Made by a program: the position numbers and the translations under genes. Positions 1 through 64,000 of a DNA stretch of 64,000 nucleotides are shown here, piece after piece. Source of the DNA: Octopus sinensis. Taxonomy: Eukaryota. Numbering within the stretch: the stretch's first letter is position 1; every line of letters begins with the position of its first letter. Under the pieces are notes generated by a model. The model saw nothing but the letters and a program-made list of their open reading frames with translations, did no database searches and was not told the origin of the DNA. The DNA lies in assembly GCF_006345805.1 (NCBI RefSeq), contig NC_043018.1:6510001-6574000 (forward strand), read 5' to 3'.

Positions 1-1
1 T

Positions 2-2788
2 TCGGTTGAAACGAAAGAAACATCTAAAAAAGGCTCTCGTTCGCGTAAAGGTACTCCTCAAAAATCTTCTGTAAAAGGCCCACGTAAAAAATCCACTTCG
101 AGGAAATCAACTCCAGTGAGAAAGGCAACCCCTACGAAAACGCGTACTCCGAGAAAGGGTACTCCATCTAGAGAAAGAAAGGCTACTCCCACAAGAAAGG
201 CCACCCCCACAAGGAAGGCCACCCCCACAAGAAAGGCCACACCCACAAGAAAGGCCACACCCACAAGGAAGGCCACACCCACAAGAAAGGCAAAGAAAGC
301 CACTCCGTCTAGGGAAGCAACTCCTGCCAGAAAATCCAGTACTCCTGTCAGAGAGGCTACTCCTGCTAGAAAATCTGCCACCCCACTTCGAGAAAGTTCT
401 CCTGCTACAAAATCTGCCTCTCCAGCTCGAGAAAGTACTCCTGCAAGAAAGGCCACTCCTTCTAGAGAAGCAACTCCTGCTAGAAAGGGTACTCCTGCTA
501 GAAAGACTACTGCTACTAGAAAGGGTACTCCTGCTAGAAAGGGTACTCCTACTAGAAAGGCCACACCTTCTCGAGAAACAAGCGTTTCGAGAAAATCGTC
601 TCCAAAGAAGGTGACCCCTTCTAGGGAGGTTACACCTGCGAGAAAGAGTACTACTAGGAAAGCAACACCTTCTAGGAGAGGATCTCCATCCAAAGCAGTC
701 AAAGAGAAGACATCACGACGGAAATCTAGTGGAAAGAAGTCACAGAAAACATCACGGTCTCGAAGCAAAACAAAGAGAGTCCACAAGCGTTCTTCTTCAA
801 AGAAAGCCGACAAGAAGAAAACAGTGCTGGCCACGCAGGAAAAAGAAGAATCCTTGTCTACTGTTGATGGGGCTGAGGAAAAAACAGCACCGCCCCCACA
901 AAAGACTGCCACCAGTAGCTCTTCTATGTCTACAATAATCACCGGTCTCTTTAAGCATTTCGTCCCAAGCCAGAAAAAGGCAAAAGTAGTTGAGTCCACC
1001 ACAAGCACGGATACCACCACCACAACAACAACAACAGTTGGTGGTTCCATGGCAGCTGAGTCTGAAGTTGATACAGGGGAAGAACTGAGAAGGAAGATAC
1101 CAGAGGCAAGAAAACACGCACTGATTTCTTCACCTCTGGATTCCAGCACACCTGATGTTCCCCAGGTTCCTAAAGCATCTTTCGTTAGTAGACTGAGAGA
1201 GACAGCTTCAAGCCTGTCCCCATTTGCCCTGAGCAGGTCGTTCGAGTATAAGCGTGCTGTTGTAGCATCAGCTAACAACAAGACTGTAGAGATTTCGGAG
1301 ACGATCACACATCCAGGAACGACTGCTGGCAAAGGATTTGATGAGGCTGACCAACCAATGTCAGCAGTTGAAATGACCGCCAATGAAGATACGGAGAGCT
1401 CCACTCCTGCAACAGTTGAAGAGGATGAAAGCGAGCAAAAGCAAGATGAAAAAGTTGTCGACACACGAGAAGTGCATTACGAGTCCCAGGAATCAGAAAT
1501 GGATGACGGGTCGATCATTGATAAGCTGGTTCATTATGAGTCCCAGCAGTCTGAGATAGAGGAGGTAGAAGCTGATAATCAGAAAAGTGTTCACTATGAG
1601 TCCCAGCATGACACTGAGGAAGAGTCCCAGGTTGAGACAGAAGATGACTCCCAGGCTGAGGTGGAGAATGAGGTGGAAGAAGAGTCACATGATGTGGTGG
1701 AGAAAAAGACACATGTTGAAGAAGAAGAAGTGTCACTTGATGTGGTAGGGAAAAAGATCCATGTTGAAGAAGAAGTGTCACTTGATGTGGTAAAGAAAAA
1801 GACCCATGTTGAAGAAGAAGAGGAGGAAGAAGAAGAAGAAGAGGAGGAGGAAGAGTCACATGATGTGGTGGAGAAAAAGACCTATGTTGAGGAACAAGAG
1901 TCCCAAGCTGAGACAGAAGAAGAGTCCCAGGTCGAGACAGAAGAAGAGTCGCAGGTTGAAACAGAAGAGTCACATGATGTGGTGGAGAAAAAGACCTATA
2001 TTGAGGAACAAGAGTCCCAGGGCGAGACAGAAGAGGAGTCCCAGGTCGAGACAGAAGAAGAGTCCCAGATTGAGACAGAGAATGACTCCCAAGTGGAGTC
2101 TCAGGTTGAGTCTGGGCAGGAGTCCCAAATTGAAACAGAAAATGAATCCCTGCTTGAGATGGAAAACAAGATAGATGATGGTGCTGCTGAAATATCCAAT
2201 ATCACTATGGATACAGAGGAGTTTGTTTCATCCAAAAGAAATGTAACCGTCCACTACGAGTCACAAGAGTCGGAATTGCTCACAGAGGAAGAAGACGATG
2301 GTTCCTGTGTAGTGAATGATGTCGAGGCCTCTGCTGCTATTGCTGATGGTGATAATGTGAAAAAAGTTGAAGAGTCAGATCTCACTGAAGAGGATGTAGA
2401 GAAAGGAAAAGAACATGGTGTTTGTGAATATGTCAAAGAACACCTTATCACAGTCAACAACAAAGGTGAAGAAGAAGAAGAGGAAGATGTAGGGGGAAGG
2501 GTATTGACTAGAAGACAAGCAGCAGCGGCGGCAGCTGCAGCAATGACAGGAACGTCGTTGAGGACAAAAAGAACAACAACGACGACGACAACGACAAGAA
2601 AATCAGTGCTGGGTAAGAGAGGAGCCGAGAAGCTGCTAGAAGCTACCGACTACGACTTGGAGCCGCCAAAGAAGATCTTCACCGAGGTGATGGACGAGGA
2701 TGAGGCGATGGCTGACAACGATGAGGAGGCGAAGGCCCTCTACGACTCATATTACTCTGGCTACGGATTACGCTGCACCATCCTCTGA
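2..2788 (+). CDS. 5'-truncated low-complexity protein (>=928 aa): basic TPxK/R repeat block, Glu-rich SQ block, C-terminal CaaX (CTIL)
   Basis: The frame of the 116..2788 ORF is open back to base 2 (SVETKETSKKGSRSRKGTPQK...), so the GTG at 116 is not the true start. The ORF is 2.8 kb with no stop. Its repeat units vary at synonymous positions. It ends ...YYSGYGLRCTIL* (2774-2788). Confidence 0.9.
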   Translation, partial: SVETKETSKKGSRSRKGTPQKSSVKGPRKKSTSRKSTPVRKATPTKTRTPRKGTPSRERKATPTRKATPTRKATPTRKATPTRKATPTRKATPTRKAKKATPSREATPARKSSTPVREATPARKSATPLRESSPATKSASPARESTPARKATPSREATPARKGTPARKTTATRKGTPARKGTPTRKATPSRETSVSRKSSPKKVTPSREVTPARKSTTRKATPSRRGSPSKAVKEKTSRRKSSGKKSQKTSRSRSKTKRVHKRSSSKKADKKKTVLATQEKEESLSTVDGAEEKTAPPPQKTATSSSSMSTIITGLFKHFVPSQKKAKVVESTTSTDTTTTTTTTVGGSMAAESEVDTGEELRRKIPEARKHALISSPLDSSTPDVPQVPKASFVSRLRETASSLSPFALSRSFEYKRAVVASANNKTVEISETITHPGTTAGKGFDEADQPMSAVEMTANEDTESSTPATVEEDESEQKQDEKVVDTREVHYESQESEMDDGSIIDKLVHYESQQSEIEEVEADNQKSVHYESQHDTEEESQVETEDDSQAEVENEVEEESHDVVEKKTHVEEEEVSLDVVGKKIHVEEEVSLDVVKKKTHVEEEEEEEEEEEEEEESHDVVEKKTYVEEQESQAETEEESQVETEEESQVETEESHDVVEKKTYIEEQESQGETEEESQVETEEESQIETENDSQVESQVESGQESQIETENESLLEMENKIDDGAAEISNITMDTEEFVSSKRNVTVHYESQESELLTEEEDDGSCVVNDVEASAAIADGDNVKKVEESDLTEEDVEKGKEHGVCEYVKEHLITVNNKGEEEEEEDVGGRVLTRRQAAAAAAAAMTGTSLRTKRTTTTTTTTRKSVLGKRGAEKLLEATDYDLEPPKKIFTEVMDEDEAMADNDEEAKALYDSYYSGYGLRCTIL

Positions 2789-3409
2789 GAACCCTGTTGC
2801 TCCCCTGCTGTTTTGCATCTCAGCTCCCCTAAAGACGCTGTTGGTAGAAACTGCCTTCCCCTCTCTCTCATCTGATGCCTTGTTCCTCAGAGGTACCAAT
2901 TTCCATAAAATTCATTTTTATCTTTTTGTCCCTCTCACTTGACAGACCCAAGGCAGCTGCTGCATCATAAAGCTTCCTCTCCCTTTTCTTTATTGTAATT
3001 AAAAATTTTTATTTTTAGATGCAAGTGCGTGCACACATATGTAGGGTTTAATTTGTCATCATTCCTTACCCTTTCTCCATGAAATGCCCTACGGCCACTA
3101 CCATCGTGCACACGCTACACAAGCACATACTCATATGCACACATGGCCCATGTATACAAATATGCACATGTGTGCATATACAAATATTCATAATTTGACA
3201 TGTTCATCGTGTGCTTGCTTGCATGGATGCACATATGCACTTAGGTGCACATACAAATATAGATATAGTTACACCAACATGCACACACATATACACGTTT
3301 GAATTAACATATACACCTATGGATACATTCATGCATATACAAGTTCTCATAGTTTGATACGTTTGTGAAAGCTCACTAACATGCATGCACATGTGCACAT
3401 ATGCACTCA

Positions 3410-4030
3410 TACAAATATAAATACAGCCACTCCTTAACATGTCCACACACACACACACACACATGCGTGTATTCTTTAAGATGTATACATACACATATGC
3501 ATGCATACACAAACATGGATACTTCAACATGGTCACGCCTCATCATGAACACACATACACACAAACATTAACACGTACATGTATGCCCACATGCATGCAC
3601 TAAAACACTCATACAATTATAAATAGTCACATCTCAACATGTGCACACATGTATGCATATACAAACATGTATACTTCAACATGGTCACACCTCAACATGA
3701 ACACACACACACACACATTCTTTAACACATACATGCATGTCCACATGCATGCTTGCTCGCATGCATGCACTTCAACACCCATACGATTATAAATACAGTC
3801 AAATCTCAGCATGTGCACACATGCATGCATATACAAACATGCATACTTCAACATGAACACACACATTCTTTAACACATACATGCATGCTTGCTCGCATAC
3901 AATTATGAATACAGTCACATCTCAACATGTACAAACATGCATACTCCAACATGGTCAAGCATATTTGCTCACATGCACGCACTTAAGCGCACATACGATT
4001 ATTATACAGTTACACCTCAACGTGTACGTA
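3410..4030. repeat. Degenerate ~130-bp minisatellite in CATG/CA-rich DNA
   Basis: Recurring AAATACAGTCACATCTCAACATGTGCACAC...TACTTCAACATGG units, about 4-5 copies. Confidence 0.7.
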
Positions 4031-4788
4031 CAGACACGATGTACTCAGCCACGTAAATACATGCATTTTTTTAGACACAGAAACATTATACACACAGCAA
4101 GCTGTGTGTATACTTCACTATACTCATTATTCCTTCCTCAATTTACATTGCAGCATCCTTTAACAATAAACATCCCTGAGTGATGAGGGAGTTTTGAGGC
4201 CCCTCACCCCCCAGCCAGCTTTAGGGTCTGCCTGTCTTTTTTTTGTTTTTTTTTCGCCCTCCACCTCTCTCTGCTCGCCTTCTCATATCTCCTCTTGAAA
4301 TGGTGCCTGCTGGCCATTTCGGCATTTCACACACGTGTGGATATCATCAGAATGCGCCAGAAAGACATTTTTATGAAAAAAACTTTTTTTTTTTTTTGGT
4401 GTTTCTTTCTTTTTCTTTTTTTTTCTCTCCCATTTTTGCGGGGAGGGAGGGGGGAAGGAAGTATCCTGGGCAACCGAAACAAAAACAAGGAACGGCTACG
4501 AGAAAGTTTTCATCATTGTTACCATTTATTCTCTTCCTTGCTGTTGTCATTACTAACACTACTACCACAACTACCACCAACCACCACCACTACTACTACT
4601 ACTACTGATGCCACCACTATCATTGACAACATTAACTACATTAATACCATTGACATGATCACTAAAGCAAATCATATATACACATATACTCACACATATA
4701 TGTATTTGTATATATGTGTATGTGTACATATATATATTTTTATATACGTGTGTGTGTGTACATATATGTATGTGAACATGTATACTTG

Positions 4789-4821
<33 letters not shown>

Positions 4822-4882
4822 ATGTGCACATGTGTATTTGCATATATGTGCACACACATACACATACATACATTCCTACATA

Positions 4883-6122
4883 TATGAGGTTGAGCCAAAA
4901 TGTTAATCTGTCTTTTTTTGAGGGAAAATTAGACGTAAATTTTAAGCGTTAAGCAATATATTTAATCAGTGATATAATTTCTTCTGCTCGTTTGTGGGCG
5001 AGTCCATTGTTTGCTGCTCAAAGAGTTTCCTGTCTTTACTGGTCAAGAACTCTACTTGGGTGAAGTTTTTTAGATCCATGTCAGAGATGGAAGTCTGTCC
5101 ATTCAGTAAATTTCAAAAAAACCGAAAAATGTGGAAATCTGAAGGTGCTAGGTTGGGCAAATATTGGCAAGTGTGAGAAAACTTCCAAGCCAAACCAGCC
5201 CTCAACGTCTGCAAAGAAGTGAGCCATCTGGCATTGTTGTGATGGAAGACAAATACCTTTATGATCAATAAATTCCGGATGCTTCTGGTGGATTGTTATG
5301 TTTAATTTGTGGCGCTGGTCACAGTACACATCTGAATTGATGGTCTGGTTTGTGGGAAGAAGATTGTAAAAGAGAACACCCATCCATTCCCACCAGATTG
5401 ACAGCATAACGTTCTTTTCAGTCAAGTACTGCTTGGAGGTTGTTTGTAGTTGTTCACCACACTTTTACTTCACGTTGTTCTACACGATCCATTTTTCCTC
5501 CCCGAATGCCATTCTCTTCAAAAACGGGATCGTTTATTTATGCATCTGCTACAAATCACTGATGGCCATTTGTTGGGCTCCATCCTCCTCATCCAATGGG
5601 TGTGGAACTCAAACATCAAGCCTGCAGACATAACCAAGTCAATGTAGATGGCTTTCAACACTTGATTTGAATATTTAGAGAATATCTGTGATGAACCTCG
5701 TCATAGAACAGGACTTGGTCTTGGGTAACTTCTTTGTTGCTGTTAATCTTAGTTGGCCAGCCAGAATGATTTGCATTTTCAATGGAAAAATTTCCCCATC
5801 AAAATCTTGCAAACCATTTCCATCACACAACATTCCATAACAGCATCCTCTCCTCTCTGTACACAGCACGTCTTCCTGAAGGTTCCCGTTGATTTTGCGC
5901 ATGACATATCGATCGTGTTTGCGTGCTTGAGATCAACCTGGAAATGGAGAACCAAAGCAAAATACAGTCTGTCCTGTCGCGAGTTCGTGTTGAACTATGT
6001 TAGTGTGTCGGGTATCTCTTGAGTGTGCATGCCCATAAGGAAAGGAAAGCAAACAGCGTTGGGTATATTAAACGAGTACACATGCGCAAAGGGAAAACAG
6101 CAAACGTTTGGCCAACCCTATA
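4883..6122 (-). mobile_element. Near full-length decayed mariner transposon (~1.24 kb)
   Basis: Minus-strand remnants read RLDV(W)VPH, NDPFLKRMAFGEEKWIV and KNVMLSIWWEWMGVLFYNLLPTNQTINSDVYC, with stops and frameshifts. Degenerate TIRs TA-TGAGGTTGAGCCAAAATGTT and TA-TAGGGTTGGCCAAACGTT. Confidence 0.9.
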
Positions 6123-6217
6123 TGTATATGTGTGTGTGTGTGTATATATATATATACACACACACACATATATATACATATACACATATATATATACATG
6201 TATACATACATACATAT

Positions 6218-6273
<56 letters not shown>

Positions 6274-6293
6274 TATATATATATATACATACA

Positions 6294-6557
6294 TATATTA
6301 GAAGAAATGAGGTAATCAGAAGATCGGATGGTTTATATTTACAGATATTTATTTATATATTACATTTTTTATATATATATCATATCACTTAGATCATTAG
6401 CGCTTTCACCCATTCTAGTGGGGTTTTCAAATCAAACTGAATGGGAGAAAGCGCTAATGATCTAAGTGATATATATATATAAAAAATGTAATATATAAAT
6501 AAATATCTGTAAATATAAACCATCCGATCTTCTTCTTACCTCATTTCTTCTAATATA
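6294..6557. repeat. Near-perfect fold-back, ~120-bp arms, ~23-bp spacer
   Basis: TATATTAGAAGAAATGAGGTAA...GCGCTTTCACCCATTC is mirrored by GAATGGGAGAAAGCGC...TTACCTCATTTCTTCTAATATA. Confidence 0.9.
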
Positions 6558-7275
6558 TTACACCTATACATCATGTCCAAACCTTCCAATACATACATAT
6601 ATATACATGCATATATGTAACACACACATTTGCATACGCATACATGTATGTATATATGTACGTCTGTATGAGTTTGAATATGTATATATACACATATACC
6701 CCTACGCATTAATACCAATCTTTCTGCTTTGGTTAAAGTTTTTGAATTTGAATTTTTTTTTTATTGCTTATTTTGTCGTCTAATCCATGTGTTCCTTCCA
6801 CTCGGTACTACTTTACCTCTACCACCACCACAACCACCACCGCATACTTACATATAAAATACAGTGTATCATTCGCTCTGCTGAACACTTGGGGGCATGC
6901 GCTCAATAATACACGAAGTACAGCAGCCAGGATGTCTCTGCCATTCTTGGGTAAGGGACGTAACTCTGCTTGACTTACGACAACCGCTTTGCTTCATGTC
7001 TGTTATTCACGAAGTTAGTGTGTGTGTGTATGTATATATATATATATATATATATATAAAAGTATGTATATATATATGTATGTATGTATATATACATATG
7101 TATATGTATGTATATACATATGTATATGTATGTATATACATATGTATGTATGTATATACATATGTATGTATGTATATACATATGTATGTGTATATATACA
7201 TATGTATGTATATACATACTCATAGACATATATGCGTATATATTGGCAGATACATATGTAAATAGGCTCACAGAA

Positions 7276-8109
7276 ACGAGGGGGTATCCAAAAGAAACTG
7301 GAATTTTGCAGTATTATTTTGTCCATATCGTTTTACGTGTTTACACTTTTATCACCTTCAAAGTACTCTCCATGTGAAGCAGTGCATTGGGTCCGGACGC
7401 GCTTTCCACTGTTCCAAGCCGTGCTGGAACCTTTGCGAAGTGATGTCTTTTTATGCTTTGGTAATTTTTTTTTTCTTACTTCACCTCTTCCACATCTACA
7501 AATTCCATAGCACCAGTTTTCATCACCAGTAATGACCTTCAAAAAAAAGGTCTGGATCAATTTCCAACTGTTGTTTCACATGGACTAGTTTTGATTTCCC
7601 ATGAGCAAGCAAGGCACAAATTTTGCTGCAACTTTTTTCATTTGCAATTCCTCACTGAAAATTCGTTGGCAGGAACTCTGGGATACACCAGTCATATCAA
7701 CGAGTTTGTCTATGGTTTGGTGATGTTCCTCCAAGATCTGTTTGTGAATTTTCATTCTTTTGGGAGGTTGACAGTCATCCTGAATGAGGTTGGTCTTCAA
7801 ATGGCAAATGACTATTCCTAAAGCCTGAAAACCACTCGTAAACTTTAAGCTGTTAGAGGCATGACAACTGTTTCGGCAGTCATTTTTTCCCAACAAGAAA
7901 CATAATTTCTTGGAAGCATGCTGTTCCTTCAATTCGGCCATCGCAGCAAAACAAAGACTCGCCCCATGACAATAGATCCCCGCCCTATGACCGGTCGGCA
8001 GACTGATGCCTGAGAATCACATAAAGTGGCTTCTAGTGGCAAAAGCCTGAACTACAACAGGCTTATACTAGAGAGAATGTTTCCAGTTACTCTTGGGTAC
8101 CTCCTCATA
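7276..8109 (-). mobile_element. Internally deleted mariner element (second family)
   Basis: Minus-strand peptides TIDKLVDMTGVSQSSCQRIFSEELQMKKVAAKFVP and KVITGDENWCYG. TIRs GAGGGGGTATCCAAAAGAAACTGGAA and GAGGAGGTACCCAAGAGTAACTGGAA. Confidence 0.9.
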
Positions 8110-8689
8110 TACAGCATACAATGAACCAGCTACTGCCATCCTTCTGTCTTACCATGTAGGCTAGCAAACAGCAGATAAGTGCCACATGAGTAGTTCAGTG
8201 AAACATACTTCTACTTAGAGCCAAGGTGAACTGTGCACAGTGTTACACCCGATTCTCCATTGATAACTAGAGCAATTGTATTCTGTACCCCATGGAAGCT
8301 ATTTACACCTGAATGGGGTTGACAGGGTACGAAACTCTAGTATCCCTTCATGTAGGTATTGTTACGAAATGTACCTTTATAACAGTACTTTCATACTCTC
8401 ATGGTACTTATATATGGTCACCAAATGCTGTGAGCAATCAGTGTTTCTGATAATAAACGTGGTCCTCCTGTATTTTGGGGATGTCACAAAATACAAATTT
8501 TGCTCCTTGAGGACGTAGTGTTTTGTGATGTGAACAGAAAGTCTGAGTTGGCTTTGGTGTGTGGACATGATACGGTTTGTTATCTTAATACTGATGGAAA
8601 ACTTTGTACCTGTGAAAGGGATACAGCTCTCATTTGGTTTTTCTTTCTTATATGATAGCACACATACACACACACGTTATATATATATA

Positions 8690-9090
8690 TATATATAATG
8701 CGTATATACATGCATAAATATATATATAATGCGTATATACATGCATATATGTGTATATACATGCATAGACATATATATATGATGCGTATATACATGCATA
8801 AATATATATATATATATATAATGCGTATATACATGCATAAATATATATATAATGCGTATATACATGCATATATGTGTATATACATGCATATATGTGTATA
8901 TACATGCATAGACATATATATATGATGCGTATATACATGCATAAATATATATATAATGCGTATATACATGCATAAATATATATATATATATATATAATGT
9001 GTGTATACATACATACATAAATATATATATACATATAATGTGTATATACATGCATAAATATATATATATATAATGTGTATTTACATGCAT
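8690..9090. repeat. ~30-bp AT-rich minisatellite
   Basis: Tandem ATAATGCGTATATACATGCATAAATATATAT-like units. Confidence 0.8.
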
Positions 9091-9287
9091 AAATACATAT
9101 ATATACATGATGTGTGTATATATATATGTGTGTGTGTGTGTGTGCATTTACGGATAAGTTATATTTTTTTTATTCAGAAACTTCATTGTTTGCATTTGTT
9201 TTTATTATTTAAAAATAATTTTTTTGCTTTCCACTTGGAGCTAGGAACTAAATATATACATTGATGTATGTGTGCATAATATATTTC

Positions 9288-9322
<35 letters not shown>

Positions 9323-9412
9323 TCAAACATATCTATATATATGCATGTGCATATGTATTCATGCATATACACACATACACATGAACATTTGTATGTATTA
9401 TATATATATATA

Positions 9413-9781
9413 CAACTTATAAATAAGGGCAAACGAAAAAAATTCTAATGCCAAATATGCAAAAAATTGGACATAATGTCCATAACCATATAATTTTTGT
9501 CCAGTACGCATGCTACTCGAAAAGGGTCAACAGAAATCTCTAAAAAATTCCATTGTTACCATATCGGACTGATTTCAGGGTTAGTTCAAAAAGAACCCTC
9601 CCTTCATGAGTGATACATATCGGTCCGATATGGTATTAATGGAATTTTTTAGACATTTCTGTCGACCTTTTTCGAGTAGCGTGCGTACTGGACAAAAATT
9701 TTATGGTAAATGGACATTAGGTCCAATTTTCGGAAATATTTGGCATTAGAATGTTTTTCGTTTGCCCTTATTTATAGGTTG
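9413..9781. repeat. Fold-back with ~160-bp arms and a hammerhead-like motif in the spacer
   Basis: CAACTTATAAATAAGGGCAAACG...CCATATCGGACTGAT is mirrored by ATCGGTCCGATATGG...CGTTTGCCCTATTTATAGGTTG. Confidence 0.9.
9562..9615 (-). ncRNA. Degenerate type-I hammerhead ribozyme motif
   Basis: Minus strand: TATCA-CTCATGA-AGGG(AGGGTTCTTTTTGAACTAA)CCCT-GAAA-TCAG-TC-CGATA. The core has one substitution (G5>C). Confidence 0.6.
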
Positions 9782-10234
9782 TTTATAATTTAACCTTTAA
9801 AGGTATTTTTAATATGCTGATAAAATTGATAAAATTTTTTTCGAAAAATGTTTATCCTACATTAAATATATATATATGTATGTATATGTATGAACATGTA
9901 CATGCACAAATGTTTAAAAGCAGACAAGTTCTTCACCTCATTCTTTTTATAACAACAAGACTAGGCGTTGTAGTGTTCATGTTTCTCACAGATTTATCAC
10001 CCAAATTCAAAACCTCTTATTAATAACATCGGCAACAGTAATAAAATATTTTATCCAATATTGCCATTTTGTCTTCTTTTTTTTTTTTTTATCTATTTAT
10101 GCATTTATTTTTATTTGTTGTTATTATCGTTATTCTCTTTGCTGTAATCATTCTTCCAGAACACATTCTGCCATTTTTACTGCTCCCGCCTCCTGCAATC
10201 TCTCCAGTCACTTAGAAATAACTGATGACAACAT

Positions 10235-10443
10235 ACTCTTTACTTGTTTCAGTCATGTGACTGTGGCCATGCTGGAGCACCACCTTTAGTCGATCAAATC
10301 GACCCCAGGACTTATTCTTTGTAAGCCCAGTACTTATTTTATCGGTCTCTTTTTTGCCGAACCGCTAAGTTACGGGGACATAAACACACAAGCATCAGTT
10401 GTCAAGCGATGTTGGGGGGACAAACACAGGCACACAAACACGC

Positions 10444-10488
<45 letters not shown>

Positions 10489-10656
10489 TACGACGGGCTT
10501 CTTTCAGTTTCCGTCTACCAAATCCACTCACAAGGCTTTGGTCGGCCCGAGGCTATAATAGAAGACACTTACCTAAGGTGCCACACAGTGGGACTGAACC
10601 CGGAACTATGTGATTCGTAAGCAAGCTACTTACCACACAGCCACTCCTACGCCTAT
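10235..10656 (-). mobile_element. tRNA-derived SINE, most abundant family in the window (~420 bp)
   Basis: Head GGCTGTGTGGTAAG...GTTCAGTCCCAC, tail ...GACTGAAACAAGTAAAAGAG. Related copies near 11436-11815(-), 12727-13035(+), 25215-25380(-), 25730-25960(-), 40555-40945(+), 42105-42560(+), 43935-44160(-), 44420-44590(-) and 52552-52930(+). Confidence 0.85.
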
Positions 10657-11199
10657 GCTTCATGTTCCAGCAAACCGAAAGAATATTCCTTTTGTCTTGC
10701 AAAATCTTCAGAATTTGATAGCATTTTCAAGTTGGGAGATGGCTGTTCAATCCAGATTAACAATAAGTCTTTGTAATTTGAGGACAATTTTTTATCAAGT
10801 ATTTCGGAATCGCTTTAGTGGATCACATCGATGCCAGTACTATGCTGGTAGTTTATCTTATCGATCTCCACTAAAAAAAAAACCGCTCTTTGCTTTGGTT
10901 GGATTTGAACTCAGGTATTTTGTATCAACCGATACTACCAATCTTCCAACCTAATAGCATGGCTTCCATTTATAGTTATGTCCCTTTATTGTCTCTAGGG
11001 GACGTAACTTAGCTCTGAAAAGGTCTCTTCAGAATGAAATAAATAAACTTGAAATTCTTAATTTACTTCGAGGTTAACAGTTTCAGCCAGAGACTGTGGC
11101 CATGTGGGGGCACCGCCTTTGGTGTGATTGGTTTTTATTTCATAGTCACTTACTGGAACTGTTCCTAGTGAAATAGTAGGATGGACAAAGCTGTTCTTT

Positions 11200-11420
11200 T
11201 ATGTTTCCTACCGCGATTGTCGCTTCATCTGGTACCGCAGATAAACACTTGTTCAAAGGTTTTTGAAAACATCCAAATCTATAACCCTCAAGGCTCTGAG
11301 GTTGTTTGGCAGAGAATGGAAAACGTTTTAGGCTCTTAGAACCTAAGCTGTTACAGTACTGTATCTCTACTCTAGAAGGAGGGGATGGGCTTTATCAACC
11401 ACCAAACTTGACGCCAAAGT
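11200..11420 (-). mobile_element. LINE (CR1/L2-like) ORF2 C-terminal fragment
   Basis: Minus-strand peptide FHSLPNNLRALRVIDLDVFKNL*...LSAVPDE matches the LFNSLP...FK..LD..L..VPDEP C-terminal pattern. Confidence 0.55.
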
Positions 11421-12179
11421 ACGAGGTGATGACTTTTACTTGTTTCAGTCATTTGACTGTGGCCATGCTGGAGCACCGCCTTTAGTCGAGCAAATCGACC
11501 CCAGGACTTACTCTTCGTAAGCCTAGTACTTATTCTATCAGCCTCTTTCGCCGAACTGCTAAGTTACAGAGACGTAGACACACTAACATCGGTTGTCAAG
11601 TGATGGTGGGAGGACAAACACAGACACACAAACACACATATATGTATATTTATACGATGGGCTTCTTTCAGTTTCCATCTACCAAATCCACTCACAAGGC
11701 TTTGGTCAGCCCAAGGTTATAGTAGAAGGCACTTGTCCGAGGTGCCATGCAGTGGAACTGAACCCGGAACCATGTTGGTAAGCATGCTACTTACCACACA
11801 GCCCCGCCTACACCTATAAGTCATAGGAATTAAAAAATTCTTGTTTAGAAAATTCAAGAAATATGAAATAAATGTTGTTTAATGGTGGAACACAAAGTTG
11901 ATTACTTATAAATGAACAGCATGTGGAATATTAAAAAAAAAAAGGTGGGGGAGAAAACACACCTCAGTAGCCTTTGGCGTTTTTTACCTGCCTGCCTGCC
12001 TCTTGTTTTTTTTTTTCATCTTATAATATTCGTTTCAGATTTTGATACGAAGTCAGCACGTTTGAGGAAAGGAATAAATGGATTTCACAAGTACCATACA
12101 TATATATATATATATACATTTATACATATATATACATGCACATATATAAACATACATATATATATATACATACATATAT

Positions 12180-12214
<35 letters not shown>

Positions 12215-12300
12215 AACACATATATATACACACATATACATATATATATATACACACATACACAAACACACACACACACATATATATATATATATTTAAA

Positions 12301-14370
12301 TTAGAATAAAACACCTTTTATCAATTCAATAATGAAAAATTAAATTATACCATTTAGAAAAATTACATATTATAGAAAGATTAAATATATGATAAAACAT
12401 ATAACAATGATTAAGTAATGTGCAAAATAATAAATAAAACGTATATATTTGGTAGAATAACGACGTGTTTCATGGCTATGTTTAAGAAATGATTATAGTA
12501 AAAATAATAGTAGTAGTAAAATCACTTCAATATAAATTATAGCACTCTTCAGGTTAAAGATAACAACAATAATAAAATAATTAATTAGATAAATTAATAA
12601 ATATACTTAAATAATCTTGTAAAATACGAAATATTTTAACAAATATATTCTTGTTTAAAAAATAAGATACAATTAATTAAAATATTTAAAACAATATATA
12701 TACACATACAAACACACACACACATGGGCAAGTGTCTTCTACTATAGCCTCGGCCCGACCAAAGCCTTGTGAGTGGATTTGGTAGACGGAAACTGAAAGA
12801 AGCTCGTCGTATATTTCTATATATATATGTGTGTGTTTCTGTGTCTGCTTGTTCCTCCAACATCGCTTGACAACCGATGCTGGTGTGTTTACATCCCCGT
12901 AACTTAGTGGTTCGGCAAAAAGAGACCGATACAATAAGTACTAGGCTTACAAAGAATAAGTCCTGGGGTCGATAGGCTCGACTAAAGGTGGTGCTCCAGC
13001 ATAGCCGTAGTCAAATGACTGAAACAAGTAAAAGAGTATATATATATGTATACCCATATATATATATATATATATATATGGAGATATTGTGTGACTGCGA
13101 AGAACCGACAAATGAAGTGAGTTCATGGCTCGCAGGATGGCCTGCTGTGCTAGAGTGACCCATTGTTCTTGAGGAAACCTATTGAGTCAAGTACATCAAC
13201 ATCAAAATAAAAATTCAAATGGAAATTGTAGTTAAGATACCCATGCCAGTGACGTGTAAAAAGCACTGTCCGAACGTGGCAGATGCCAGTGCCGCCTGGC
13301 TGGCGTCCGTGTCGGTGACATGTAAAGTGGCCATTTGCCAGCCTGCTCTGGCCCCTGTGCCGGTGGCATGTAACAAACACCCACTACACTCATGGAGTGG
13401 TTGGCATTAGGAAGGGCATCCAGCTGTAGAAACACTGCCAAATCAGACTAGAGCCTGGTGCAACCTCCATGGCTTTCAGACCCCAGTCGAACTGCCCAAC
13501 TCATGCTAGCGTGAAAAACGGATGCTAAATGATGATGATGATATATATATATGAGATACAAAATATAAATTAAGTGAAAACTAAATACTACAATTTAAAC
13601 TATATACATTAAAACAAATTATTAATTAATTAATTTATTTAATAAACATCCAAATAAAGTCTAATACCCATTAAGCAATTTATACTAAAATCCTTAATGT
13701 TAATTAATATACACAATGCTAGTACAAGCCATAAATACTGGAATCAAAAATAGGAAACGGTTCCAATATACACACACCCATTAGATAAACTAACTATATT
13801 ATTAATATATATGTAGTATCTATAGATTTAATATTTCACTCGATAATTGACCAAAATGTCAATTAATATAAAACTAATTTCCTTAAATGTAATACTATGT
13901 AATAAATATACCACCTAATTATTAAATAATGTATTGTCTTACAAAACTAATTCTCAAATTAAATTATATGTAATAAGTTAAATCGCATTATGAAAATAAT
14001 AATAAAGCATAATATATAAATATATATACATATCATAAAAAATAACTATCAAGAAGCTATATATAAAATTAATATTTCAACGACAATAATAATAACAATA
14101 ATAAAAATAATAATAATCAAACCCAATACAATTCAAAAGCCAAATAATATTGTTAAATAAAATACGTTACTTAGCTTGTCGATGAATATAACATAACTGA
14201 ATTTTAAACGTAAAAAAGTAGGTCTTCACGTTTATAAGAAATTAAACTCGTGAAGACATCGTTATATGTTTTATCTTATATTTAATCTTTCTATTATATG
14301 TAATTTTTCTAAATGGTATAATTTAATTTTTCATTATTGAATTGATAAAAGGTGGGTTTTTTTCTAGTTT
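12301..14370. repeat. AT-rich ~2-kb unit bounded by >100-bp inverted arms
   Basis: TTAGAATAAAACACCTTTTATCAATTCAATAATG... at 12301 is mirrored at ~14260-14370. Related arms occur at ~18730-18905, and a compact fold-back version at ~54576-54885. Confidence 0.75.
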
Positions 14371-14480
14371 ATATATATATATATATTATATTTTGTGAAA
14401 TTTGATTTAGTATTTCTAAATTGAATTTTTCCCTGTAAGTTTGGAATAATATTCCCTCATATTATTATTATTATCATCAT

Positions 14481-14511
<31 letters not shown>

Positions 14512-14616
14512 CACACACACACACACACATGTATATACATATATACAAAAAAAATTTTTTCAGAAGAAATAAAATTCCAAGTCTGCGAAATATTTTAGAA
14601 CATTTATAAATAGAAG

Positions 14617-14664
14617 GTCTCACAGCTGTTTCTGGGATATTTTATATATCCCTTCATCAGAGAC
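14617..14664 (-). ncRNA. Type-I hammerhead motif, family B (intact core, GUG triplet)
   Basis: Minus strand: GTCT-CTGATGA-A-GGGATAT(ATAAA)ATATCCC-A-GAAA-CAGCTG-TG-AGAC. Confidence 0.75.
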
Positions 14665-14929
14665 AGTGTGAGAAAATGGTTATAGTTATTTTAGATAAGA
14701 TATGAAACAGAGAATGAAGTGGAGGAATGTAAATAGACGTGAGAGGTGCAGGGATATTGCATATGTGGGTCCATTATTTAGACTTCTCATTTGCATAATC
14801 ACCAAACCTAGAGCTTAACTATAGTCTATCCATAGCACTTACTCAGCATCACCTGACACCTGTGAGTTTTATTGACACCATTACCTCTCATAACCTCTAT
14901 ACATATATACATACATTCATACATACATA

Positions 14930-16809
14930 TCTCTTATTATAAAAGGCAGATTTTATCTGCCTCCCTTTGTCTCTTATAGAAATCTACAATATAGGATTTC
15001 TTCAATTACAATTTACCTAGCATTTTCAAGAGTAGAATGCATCGGGTCGTGCCAGGTCCGGTTTTTAAAATTTCAACCCCAATTAAGCAAAATTTAGAGA
15101 AAACTCACATTGTGGTGTGTAAGTGAAGTGCTTTTCTTAGTGTGGGCTACAGCACACGCACACACACACACACAAAAACGGAGCGATCTGCTTCACTCAC
15201 GCTATCACCCTAATTTCTCCCACTTTCTCTTTGCAAGTGTACCTTAAACCACTACTAAAAAAAAAAACACAGCAAACAGAAACAAATAAATACATAACGA
15301 TTTACTCCTCACACAATTTCTTCAATTACAGTTTACCTATGATATTTCAAAGTACTTCCATTTGGTCATGCCATACAAAATTTCTTTCAATTTCACCCCC
15401 AATTAAGACAAAATTCGAGAAAACTCAATATTTTAACATTTCACTCCAAAAGCATTGATGTACATGTGTGCGTGCGTGAGTGTGTGTGTGTGTGTGTTTG
15501 ATGGGATGTGCGACACAGAAAGTGTGGTGTGTAAGTGAAGTGCTTTTGTTAGTGTGTGTAAAGAGACAGAGAGAGTACACATACCTACGTACACCTAAAG
15601 CACGCACACACACACACACACAAGCGGAGCGCGAACTTCAAAAGAACTTCGCGCGCTATCTATCTGGTTTGCCATTCCTCACACACACGCATACACATAC
15701 ATATATGACAGTGACAAACACAAACGTTTCAAACAACTACATAAAAACACGTGTGTGTTTGTTATTAGTAAAAAAGGCGCCAAACACAACTCACTTCTCA
15801 TTCGAACACATTTGCAAAAACACACCGACGGTCGAATTGCCATAACAATACAGAAAAGGTAAATTGGTTTTTAATTTACTTTCTGTCGTTAAATTTTGGT
15901 AGTATTAATTGGCGAGCGTACTTCTGTTGTCAATTGTTGACAGAAAGAAATTGTAAGCTAATAAGGTGTGTGTGTGTGTGTGTGTGTAGGAAGCGAAGGA
16001 TAAAAATATTGCAAGAAGTGGACAGATGTACATATATACATCCATACATACATGTGTGTGTGTGTCTATGTATGTGTATTAATGTGTGTGTGTTATCTCT
16101 ATATAAAGCTGAAGTTGTCTGTGTGCGCCACGTTTGGTAACCTATCTAACACTATCTCCTCCGAGACCCTGCGGCGCAAGTTGACCAAAATTGAGAGTAT
16201 AATAGAAGAAGGGTTGCTCTTCCTTCCATAGAACATAAAATTCAAATCGGACCATGTTAACACCAAAAATTATTTACATCAAAAAGCTGCTTTTTTCTAT
16301 GAAAATCCCTATTTTTTACGATTTTTTCACTGCTGTGTCGCCACTTTTCGGTGTATTTCGACCAGAAAAATGTTCACAAAATTTTTACTTTTCAAAATTA
16401 CAATTCCAGCGGGTCGAAACAAACCCGAGCAACGCCGGGCGATACTGCTAGTATATATATAAACAGCAAAATGTCCGTGTGTGTCCTTTATACAAATCCA
16501 TAATTTTTCAGTTAGGGGGCTTGCACTTTCTATGGTCATTCAAAACCGTTCAAGGGTGGTCGTGCACATCTTTACATTTCCCCAGTCACCCCGTAAAGCC
16601 ATTAAAAAATCAATAGAAATGACTGTTTTGTGAATTTTCTATCCAAAACCCAATCAAAATGCTCGAAACTTGATTCGCCAATTGAATGCCAGCTAGCTGT
16701 ATGTGATTGGTCGGAGATTTCGACAGTACTCGCGTGTATGTGCGCATGCACACAGCTGTATATGCATGCACTAGCACTATGATCCGGCAACACCGGGTCA
16801 TAGTGCTAG
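14930..16809 (+). mobile_element. Non-autonomous Helitron-like element containing a nested Helitron
   Basis: 5' A|TCTCTTATTATAAAAGGCAG; 3' hairpin CCGG-CAACA-CCGG then ...TGCTAG|T at 16806-16810. A second copy of the same 5' end starts at 16844. Pairing this 5' end with this 3' end is inferred. Confidence 0.6.
16096..16451 (+). mobile_element. Non-autonomous Helitron (356 bp)
   Basis: A|TCTCTATATAAAGCTGAAG ... CCCGAGCAACGCCGGG hairpin ... TGCTAG|T. Classic TC/CTAG ends, inserted in an AT dinucleotide, no TSD. Confidence 0.85.
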
Positions 16810-17302
16810 TGCATGCATATACAATATTTGGAATTGCTATATATCTCTTATTATAAAAGGCAGATTTTATCTGCCTCCCTTTGGGAGTTATAGAAATCTA
16901 CAATATAGGATTTCTTCAATTACAATTTACCTAGCATTTTTAAGAGTTGAATGCATCGCGTCATGCCAGGTCCAGTTTTTAAAATTTAAACACCAATTAA
17001 GCAAAATTTACAGAAAACTCACATTCTGGTGTGTGTGTCAAATGCTTTTCTTAGTCTGGTTTACACCACACGCAAACGCACACACACAGTGGGCAACGAA
17101 TAAAATGAAAGTAATTCACTTACTGTAGTGAGTGATTCTTTCACTCTGCCTCCCACTTCCTCTTTCCACACATAGACACGCAAATATATTAATAAAATTG
17201 TAAGCTAACGTGCGTGTGTGTGTGTGCATATGTGTGTGTGTGAGTGTGTGACAGGAAAGTTTTTTACGACGAATATAAGACCTATATCCAAGTAGCAGAA
17301 AG

Positions 17303-17575
17303 ATAAGACAGTAAGGTGTGATTTGAGGGAGATTTGGCTACTATTTCTACCATGTCTAGCTGCCATGTAGGGGTCTCCCTCATAGGCTCATACATACATA
17401 TATACATAGATAAGACAGTAAGGTGTGATTTGGGGGAAATTTGGCTGCTATTTCTACCAGGTCTAGCTACCATGTAGAGGTCCCCCTCATTGGCTCATAT
17501 ATATATACATACATAAGACAGTAAGGTGTGATTTGAGGGAGATTTGGCTGCTGTTTCTACCAGGTCTGTTAGGCC
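17303..17575 (+). repeat. Three tandem ~105-bp copies of a dispersed repeat fragment
   Basis: ATAAGACAGTAAGGTGTGATTTG(A/G)GGGA(G/A)ATTTGGCT...TTTCTACCA three times. Confidence 0.85.
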
Positions 17576-17928
17576 TTCTCATGTAAACTCAAGCTTTCTC
17601 ATGCTTTGAACATAAGACCAAAGCAGAGAATGTATTCTTTTATTCTTCTGCTTTTTCCAGCCATTGGTCTGTGGCCATGCTGGGGCAATGCCTTGAAGAA
17701 TTGTAGTTTAATGAATCAACTCCAGTTTTATTTTTGTAAGCATTGTACTTATTCTGTTTCCTTTGTCAAACCACTAGGTGACAGGGATGTAAACAAACCA
17801 ACATTCGTTGTCAAGCAGTGGTGGAGGACAATCACAAGCACAGACACGCACACACACACACATACATGCATACACATATACACACATACATACATACATG
17901 CATATATATATATGTGTGTATATATATA

Positions 17929-18166
17929 TTGCAGCGTGGAAGGTGCATTTAAGAAACACACAAAAACCGTTACATTCACTTCAACATTTAAATTTAATTT
18001 GCCAAAATATTTTCGTCGCTTTGAGACCGTGACCTGTTCACTGACAAAAATATCGTGCTAACAGGTCGTGGTCTCAAAGCGACGAAAATATTTTGACAAT
18101 GTTGAAGTGAATCTAACGGTTTTTGTGTATTTCTTAAATGGCTTATAAACACCTTCAACGCTGCAA
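17929..18166. repeat. Fold-back with ~100-bp arms and a degenerate hammerhead at the junction
   Basis: TTGCAGCGTGGAAGGTG...GAGACCGTGACCTGTT is mirrored by AACAGGTCGTGGTCTC...ACCTTCAACGCTGCAA. Confidence 0.85.
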
Positions 18167-18328
18167 CTGTTTTCGTTCCAGCACACGATCTCAGATCAAG
18201 TCACTTGCTATGCAAGTACATCTCTGTAACTATATATATATTTATATATATATATATATGTATATTGGTAAAAACAGTAAGATAACAAAAGAAAGAAAGA
18301 GACCTCAATATTATGTAAATAGAGGAAA

Positions 18329-18723
18329 TCTTTATATATAAAAGTGAGGTTGTGTGTCTGTCTCCTACGATTTAGATTCCTAACTACTCCCACATTTTGC
18401 GGTGCAGTTTAACCAAAAGCGGGTATCTTATAGTCGTGATTCATATCGAGACCGTCTGGGTATTAGCGCGCGTCTACGATGAGTCTACGATTTAAATAAA
18501 AATTTACCATCAATTTTTCCCATTTTTAATCCATTTTTGACATATATAAGGGAAGTAACTCTCTAAAATTTATTATTAAATCTCAGAACGTAAAAAGCTA
18601 CAGTAACACCCCTCCCCCTTTCTGGTTAGCCATATTGAGATGGCTATTATACTTTACATCTCTAAAAATGCTTATATAATTATTTCCCTTACAAACCCGA
18701 GCAACGCCGGGCGATACTGCTAG
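18329..18723 (+). mobile_element. Non-autonomous Helitron (395 bp)
   Basis: A|TCTTTATATATAAAAGTGAGG ... AAACCCGAGCAACGCCGGGCGATACTGCTAG|T. The 3' end is identical to that of 16096-16451. Confidence 0.85.
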
Positions 18724-19147
18724 TATATAATAATTATTAGTTGAGGGAATTATATACGTTTTTATTATTATTTTTTTGCAATTTACTTAATCATTGACAC
18801 TTTATTGTTATTTTAATTTTAATTTATTATATGTAATTTTCTAGATGGTGTAATTTAATTGTTTCATTTTGAATTGATAAAAGGTGGGTTTTTTTTCTAA
18901 TTATATATTTTCTAATTATATATTTTTTTCATACATATATGAAAACAAAACGAGGCAAGAGAAATAAAAGTGATATGTATTTGCACAACATTGTCCAGAC
19001 AATGGACATGAGTTGGAATAATAAAATAAGAACAGAAATAAACAAGTGAAGAAAACTATACAGTGTGTGTGTTTATGTGGTAAAAAAAGGAAAGAAATGA
19101 CTGTCCCAAAATACAACATATATATAAATACATACATATGTATATAT

Positions 19148-19188
<41 letters not shown>

Positions 19189-19367
19189 CATATATACATA
19201 TATATATATATACATACATATATACATATATATATATACATACATATATACATATATATATATATACATACATATATACATATATATATATACATACATA
19301 TATATATATATATATATACATACGTATATACATATATATACATACATATATATATATATACACATAC

Positions 19368-19399
<32 letters not shown>

Positions 19400-19488
19400 G
19401 CATACATATACATGTATATGTGTATATATATATGTGTGTATATATGTATATATATATATGTGTGTGTATATATATATGTATATATATA

Positions 19489-19529
<41 letters not shown>

Positions 19530-19570
19530 ATTTATATATATATATATATATACACACACATATATATGTG

Positions 19571-19612
<42 letters not shown>

Positions 19613-20134
19613 CACGTGAGAGAGAAAGAAAGATGTGTTGAGGGGGAACAAACGAAGACGTATGAGAGAAGGGGAGATAAAGAGGGAGAGGAATAGAGAG
19701 AGCGAAGAGCAAAGTGGTAACCAGCCATGGCAACCGCTGCAGCATGGTCACAATGGCGGCCTTAGCAACAAGTGGTTGACTTGTTAAGAGCAAGGCTGAC
19801 TCATTGATGAATCACAGGGGTCCTTGTGGATTCAAGTGATCGTTGGGACTTTGAGGTAAGTAGGAGTGTTAATAGTGGTAATGGTGGTGGTGGTGGTGGT
19901 GATGGGGATCTTGTTGCGTGTTAGAAGCAGGAAGCGGTGTTGGAGGTGTGACTGTGAGCTTGTTTAAGTATTGGCTTGCGTGTATGCATGGAGGCTAAAT
20001 AATTGATTATACTTGATATGCAACAACGAAGTCATGCATGCATGTACGTAAGTTGTATTTAAAGTTGAAATTAAGGTGTAGACAGGAAACATTAAAATGC
20101 ATGTATGTATGTATACGTATATGTATATGTATGT

Positions 20135-21080
20135 ATATCATTATTCAGTTTTATTTCAAGGTTTCTTGCCAATAGAGAAAGAGCTGGTTTCTAACCCTAG
20201 ATCCAAGGTTCCTTCATTGGAATTTCAACATGAACAACAGGGTATTTTTGTTTGTATGTATTTATGTATAGATGTATGTATGTATACATGCAGATTTGCA
20301 TTTTGTTTTAAGTATGTATTTCTCATGCATATAGTTGCATGTCTAGACATGTATGTATGTATGTGTGTGTGTATGTATGTGTGTATATGTTTGTATGTAT
20401 GTACGTATGTATGTATGTATGTATGTGTATATGTATGTATGTATGTTGTATGTATGTATGTATGTATGTATGTATGTGTGTGTATATATGTATGTACGTA
20501 TGTATGTATGTGTGTGTGTGTATGTACATATATGTGTGTGTGTATGTACGTATGTGTGTGTGTGTGTGTATGTATGTCAGTTTTATCTTAAGACTTTTGC
20601 TAATTAGGAAGCGCTGGTTTCGAATGTAGATCCAAGACTCCTTTATTGGAATTTCAACAACATCAACAGCTTATTTTTATATGTATGTGTGTATGTATGT
20701 ATATAGTTTCGTGACTAGACATGCATGCATACATACATGTACGTATGTCATTATCCAGTTTTATTTCAAGATTTCTTGCAAACAGAGAGAGAGAGAGAAA
20801 GAGAGAGAGTGAGAGAGAGAGAGAGAGATAGATAGATAGATAGAGAGAAAGCTGCTTTCTAATCTAGATCCAAGACTCTTTCCTTACAATTTCAATAACA
20901 TCAACTGGATATCTTTGTATGTGTGTATTTGTGCAGATTGCTATGTTTTTTAATGCATTCTCATGCATATAGTTGCATGTCTAGACATGTATGTATGTCT
21001 TCTGCTGTTAATTATTTAGATTCTTTTCCTGAACAAGGAACTGGTTTCTAACAGTGATACAAAGTTCTACCGTTACAGTG
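20135..21080 (+). repeat. Four degenerate tandem copies of a dispersed repeat separated by (TGTA)n/(GA)n
   Basis: CAGTTTTATTTCAAG...CTGGTTTCTAA..TAGATCCAAG...GGAATTTCAACA recurs at ~20140, 20575, 20750 and 21010. Confidence 0.7.
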
Positions 21081-21425
21081 TAAATAGCAAAAACAATGTC
21101 ACATTTTAAACTTAAGAAAACTCTTGCATATTTTTACTGTTCCACTTACAGATTATATTTGTGATGTGTGAATCAAATGTTTGATTTCTTTTTCTGAAGA
21201 TGTATGTGTGTGTGTGTACAGTGGTCTAGCTTGTGTGTGTAAGGGGCAACCCTTACGTTTGTCATCTCCGCCCCTTATACAGGGTTAAATAACAGACCCA
21301 AAAGCATTGCTTGGGCTGACTGCCCATCTCTTCTCCCCCCCACAGTAGCTACGCCACTGCATGTGTATGTATCCATGCTTCTCTCTTTCTCTCTCTTCCC
21401 CCTCTCTCTGTATATGTATATATGC

Positions 21426-21517
<92 letters not shown>

Positions 21518-21540
21518 ATATATATGTATATTATATAGGT

Positions 21541-21800
21541 GGAGGCGCAATGGCCCAGTGGTTAGGGCAGCGAACTCCTGGTCGGAGGATCGCAGTTTCG
21601 ATTCCCAGACTGGGTGTTGTGTGTGTTTATTGAGCAAAAACACCTAAAAGCTCCACGAGGCTCCAGCAGGGGGTGGTGGCCACAACTTTCTCTCACTCTA
21701 TCTTCCCGTTTCTTGAGTAACGCTGCAATGGAGTGGCGTCCCGTCCAGCTGGGGGGAATACATATGCCACAGGAACCAGGCCCATGAGCCTGGCTAGGCT
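21541..21800 (+). mobile_element. tRNA-derived SINE (family 2)
   Basis: A box TGGCCCAGTGG, B box GTTTCGATTCC. Other copies at ~27791, ~28016 (tandem pair) and ~29795. Confidence 0.85.
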
Positions 21801-21822
21801 TGAAAAGGGCGACGTTTGTTGT

Positions 21823-21857
<35 letters not shown>

Positions 21858-22507
21858 TGAGTGTTTTATTGAAGCTGGAAAACTTCAGAAACAGTTACTC
21901 AGGGTTTCCTGTAATCTTCACGCATGGGGACAACGGAGGATACTCCAGCATCAGTTCCAGCACAGTTTCTTGGCTGACTGCCCTTCCTAACACCAACCAC
22001 TTTTACAGAGTGTGCTGGGTGCTTTTTGCCTGGCTCCAGCACTAGTGAAGTCAGCTTGCAACTTGCAAGACTAAGGGCTGAAACTGAACCCTATAAACAG
22101 AATGTGAATAGAAGAAAGAATGAGCCAAGATTCAACTTAAGGGGTCGAGGGAGAGCAAAGCACAGTGAGAGTAAAATATTTATAGTTGGGAGAGGTTGAT
22201 AGTGGGGAGAGTTATAGAGAGAACATTATTGAGAAGAGAGTATGGAAGGGACAGAAGAAGGGAATAGATTAATGTCAGGAGATTACAGGTAAGTTCACCG
22301 TCATCAATTCATCGCAGGGGTGTTCACTGCCATCAATTCATCGCAGGGGTGTTCACTGCCATCAATTCACCATGAAGAAAGTTCATTGTGAACTCTAGAG
22401 TTTGAAAATAAGGATTTCTAAAATTCTTTTACTGTGAACTTATCTCTCCGTAAACTTTTCTTGTAGTGAACATTCCTTATGGTGAATTAATGATGCTGAA
22501 TATTTCT

Positions 22508-22948
22508 CTTATATTATTATTATTATTATAATAATAATGGAGTGGTTGTATACTGTCAACATAACGTGACAGTCCCGTAAGGGAATTACACCACCACAAT
22601 TTAGCCCCTAGGACCATCGACGCTTCCTGTCGGCTTTGACACATTTCCCGTGTCCGTATATTTGCAAAGGGGAGGCAAGCACCCCCACCAGCTAGGCATA
22701 GCAACCTGAAGACATGCATGTTTCTGGGTCTTACCTGTCATCAGTCCAGGGTAGTGAGTCCTGCTAGTTGGGATAGCTGCCCAGCCTTCACAAATATATA
22801 TATTTACAGTGAAATTTATTCACTGGTCAACATTCAGAATGGTCCTAGGGGCTAAATTGCGGTGGTGTAATTCCCTTACGGGACTGTCACGTTATGTTGG
22901 CAGTATACAACCACTCCATTATTATTATTATAATAATAATAATATAAG
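22508..22948. mobile_element. Inverted-repeat element (~110-bp arms) enclosing a hammerhead; Penelope-type terminus inferred
   Basis: AATGGAGTGGTTGTATACTG...TTTAGCCCCTAGGACCAT is mirrored at ~22838-22920. The flanking (TAT)/(AAT) tracts are also mirrored. Confidence 0.8.
22705..22750 (-). ncRNA. Type-I hammerhead ribozyme motif (intact core, GUC triplet)
   Basis: Minus strand: CCTGGA-CTGATGA-CAGGT(AAG)ACCCA-GAAA-CATGCATG-TC-TTCAGG. Stem I has 6 bp; stem III is palindromic. Confidence 0.8.
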
Positions 22949-22949
22949 A

Positions 22950-23210
22950 AAGCATTCAAGGACCCTTAAATGACGTTTGTAAAGGGTCCATGTCTCACAT
23001 AAGTAAAGGAGCAATGTCAGTACACATGCATGGTACACAGCAATTTTTGTTTGGTTTGTGATGCCATGCTGGGACCAGACACGAGACTGGAAGGAATCAG
23101 TTGCTCTCTGCAACCTGAAAGATATTTCATTATCCAGGGAGCAAGAATGGCTGAGCGTGCTGCCCAGGTAGAAAGACTTGTCTACCACTTTCAGAGGAAC
23201 AAAAGACAAA
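22950..23210 (-). mobile_element. RTE-clade LINE reverse-transcriptase C-terminal fragment
   Basis: VVDKSFYLGSTLS...SLDNEISFRLQRA...TKIAVYHACVLTLLLYLCETWTLYKRHLRVLE. Confidence 0.85.
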
Positions 23211-23902
23211 GACAGGTATACATACATACATGTATGTATGTATGTGTGTGTGTATATATATATATATATAAACAAAAATGAGCTAAGATAAATAAGTGAA
23301 AGTGGCATGTATTTGAATGAGATAAACAGAGTAGTTGTATTTCTTCAGAGAAGGACAGATGCGAGGGTATTTATGAGGCAAAGAAGCTGTAGGGAGAGGA
23401 CAGTGAGAAGGAGAGAGGGGGGAGAGAGGGAAACGAGGTAAAGGAGGAGAGCAGCAAGGAGCTGGATGTGCTACAGTGGTGGCGGTGCAGAACCGAGTGT
23501 GAATGCAGTAAAGAAATGTTCAAGGTGGAGAGGCTGTGGTGAAAGGATGGAGGGAGAAAGAGATAGAAAGGAGGAGTGGATGAATGCAGTGTGAGAAAGA
23601 ATGGCTAAAGACCAGAGTAGATGGGTGGTGTAATGGTGGGTCACAGAGATAAATTGACACAACAGAGATGCCACCCAGTACGAACTGAAAAAGATGTGAA
23701 CTGCACAAAACCAGAGCCAAGTCTTTGCCTTAAATCTCAGCAGGTCACCAGCACCTGAGCTGCAGCAGAGCCTTCTGAACACACTTCAGACTGATCAGCC
23801 ACAGCCAGACACACCGTGCTCCACATTCTCATGTCCCATCTGATGTCCTTGGTCATCATCGACAATAATGGACGAACTGATGATGATAATATTAATAATA
23901 AT

Positions 23903-24675
23903 AATGGTTTCAATTTTTGCCACAAGGGCAGTAATATTGGGGGAGAAGATGAGTCAATTACATCAACCCCAGTACGCAACTGAGACTTAATTTATCGACC
24001 CTGAAAGGATGAAAGACAAAGTTGACCTCTGCAGAATTTGAACTCAGAACAGAAGGACGGACAAAATACCACTAAGCATTTCACCGAATAATGATAATAA
24101 TGGTTTTGCCACAAGGAGAGCAGTTTTGGGGGAGAGGATGTGTCGATTACATTGACCCCAGTGTTCAACTGGTACTTATTTTACTGACCCCGAATGGATG
24201 AAAGGTAAAGTTGACCTTGGCAGAAATTGAACTCAGAACGTAAGGACAGATGAAATGCATTTTGCCCGGTTGTTAACAATTCTGCCAGCTCACCAAATAC
24301 TTTCTATGACAAGTGCAAGGCCTGAAATTTTGGTGGAAGAGGGCTAGTCGATTACATTGACCTCAGTATTTCACTGGTACTTAATTTATTGGCCCCTGAA
24401 AGGATGAAAGGCAAAGTCAACCTCGGCAGTATTTGAACTCAGATTGTGAAGATGGATAAAATACTGCAAAGCATTTTGCCCAGCTTAATAATGATTCTGT
24501 CGGCTCATTTACTTCTAATGGTTTCAAATTTTGGCACAAGACCAGCAATTTCGGGGGTGGAGAGTAAGTCAGTTACATCCACCCCAGTGCTGAACTGGTA
24601 CCTATTTTATCAATCCTGAGAGGATGATAGGTAGGGTGGACCTCGGCATGCTAATGATTCTGCCAGTTCACCAAA
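23903..24675 (-). mobile_element. Four tandem copies of SINE family 3
   Basis: Repeated CCCCAGT...GGATGAAAGGCAAAGTCGACCTCGGC..AATTTGAACTCAGA. Dispersed copies at ~28990-29400(+, tandem), 31370-31600(-), 41215-41375(+), 46110-46332(+), 47680-47900(-) and 53270-53470(-). Confidence 0.85.
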
Positions 24676-25068
24676 GGTAAGGTTAGGTGTTGGGTGGCAG
24701 TAGAGGTGATCCAGGTGATCCAGAGCTAGAATGTATTGGATGAGTGGGGGATGTGGTGTGGTGAGGTAGTCTAATACAGCCTCCTTTATGTTGGTGGAGA
24801 GAAGAGTAGAAAGGTGAGGAGTTTAGACTAAGAGTAAAATGCCTGATGTGGTCGGCACATATGGTGGAAAGATGAGAGATGGGCAGGGCGTTGACCCGTC
24901 TGGGTGATGAAGAACTACAAGTGTCATGGAAGAGATATTGAATAATTAATATATAAGTGGGTGTGTGAAGATGTAAAGGGAGCAGAACAGTAACGTAGGT
25001 TCGGAAGTAATATATGTGTGTGTGTGCGTATGTGTTTGTGTGTACATGTCTATATATCTTCTCACAGC

Positions 25069-25116
25069 GTCTCCGATGAAGGGATATGATAAATATCCTA
25101 GAAACAGCTGTAAGAC
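25069..25116 (+). ncRNA. Type-I hammerhead motif, family B (core U4>C, GUA triplet)
   Basis: GTCT-CCGATGA-A-GGGATAT(GATAA)ATATCCT-A-GAAA-CAGCTG-TA-AGAC. Confidence 0.7.
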
Positions 25117-26024
25117 CTATTTATAGATATTCTAAAATCTACACAGCCTTGGTTTTTTTATCTCGTTACAGCAAAAAAAAAAAAAAATATATATATATAG
25201 AGAGAGAGAGAGAGGGAAGGGACAGGCTTCTTTCAGTTTTGATCTACCAAATTCACTCACAAGACCTTGCACAAATGGAGGCTTTAGTTGAAGACGCTTG
25301 CTTAAAGTACCACATAGTACGACTGAACCCAGGACCAAGTGGTCTGGAAGCAAACATTTTACCACAGAGCCACATATGAAATACACACACATATATATAT
25401 ACATACATGCATGCGTACATACATAAAACATACAAATCTTCACATATACATACATAAACATGTGCGCATGTATATGTATATATTATAGCTTCTAAAACAC
25501 TGCTCCTGTGTCAAGTTAACGAGGCTGATTTAACCAAGAGTACTCTTTTAATCCCACTCTGAGGATTAGCTGTAGAAATATATAACTTGAGTTACTTCCC
25601 TCTAAATAATTTCCTCCCTTACAAAAATCCAACAATTTACAAGGGAGACAATTAATGAATAATCAGAAGGGGTCATTTCCCTTGAAAATTTTAATTTGCT
25701 GAGATCTTTTTCTAAATATTTTTTATTTACTTCAGTCTACGGCCACGCTGGAGCACCGCCTTGAATGGTTTAGTCGAGCAAATCGACACCAGTACTTATT
25801 CAAATTTAATCGGTCTCTTGCAAAAAAGCTCAGCTTCACGAGTGTAAAACAAACCAACACCATTAAGTAATGGCGAACAAATAGACATATATACCTACAC
25901 ACAACACACAACACACACACACACACTCAAAGATGGCCTTCAACAGAGTTTCTTTCCACAAAATCCTGGGCTGAAACTAAAATGGATGACATTTGGCTGA
26001 GGTGTCGCGCAGTAGAGTGGAGGT

Positions 26025-26520
26025 GGATGGCTTAGTAGTTAGAGTGTTGGACTCATGATCGTAAGATTGTGATTTCAGTTCTTGGACTGGGCAATGCATT
26101 GTGTTCTTGAGCAAAACACTTAATTTCATGTTGCTCCTATCCATTCAGCTGGCAAAAATGAGTAATCCTGCGATGGACTGGCATCCCATCCAGGTGTGGA
26201 ATTTACACGCCACAAAACCAGGAAATTGGCCCTTATGAGTCAGCATGACTAGAGAAGGTAACTTTACCTTTCTGTGAAGGAGCGATGCTTAGTGGTTAGG
26301 GTGTTAGACTTATGATCGTAAGATTGTGGTTTCGATTCCTGGACTGGGCGATGTGTTGTGATCTTGAGCAAGACACTTCATTTCGTGTTGCTCCAGTCCA
26401 CTAAGCTGGCAAAAGTGAGTAATCCTGCTTTGAACCGGTGTCCCATCCAAGTGGGGTATTTATATGCCATGAAACTGGGAAAATGGCCCTTATGAGTCAA
26501 GAAGATGACTTTACCTTTTT
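26025..26520 (+). mobile_element. Tandem pair of tRNA-derived SINEs (family 4)
   Basis: GGCTTAGTAGTTAGAGTGTTGGACTCATGATCGTAAG...CTTGAGCAA(A/G)ACACTT twice. Related minus-strand copy at ~35940-36076. Confidence 0.75.
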
Positions 26521-27025
26521 TGTGGAAACCTTCCTTATGAGTCAGCATGACTCAACAAGGTAACTTTGCCCTTTACCATGCAATGGAACCGAACCTAAAA
26601 CGATGTGGTATTAACATGGTCTGCCATTAGAAAAACAGTTATGTCTGCACTTGCAGATTTTTTAAGAATGTGGAGCTTCAGCAATTATGATTTATGGTCA
26701 GTCATGGACAGAGTGTGGCCCAGAGAGTTTTTGGAATAATATGGCTAATGAAAAATTGCTTCAAATTGCTTTAGTAGTGCAACCTACCTCATGATGAGGT
26801 ATATCTCATGTGGCCCACTTCTCAAAAATGGTTGCCCATGCCTGGCATAAAGCAACGAGGCTTTTATGAGTATTGCTTTGTAACATTACTCTTGTGGTAT
26901 TACTCCTTTAAACATTAATCTTTTTCAATTAATTCCATAGCCTCATCAGTGAGGCTATGGAATTAACCAAAATGGTCCCTGTCAGTACATATGTATAGAA
27001 TATTAGAACATTTTAGTTTTTATTT

Positions 27026-27326
27026 AATAATAAAAATAATAATAATGAAATTATTGTATACAATGCTCATGTGCACCACAACTTGTCAGAAAGTGCGTAT
27101 AGAGTATATGCAGTAATGTACAAATGTCTAGGAAGTGAACAGTGTATGAGTCAGATACATGCTTGCGTGTGTATGGAGGGGAGAAAATCAGGTGTAGTGT
27201 TGGCGAATCTCAGAAAGCATGGAAGTTTTGAAGGATGCAGTGCTCCGACAACTAACAACTGATGTCGGCAGTTTGTTCCATGCTTCAGCAACTCTCAGCG
27301 TGAAAAAATGTTTCCTAAAGTCATTT
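27026..27326 (-). mobile_element. CR1/L2-like LINE 3' end with (ATT)n tail
   Basis: NDFRKHFFTLRVAEAWNKLPTSVVSCRSTASFKTSMLSEIRQHYT*. It interrupts one unit of a tandem repeat. Confidence 0.85.
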
Positions 27327-27529
27327 CTAGCAATGTAAGGTATTCTAGCACACTAGTCATATTTACTGACAATTATAGTTTTCCTTTTTGGAAAAAAACT
27401 TTTCATACTGCTGTCTATATTAAATTATTGTACACACATTAGCAATTCTCTATATCATCCATAGATTTTTATGGTGAATACATATGTATTGACAAAGAAG
27501 CAAGTCCAGAAAAAGCCAAGTCAAGCTGT

Positions 27530-27580
27530 CCCTACTGACAAAGCTATGGAATTAGCCGAAACTGACTGATCAGTAGAGGG
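27530..27580 (+). ncRNA. Type-I hammerhead motif (core G8>A, GUA triplet)
   Basis: CCCTA-CTGACAA-AGCT(ATGGAATT)AGCC-GAAA-CTGA(CTGA)TCAG-TA-GAGGG. The partial sister copy at 26929-26966 has CTGATGA-GGCT on its minus strand. Confidence 0.7.
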
Positions 27581-28242
27581 AATTCTCGACTAGTGTTTCC
27601 AGGCAATTACAGTCCCTGTCAGTACATATGTATACAATAATGTGCTTTAATCATAGCATTAGAACATTTTAGCTCTTATTTCTAGCAATGTAGGTGTGCT
27701 AGAAGCCTAGTCATATTTAGAAACAATTATAGTTTTCCTTTTTGGTAAAACATTACACATGGCTGTCTATATATATATATATATATATATGGAGGCACAA
27801 TGGCCCGGTGGTTAGGGTAGTGGGCTTGCGGTTGTAGGATCGCGGTTTTGATTCCCAGACTGGGCATTGTGAGTGTTTATTGAGTGAAAACACCTAAAAG
27901 CAGGGTGGCGTCATTTGAAGGCTAAAACAATGCGAAGTGCATTGTGACCAGCGATGTGTAGCAACATCTGATAGCCTAGTCAGTCACAGTGATCACAGTG
28001 ATACATATATATATGTGGAGGCACAATAGCCCAGTGGTGAGGGCAGTGGACTCGCACTTGTAGGATCAGTTTCGATTCCCAGACCGGGTGTTGTGAGTGT
28101 TTATTGAGCGAAAGCACCTAAAAGCTCACTCTTTCTTGTTGGCCTGCTCACTTAGCCAGTGGGGTGGCATCATTTGAAGGTTAAGACAACGCGAAGCGCA
28201 TTGTGACCAGTGATAGCCTGGTCAGTCATGGTGATCACGGTG

Positions 28243-28296
<54 letters not shown>

Positions 28297-29409
28297 TGGT
28301 ACCTTGACTTATGAGTGTCCCAACTAAAGAGGTTTTTGAGATATCAGCCATCTCTTGGCTGAATTTTTGCTTTGAGTTGCAAGCTAAAATTCAGGTTACA
28401 ACCCAGCTTCAGACACCCCACTGCTAATTGGTATAGTGAACGCCAAATTGAATGCCATAACATCTGCCCAGCATCCCGTGTCTCACTTGATAGCTAGACA
28501 GAAATACATGTTAACAAGTGTAAAAGACCATTAGTAAATCGATAGCTAGACAGGCATGCACGCCAGGAAGTGCAAAGATCATTAGTGGATCGTTAGCTAG
28601 ACGGGTGGTAAAATGCTTACTTAATTGTTTCAGGCTACAGAAGCATCGATGTTGTGCTTTTAATTGAGCTTTAAGTGTTTTTTGTAGGGCCTGGAATGGA
28701 TTATTGGCATTTCAAGTCATTTCAATGAGGAAAACTGATTTGATGTATGAGTAATTTGAGTTACAAGCTCCATCACAGAATGAATTAAAATTGTAACTCA
28801 AGGTACCACTGTGCATCGTCATCGTCAATGTCAACGTCAATGTCAATGTCATCATCATTTAGTGTCTGTTGTCCATACTGGCATGGGTTGGACAGCTGGA
28901 AGGCTGCACCAGGATCCCATCTGATTTGGCATGGTTTTCTACGGCTGGAGGCCATATATTTTTCCAACAAGACTCAACAAGACACGACGGCAAGTTGACA
29001 GAAATGTTAGCAAGCCAGGCGAAATGCTTGGCGGTATTTCATCTGCCGTTACGTTCTGAGTTCAAATTCTGCCGAGGTCGACTTAGCCTTTCATCCTTTT
29101 GGGGTCAATTAAATAAGTACCAGTTATGCACTGGGTCAGTGTAATCGACTTAATCTGGTTGTCTGTCCTTGTTTGTCCCTTCTGTGTTTAGCTCCTTGTG
29201 GGTAGTAAAGAAATAGGTATTTTGTCTGCCGTTACGTTCTGAGTTCAAATTCCGCCGAGGTCGACTTAGCCTTTCATCCTTTCGGGGTCGATTAAATACG
29301 TACCAGTTATGCACTGGGTCGATGTAATCGACTTAATCCCTTTGTTTGTCCTTGTTTATCCCCTCTATGTTCAGCCCCTTGTGGCAATAAAGAAATAAGA
29401 AATAGGTCT

Positions 29410-29700
29410 CAGCACTTTCTTGCAACAATCTTGTGGCCCAAGAATCGATATCAGACAACCTTTAGAATCATGCAACACTAAACTTTCCAACCATGCCAGA
29501 ATAAAATCAAACGAACTTTTGGAGCATTGTTGGAAGGGAGACTAATTAACATCTCCACAATACCACAGTTTTCCTGAAGGCTACCATTGTCCAGATGATG
29601 TCTGAAATGCATGAGGACCATTTAGCAGAGATATGTCAAGGATTCCAGTCCTGCATTGAATCAGTCATCAAAGCTGAAGGTAGATTCATAGAATAATCTT
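29410..29700 (+). mobile_element. Tc1/mariner-superfamily transposase C-terminal remnant
   Basis: ...GFQSCIESVIKAEGRFIE* matches the CxRFRSRIEAVIEAEGGxIE terminus. Confidence 0.6.
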
Positions 29701-30097
29701 AAAAGAAAGCTTATTGAGATCATGTACACTGGTTTTTTATTAAAACTACTTTTGGTTTCTACTAGATTAGACTAGTTAAATTACCAGATATGTTCTCAGT
29801 GGTTAGGGCAGTGGACTCACGGTCGGAGGATTGCAGTTTCGATTCCCAGACCAGGCGTTGTGTGTGTTTATTGAGCAAAAACACCTAAAAGCTCCATGAG
29901 GCTCTGGCAGGGGGGTGGTAGCAATTCCTGTTGTACTCTTTCACCACAACTTTCTCTCACTCTCTCTTCCTATTTCTTGAGTAACGCTGCGATGGAGTGG
30001 CGTCCCGTCCAGCTGGGGGGAATACATACGACACAGAAACCAGGCCCATTTCTCACATTCTGTGTGTACACATACGTGTGTGTATGTGTGTGTGTGT

Positions 30098-31370
30098 GTT
30101 GTGTCTGATGCTTGTGTGCAGATGGCTATACTCCATGCAAGTGAGACATTGGCTCTGAATGCAGAAGACATGCATAGACTGGAGAGAAATAGAGGTACTG
30201 TGCTCCATTGGATGTGTAACATCAGTACACATGTACAGCAAAGTTCAAATGTATTGAGAGAAAAGTTGATCATAAGAGGAATCAAATGTAGCATGCAAGA
30301 GGGAAGACTATGTTGGTTTGGACATGTGATGCATATGAATGAGCACAGATGCATAAAGAAGTGCCAATCACTGATAGTGGATGGAATCCACAGAAGAGGG
30401 AGACCCAGGAAGACATGGGATGAAGTGGTAAGGACCGATCTCGGGATGTTGGGTCTCATGGAGGAAATGACAATGGACCAAGAAGTCTGGCGATATGAAG
30501 TTCTTGAGAAGACCTGCTTACATCAGCAAAACTGAATTCTAGAAGCACTGTGTGTCCCACCTTCACTTAACAAGAAATCTTCTCACATACTCTACCACAA
30601 CAAACCAAACTACCTCTCTACATCTCTTCGCTTCCCCACATTTCCACTTCATGCCCTAGGCTTACCTCACACTCCCCAAATCCTGTCCTTTTGGCCCTGC
30701 TCCACTGTATCATTGCTTTCTGCTAGCCCCCCCCCGACCTGTGTCCCACCCACATATAACAAGTAAACTTTTCACATACCCTACCCCATCAAACCAATCT
30801 ACACCTCCACATCTCTTCTCTTCCTCACATTTCCTCCTTCATACACCCTGCCAACCTCTCACTCCCCAAACCTATCCTCATGGCCCTATTCCTCTGTATC
30901 ATTGCTATCTGGTAGTTCCCCCACCCCAACTCTTTATATACCCAGGTTTTTGCCACTTATTCCACCTCTTCTGCACTCTCTAATCATACTTCTTTCACAA
31001 TTTCCTACCACTTATATTATGGTGTTTGAACCTCAAGAGTATGCCCTGGCCCTGGCCACCATCTATATCTCTCTCTGCCTTTACTCAACCATCCCATTTA
31101 TAATCTGATCTCCATCTCTTGTGAGTATACCTGGTATTTTGCCACCATCTCTATCTTGCTGTCTCCCATTCATTCTTTCCTTCTCCTGCTCTTCCCTCAG
31201 GTTGGGTAACCATATATTTCCTTTATGGTAGCACACCTTTTTCTGCCTTCATTCCTGATCTCTCTCTCTCTTTCCAGCCAGGTAACCTTGTGCATCATCT
31301 ACAACAAGACACTTGTTTCTGTCTCTCTGTCTCACTATAACCTTTCATCATCTGACACAAGATCCATTTC
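30098..31370 (+). mobile_element. 5'-truncated RTE-clade LINE with long pyrimidine-rich 3' UTR
   Basis: ILHASETLAL...LREKL.IRGI...GRLCWFGHVMHM...RRGRPRKTWDEVVRTDL. The 3' boundary is approximate. Confidence 0.85.
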
Positions 31371-32034
31371 TTTACTACCCACAAGGGGCTAAATACAGAG
31401 AGGACAAACAAGGACAGACAAATGGATTAAGTCGATTACATCAGCCCCAGTGCATAATTGGTACTTAATTTATCGACCCCGAAAGGATGAAAGGCAAAGT
31501 CGATCTCGGCGGAATTTGAACTCAGAACGTAACAGCAGATGAAATACGGCTACGCATTTCGCCCAGTGTGCTAACGTTTCTGCCAGCTCGCCGCCTCCAA
31601 TGCCCCCTCCACTCTTGAAAGTTTTTTTTGTTTTGTCTTGCAGGTTACTTGATGACCCTGTCAGGGCAGGTGTCATTTAAACCACATCCAGTCCACACTG
31701 TAAAGTGGTTGGTGTTCAGAAGGGCATCCAGCTGTAAAAACCTTGCCAAAACAGTCACAGAAGTCTGGTATAGGCTTCTGCTTGGCTGGCTCTTGTGAAA
31801 CCGTTCCACGCATGCTAGCATGGAAGGTGGACATTAAATGATGATGATGATAATACCACATACTCACACATACACACACATACATACATCTACATACACA
31901 TATATACATGCATACATGCATTCACACACATGCATTCAAAGTCGACCTCAGCAGAATTTGAACTCAGAATGTAATGGCAGACGAAATACTGGCAAGAATT
32001 TCGTCCGACGTGCTAACGTTTCTGCCAGCTCACC

Positions 32035-33350
32035 TGCAACACCTCTGTGATCACTTCAGACTGGCCAGCGTGACAATTCGCAAGAACAGTGGCACTGGAC
32101 AGTGACCCATCAGTGACAATATGGCACGATATTGACTGGCCACCAACAACATGCGTTGCCATCATCAAGCTCAAGGGCCTGTCCTCACCGCATGCCCCCA
32201 TTAGGCATGACTAGAATAGGCTACATATTACCAACATCAACAATGGAGGTTGATAGTCTTCCCTGATGAGAGCTGCATTCCCACCTCGGATGGCAGAATG
32301 AGGGTGTGGTGTAGGAGGGGTGAACGCTATAGAGACACATGTGTCATGGAGAGAGATGTATGGGGTGGCCAAGGCATCTTGGTTTGGGGTGCTATAGGCC
32401 TGAATCAGAGAATTGGGCCCCATGTGTTCCAAAGTGTTGGTGCAGGCAGAGGGAATGACATCACAGTGCAGCACTACGTTGACCATATCTGAAGACCTGG
32501 ACCTTATCAAAGAAGCTTGAGAGGTGGTTGGATGGAACCTACACTCGCCTCCTCATGAGAGCTCAAAATCTCTTGTGGAAGCATCATCCAACCAAAGTAC
32601 AAATATATGGGAAACTACCACCAGTATCATCTTTTGTGAAAGGTAGAAGAGTCCAGTTTGCTGGACATTGTTGTAGAGCTGAAAACGAGGTAATTTCTAC
32701 TCTTTTCCTCTGGAAGCCATCTGTTCGCCATACCAGAGGGCGCACACTCTCCTATCCTGATGTAATCTCCAGGGATACAGGCATCCAGCAACAGGACTTC
32801 CGTAATGCTATGGTGGACCATGAAGTCTGGCGTAACATAGTAAATTCCATTGTCTCAACCATGGTCGAACAATGATGATGATAAGACCTTACATCATGCC
32901 CTTCTTCATATGTTACCATAGCCATAGCCACACATTCCAGCAGGACAATACTCCATCCCACATGGCCAGGGTCATCATGGACCTCCTGCATCAGCACAAT
33001 ATCAGAACATGTTGTGGCTGGCTCTCAGCCTGGATTTGAACCCAATTGAACACCTGTGGGATGAAATCGAAAGACAGCTGAACCAGGTGGTCCCAAGGTC
33101 AACAACTCATGTGGAACTGGAGGTAGCTTTCATCAGGGTGTGGGCACAGGTGCCAATAGCTTTCATGAATTGCTTCATGCACTCCATGTATCGATGGTGT
33201 ATGGCAATTTTGAACACACAGGGGCATACAGCAACCCATATTGGTCAAAGTGCATCCAAGAAATTGACTTAATCAAATTTATCAAAATTTATCTCTGACA
33301 TAATGAAATTAAAACATATTTCAGTCACACACTTCTTTTGCGATTCAGTG

Positions 33351-33352
<2 letters not shown>
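32035..33352 (+). mobile_element. Decayed Tc1 (DD34E-type) transposon, 5'-truncated, interrupted by a LINE
   Basis: VFPDESC...GRMRVWCRRGERY...VWGAI, FQQDNTPSH and WLALSLDLNPIEHLWDEIER. The right end is ...CTTTTGCGATTCAGTG-TA. Confidence 0.9.
32499..32882 (+). mobile_element. LINE 3' fragment with (TGA)n tail and 7-bp TSD
   Basis: MDGTYTRLLMRAQNL...RRVQFAGHCCRA...WKP...* peptide. AAGACCT is duplicated at 32492-32498 and 32883-32889. Confidence 0.85.
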
Positions 33353-33396
<44 letters not shown>

Positions 33397-33488
33397 CATA
33401 CATATATGTATATATATGTATATATACTTATATAAATCTATATATATGTATATATACACATATATATCTATACACACACACACACCAC

Positions 33489-33523
<35 letters not shown>

Positions 33524-33816
33524 TATACATATATTAGTATTAATAATGATCAGGAAAATGGAGATTTTTGCCACATCTATAAATCTATTAAACAGTTATT
33601 TACAGCATCCTTTCATAGACCTACATGTGTTTCAACTGCATCGACTTCACACTGTTAGATATGCAACCTCCTGGTGCTATTTTCTGTACAGTTTCATCAG
33701 AGTCCATTATTTACTGCCATTTGAAGTTAAGCTGAAGGAATCAGCAAGCCGAGTGAATAAAGTGTTTGTTAGGAGATAAATGTGTGTGTGTATGTATTTA
33801 TATATATATATATATA

Positions 33817-33877
<61 letters not shown>

Positions 33878-34261
33878 TGAAATTTACAGAAAAACAAAAG
33901 ATGAAGACAGGTGTATAAACAACAAGCAGGTATATTAGTTTGATGCTCAGGAAGGTGAGAAAGCCTTTTACATTTTGACCCTATGCTCTTCAACAAAATG
34001 GAACACAAGGAAATAAACTGAGTGAGATTAAAAAAAAACTTGTGCATCTAGCGGTCAATCATAGCAACTGATTGGAAAAAAATTGTTTGACAGGAGAGCT
34101 AGGAATGGGAGTTAATAAAGTACTGGTGATCCCAAAATGAAGGTATGTGTGCATGTGGATAGGGGTTAGTGACTTTGATGTGTAAGTGTGTGTGTCTGTA
34201 ATGTGTGGGTATGTGACCCAACACTATCTGTCATATGATGGTTAACAATCTTTCTATATTA

Positions 34262-34292
<31 letters not shown>

Positions 34293-34416
34293 CATATATA
34301 TACATATATATATACATATATATACATATATATATATGTATATATACATATATATATGTATATATATATATAATATATATATATATATCTATATATATAT
34401 ATATATATAATATATA

Positions 34417-34450
<34 letters not shown>

Positions 34451-34561
34451 ATATGTATATAAAGTTAATCCAAACAAGACAGCACAAAAAAATACAACAA
34501 CGCGAGTACGTGGAACAAATATAGTATTATTGGACGCTCAGGAAAGAAGGTAAGAAGGAGG

Positions 34562-34596
34562 GTTTAACATTTCGAGCGGCGCTCTTCGTTGGAAAC
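34562..34596 (-). ncRNA. Degenerate minimal hammerhead motif
   Basis: Minus strand: GTTT-CCAACGA-A-GAGC(GCC)GCTC-GAAA-TG-TT-AAAC. A more decayed relative lies near 33965-34000. Confidence 0.55.
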
Positions 34597-34676
34597 ATAG
34601 GAGAAGGAAAGATCCAGAGAAGGGAAGACAGAGGAAAAAAAATCGCCAACGGTACACACAAGGTCACATTTACATA

Positions 34677-34740
<64 letters not shown>

Positions 34741-36392
34741 TATACATACATACAGACATGCATTTAATTTAGAAAAATTGAGCATTTTAGTGTACTGTCT
34801 AATACAATCCACTGCATTTTGAAACTTCTATGATACTTTTTGTAAAACTGATCCAGTAACCCTGTTGCAATGAGACTGTGTGTGTGTGTATGTTTTTGCT
34901 TGAGTTTACATATGACTGATTTCTTCTTTTTTCTCTGTCTTGCAGATTGCCTCCAAGATAAAATTTTGAATAAAGATGGACAGTTGACTTAATATTTCTT
35001 GGACTTGTTAAAGAAGTTTTATCAAAAGAAACAAACACATACACACACACACAAAAAGGAAAAACGAAACAAGACAAATCACAAAACAAACAATCAAACA
35101 ATAATTTTCAATTTAAAATAAAAATAAAAACCAACAAAATCATTGCTTAGTAATCTTTGATTAAAAAACAATTTGGTCTTTTTTGGTTCAGTAGTTTCTG
35201 AGATAATGATATTAGACACTCAAAAAATCAATCAAGCAAACAATCAGGAAAACGTGATTTAACTGAGGCACCTAATATTTTGGTGGTTGAACATCTTGTA
35301 TAGAAATAAATTATGATAATGATCCTAGTGTTACACAGTGGTGCATAATTGGATTAACAGTATCCTTTATGTATATATATATATAATTCAAACATATAAG
35401 GGATGGCCATAATAGGACATCCGACTCACTAGAAAGAGCAGCTAAACTCCAAACCACTAATAGTTGTAATTCTGAAATGGAAAGAGAAATAAAAACGTTT
35501 ACCCTCTCCTTTCTGGACTATGCATAGTTTCGGCAATCTTTCGTAAATAAAATAAATTTATTTACGACTCGCGTTGCCTCTTCAGCAGAAAGCCAAGGAC
35601 TACCATATAGTCATGAGGCGATAATAACCATGCCTATATATATATAAAGTACACACTCACCCACAGACACAGACACACTGACACACATGCAAATACAAGG
35701 CATTGAAGTTATGAGCCAATAAGGTAGTATATGTATGTTTACTTGCTCTGCTGAAGATAACTGGTACTCTGTCGGTAGTGACAATGAGGGTTCCATCTGA
35801 TTCGATCAACAGACCAGCCTGCTCATGAAATTTACATCCAAGGGGCTGAGCCCTCCACAGACACGTGTACCCTTAACATAGTTCTCAGGAAGGTTCAGCC
35901 TGACACAGGGTGTGACAAAGCTGGCCCTTTGAAATACAGGTACTACTCATTATTACCAGCTCAGTGGACTGGAGCTTTGTGAAATAAAGTGTCTTGGTCA
36001 AGGACACAACACGTCACTGGGAATTGAACTCACAACTTTATGATATTGAGCCGAATGCCCTAACCATTAAGCCACATGAAGATCACATTTTGATTTTTTT
36101 ATAGAAAGGTCATGTAAGATAGCATCAATGGAGATGAACTATGTTGCAATAAATGATGGGATGGTCATGATTGGAATGCCTTTGATTATCAGACAACTTG
36201 GCTAGGATTTATGTGGAGCTAGATATATATATATAGAGAGAGATGTACTTGCATAGCAAGTGACTTGATCTGAGATCGTGTGCTGGAAAGAAAGCAATTG
36301 CAACAATTTATATATATAAAAAAACATTTAATTATTCTCAAAACCATTGATCTAAAAACTAAATTGATCTAAAAACTAAATTGATCTAAAAA

Positions 36393-37070
36393 ATGGCTGA
36401 AAATCCAAGAATTTCAGGATTATCCTTGGGGTCGAAAGATGACCAAATTAAATCCATGTGTAACATTTTGAAATTTGGACAGGACGTCTTCAAAGAATTT
36501 TGCCCTGCACCAGTTTCTTTTGATGAAAAATTCCTAGAAGAATTCTTCCATACTACAGAACTCTTGCAGAAAAGCTGTTCCAGTATTTTGTCAGCCAAAA
36601 ATGCACCGAAATATCACCAGAAGTCTCATTATTTCAAGTATGTTCATTCCTGTTATCCAAAATATCCAATAAAAAGGAAAGAGCAGAAAATAGAATTATT
36701 GCAATCATTCAATTCTTCAAGAACGGCATCGACACCGTCTTCCTTGTCATCGTTCTCTTCCTCATCATCCTCTTCTTTGCCTCATTCTAATTCCATACCT
36801 GCTTCCAGTCCAAAATCTGTATTTCCTTTATCTTCCCATCAAAGCATTTTGAAGAGGAATCGCGTGTCTTGGAGAACCAGAAGAGAAAGCAAAAGCAAGA
36901 AATCGGTGACGCTCACCGTTGTCCACGAGGAATTGAAGACCCAGAGACAGTTAAATGTGGTGGAAGAAGTCGGTTATAGCAAAATGGTTTGCTCCAAAGA
37001 TATGGAATGTCTTCAACAGAAGCAAGAATATTCCCAGAAGCCAAAATGGAATAAAAAATACTGCAGGTGA
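36393..37070 (+). CDS. Orphan 225-aa protein (or first coding exon) with SILK and RVSW motifs
   Basis: ATG in AAAATGG context, 678 nt of non-repetitive sequence, normal composition, a Ser-rich linker and HQSILKRNRVSW. The stop overlaps a possible donor, CAG|GTGATA. Confidence 0.7.
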   Translation: MAENPRISGLSLGSKDDQIKSMCNILKFGQDVFKEFCPAPVSFDEKFLEEFFHTTELLQKSCSSILSAKNAPKYHQKSHYFKYVHSCYPKYPIKRKEQKIELLQSFNSSRTASTPSSLSSFSSSSSSSLPHSNSIPASSPKSVFPLSSHQSILKRNRVSWRTRRESKSKKSVTLTVVHEELKTQRQLNVVEEVGYSKMVCSKDMECLQQKQEYSQKPKWNKKYCR

Positions 37071-37648
37071 TAAAAAAAAGCTTTCTTTTTCTCTCACCAT
37101 CACACTCTCTATTTACCTGATACTCTCTCTTTCTCACTGTCAATCCCCCTCCCTTACGTTTTCTTCTTATATCTCTTTCTTTTCCTCCCACCATCCCTCG
37201 CTATCTCACTGACATTCTGCCTTTCTAATTACTGGTACTCTCTTCCTTTAATCTCTTTTTCTCTCTCTACCTCTATTTCTTTTCATTAGTTGTTCACTCA
37301 CTGTCTGTCTGTTTGTCTGTCTGTGTGTCTCTGTCTATCTCTCTCTCTGTCTGTCTGTCTCTCTCTCACTGTCTGTCTGTGTGTCTCTGTCTATCTCTCT
37401 CTCTCTCTTTCCCTTCTTAAGACTCCCTCATTCTCCATTTGTTTATTAAATGTCTGTCTGCTCCTCTGCTTTTCTACCTATCTGTCCCCTTGTCCCCATC
37501 TGCTTCTTTTTATATCTCCCTCCCTGTCTGTCTCTCTGTCTGTCTATCTAGCTCATTGTCTCTCATTCTACCTGTCTGTCTGTCTGTCTACCAGTCTGTC
37601 AATTTAATTACCTTAGTCTCTCCCCCTCTCCCTCTCACACTATATATT

Positions 37649-37680
<32 letters not shown>

Positions 37681-37942
37681 CCTATCTCTCTACCTTATTA
37701 CTGTATTTTTTCTTTTGTTTCCTTTTTTTTATAAATCCCACCTGATTTTCCTTCTTCTCATTCTCATAGCATCCACCCCACACTTTCTTACCCTCTCGCT
37801 CTTTCCCTTTCTGTTTCTTTCCTTATCTCTGTCTCTCTCTCTCTCTTCCTCTCTCTTCCTCTCTCTTTTCCTCCCTCACACTCTTTTTATCTTTCTTTAG
37901 CTTTCTCTCCCATATTTTTTCTTGTTTGATAATTCTATAAAT

Positions 37943-37981
<39 letters not shown>

Positions 37982-38363
37982 CTAAGTACATATGAATATA
38001 TAATACTCTGTGTGTGTGTGTGTGGTGTGTGTGTATATGCACAGACTAACAACAATACATTTACATGAGCAACAGTATATTTGTGTGTGTGTGTGTCTAA
38101 TATATACATACATATATGTGTACATACAATGTATATGTGCAAACAAGCATGCACTCATATGCACATATAATTAATTGTGTGTGCATCTATATATATATCT
38201 ATATCTATATATAGATATATGTATAGACACGCAAACACACACATACCTATGTGTGTGTGTGTGTATATATATATACATATATATATGTATGTGTACGTAT
38301 ATGTACACACATATATATATACACACACATACATATATGCATATACACCTATGTATGTATGTA

Positions 38364-38408
<45 letters not shown>

Positions 38409-38739
38409 AACATGCACACACACACCACACACATACATATATATATATAGACCTGTGTATATATGTATGTATATATATATATGTATGTGTATATATATAA
38501 ATACAATATATATACAATATATATATATATATATTATATATAATATATTTATATGTTATATATACATACCACACGTGTATGTGTGTATGTATATACACAT
38601 ATGTGTATATATATGTGTATGTGTGTATGTGTATACTGTACGCACATATCCAAATATCCAAAAGCAAGTTGGATAACAATAGCCATTGTAGATCTACATT
38701 GTATGTATCTAAGAATTAAGATAGTTTCGACATTTTAAT

Positions 38740-39730
38740 GGGGGGGGGCATGGTGGTGGTGGTGGTAGTGGGGAGATAGCCATGTGTTGCGGGGTGTGTG
38801 GGGGAGGCACTTGTCATTGCATCTTCTTCCCCCACCCCTCCCCCTTCTCCCTTCCTCCACCCACCTGCCATCCCTTCCCCTGTCCCTCCGCTGCATAATG
38901 TCTTCTCTGTTACACTTGACTGATTACTTAACTGCATCTCTCTGTTGCTGCCACCACCACCACCACCACCACCACCTTATCATCGTCATCATCATCATCA
39001 TCATCATCATCGTCGTCGTCGTCGTCGTCATCTCTAACAACATTATTCTCTATAATTTCACTACCTGTACAACATTTAGTATGTTAACACACCAAACCCG
39101 CCCCCACACACCACTGGCACCAGCAGCACCACCACCACAACCACAACCATCACAACAACTACCACCACCACAACAGCCGCTACCACCATCAACCCCATCA
39201 CCACCACCACCACTACCACAGCCACCACCATCACCACCAATACCACCGCCGCAGCCAACTCCATCACCATTATCATCATCATCATCACCATCACCACTAC
39301 CACCGCCGCCGCCACCAACCCCATCGCCATTATCATCATCACCACCATCACCACTACTACCACAGCCACCACCACTACCACCGCCACCACCACCACCACT
39401 ACCACAGCCGCCACCACCACCACCACTGCCACTACACCACCAACCCCATCACCATTATCATCATCATCATCATCACCACCACTACCACCACCACAGTCAC
39501 CACCACCACCACCACCACCACCACACACCCTACCACCACCACCACTACCAAAGACAGCACTGTTGAGATTCCTTTACACATAATTAGCATCATCATTGTC
39601 ATCACAGCTAATGTTATACACACACACACACACACATACACACCACCACCAGCGTCCCCCCCACCAGCGTCCCCCACCACCACCACCACTATCATCATCA
39701 TCATCATCATCCTCCTCATCACCAGCATCA
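38740..39730. repeat. (CAC/CAT)n trinucleotide low-complexity tract
   Basis: Long mixed CAC/CAT/CGT runs that generate the spurious His/Pro/Val-rich ORFs. Confidence 0.9.
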
Positions 39731-40070
39731 CAATTCATGCATGAATGCTTCAGATTTAATTTGGACAAATTTACATTTAAGTCAATAGTGAAGAAGAAGA
39801 GGCTGTGCGTGTGTGTTGTGTGTGTGTGTGTTGGGTAGGGAGTTAGGGGATTATGGGGTTGGGTGGGATTAGGGTGTAGTAGGGGTAAGGGTAGAGCAGG
39901 GGGTGGATGGGGGTGGGGGAGGGGAATAATAGAAAGTGTGGGAAGCAGGAGATGTTGAAAGGTGATAGACACACGCACGCACGCGCGCACACACACATAA
40001 ATGCATACACACATGTGCAATGGAGACATTATATATACATGTGTGAGTGTGTATATACATACATACAGAA

Positions 40071-40102
<32 letters not shown>

Positions 40103-40207
40103 TAATATATATACATATATATATTTCTATATGTGTGCATATATATAATATATATTTACAGAGAGGTAGAATAGACAGACATACAAATACATACATATAT
40201 ATATATA

Positions 40208-40264
<57 letters not shown>

Positions 40265-40518
40265 ATATATATATTAGAGAGAGAGAGAGAAGAGGAGAGA
40301 GAGAGAGACATGTACAATGGAGACTATATATGTGTGTGTGTGTTTGCAAAGACAGACAGATTACATGGAAACAGACGCATGGACTCATATACAGACAAAA
40401 TACACACACACACTCACACACAGTTACATACATACATGTGTGTAGAAAAACACCCAAATCTTCATACATAAAACAACATAATCTTCTACAAAAACAGATA
40501 TTCTATATATATATATAT

Positions 40519-40550
<32 letters not shown>

Positions 40551-42192
40551 TGGGTTGTGTGGTTGTGTGGTAAGTAGCTTGCTTACCAACCACATGGTTC
40601 TGGGTTCAGTCCCACTGCTTGGCGCTTTGGGCAAATGTCTTTTACTATAGCCTCAGGCTGATCAAAGCCTTGTTAGTGGATTTGGTAGACAGAAACCGAA
40701 AGAAGCCCATCGTATATATGTATATATACATGTATGCATGTATATGTTTGTGTCTGTGTTTGTTCCCCCAACATTGCATGACAACCGATGCGGGTGTGTT
40801 TACGTCCCCGTAACTTAGCGGTTGGGCCAAAGACCCCGATAGAATAAGTACTAGGCTTACAAAAAATAAGTCCTGGGGTTGATTTACTCGACTAAAGGCA
40901 GTGCTCCAGCATGGCTAAAGTCAAATGACTGAAACAAGTAAAAGAGTATACACACACACACATATATATATACATATATATATACACACAAAGTAGATAC
41001 AGACTTCTGCATGTATGTATGAATAACTGTATATATATGCATGTGTGTGTAGATATGTGTTTTTCTACTTTTCTATGATTTATTGAGAAGTGGATGCTCC
41101 ACACCCATGGTTCTTTCCAGGGCCATCACTACTGATGGGAGTGGGAAACAGATAAAGATATCCTCATACCAGTATAACAGATAGTTTAATCAATTATAAT
41201 AGGCAGGGAGTTGTTGTCAGTTCAAATTCCGTTGAGGTCGGCTTTGCCTTTCATCCTTTCGGGGTCGATAAGTTAAGTAACAGTTATGCACTGGGGTCGA
41301 TGTAATCGACTTAATCCCTTTGTCTGTCCTTGTTTGTCCCCTCTATGTTTATCCCCTTGTGGGCAATAAAGAGATAAGAGATAAATGCAATGGGCAGACC
41401 TCCATCATCATCATCATTGTTTAGCATCCTCTTTCCGTGCTGGCATGGGTTGGGCAGTTTGCCATGAAGCTGGCTAGCAGGGAGCTGTCCGACTCCAAAT
41501 ATCTGTTGTGACATGGTTTCTATGGCTGGATGCCCTTCCTAATGCCAAACACTTAACAGAGAATGCTGGGTGCTTTGTAAGAGCTGCTGGTATGGTTGCA
41601 TTTATGCAGCACTGACACAGGTGCCCGTTAAGTGGCACCAGAAAATGTATGTAGTAAAGGGCAGGGAGTAGATAAAGTAAGGTAATGAACAACAGGTAGG
41701 TATGGTAATTAGCAACAGGTGGATAAAATTAGCATTGATAATTGGCAGATATGTTGGGTAAGGTATGACAGGTACATACATAGCATGTAAGTCAATTGCA
41801 GATAATCTTCTCTCTTTTACTCATTTTAGTCATTGGGCACTGGCCATGCTGGGGCTCTGCCTAGAAGGGTTTTAGTTGAACTAATCAACTCCAGTACTAA
41901 ATGATTTAAACAAAAAAAAAATGTCCGGTTACTTATCCTATCAGTCTCTTTTGCTGAACTGCTAAGTTATTGGGATGTAAATAGACCCACACTGACAGTC
42001 AAGTGACGGAGGGAAGAAATACAAACACACACACAGACACAAACATACACACATGCACATGCGTGCATGCACACACACACACACACACACACAGAGGTGT
42101 GGCTTTATGGTAAGAAGTTTGCTTTCTGACCATATTATCCTGGATTCAGTCCCACTGCATGTTGAAAGAAGCCTGTTGTATAAGTGTGTGTG

Positions 42193-42229
<37 letters not shown>

Positions 42230-42255
42230 CACACATATATATATATATATATACA

Positions 42256-42328
<73 letters not shown>

Positions 42329-43315
42329 GTATTTATGTATATATCTATGTGTGCCTGTCTTCATGTCTGTGTTTGTCTCCTGCCACTGCTTGACAACTGG
42401 TGTTGGTTTGGTTACATCCCCATATCCTAGCGATCCAGCAAGAGAGGCCGACAGAATAAGTTCCAGGCTTACAAAAATAACCGGGGTCAATTCGTTGAAC
42501 TAAAAATCATTGATGGCAGTGCCCCAGCATGGTCGCAGTCTAACGACCGAAACAAGTGAAGGCCACGTTGTGTTTGTCTGTTAAATACCAAATCTGTTCC
42601 CAAAGCTTTGGTTGAATTGAGACTATAATAAGAAGAGAACTGCTCAAGGTGCCATGCAATGGGATTGAAATCGAAATCTTGTAGATGGGAAGCAAACTTT
42701 TTACCACACAGCCACGCCTGTATCTATTCAGTAAGATTTTATAGTCAAACCTAATTTATGGAAATGGCAAAGACACTCTAAATATAGACGATAGACAGAT
42801 GCAGTAATTAAATTAACGAAGTTAAATGCACAGTGTAAAATACAATAGGCAAACACATAAACCTACATGATAGGCTGATTAGCTCCATAAAATGTAGTTG
42901 TCAGACTGACCAACAATGAGCCTCTTTGTTGCGGTCTGAGCTGCTAGAAATAACAGCCAAATCTATTTCAAATCTCACCTTGCGAGCTTGTGTTTAAATA
43001 ATGCCCTAGTAATAATGTGCACTGAGTTTGAGGAAAACGACTGGATCGGAGTGATGGAAAGGAACACTTTTGATCGTTGGTTTATTCAGTGAGGCCCTGA
43101 CTGAGGGTTAATCAACAGCGATAGGTGGGCAGGATAAACATTAGGTGATGGAAACATTGTGAAGGGAAGGTGACTGAGAAATGGAAAGATTAAGAGACAC
43201 AGAGACCTGTAGATGATTGATAGAAAGACTAAGAGATACATGGGCCCCATCATCATCACCATCATCATTGTCATTGTCATCACCATCACTGCTATCCTCC
43301 TCCTCCTCCTCCTCC

Positions 43316-43371
<56 letters not shown>

Positions 43372-44893
43372 TCCTACGCAAAATACTTTCTATGTAATCT
43401 CAAGTTTTAAAACAAACATAATTTTCGTATGTTTTTTTTTAGACATTCACTAGTACAACACTAAAAAAACCCCCCCAAATATATGGCACACTAGGCATAA
43501 CAACAACATGAACTTCCAACCTGTTCTCTCTTGAGGTCTCTGGGTGAGATTTGGAGCCAACTTGTACAAATATAAAGCAAACCACACATAGAATAATAAT
43601 AATAATAATAATAATAATAACGCTGATGATGATGATGATGATGATGTCCCCTTTTCCATGCTTGCACGGGATTGGATAAAATTTGTTGAGATGGACTCTC
43701 CATGGCTGGATGCCCTTTCTGTTGCCAACCCTCACCTGTTTCCAAGTAAGGTAATATTTCCACCTTCCCCATGTCCACACATGTTCTCACAGAAGACTGG
43801 GAACAAACGACACCACTTCCATGACAGTGACACTCACTTACAACAACCACATGGAAAGGAGACAGTAACGCACACACATGCATGTGCGCGTGTGCACACA
43901 CACACGTGTTTGTGTGTGCATGCGTGAATCTCTTTACTCTCTTTTACTTGTTTCAGCCATTTGACTGTGGCCATGCTGGAGTACCACCTTTAATCGAGCA
44001 ACTCGACCCCAGGACTTATTCTTTTGTAAGCCCAGTGCTTATTCTGTCGGTCTCTTTTGCCGAACCGCTAAGTAACGGGGACATAAACACACCAGCATCG
44101 GTTGTCAAGCAATGCTAGGGGGACAAACACAGACACACAAACATACACATGCATATATATATATCGTCAACATCATCATCATCGTTTAGCGTCTGCTTTC
44201 CATGCTGGCATGGGTTGGACGGTTCGACCGGGTCTGGGAAGCCAGGAGGCTGCACCAGGCCCAGTCTGATCTGGCAGTGTTTCTACAGCTGGATGCCCTT
44301 CCTAATGTCAACCACTCCATGAGTGTAGTGGGTGCTTTTTATGTGCCACCGGCACAGGTGCCAGACGAGGCTGGCAAACGGCCATGATCGGATGGTGCTT
44401 TTTACGTGCCATATATACATATATACGATGGGCTTCTTTCAGTTTCCGTCTTTCAGTTTCACTCACAAGGCTTTGGTCGGCCCGAGGCTATAGTAGAAGA
44501 CACTTGCCCAAGGTGCCATGCAGTGGGACTGAACCCGGACCATGTGATTGGTAAGCAAGCTACTAACCACACAGCCACTCCTGTGCCTATGAATGTATGT
44601 TTTCATCTCCTAAATCCTTTCACAAAGCTTTTATCAGACTGGAGCTGTAGCAGAAGACACTTGGCCATGGTGCCACACAGTGGAACTGAACATGGAACCA
44701 TGTGGTTGGCAAGCACATTTCTCACCATAGAAGGACAAAGAGATAGAGGAAGCTGGAGATGATAAATAGAAAGAGTAAGAAACGGATGAACTTACAACCC
44801 TTTTGGCAAAATATTCCGCAACCTGTCAACACATTCTGTTGTGATAATATCGTCTGGTAAGAGATATCATGGGAAACAAATATCTATTTGCAG

Positions 44894-44982
44894 TTTATTG
44901 GCACCAATATTCCTCAAGGAACAATTCCTGGAAGTGAAAGCAGATGACAGTCTCAGAACTGAAGAATTTCAAGAGAAACAAG
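44894..44982 (+). CDS. Candidate 89-nt internal exon (LLAPIFLKEQFLEVKADDSLRTEEFQEKQ)
   Basis: TATTTGCAG| ... AAG|GTAAAT. Only one frame is open, and it is phase-compatible with the donor at 37066. Confidence 0.3.
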
Positions 44983-45105
44983 GTAAATATTTTGATAAAA
45001 ATTTTCACATAAAGCAAAACTTTAAAAAAATGTATGACTCCATCTTTCTTGTTTTCTCTCTCTCTTTCTCTAATTCTCTCCTGTAGGTGCTTATGTTTAT
45101 GTTTA

Positions 45106-45139
<34 letters not shown>

Positions 45140-48100
45140 TGCATGCACACATACATGTGCATGCACACACACAAAACCACACATATTCATACATATGCAT
45201 GTATGTCTACCTATTTATCTATCTATCTGTCTGTCTGTCTGTCTCTCTGCTGTATGTATGTTTGCATGTATGTATGTATGTATGTAAGTATGTATGTAAG
45301 TATGCATGTATATATGTATCTATTTGTATGTATGTATACTTACATGAATCTATCTGTATATATGCATGCATGTTTGTAAGCAGGCATCTATATATGTATA
45401 TATCTATATGTATGCATGTATGTATCAGTATGCATGCATATCTGTATCTATCAATCTATATCTCTATATGTATGCATGTATGTATGTATGTATGTATCTA
45501 TGTATTTATGTCAGGTCACTTTCGAGTGCTACTGGTAACATGTAACCCAGTACAACCTGTTGCATGGTTGGGTCACCGGTGACTAAACCGGCAACCCCAC
45601 CAAGTTTTATTGGACACCCTGCGGGATGAAAAACAAAACCCATCAAAGGGCGGAGGAACTCTTGAGAGTCAACGGCCATCCAATAAATGTCTTAAAGTTG
45701 TATCATGCACGGGGACATAGAAATAATCGGACTGAATACCCGATCGCACGGTTAAACCATTGGGAGTGAAGGACTCCTAGCCTTTGTTAGGGCATCTTTC
45801 TAGGAAAAGGTAATTCAGGTAACTGGGATAACTCCGACATAAAACCTGCGGCTCAGTGGTTCCCGATGCTGCTGACTTGTTCTTCTTTTCAGATTATGGC
45901 TGCTGTTGCTTAGTGAGTGGGATTGACTCAGTGCACAGCCTTTCCTCACTTTAAAAAAAAAAATCTTCTTGCACAGGCATTGCATGATAACAACATTGAT
46001 TAAGCTTTGTGCAATGGCCATACTCGATAACGAGGGGGCAGCCACCATGTATGTATGTATGTATGTGTGTGTGTGTGTGTCTGTCTGTCTGTCTGCCTAT
46101 ACACACACATTCTGGCAGAATCGTTAGCACGCCGGGCGAAATGCGTAAGCGTATTTCGTCTGCCATTACGTTCTGAGTTCAAATTCTGCCGAGGTCGACT
46201 TTGCCTTTCATCCGTTCGGGGTCGATAAATAAAGTACCAGTTTCGCACTGGGGTTGATGTAATCGACTTAATCCCTTTGTCTGTCCTTATATGTCCTCTC
46301 TGTGTTTAGCCCCTTGTGGGCAGTAAAGAAATATATACACACACATATACATACATACAACTACATATATCTATATGTATCCCTATGTGTACAGATACAC
46401 ACACACATACCTACAGTGCTGCTTAAGACTTACACTGGATAACCGGACAATTCACTTAATTGCATAACATTTCAAACCACGACCCTCTACCATTTAACAT
46501 CTAAATATTAAATCTATGCAAAAGTGCCTGATTGATTAAAGATGCAAATGAAGTCAATTTCGTTTATTAGCATAATAATTTTTCATGATTTTGAGTAAAA
46601 CAAAAATTAATTAATTGGTGAAAAGCAGCATAAAAAAACTGAACATTCGTTTTGATGTATAATGAATAAAATATTTCTGGAAGTTTCTGTTTCCATGGTC
46701 AGTTAAAAACAAAGTTATTTCTACTCTCATATTTACTAACAACTGATGTCAAAAGAGTTTGTTCTGGAGTATTTTTTAAAATTTGTTTTTCATGTTTGAT
46801 AAAATGCTTCTATTACTAAAACTTCGTTGGAGATAGAATTGCAGACAGACTGCTAGCTGTGTGGTTAAGAAGTTTGCTTTGTAACTGTATGATTTTGGGT
46901 TCGATCCCACTGTGTGGTACACTGGGCAAGTGTTTTTTTTTTGCTGTGGTTCTGGGTCAACTGATGCCTTGAGAGTGAATTTTGTGGTTGGAAACCAGGT
47001 GGATGCCCATTGTGTAAAAAAAGCACCTGTTGGTGCCATATAAAAGGCACCTGTGCTGGTGTCACGTTAAAAGCACCTGGTACACTCTGTAAAGTAGTTG
47101 GTGTTAGGAAGGGCATCCAGCTGAAGAAATCATGCCAAAACAAGTAACTCTCCAGCTTGCCAGCTTCTGTCAAACTGTTCAACCCAAGCCAGCATGGAAA
47201 ACAGATGTAAAAAAAAAAAATAATAATAAAAATAATCATCATCATCATCATCATCAAACATCCATTTTCCATGCTAGCATGGGTTGGGTGGTTTGACTGG
47301 AAGAGGCAAACCAAGAAGCTGCACCAGGTTCCAGTCTGATTTGGCATCGTTTCTATGACCAGATGCCCTTCCTAACACCAACCACTCCGAGCATGTAATG
47401 GGTACCTTTTTATGTGCCACCAGCATCAGCTATGATAATGATTTTACTTGGATTGATAAGTCTTCTCAAGCACAACATATCACCAAAGGTCTTGGTTACT
47501 TGTCATCACCACATAGTGCAATATATGGATTCATAGAATCATGTGGCTATCACAGAAAGCTCCTCCAGTGGACCTGGCTACCAGGCCACATAATAATCTA
47601 ATACAGGGAAGTATAATGCAGAGTTGCATGCAGTAGAAATCCAGATCAGAGCAATGAAATTATTTCATATTTCTTTACTGCCCACAAGGGGCGACATACA
47701 AAGGGGACATAAAGGACAGACAAACGGATTAAGTCGAGTACATTGACCCCAGTGCGTAAATGGTACTTATTTAATTGGCCCCGAAAGAATGAAAGGCAAA
47801 GGTTGACCCCATTGGAATTTGAACTCAGAACGTAGCGGCAGACGAAATACCACTAAGCATTTCGCCTGGCATGCTAATGTTTCTGCCAGCTCAGCGCCTT
47901 TCATGAAGTGTATATAAAGAAACCATAAGTCCAGAAGTATGAGTGGTGAATATATTTATTTAACTATTTATCGTCCTTAGGATTACAGCTGTTTCATAAC
48001 CTGCATCATGTAATAATAATTTCAGTGTTTTAAATTATGTTTACATTTCTTGCCAAAATATGCATACTATGCATTATATAATACAATTGTATATTTACAA

Positions 48101-48384
48101 ATCAGTGCAGATGAAGAGTTGAAGTATGACGTTCTGGTGATCTGATGAGCTAGCCTTTTTTATCTGCACTGATTTATGAATATACAATCATATATTTTCA
48201 AATCAATAATTGTCCTCAGTTGCAATTTTTCAAGGCCATCTTAAGAGTGCCATTGTATCATTTCTGGGTTTTCAATGTGACTGAGGACCAACTGCTACTT
48301 TAGCATAAGAAAGGGCAATGAGAATGTTGATCATGGTTTGAAATTGAACACGGAATAAAAGGATAACCAAAATAAATATTACCC

Positions 48385-49446
48385 AAAAGAAAGAGCAGCA
48401 TTGGTGTCAAACCTGCTGGGAATTGAACCTGGGTAAGATAACTAAACTAGATTTTGCATAGATGCAACAGTAAAGGTGATGTTGGCGCTGATGGGAACTG
48501 AACCCTAGACAGTCATCATCATCATCATCGTTTAACATCCGTTTTCCGTGCTAGCACGGGTTAGATGGTTTGACCGGGGTCTGGGAAGCCAGGAGGCTGC
48601 ACCAGGCTTCAGTCTGATCTGGCAATGTTTCCACAGCTGAATGCCCTTCCTAATGCCAACCACTCCGTGAGTGTAGTGGGTGCTTTTTACATGCCACCGG
48701 CACAGGTGCCAGTCAAGGCGGCGCTGGCATCAGCCACGTTCGGATGGTGCTTTTTACGTGCCACTGGCACAGAAGCCAGTCAGGGTGGCGCTGGCATCGG
48801 CCACGTTCGGATGGTGCTTTTTATGTGCCACCGGCACAGGTATCACAACTACTATTTCCATTTGATATTTATTTCGATGTTCATGTACTTGACTTAATAA
48901 GTCTCCTCAAGCACAGCAGGTTGTTCTGAAATCCAAGGTACTTTGAATAGGCTGGGGCTATGCGGAACTGGTGCAGGAAGCAGCCCGGGTCTTTGCAGTC
49001 ACAGCATATCTCCAGAGATCTCGGTCCTTCATCATTGCCTCTGTGAGGCCCACAAAAGAAAGAGAAATGCTGATGTTGACTTGGTTGGGAATTGAACACT
49101 GGACAGTGAGGTAACTGAGCTAAATATTACATAGAAGAAAGAAAAATACTGATGTTGGCTTGTGTAGGAATTGAACCCTGAACATTTTGGTGACTAAACT
49201 AGATACTGCACAGAAGAAAGAAAAATGTTAATGTTGGCTCTGGTGGGAGCTGAAGCTTCAACAGAAGTAACCAAGTTAGATATTACATGAAAGAAAAAAA
49301 ACGTTGATGTGGGCTCTGATGGGAATTGAAACCTGGGCAGTGTGATACCTAAATTTGATACTTCACAGAGAAAGAAAAATGTTGGTGTTGGATCTGGTGG
49401 GAGTTGAACCTAGGGCAACATGATAACCAAGCTACATGCCACATAG
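48385..49446 (-). repeat. Tandem array of ~78-bp tRNA-like units interrupted by a dispersed-repeat insertion
   Basis: Five units at 49055-49446 (period 76-80) and about two at 48385-48510. Each reads A-box-like TAG(C/T)T(C/T)(A/G)GT, B-box GGTTCAATTCC, then a T-rich tract on the minus strand. Confidence 0.8.
48512..49040 (+). mobile_element. Abundant dispersed repeat starting with (CAT)n
   Basis: CATCATCGTTTAAC..CCG.TTTCC.TGCTAGCA.GGGTT...GCTGGATGCCCTTCCTAA. Copies at ~13150-13545(-), 31660-31850(-), 44165-44410, 47245-47450, 52320-52545(-) and 58330-58710. Confidence 0.8.
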
Positions 49447-49680
49447 TCTCTCATCCGTCAGTGTTGACAGAAATATTATGATACAATTCCCCAGGACATG
49501 TCTAATTAACACGGAGACATCTTTAATTAGAGTTGTCTTAATTAATTATTATGTGTTTATTATTTAGTACTCACTTATACCTTCACATACTAACATATAT
49601 ACTTGCATACATATATATGTACACACATATACATACATACACACATATATATATATATATATACGTATCTATATATACGC

Positions 49681-49712
<32 letters not shown>

Positions 49713-49782
49713 ATATATATATACATACATATATATGTACACACACACACATATACATACATAACATGTATATACTTATATG

Positions 49783-49839
<57 letters not shown>

Positions 49840-51689
49840 ATAATATTATACCTATGTATGTACATATATATATACCTATATAGGTATATATAATATATAT
49901 ACCTATATATGTACATATATATGTATATATATACATGTATGTATATATATATGTATATATATATATTATATATATATATATATATACACATATATATATA
50001 GATAGATATATGAATATAACTTGTGTGTCTGTGATTATATTATATATATATATATGTATGTATGTATATGTGTTTGAGAAAAAGAAAGATTTTGTGGAAA
50101 ATATGTCTGTGAGAGTGAGAGCAGATGTGTGCATGTGTGTGAAATAGAGAGTGTGTGCGTGTCTGTCTCTGTGTGTCCATGAGTGCATGCATTTGTGTTT
50201 GTGAAGTGTCCTGTCTGCTGAAATGCAACACAAACACTAACACACACAGAGACACAAACACACGCGTACACACACAAGCACACATGCCTGCATACACACA
50301 CATAATAGAACAGTCACATACATTCTTATAAAACTTCTGTCCCTCTTTAATATAAACATACTCATACACTTACACACACACAAACACATTTTTGTGCATA
50401 AATGTGTGATGAATTGTATGTCTGCAGAATAACAGAAAACCCACATACATACATACATACATTACATACATGCACACATGTACATAAAAACAGGCACATA
50501 CACACACACACACACGTTGACTAGAATTTTTGTTTTATTTTATTAGTTAGTCAAGGGGAAGAAGAGAAGAAGGAGGACGAGGAGGAGTAAGAGGGGGAAG
50601 CAGTACCCACGACCTTTCCAACTAAATATCAACATAGACTAATGTCGAAAGTTCTAAGACATTGTTAATTTGATAGCTAAGTATTGGCTACAAAAATACA
50701 TGCACACACACACAAACACATTTATGTACAGGGACACACAAACACATAAACAGACAGGCGACACACACACACACACATATATGTATATATATATATCCTT
50801 ATTTAAGTACACATATATATTCATAAGAAGGAAACTCATATATTAAAGACAGATATATGTGTGCAAGAAAATTTTTCTCTATGATATATGTGAAGCTATA
50901 CGTAGCATTAAAAAGTGTGTTTACTGATGATGAGCACTCGGCTTTGGTATGAACATTATTAATGTGTGAGACTTTTTATTAGTTGGTCAGAAGGAGATGA
51001 GGAGAGACAGTGGAACCTTGGTGCTGATGGCTTTGACCTTTGTATGAGTCAATCCAGACTGGTTAATATTGATGTGGTGGTCGGTTGAACTATCTGCAGG
51101 TTGACATATAGACATGAGAATTGGTAGAAATGTTAGAGTGTTGGATAGGAGTATATTTTGTGGTATTTATCATGATGCTGTGAGATTCAGAAGTTCAAAT
51201 CCTACTGCGATCAACTTTGCTCTTCAAATAGCAATAACAGAATGGTGAAATTGCAGAACTGGGAGAATATTGGATCGGATGTTTTGTGGTATTTGTTTTG
51301 ACTCTTTGTATCATCATGATCACGATCATCATCGTTGTCATCATGATCATCATCGTTGTCATCATCATCATCATCACCGTCAGTCACCACCAATTGTCTC
51401 TACCATATCACCACCACCACCACCACCAGCAGAAGCACCATCACCATCAGCACTATCTACCATCACTACCACCAGCACCATCACACCACCACCAGTCCAT
51501 CAGGTTTGAAGTACCATAGATTGAATCTACATAATTCTAAGTCAGGAATTTTGCAGCCCCCCTTGTACTTGGAACTAGGTGGGCTATGTCATCTTTTAGT
51601 TACTTACTTAGATCTAATGACTGTGGACTCACCATCACCACCACCACAACCACTGCTGCCCCAATGTGGGAGTCCTAGGAAAGGGAAGA

Positions 51690-52225
51690 AATGCTATTGC
51701 TATTTAGCCCCAGGAAACACTGTCTCCAGTTGGCTATGTGACACAAGCGTTCTGTGTCCTTAAGTTTTCAAACAGGGGAGATAAGCACCTTCACCCAGCA
51801 AAGCCAGCAACCAGAGGCTTGTTTCAGAGTCATTGCTCATCATCAGTCTGGAGTAGCATGGCTTGCTAGCTGTCAATGCTTATTCACCTTTGCCACATTA
51901 AGTTGGCAAAAACCATCACTTTATCGTGCTGCTACTGTATAAGTCTCTCTGAGAGATTTAGAAATGCATTATTTCTAATTTTGTAGAACAGTGAATTTAT
52001 TTCACTTGAAATTCTATGTTTTCAAAGCTGAATAAGCACTGACAGCTAGTTAGCCAAGCTACTCCAGACTGATGAAGAGCAATGATTCAGAAACTAGTCT
52101 CTGCATGGTGGCTTTGCTGGGTGGAGGTGCTTATCTCCCATTTGAAAACTTAAGGACATAGAACGCTTGTGTCACATAGCCAACTGGAAACGGTATTTCC
52201 TGGAGTTAAATAGCAGTAGCATTCC
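51690..52225. mobile_element. Fold-back with ~200-bp arms, each carrying a hammerhead motif (Penelope-type inverted pLTR inferred)
   Basis: TATTTAGCCCCAGGAAAC...TCATCAGTCTGGAGTAGC...GCTTATTCA is mirrored by GAATAAGCACTGACAGC...CTGATGA...TTCCTGGAGTTAAATAGC. Confidence 0.85.
52065..52103 (+). ncRNA. Minimal type-I hammerhead (intact core, GUC triplet, palindromic stem III)
   Basis: CAGA-CTGATGA-A-GAG(CAATGA)TTC-A-GAAA-CTAG-TC-TCTG. The mirror copy at 51811-51851(-) is CCAGA-CTGATGA-TGAG(CAATGA)CTCT-GAAA-CAAG-CC-TCTGG, with a mutated cleavage site. Confidence 0.75.
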
Positions 52226-52931
52226 TCCCTTTCCTGGAACTGCCACATTAAGTTGGAAACACACCATCACTATATATATATATATATACATACAACATAC
52301 ATACATATATATAGATCCAACTGATCGTGGCCGCTGCCAGCCTCCCCTGGCACCTGTGCTGGTGGCACGTAAAAAGCACCCACTCACTCACGGAGTGGTT
52401 GGCGTTAGGAAGGGCATCCAGCTGTAGAAACATTGCCAGATCAGATTGGAGCCTGGTGCAGCCTTCTGGCTTCCCAGACCCCGGTCAAACCGTCCAGCCT
52501 GTGCTAGCACGGAAAATGGACGTTAAACGATGACAATGATGATGATATATTATAGGCACAGGAGTGGCTGTGTGGTAAGTAGCTTGCTTACCAACCACAT
52601 GGTTCTGAGTTCAGTCCCACTGCTTGGCACCTTTGGCAAGTGTCTTCTACAATAAACTCAAGCCAACCAAAGCCTTGTGAGTGGATTTGGTAGATGGAAA
52701 CTGAAAGAAGCCTGTCATATATATATGTGTGTGTGTGTGTGTTTCTCCCCACCCCCAACATCGCTTGACAACCAATGCTGGTGTGTTTACATCCCCATAA
52801 CTTAGCAGTTTGGCAAAAGAGACCGATAGAATAAGTACTAGGCTTCCAAAGAATAAGTCCTGGGGTCGATTTGTTTGACTAAAGGCAGTGCTCCAGCATG
52901 GCCACAGTTAAATGACTAAAAGAATAAAAGA

Positions 52932-53045
<114 letters not shown>

Positions 53046-53696
53046 TATATATGTAAGTTAGACTCCCTGGACAGTATATGGACAGAGAACTTGTGGCAGT
53101 AGCCAGCTGGAAAAGATGTTTTCCTGGGGCTAAAAAGTAGTAAAACTGTCCTGCACAGGACTGCCACATTGCATTGGCAAATACACTTTACTGTACGCTA
53201 GTGTTATTACATATTCCTCACTCAGAGATTTAAAACTAGTTGTTTCACTCACTCTGTCTCTCTCTCTATATATATATATATCTATATTTCTTTACTATCC
53301 ACAAGGGGCTAAACATAGAGGGGACAAACAAAGGGATTAAGTTGATTACATCCGAGAGGATGAAAGGCAAAGTCGTCCTTGGCGGAATTTGAACTCAGAA
53401 CGTAATGACAGATGAAATACCATTAAGCATTTAGCCCGGCGCGCTAACATTTCTGCCAGCTCGCCACCCTATAATATATATATATATATTATATAATATA
53501 TATATATATATAATATATATATATATGTATATACATGTATATATATATATTATATACATGCATATAATATGTATGTATACATATGTATGTACACACACAT
53601 ACATATTTATATACACACACATATGCATAACATATATATAAATATGAATATAAACATATATAGCCAAGTGTGTGTATATATATATATGTACAAATA

Positions 53697-53752
<56 letters not shown>

Positions 53753-53857
53753 TATGCACATTCAAAATTCTTGTCACATTTCTTCTGTTTGGAATAGTTT
53801 TCTCTGTCTATATGGCTGACTATAATTTGTCTGGCTTCAATATTGTCAACAGTGCAC

Positions 53858-53957
53858 NNNNNNNNNNNNNNNNNNNNNNNNNNNNNNNNNNNNNNNNNNN
53901 NNNNNNNNNNNNNNNNNNNNNNNNNNNNNNNNNNNNNNNNNNNNNNNNNNNNNNNNN
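53858..53957. other. Assembly gap (100 N)
   Basis: Run of exactly 100 N. Confidence 1.
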
Positions 53958-54356
53958 TAACTGTTTTGCAATGTCAGAAGCCTTCAAACAGTGAAGCTTC
54001 CTTTCCAAGGGTCCATGTTGGCCGGGACTAGAATCTGTTGATTCTTTTCCTTGGCTTTTGAATTGCACTATAATTCTATTAACAGTAGCAAGTGGAATTC
54101 GAAGATTTTGGGCAATTTTTCACTGGCTAAGAGCAGCCTTAGATTGCCCAAGAATACGACCTCTTTGAAAATCTGATAGATCAGCTGAATTTTTTGTGCA
54201 TGGCATGGTTACCCTTTGCAAATGTTTAATATAATGGCACCTGGAGTGAAAAAGAATAACTACATTGTAAATTCTAAACAGCTGAAAACATATTAAGATG
54301 CTTAGATCAGAAATTTTCAAAATCAAAGGTGTCTATTAAATTCCTGCATGTCTGTA
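53958..54356 (-). mobile_element. Tc1-like transposon 5' end (N-terminal HTH region), cut by the gap
   Basis: MPCTKNSADLSDFQRGRILGQ...[17 protein letters not shown]. The end reads TA-CAGACATGCAGGAATTT on the minus strand. Confidence 0.8.
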
Positions 54357-54467
54357 TATATATATATATATATATATAAATATTATATATATATATTTAT
54401 ATATTATACACATATACATAATACATATATATATATACATACACACACATACATACATACATACAGT

Positions 54468-54577
<110 letters not shown>

Positions 54578-54901
54578 TTAGAAAAAAAACACCTTTTATC
54601 TATTCAAATGAACAATTAAATTACAACCATCTAGAAATTACATATAATAGAAATATTAAAAATAAAAAAAAACAATATACCAATGATAAAGTAAATTACA
54701 AAATAATAATAAAAGCGTATATATTTGGTAGAATATTTTCATTATTTTTATTTTATTATTATTATGCAATTTACTTAATCATCTGTATATATTGTTATTT
54801 TAATTTTAATATTTCTATTATATGTAATTTCTAGATGGGTAATTTAATTGTTCATTTTGAATTGATAAAAGGTGTGTTTTCCAATTTATATATATTATAT
54901 A

Positions 54902-54939
<38 letters not shown>

Positions 54940-55417
54940 ATATATATATATTGTGAATTTGATTTAGTATTTCTAATTGAATTTTTCCTGTAAGTTAGGA
55001 ATAATATTCCCTCAAATAATATTATATATGTATATATATATATATATATGTACATATTCATAGGAAGAGGCATGTATGCATGGGTAAGAAGTTCACTTTA
55101 CAGTCATATGATTTCAGGTCCAATCCTACTGCATGGCACTCTAGACAAGAGTTTTATACTAAAGCCTCTGGCCAAATGAAGAAGCCCATCTTGTGTGAAT
55201 GTGTGTTTGTTTGTTCTCCTCTCTGCTTCATAACTAGCATTGGTTTCTTTACACTCCCATAACTTAGTGGTTTGGCAAAGAATATCGATACGAGTACCAG
55301 ACTTTAAACAAATAAGTACTGAAGCTGATGTGTTAGATTACACTGGTGGCACAGTTTGGCTGCCATCCAATGACTTAAACAAGTAAAAGAGTGAGAGAAT
55401 ATATATAACATAATACA

Positions 55418-55449
<32 letters not shown>

Positions 55450-55454
<5 letters not shown>

Positions 55455-55853
55455 TAGCATCCACCCTTAGGGGTTAGCCATATTGAATGGCAAAAATACG
55501 TCACGATGTGTTACCGCTACTGTATATAACTCACTTTGGAATTTATCATTGTTTGATTTCACTTTTTCAATATCAGCGAAGTGGGGCTGGACAAAGTATA
55601 AGTATTGTGAAGGAAATCTAATTCTCGGCGACAACTATGATTGTCACACGCGACGAGAGGTCAATACCTCGAAACTCGAGTCCGTGGTACAAGTTTGAAG
55701 ACAGGAGGATGACTTCCCTTTGCAAATACTGACAGGACACAGATAGTGTGTCTATGGCCACAGCTGGAGGAGTGTGTCCTCCTGGGGCTAAAACTACAGT
55801 AGCATCCACCCTTAGGGGTTAGCCATATTGAAATGGCAAAAATACGTCACGAT
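55450..55853 (+). mobile_element. 345-bp unit with 58-bp terminal direct repeat and an internal hammerhead
   Basis: TACAGTAGCATCCACCCTTAGGGGTTAGCCATATTGAA(A)TGGCAAAAATACGTCACGAT at 55450-55507 and 55795-55853, flanked by (TA)n. Confidence 0.85.
55647..55686 (+). ncRNA. Type-I hammerhead motif (U4 missing, otherwise canonical)
   Basis: CACG-C[-]GACGA-GAGGT(CAAT)ACCTC-GAAA-CTCGAG-TC-CGTG. All three stems pair perfectly. Confidence 0.75.
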
Positions 55854-56103
55854 TATATATTATATAGGTTACATGCATATCTGCATTTATACAATACAAA
55901 TACGTATATACACATTTATATACACTCATATACATGTGTAGGCACACATGTATTTACAAATGCATATACATATATATACATAAATACATATATACATTCA
56001 TATATATACTTACACATACACATATATGCAGATATGTATTTGCATAGCCACCAAGTCACACATCTATATTTGTATATTCATGCATATCTATATACACACA
56101 CAC

Positions 56104-56151
<48 letters not shown>

Positions 56152-56459
56152 ATACATGCATATATATATCTCATAATATAAACATATATATACACACACA
56201 TGCATATCTATGCACACCCCATACACAAACATGTGCATATATTATATATATAATGATATTAACAGATATTACGCAATGTAAACAAGAAGGCGTAGGTAGT
56301 ATGAGTGGGGTGGTGTGTTGGGGAAGGGGATATTCGAGATTCCCCAACTGAGCCAAGTGTAATTTGAACCCTCACACTTCTGATTCCCACTGAATACATC
56401 CACATGTACATGTTGCAAACTCTGTCAGATGAAGCAGCTTCTAGTAACAGTCTTTCTCT

Positions 56460-56619
56460 TTATATCTATCTGTATCCTTATCCAGTCATCTATCTATCTC
56501 TCTGTCTGTCTGTCTGTCAGTATGCCTATCTTTCCATCCATCTATCTATCTATCTGTCTGTCTGTCTGTCTGTCTGTCCGTCCGTCCGTCCGTCCATCCG
56601 TCCATTCATCCATCCATCC

Positions 56620-56661
<42 letters not shown>

Positions 56662-56840
56662 TTCTCTATCTATGCTTCTAATTATCTATCTATCTATTTA
56701 TCCATCTCTATTTCTCTATCTATGCTTCTAATAAATTATCTATCTACCTATCTATCTGTTTATCTATCTATCTATGTATCTATCTATCTATCCATCTATC
56801 TATCTATCTATCTAATTATCTATCTGCCTATCCATCCATG

Positions 56841-56907
<67 letters not shown>

Positions 56908-56981
56908 ATATCTAACTATCTATCTATCTATTTCTCTATCTATGCTTCTAATAAATTATCTATCTGCCTATCCATCTATAA

Positions 56982-57031
<50 letters not shown>

Positions 57032-57035
57032 GTCC
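56460..57035. repeat. (TATC)n/(TGTC)n tetranucleotide tract
   Basis: Direct reading. A (TACA)n tract follows at ~57785-58022. Confidence 0.95.
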
Positions 57036-57795
57036 ATAACTCTCTCTCACTCTCTTTCTCTCTTACTCTCTTTCTCTCTCTTTCTCTCTGTCTCCCTCTC
57101 CCAGTCACATATTACCTCTCTCTCTATGAACTTTACCCTTCTCTCAATCCTTCCTCCTTCTCCCCCTCTCTCTCCCCTCTCTCTGCATCTGTTACTATAT
57201 TTAAGAATTAATACTATACAACACAGCATAATATCATATAAAAATTAAAAACAAAAGGACGACAAATTATTTAAAGACCAGCGGATCACATGTCTCTGGA
57301 GCGGTTCACATCTCCTCTTTCATTTCAACATGGAATGTTGCAGGTTCAAATATACTTCAGTTCCCATTTAAAGAAATTTGGCTGTTCGCTTTTTTGTTAT
57401 CTTTCATTTATTTATTTATATATTTATTTAGTGTGTGTATATGTGTATGTGAGACAGAATGCAGTGTCAGGCTTCTTGCTGTTGTTGTTGCTGTTATTGT
57501 TGTTGTTGTTGCTGCTGCTCTTTGATGTCTAAATTTCATATTTGAATATCAAAGAGCATGATACATTCAATTAGGAAGACTAACGAAAAAAAAAAAAAAA
57601 AAATAATAACAATAATAATAAACAAACAAACAAAAGAACAACAAAACAAGAAACAAAACGAAATAAAAATAGAGTAATGCACTTCACCCCCTTCCTCTAC
57701 CCTACCCCCTTCTTCGCACCACTTCTACCAAATTCTATACAAAATTCTAAAAACATCCCACCACGACCATCACCATCACTGCACACGTACATACA

Positions 57796-57861
<66 letters not shown>

Positions 57862-58707
57862 CATACATATATACATACATATATACATACATATATACAT
57901 ACATATATACATACATATATACATACATACATACATATATACATACATACATATCATACATACATACATACATACATACATGCATAAATACATACATACA
58001 TATATACATACATATATACATACGCTAATGTTTTACAGCGCTAATGTACAACTCCACAACATCACATTGTCGATAGCATCCTTTATTTCTTTTTTGATTT
58101 TCTCCACCTTTTTTTTCATTTACTGTTATTTTTTTCTATTTTGTTTTTGTTGTTGTCCTTCTTCTTCTTGCTGGTTTTTTTTTTTTCTCTTTTTGTTATT
58201 TTTTTTTCTACTTTGCCGATTCCAATTCCAACATGCTGAAAAAAAAACAGGCCTCACCTCTCTTAATGTCAACCCGACCTTATTTCCAGAATAAAAAATG
58301 GAAGAAAAAAGTGAAATAAAAATTTAAATCATCATCATCATCATCATCATTGTTTAACGTCTGCTTTCCGTGCTGGCATGGGTTGGACGAATGACTGAGG
58401 ACTGGCGAACCAGATGGCTGCACCAGGCTCCAATCTGATCTGGCAGAGTTTCTACAGCTGGATGCACTTTCTAACACCAACCACTCCGAGAGTGTAGTGG
58501 GTGCTTTTACATGCCAGCGGCACGAGGGCCAGTCAGGCGGTACTGGCAATGACCTTGCTCAAATCTTTTACACATGCCAACGGCACAGGTGCCAGTAAGG
58601 CGATGCTGGTAACGATCCCGCTCGAATGGTGCCTCCTACATGCCACCAGCACGGAAGCCAGTTAGCCACTCTGGCAACGATCATGCTCAGATGGTGCTCT
58701 TAGCACC

Positions 58708-58739
<32 letters not shown>

Positions 58740-60182
58740 CAACAACAAAAAGGCAACAAATTGTAAGAACAACAGAAAATATCAAAACTAAGAAACATAA
58801 AGATTTTGGTTTTTATTATCATTAATTCCAATGGTCAGGCGATCAGTCTGTTGCCAGCATCCTCTGAGAGGCAGATTAGGTATGCCGTGGCTCCTAATGT
58901 ACAGATACGGTCTTGGGTTATGCCACCTGCAACGATTTCTGGATGGTGAGCATGTGTGGGTTCCATTTCTGAGCTGCAATTCTGGGTGAAGAAAAAACTG
59001 AAACTGGGTCCCTGGCACCCAGAATGTCATCAGGCGCTCACATCCCCCTACCAATCAGGTAATGGAATTTAAAGAGGATTAGTGATGGGGAAGTGTGGTG
59101 ATGTTCTCGGGGAGACTCTGGATACTGACGAAAATGGACTTGCTAGTCTGTTCCGGAGGACTTTCCGGTTGAGATGGATGCACGGTCAGACAGACTTGTC
59201 CAAGGTTCAAGCAGAGTGATGAAACCATTCTGCATGACCTCATTCAGTGTCCAGGCATTACTGACTTGTGGGTTTATGTCAAACAGCTGCTGTTACATGT
59301 GGGGCGTTTCCATCTGTGGCCGAGTCTGCAGTGATGATCGTACTGCTGCCCTCCTTCAGTTGGGCAAGCAAGGCAGTTTTCCTTTGCCTGGTGGCTGTGG
59401 CAAAAGAGGTTGTTTTATGAGTCGCCATGACTGTAGACGATAACTTTACCCTCTCGTGTAGGTAACAAAACACCCAATTAAAAGATTACTACTGGAAGCT
59501 ACCAAAGGCATTATCAAAATATATAAAGCACTCTCACAAAGTTCAGCAGGTAATACAATCCACATAAGGAATGGCACCCATGCGTATAAGTACAGCTGCG
59601 TGCAGGATGCAGGCTCACATGTATGTAAGTATGCATACATACATGCAAACACATATATATATATATCATGAATAGCGATAGCGAAACTGGTCGATATATT
59701 AAAAATTATATTAAAACTATGTAAGTGTGCGTATTTTCCTTTTTTAATTTCTTATATACATTACAACTCACCACGTGGGGATAATTGAAATTCCTCTTTT
59801 CTGTTACTACTACTACTATATATATATATATATATATATGAAAGAATGGAGTCGAACGAAGATGTTAACAAAATTCCTTTACTCTCGACATAGTTTTGAT
59901 ATAATTTCCATGCTGACAATAAACATAGGATAATTCATTCACCTATTTAAATATATATATATATATATATAAAATACAAAATGGGACAAGAATGCAAAAC
60001 ATCTGGACAACTAGGTGATACAAAAAGGGACAACAAAACATCCAGATAGATGATACACAAAAAAAATCAAGGATGGGTCATTTGAAGCTTTCTATCCTCA
60101 GTCAAGAACCGGATCATCCTTGCAATTTCGGCTAATTAATCTTGAGATTGCTCCAATCTGGCCTGCCCCAAGGAATATATAA

Positions 60183-60276
<94 letters not shown>

Positions 60277-60883
60277 GGGTGATACTGCTAGACAGACAGA
60301 TAGATAGTCAGATAGAGAGATAGGTCATCCTCATCATCATCATTTAACATAGATGTTCCATGTATCCAACTCCTCCCAGCAAGTAACAAGGACATCGAAT
60401 GATGATGATGATGATGATATATGTGTGTGTGTATACATACACATATATATATATATGCATGCATATGCATAAACAGTCTGACATGCACACATGCATATGT
60501 TTAAGACTAATCTGTTTGATGTCAAAATTCCAATGCAAATCTTGTTTTCACCAATGTAGGAAGTCTCCAAAGGCAACATATGTACATGCATATATTGCAT
60601 GCGCTTATGCAAGTATATGTGTGTGTGTCTATGTGTGTGGTGTGTGCGTGTGTGCCTGTGCATGTGTGTGTATGTGAGCTTATCTATCTACCTATCTACT
60701 TATCAACCAATCTATCTATCTATCTAGCTATCTATCTGTCTGTTTGTCTATATGTCTGTTTGTCCATATGTCTATCTAACTATCTATCTATCTATTTATG
60801 TACATATATATATATATATTATATATAGTATGTTATGTGTGTATATTATATATAATATATTTATATATATATATATATATATA

Positions 60884-60921
<38 letters not shown>

Positions 60922-60985
60922 ATATATATATATAGTATATATATATATATATATACATATCAAATATTATACATATATTTATGTG

Positions 60986-61022
<37 letters not shown>

Positions 61023-61103
61023 GTATATATATATATATTTATATATATCTTATCTATACATATATTATGTATATATATCTACATAAATTTTATTTATTAT
61101 ATA

Positions 61104-61138
<35 letters not shown>

Positions 61139-62009
61139 CTAATATATATATAATATATATATATGGGTGTGTGTGTATACACACACACATGCACACACAT
61201 ATATATATATTATAGAGAGAGAGAGAAATCAAAAGAGAGAGAGGTGGAGAAGCAGAGGTAGTTAAGCACAGCTAGGCCTGAGACACAGAACACAAAATAG
61301 AGATTAGAGAAAAACGAAAGCAAATCAGAAGAGAAGAATTATGTAAAGAATTATGTAATGTCTAAAGACTTTACATAATTCTACTGTTCTTTTCTTCTCT
61401 TTGTACCTTATTTCCTAATCTGTATTTTGTGCTCCAAGTAAATATATGTCTGAAGCCATCCTGTGCTTATCTGCCTTTCTCTCTCCATAACAACGTGAAA
61501 AAGTTTGTTCTCATTGCTGTCATTTCATGCAGAAGTGTTGGCCCTGGATGAAGAGGCTGGAGTTTAAGTTCCCACCTATTTCAGCACTACTCTGTGTTTC
61601 TCTATACTTAGATAATTTTCCCTTTGCCTACATGAGGTATATATATATATATATTATATATTATATATATATATCAAAATGTAGATTTATAAAGTTATTG
61701 GGATTACCTAAGGGGTATTGTGGAAATATACTGTGTGGTCGTTTAGACATTTGGATTTGTGGTAGAATCTGAATGTGTGAATTTTTAACTTTAAATTTAA
61801 ATAATTTAAATTTTATATTTTATATTCTGTATATTATATTAATTAATTTTATTTCTATGTTTTGGTTTATGTTTTTCACTGTTTGATTTGCCTAATAGTG
61901 GTTTTATCTCTAATTTAATTTATATATATAGCATGTATATATATAAATTTGCCTACATGCTATATATATATATATATATATAGCATGTAGGCAAACTGAA
62001 AGAAACCCA

Positions 62010-62660
62010 TTAAGTGGCAGACATTCTATTCTGTGGTACACATCCCCATTCTCACTTAATGTTAAGAACTTAGCTAAATCCTTCTTTAGAATACCAGACT
62101 CTAACTTCCCTCGACAACATAAATATCATTCTATCTTTAATTGATCCACCCTGAAACTATCTTATTCTACCTCACTCAACTTCGAATCTATCGTAGCAGC
62201 TTCTAATGAGCAAAAGCATTCCCTTTACTATCAAAACTCACATAACTACATCTCTAGTCATATGAATACTCAACACACACACAGCCCCAGCACAGATACC
62301 CTTACATTAGACCACAACTACAACCCAGCCCATCCAACTGACACTACCCGGAACCACCACGATCTCTACCACCCTTACAAATATACCCTATACTCTATCA
62401 TAGTCCATACTGGACTCAGGGCTTCCTTACCAAGGTCAATTCTCAACCTGCAAACCTTGCCTGAAGGAAGCACTTCACATATTAAAGCACAATGCTCCAG
62501 CACTGCTAAATAAACATAATGAAGCACTAAGCACATGCAACCACTGCTTTTTTCACACATTCAGATTCTACCACAAATCCAAATGCCTAAACGACCACAC
62601 AGTATATTTCCACAATACCCCTTAGGTAATCCTAATAACTTTATAAATCTACATTTTAAC
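62010..62660 (+). mobile_element. Penelope-like element ORF remnant (post-RT and GIY-YIG C-terminus)
   Basis: ILWYTSPFSLNVKNLAKSFFRI..SNFPRQHKYHSIFN*STLKLSYS matches the WFNPPFSxNV...HFP..HK.H.IFNR.T.K.SYS motif. CKPCLKEALHILKH...LLNKHNEALSTCNH matches the C..CL.EK..I...LN.R.E..S.C.H terminus. Confidence 0.8.
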
Positions 62661-63399
62661 TCTTAATCTCTATCTAATTTCCCACTCATACTCGAATTTC
62701 ACAACCATCTAATTATATTCATGTGTATATGTGTGCATGCATATATGGGTCCATGCATATGTATGTGTATATGTGTTAATGTATGTATGTATGCAAGGTA
62801 TATATACCTGAGTGTACAGGGGCGATAATACAAACAGATATACGTATATATGGATGTGCATGTATACATGTACATATGAGTACAAGTTGTATATGTAGAT
62901 ATTGATATGTATAAACATATGTATAACTATATATATATATATATATATATATACATGTCTAATATATATATGTGTATACATCTTCGCATATATATGTTCT
63001 ACTACTAAGCACTGACCTGTCCAACCACCTAATCTATATTCCTAAATTCTTCATTCCATACAACTACCCCTCTCTCTGCCTCATCACTTAGACTCTATCA
63101 CTACATAACTGACACTCCTTTACCTTTTACATTATTATACCTCTCTCCACCCCACCCTCATTCCTTCTTTCTTTTTACACTCTAATACCTTTCTCTCTCT
63201 CTCTATCACCCTTAACTCCCCATTCCTACTTTCAAATTATCTTGACTGACCACTAACTGGTACACTTATTATCCCTTATTATCTCTCCTTGTTTTTCTTT
63301 TTTCTTTCTTTTCTTTATTCCTCTCTTCCAGTTTTTTCTTCTTTTTTTTCTTCACTTTTTTCTCTTTTCTTTATTTCCCTCTTCCTGCTTTCGATTTGA

Positions 63400-63760
63400 C
63401 CTTACAATTACATTCCCTACTTTTAGGTCACTTTAAATAAAACCCTTGATTCAATAGCACTGTGTACAAACTTTATACTTGGAATAACCAATTTTAGATA
63501 CTTCTGGATTTTACTCACAAGGTATTGGAATCTTATATATATACCATTCTGCCTAAATAATGGATCTACAAATGCAATATCCCTGCATATCTCACATCTA
63601 TTTTCATTCCTCCACCTCACTCTCTATTTCGTATCTTATCTAAATTAACTATTGCTTAACCATTTTCTCACACTGTCTCCAATGAAGGGATATAATGAAT
63701 ATCCTGGAAACTGCTGTAAGACCTTCTATTTATAAATGTTCTAAAATCTTCACAGCTATG
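63400..63760 (+). mobile_element. Penelope-like 3' end with family-B hammerhead (63675-63722)
   Basis: GTCT-CCAATGA-A-GGGATAT(AATGA)ATATCCT-G-GAAA-CTGCTG-TA-AGAC. The flanks align with 14580-14790(-). Upstream KVLESYIY..LP is reminiscent of a GIY-YIG terminal LES.YI..P.LN motif. Confidence 0.65.
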
Positions 63761-64000
63761 GCTTTTTTATCTCACTCTCAAAAAAAATTATGTGTGTGTA
63801 TCATTTTGTCTGTGTTTGTCCCCGCTGTCATTGCATGACAACAAGGTTGGTCGAGTTGGTCTGAAAATATTTTGTCACACACCTGTAACCTCTTCAGTGA
63901 CTCTCCATCCCACATGTCTCTCTTGTTCTGTTTTTAGTGCATTCTGTCTTTCTATGGTCAGTCATCATAGAAAGAATAGTCTAAACAAAACTGCTTAGCA

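What the first reader, a model, noticed from the sequence alone, without database searches (positions are those of the whole stretch)
2..2788. Charge-polarised, CaaX-terminated disordered protein: candidate prenyl-anchored chromatin or nuclear-envelope protein
Seen: a Lys/Arg-rich repeat N-terminus, a ~400-aa Glu-rich middle, a basic patch (RKSVLGKR...PPKK) and the terminal CTIL*. Known: C-aliphatic-aliphatic-Leu is a geranylgeranyltransferase-I signal, as in G-protein gamma subunits. An NLS plus CaaX targets lamins and Drosophila Kugelkern to the inner nuclear membrane. Inference: this may be a lineage-specific, membrane-anchored histone-H1/protamine-like DNA tether. No globular domain is visible, and the N-terminus lies outside the window.
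Basis: partly seen in the sequence, partly recalled or inferred. Interest (0 to 1): 0.75.

Follow-up and report, generated by a model that had tools for sequence, protein, structure and literature searches.

The report
Disordered charge-block protein ending in CaaX
The window starts inside a real 928-codon coding exon for a long, unfolded protein with a basic, CDK-site-rich front, an acidic middle and a C-terminal CTIL that is a proven geranylgeranylation signal in other proteins, but no relatives could be found, so a role as a lipid-anchored nuclear-envelope or chromatin tether remains an untested idea.

Summary
Window 2-2785 (+) is one open frame of 928 codons that runs off the 5' edge and ends CTIL-stop. 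The longest open stretch in 2,000 composition-matched simulations was 224 codons. Repeat periods are all multiples of 3, and repeated peptide motifs keep their residues through synonymous changes.

The protein has a +77 basic block with 29 S/T-P-x-K/R sites, a block of net charge -87 at residues 481-740 within a longer acidic region, and no Pfam family, PDB relative or confident fold. CTIL is experimentally geranylgeranylated in OAS1 p46 and in a Ydj1 reporter. The in-frame GTAAGA donor-like site before the tail is at chance level, and exon-like composition runs up to the stop, so CTIL is probably the true C-terminus.

Nothing beyond motifs supports prenylation, nuclear-rim targeting or DNA tethering:
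- Three word searches, one exhaustive HMMER search and three DNA-collection scans found no relative, not even the protein itself. Conservation of the Cys and "lineage-specific" are therefore both untestable here.
Better bipartite patterns lie at residues 225-275.
- The organism was not established. If it is a cephalopod, the published absence of CaaX in all cephalopod lamins makes this a candidate worth a bench test.

Verdict: a real orphan disordered protein with a plausible but unproven function.

The parts
2..2785 (+). Open reading frame of 928 codons, 5'-truncated by the window edge. Probably the large 3'-terminal coding exon of a gene whose start lies upstream.
   Evidence: no stop in 928 codons, against a maximum of 224 in 2,000 simulations. 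All tandem-repeat periods are multiples of 3.
2..856 (+). Basic Ser/Thr/Pro-rich repeat block (residues 1-285, net charge +77) holding most of the protein's 29 S/T-P-x-K/R (full CDK-consensus) sites, including 22 TPxR(K/E) units.
179..286 (+). Six exact KATPTR hexapeptide repeats (18-nt units).
   Evidence: 6 synonymous and 0 non-synonymous differences from the unit consensus. One search shows that the wobble-aligned antisense frame is also invariant, so this array shows constraint but does not identify the coding strand.
674..826 (+). Densest K/R/S cluster (residues 225-275), holding most of the classical bipartite NLS-pattern matches, including KR-X10-DKKKT at 258-274.
857..1441 (+). Mixed Ser/Thr-rich, non-repetitive segment (residues 286-480). 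Two low-confidence helices and one beta-hairpin at about residues 414-437 (window 1241-1312).
   Evidence: mean pLDDT 55.5, pTM 0.20. Only the hairpin reaches about 85.
1442..2506 (+). Acidic block (residues 481-835; net -87 over 481-740). Contains EESQVETE-type and SHDVVEKKT(H/Y)VEE-type repeats, an 18-residue run of Glu, and four VHYESQ motifs at residues 491, 510, 530 and 750.
   Evidence: The VHYESQ peptides are kept with synonymous codon variation while their flanks differ.
2507..2785 (+). C-terminal tail (residues 836-928): Ala8 and Thr8 runs, the basic patch RKSVLGKR (2597-2620), an acidic stretch and a Tyr-rich linker before the Cys.
   Evidence: No confident fold (mean pLDDT 44).
2774..2785 (+). 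CaaX box C-T-I-L (residues 925-928), of the GGTase-I type.
   Evidence: Literature on the same tetrapeptide.
2786..2788 (+). Stop codon TGA.
2610..2618 (+). Donor-like site TGG|GTAAGA inside the frame (last exon base would be 2612). A second, AAG|GTGAAG, lies at 2463-2471.
   Evidence: sites this good occur 1.28 per kb on the + strand of the window. Judged to be chance.
2998..3003 (+). ATTAAA, a candidate polyadenylation signal 210 nt after the stop. An AATAAA follows at 4165-4170.
   Evidence: Motif only, with no transcript evidence.

Best explanation
Window 2-2788 is the 3'-terminal part, most likely one large last exon, of a gene for a long (>928 aa), intrinsically disordered, block-polyampholyte protein.

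Proposed mechanism (inferred, not shown):
1. The basic N-proximal block has 22 TPxR(K/E) units and most of the protein's 29 full CDK-consensus sites. It binds a polyanion, most likely DNA/chromatin or RNA, in the manner of the S/T-P-K-K tails of linker histones and the TPxKK region of nucleolin.
2. CDK phosphorylation weakens that binding in mitosis.
3. The acidic block can compete with the basic block within the same molecule, or recruit basic partners such as histones.
4. Bipartite NLS-type clusters at residues 225-275 bring the protein into the nucleus.
5. The C-terminal CTIL is geranylgeranylated by GGTase-I, so the far end of the chain sits in a membrane. With nuclear import, that membrane would be the inner nuclear membrane.

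Shown here: a real translated frame, charge blocks, the motifs, the lack of a domain, and a probable true C-terminus. Inferred: nuclear localisation, polyanion binding, CDK control, lipidation and membrane anchoring.
For: - The open frame is far beyond chance, and the other five frames are closed.
- Repeat periods are all multiples of 3.
- Repeat copies differ mostly synonymously: KATPTR 6:0, the 114-nt unit 4:4 against 19% expected, and VHYESQ kept four times with wobble changes.
- Charge blocks of +77 and -87, with segregation well above every shuffle.
- 29 S/T-P-x-K/R sites and 18 classical bipartite-NLS pattern matches.
- No Pfam or PDB relative and no confident fold.
- No transmembrane-like segment: the maximum 19-aa Kyte-Doolittle mean is 0.67.
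- CTIL is validated elsewhere. OAS1 p46 is geranylgeranylated through CTIL, Ydj1-CTIL is fully modified by human GGTase-I, and yeast Rsr1 ends CTIL.
- The chance of a C-x-[ILVMF]-[LF] ending is about 2e-5 from the protein's own composition and 2.6e-4 from the tail's.
- The tail looks exonic. GC is 0.54-0.55 up to the stop and falls to 0.37 after about 2900. Purine content switches at the stop, not at the donor-like site. The other two frames of the tail hold 2 and 4 stops.
- GFP-NLS-CaaX alone acts on the nuclear membrane.
Against: - There is no orthologue, so conservation of the Cys, the tail and the NLS is unknown.
- There is no transcript evidence. The tail being open for 58 codons has a chance probability of 0.06-0.15, so a splice at 2612|2613 or 2465|2466 is not excluded.
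- The 11-residue linker before the Cys has four Tyr and one Leu, which fits the PrePS 'small or flexible, hydrophilic' rule only in part.
- Context matters: OAS1 'common+CTIL' was not membrane-targeted.
- The basic patch next to the tail is not a canonical NLS.
- The N-terminus is unseen. It could carry a signal peptide or a domain that changes the picture.
- Every functional step rests on motif-level analogy.
Confidence: 0.3

Rival explanations
1. A soluble nuclear, nucleolar or mitotic-chromosome charge-block protein, working like Ki-67, nucleolin's N-terminal region or Nopp140. Function comes from CDK-tuned electrostatic binding or condensation. The CTIL ending is incidental, unmodified or of minor importance.
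For: The same charge-block, CDK-site and NLS-pattern evidence applies. The linker before the Cys is atypical for prenylation substrates. CTIL alone did not suffice for membrane targeting in one OAS1 construct.
Against: A full GGTase-I-type box at the exact C-terminus is rare by chance, 2e-5 to 3e-4. This exact tetrapeptide is efficiently modified in reporters. No RRM, GAR, SRP40_C or FHA domain is present in the visible 928 aa.
Confidence: 0.25
2. A cytoplasmic, prenyl-anchored disordered scaffold at the plasma membrane, endomembranes or cytoskeleton, working like paralemmin or a MAP-type basic S/T-P microtubule binder. The basic block binds acidic lipids or tubulin tails rather than DNA.
For: CTIL proteins such as OAS1 p46 and Rsr1 sit on cytoplasmic membranes. 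Basic S/T-P-rich repeats also typify microtubule-lattice binders (my own knowledge, not tested). There is no canonical NLS next to the anchor.
Against: Many bipartite NLS-pattern matches lie in residues 15-275. There is no Paralemmin or MAP family hit.
Confidence: 0.15
3. CTIL is not the C-terminus of the main product. The exon ends at a donor inside the frame (2612|2613 or 2465|2466) and splices to an exon further downstream, so the last 58-107 codons are intron read-through.
For: The consensus-like sites G|GTAAGA and G|GTGAAG are present. The chance that 58 codons stay open is not negligible, at 0.06-0.15.
Against: Such sites occur at 1.28 per kb in the window, so two in 2.8 kb is what chance gives. 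GC and purine content do not change at either site but do change at or after the stop. No conserved downstream exon was recognised: all other long ORFs lack Pfam hits except a transposase fragment.
Confidence: 0.15
4. A secreted, mucin-like or acidic matrix protein. The Pro/Thr/Ser repeats would be O-glycosylated, the Glu-rich block would bind cations, and CTIL would be meaningless.
For: T+S+P make up 43% of the basic block. There are Thr8 and Thr9 runs and five N-x-S/T sequons. The N-terminus, and so any signal peptide, is unseen.
Against: 32% K+R in the repeat block is unusual for mucin domains (my own knowledge). The S/T-P-x-K/R spacing fits kinase sites. There are only 3 Cys and no extracellular domain.
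Confidence: 0.07

Closest known systems
Drosophila Kugelkern (Kuk, also called Charleston)
   Same: Largely unstructured, taxon-restricted nuclear protein with an NLS and a C-terminal CaaX. It acts at the inner nuclear membrane independently of lamin filaments (PMC2947476).
   Different: Kuk is farnesylated, 570 aa, and has a putative coiled coil and two conserved boxes. This protein carries a geranylgeranyl-type box (X = Leu), extreme charge blocks and CDK-site repeats. No direct sequence comparison with Kugelkern was made. The exhaustive search with the tail returned no hit at all, but it is unknown whether that library holds Kugelkern.
B-type lamins / prelamin A
   Same: NLS plus CaaX logic for inner-nuclear-membrane targeting.
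   Different: No intermediate-filament rod or lamin-tail domain in 928 aa, and a geranylgeranyl-type rather than farnesyl-type box. According to PMC10125929, all 23 cephalopod species examined have lamins without CaaX. This is relevant only if the window is cephalopod.
Linker histone H1 C-terminal tails and sperm H1/H2B SPKK repeats; nucleolin N-terminal TPxKK plus acidic stretches
   Same: Repeated S/T-P-x-K/R in a very basic disordered region, and in nucleolin a juxtaposition with acidic runs. These are classical CDK-regulated polyanion binders (my own knowledge).
   Different: No winged-helix H1 globular domain, RRM or GAR domain. The charges here are split into two large blocks rather than interleaved, and those proteins have no lipid anchor.
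Human OAS1 p46, yeast Rsr1 (and G-gamma subunits as a class)
   Same: OAS1 p46 and Rsr1 have the identical C-terminal tetrapeptide CTIL, and OAS1 p46 is shown to be geranylgeranylated. G-gamma subunits share only the CaaL type of ending.
   Different: They are folded proteins on cytoplasmic membranes, unrelated in sequence. The resemblance is confined to four residues.
Paralemmin family
   Same: [quoted passage not shown]
   Different: No Paralemmin Pfam match. Paralemmins are plasma-membrane proteins with adjacent palmitoylated Cys residues, which are absent here.

Membership tests
CaaX substrates of GGTase-I | Cys exactly four residues from the C-terminus | tested here: met
   Cys925 of 928, followed by the stop at 2786-2788. 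This depends on the stop being the true end of the transcript's ORF (favours this, but there is no RNA evidence).
CaaX substrates of GGTase-I | a2 aliphatic and X = Leu/Phe, with the tetrapeptide shown to be a substrate | tested here: met
   a2 = Ile and X = Leu. CTIL is geranylgeranylated in OAS1 p46 (PMC8357416) and fully modified by HsGGTase-I on Ydj1 (PMC11152559).
CaaX substrates of GGTase-I | Flexible, small/hydrophilic linker of about 11 residues before the Cys (PrePS, PMC1175975) | tested here: inconclusive
   The linker is YDSYYSGYGLR. It has 5 small or acidic residues and Arg at -1, but also 4 Tyr and 1 Leu. It is modelled as coil with pLDDT < 50. The PrePS program itself was not available.
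CaaX substrates of GGTase-I | Covalent geranylgeranylation in vivo or in vitro | not testable with these tools
   Needs a biochemical assay.
CaaX substrates of GGTase-I | Cys and box conserved in orthologues | tested here: inconclusive
   No orthologue was retrievable.
Lamins | Intermediate-filament rod (Pfam Filament) and lamin-tail Ig-like domain | tested here: not met
   No Pfam family for the whole protein at E <= 1. The segment scans at E <= 10 gave only three unrelated sub-cut-off matches (DUF963, DUF5349, SplA).
Linker histone H1 | Winged-helix globular domain (Pfam Linker_histone) | tested here: not met
   Absent from the visible 928 aa. The unseen N-terminus cannot be excluded.
Linker histone H1 | Basic tail with S/T-P-x-K/R motifs | tested here: met
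   29 such sites and net +77 over residues 1-285. This is a resemblance in style, not homology.
Protamines / protamine-like sperm proteins | Small, Arg-dominated (typically over half Arg) proteins | tested here: not met
   41 Arg in 285 residues (14%), a protein of >928 aa, and a large acidic block. The definition is from my own knowledge.
Kugelkern-type NLS+CaaX nuclear-membrane proteins (a functional class) | NLS together with a C-terminal CaaX | tested here: met
   18 bipartite-pattern matches and CTIL. Motif level only.
Kugelkern-type NLS+CaaX nuclear-membrane proteins (a functional class) | Sequence homology to Kugelkern, or a farnesyl-type box | tested here: inconclusive
   The box is geranylgeranyl-type (X = Leu), so a farnesyl-type box is not met. 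No direct comparison with Kugelkern was made. The exhaustive search with the tail found no relative, but whether that library holds Kugelkern is unknown.
Nucleolin / Nopp140 | RRM and GAR domains, or the SRP40_C domain | tested here: not met
   No such Pfam hits.

The most novel reading that the evidence does not exclude
If the window is from a cephalopod, whose lamins are all reported to lack a CaaX box (PMC10125929), this orphan protein could be a non-lamin, geranylgeranyl-anchored link between chromatin and the inner nuclear membrane. Its H1-like, CDK-switchable basic block would hold chromatin, its acidic block would act as a built-in competitor or spacer, and its lipid tail would sit in the membrane. 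It would supply a prenyl-dependent anchoring function that lamins provide in other animals.
Probability: 0.1. Interest if true: 0.75.

Novelty: new member of a known kind. Interest (0 to 1): 0.4.

Why it matters
Prenylated nuclear proteins other than lamins are few, Kugelkern being the best-studied example. They show that a lipid tail plus an NLS can shape the nuclear envelope without filaments. A geranylgeranylated, CDK-regulated, H1-like tether would be a new architecture for attaching chromatin to the envelope.

In an animal group whose lamins have lost their CaaX box, it would give a concrete candidate for how membrane attachment is kept. The test is easy: a Cys-to-Ser mutant and a GGTase-I inhibitor on a tagged construct.

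If the CaaX is not used, the protein is just one more fast-evolving, low-complexity nuclear protein and is of modest interest.

Tried and rejected
**Searches for relatives (all blank)**
- Word-indexed protein search three times: residues 740-928 and 285-480 of the 928-aa query, then a 290-aa C-terminal query to reach shorter proteins.
- Exhaustive HMMER search of 1.84 billion representatives with residues 741-928: 0 hits at E <= 0.001, not even the query's own protein. I read this as a gap in the library for this organism, not as proof of an orphan.
- The search for related loci in viral, prokaryotic-genome and metagenome contigs.

**Family and structure searches**
- Pfam on the whole protein and on five segments. 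There were only sub-threshold low-complexity matches, which I rejected: DUF963 at 19.8 bits against a cut-off of 21, DUF5349 and SplA.
- PDB sequence searches gave only E >= 0.12 (uS12, cyclin-L1), also rejected.
- Structure search (fold search) was not run. Both models have pTM of about 0.2, and the tool warns that such models give meaningless matches.

**Window survey**
- Rfam and tRNA scans of the window found nothing.
- Pfam on 20 other ORFs found only a mariner transposase fragment.

**Tests that were weaker than hoped**
- The synonymous/non-synonymous test on the KATPTR array cannot tell the strands apart, because the wobble-aligned antisense frame is equally invariant. I identify the coding strand from the length of the + frame and from motifs beyond 1464.
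- My first script for the tail statistics timed out.
- My first bipartite-NLS regex had a bug, which made the '0 bipartite' line wrong. One search corrects it.

**Not done**
Everything was searched by reference to single stretches of the window.
- I do not take this contig for human.
Full report

Yes. Translating window 2-2788 on the + strand gives 928 sense codons and a single terminal stop, ending ...SYYSGYGLRCTIL*. The frame is open to the first base of the window. The first Met is residue 309, and the 308 codons before it have a strongly non-random repeat structure, so the start codon must lie upstream, outside the window.

The strand is T-poor (A 35%, T 18%), which favours long open frames. 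Even so, 2,000 first-order Markov simulations with the same composition gave a mean longest open stretch of 105 codons and a maximum of 224. The other five frames hold 15-86 stops. All 14 tandem-repeat rows in 1-4000 have periods that are multiples of three.

**2. Is it translated and constrained?**

No orthologues were available, so I used the internal repeats as a substitute.
- The six KATPTR units differ from their consensus by six synonymous and no non-synonymous changes. About 28% of random changes would be synonymous.
- The two 114-nt units differ by four synonymous and four non-synonymous nucleotide differences, in three conservative replacements (V/I twice and A/G). About 19% synonymous would be expected.
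- The peptide VHYESQ occurs four times (residues 491, 510, 530 and 750). Wobble positions vary (CAT/CAC, TAC/TAT, TCC/TCA, CAG/CAA) and the flanks differ.

One caveat came from a control. A 468-aa antisense ORF (58..1464) lies in the wobble-aligned frame, and its peptide is equally invariant across the KATPTR array. That array therefore shows constraint but does not identify the strand. The + strand is identified by the length of its frame and by the constrained motifs beyond 1464. The antisense ORF is probably a by-product of the sense strand using few TTA, CTA and TCA codons there (inference).

**3. Anatomy**

| Residues | Feature |
|---|---|
| 1-285 | Basic block, K+R 92 against D+E 15 (net +77). 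It holds most of the protein's 34 S/T-P dipeptides and 29 full CDK-consensus S/T-P-x-K/R sites, including 22 TPxR(K/E) units. |
| 225-275 | Densest K/R/S cluster, with most of the 18 classical bipartite-NLS pattern matches, e.g. KR-X10-DKKKT at 258-274. |
| 286-480 | Mixed Ser/Thr-rich, non-repetitive segment. |
| 481-835 | Acidic region (481-740: D+E 103, K+R 16, net -87), built from EESQVETE-type and SHDVVEKKT(H/Y)VEE-type repeats and an 18-residue Glu run. |
| 836-928 | Tail: Ala8, Thr8, RKSVLGKR, an acidic stretch, then YDSYYSGYGLR-CTIL. |

- Charge segregation is 0.117 against 0.050 +/- 0.005 for shuffled residue order (highest shuffle 0.073), giving a kappa-like value of about 0.33.
- There is no transmembrane-like segment. 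The maximum 19-aa hydropathy mean is 0.67.
- The protein has only three Cys and no Trp.

**4. Is there a domain?**

None could be found.
- Pfam on the whole protein at E <= 1 gave nothing.
- Pfam on five separate segments at E <= 10 gave only sub-cut-off low-complexity matches.
- PDB sequence searches gave only E >= 0.12.
- Single-sequence AlphaFold2 gave mean pLDDT 44 and pTM 0.18 for residues 741-928.
- For residues 286-480 it gave mean pLDDT 55.5 and pTM 0.20. The only confident element was a beta-hairpin at about residues 414-437.

Single-sequence models are weak evidence, but everything points to intrinsic disorder. I did not run structure searches on these models, because at this confidence the matches would be meaningless.

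**5. Is CTIL the real C-terminus?**

Two donor-like sites lie inside the frame: AAG|GTGAAG (exon end 2465) and TGG|GTAAGA (exon end 2612). The second sits just before the tail.

Sites this good occur 82 times on the + strand of the window, or 1.28 per kb, so two in 2.8 kb is what chance gives.

Composition argues for continued exon:
- GC is 0.54-0.55 in 2601-2800 and 0.51 in 2801-2900. It falls to 0.37 only after 2900. The window outside the ORF averages 0.367.
- Purine content changes at the stop, from 0.64 and 0.50 to 0.34, not at the donor-like site.
- The other two frames of 2613-2788 hold 2 and 4 stops.

The chance that 58 codons stay open is 0.06-0.15, so this is supportive rather than decisive. 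ATTAAA at 2998 and AATAAA at 4165 are candidate poly(A) signals. I put the probability that CTIL ends the main product at about 0.7. Transcript data would settle it.

**6. Is CTIL a valid prenylation signal?**

As a tetrapeptide, yes, and the literature deals with this exact sequence.
- Human OAS1 p46 ends in CTIL and is geranylgeranylated. Cys-to-Ala abolishes this, and adding CTIL to the p42 isoform was used to test sufficiency (PMC8357416).
- Ydj1-CTIL was among the few reporters fully modified by human GGTase-I at low enzyme level (PMC11152559).
- Yeast Rsr1 ends in CTIL (PMC11304957).

The chance of a C-x-[ILVMF]-[LF] ending is about 2e-5 from this protein's composition and 2.6e-4 from the tail's. 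The scan has looked at many ORFs, so some chance cases are still to be expected.

Two cautions apply.
- PrePS describes an 11-residue linker of small or flexible, preferably hydrophilic residues before the Cys (PMC1175975). Here the linker has four Tyr and one Leu among Ser, Gly, Asp and Arg.
- An OAS1 construct with CTIL placed directly on the common core was not membrane-targeted, so context matters.

**7. Relatives**

None were found. This must be read carefully.
- Three word-indexed searches were blank. One of them used a shorter query, as the operators advised.
- The family scans and word searches left the protein open, and 'lineage-specific' rests on absence, so I used the exhaustive HMMER search on residues 741-928. 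It gave 0 hits at E <= 0.001 among 1.84 billion representatives.
- Scans of viral, prokaryotic-genome and metagenome contigs were blank.

Not even the query's own protein came back. The most economical reading is that this organism's proteome, and perhaps its relatives', is not in these collections, or that the gene is not annotated with this tail.

So neither 'lineage-specific' nor 'Cys conserved' can be judged here. The searches show only that the tail has no detectable relative among what the collections do hold.

**8. Organism and surroundings**

The rest of the window is AT-rich (GC 0.367). It is full of (TA)n, (TGTA)n, (ATCT)n and (CAC)n arrays and SINE-like repeats, and it has a 100-N scaffold gap.
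- There are no Rfam or tRNA hits.
- There is no other recognisable coding sequence except a mariner-type transposase fragment at 5084-5464 on the minus strand.

This fits a large invertebrate genome. I do not take the contig for human.

**9. What it most likely is and does**

Shown: the terminal part of a real gene for a long, disordered, block-polyampholyte protein with dense CDK-consensus sites, NLS-type clusters and a competent GGTase-I box at a probable true C-terminus.

Inferred: the basic block binds a polyanion, such as chromatin or RNA, under CDK control, as H1 tails and nucleolin's TPxKK region do. The acidic block competes with it or recruits basic partners. The NLS clusters drive nuclear import. 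A geranylgeranyl group fixes the C-terminus in a membrane. Together with nuclear import, that would place the protein at the inner nuclear membrane, following the principle that GFP-NLS-CaaX and Kugelkern act there (PMC2947476).

I give this full chain a probability of about 0.3. The rivals are:
- a soluble nuclear charge-block protein with an unused CaaX (0.25);
- a cytoplasmic prenyl-anchored scaffold (0.15);
- a tail that is spliced out (0.15);
- a secreted mucin-like or acidic matrix protein (0.07).

**10. Comparison with known systems**

In function it is closest to Kugelkern-type NLS+CaaX proteins, but it is not shown to be related to them in sequence. It is not a lamin, a linker histone, a protamine, a paralemmin or a nucleolin/Nopp140 protein, because the defining domains were tested and not found.

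It differs from Kugelkern and the lamins in having a geranylgeranyl-type rather than a farnesyl-type box, and in its two large opposite charge blocks.

**11. Novelty and interest**

As it stands, this is a new, orphan member of a known kind: disordered proteins with a CaaX anchor.

One item of context raises the stakes. A survey of 23 cephalopod species found only lamins without CaaX, ending instead in a conserved aromatic motif (PMC10125929). If the window is cephalopod, a non-lamin prenylated nuclear protein would be a candidate for the missing lipid anchor. The Tyr-rich stretch just before the Cys recalls that paper's suggestion that aromatic residues help membrane association, but this is speculation.

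All functional evidence is at motif level, and neither conservation nor the organism could be checked, so I score interest at 0.4. The novel reading gets a probability of about 0.1 and an interest of 0.75 if true.

Noticed in passing
window 5084-5464 (-): An open frame of 127 aa matches Pfam Transposase_1 (mariner-type partial DDE domain) at E = 9.6e-19, covering profile positions 15-77 of 80. It is a fragment of a mariner-like transposon about 2.3 kb downstream of the stop codon.
   Followed up: partly
window 58-1464 (-): A 468-aa antisense ORF rich in V/L/S/F lies in the wobble-aligned frame opposite the basic block. Its peptide (FLVGVA) is as invariant across the KATPTR array as the sense peptide. 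It is most likely a by-product of the sense strand using few TTA, CTA and TCA codons, not a gene.
   Followed up: partly
window 1472-1489, 1529-1546, 1589-1606, 2249-2266 (+): The hexapeptide VHYESQ recurs four times in the acidic block, with synonymous codon variation and divergent flanks. This suggests a conserved short linear motif of unknown partner, with an SQ core and acidic context.
   Followed up: partly
window 26030-26499, 29033-29397, 17303-17567, 48679-48839, 49057-49427: Tandem pairs or short arrays of 67-257-bp units with 79-91% matches look like SINE or other interspersed-repeat copies. None reached an Rfam gathering score, and ARAGORN found no tRNA.
   Followed up: no
window 53858-53957: A run of exactly 100 N, which is an assembly scaffold gap.
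   Followed up: no
window 3000-4100 (+): The sequence just after the stop is a long CA/TG-rich stretch of degenerate 'acatgcatgc...cacacaca...tcaacatg' units that recur every 130-190 nt by eye. Tandem Repeats Finder did not report it. It may be 3' UTR or a decayed satellite.
   Followed up: no
window 39118-39550, 19118-19602, 56488-57031, 49607-50069: Very long microsatellites: (CAC)n of about 145 copies, (AT)n of about 240 copies and (ATCT)n of about 136 copies. They create most of the window's other long 'ORFs' and its local GC-skew swings.
   Followed up: no
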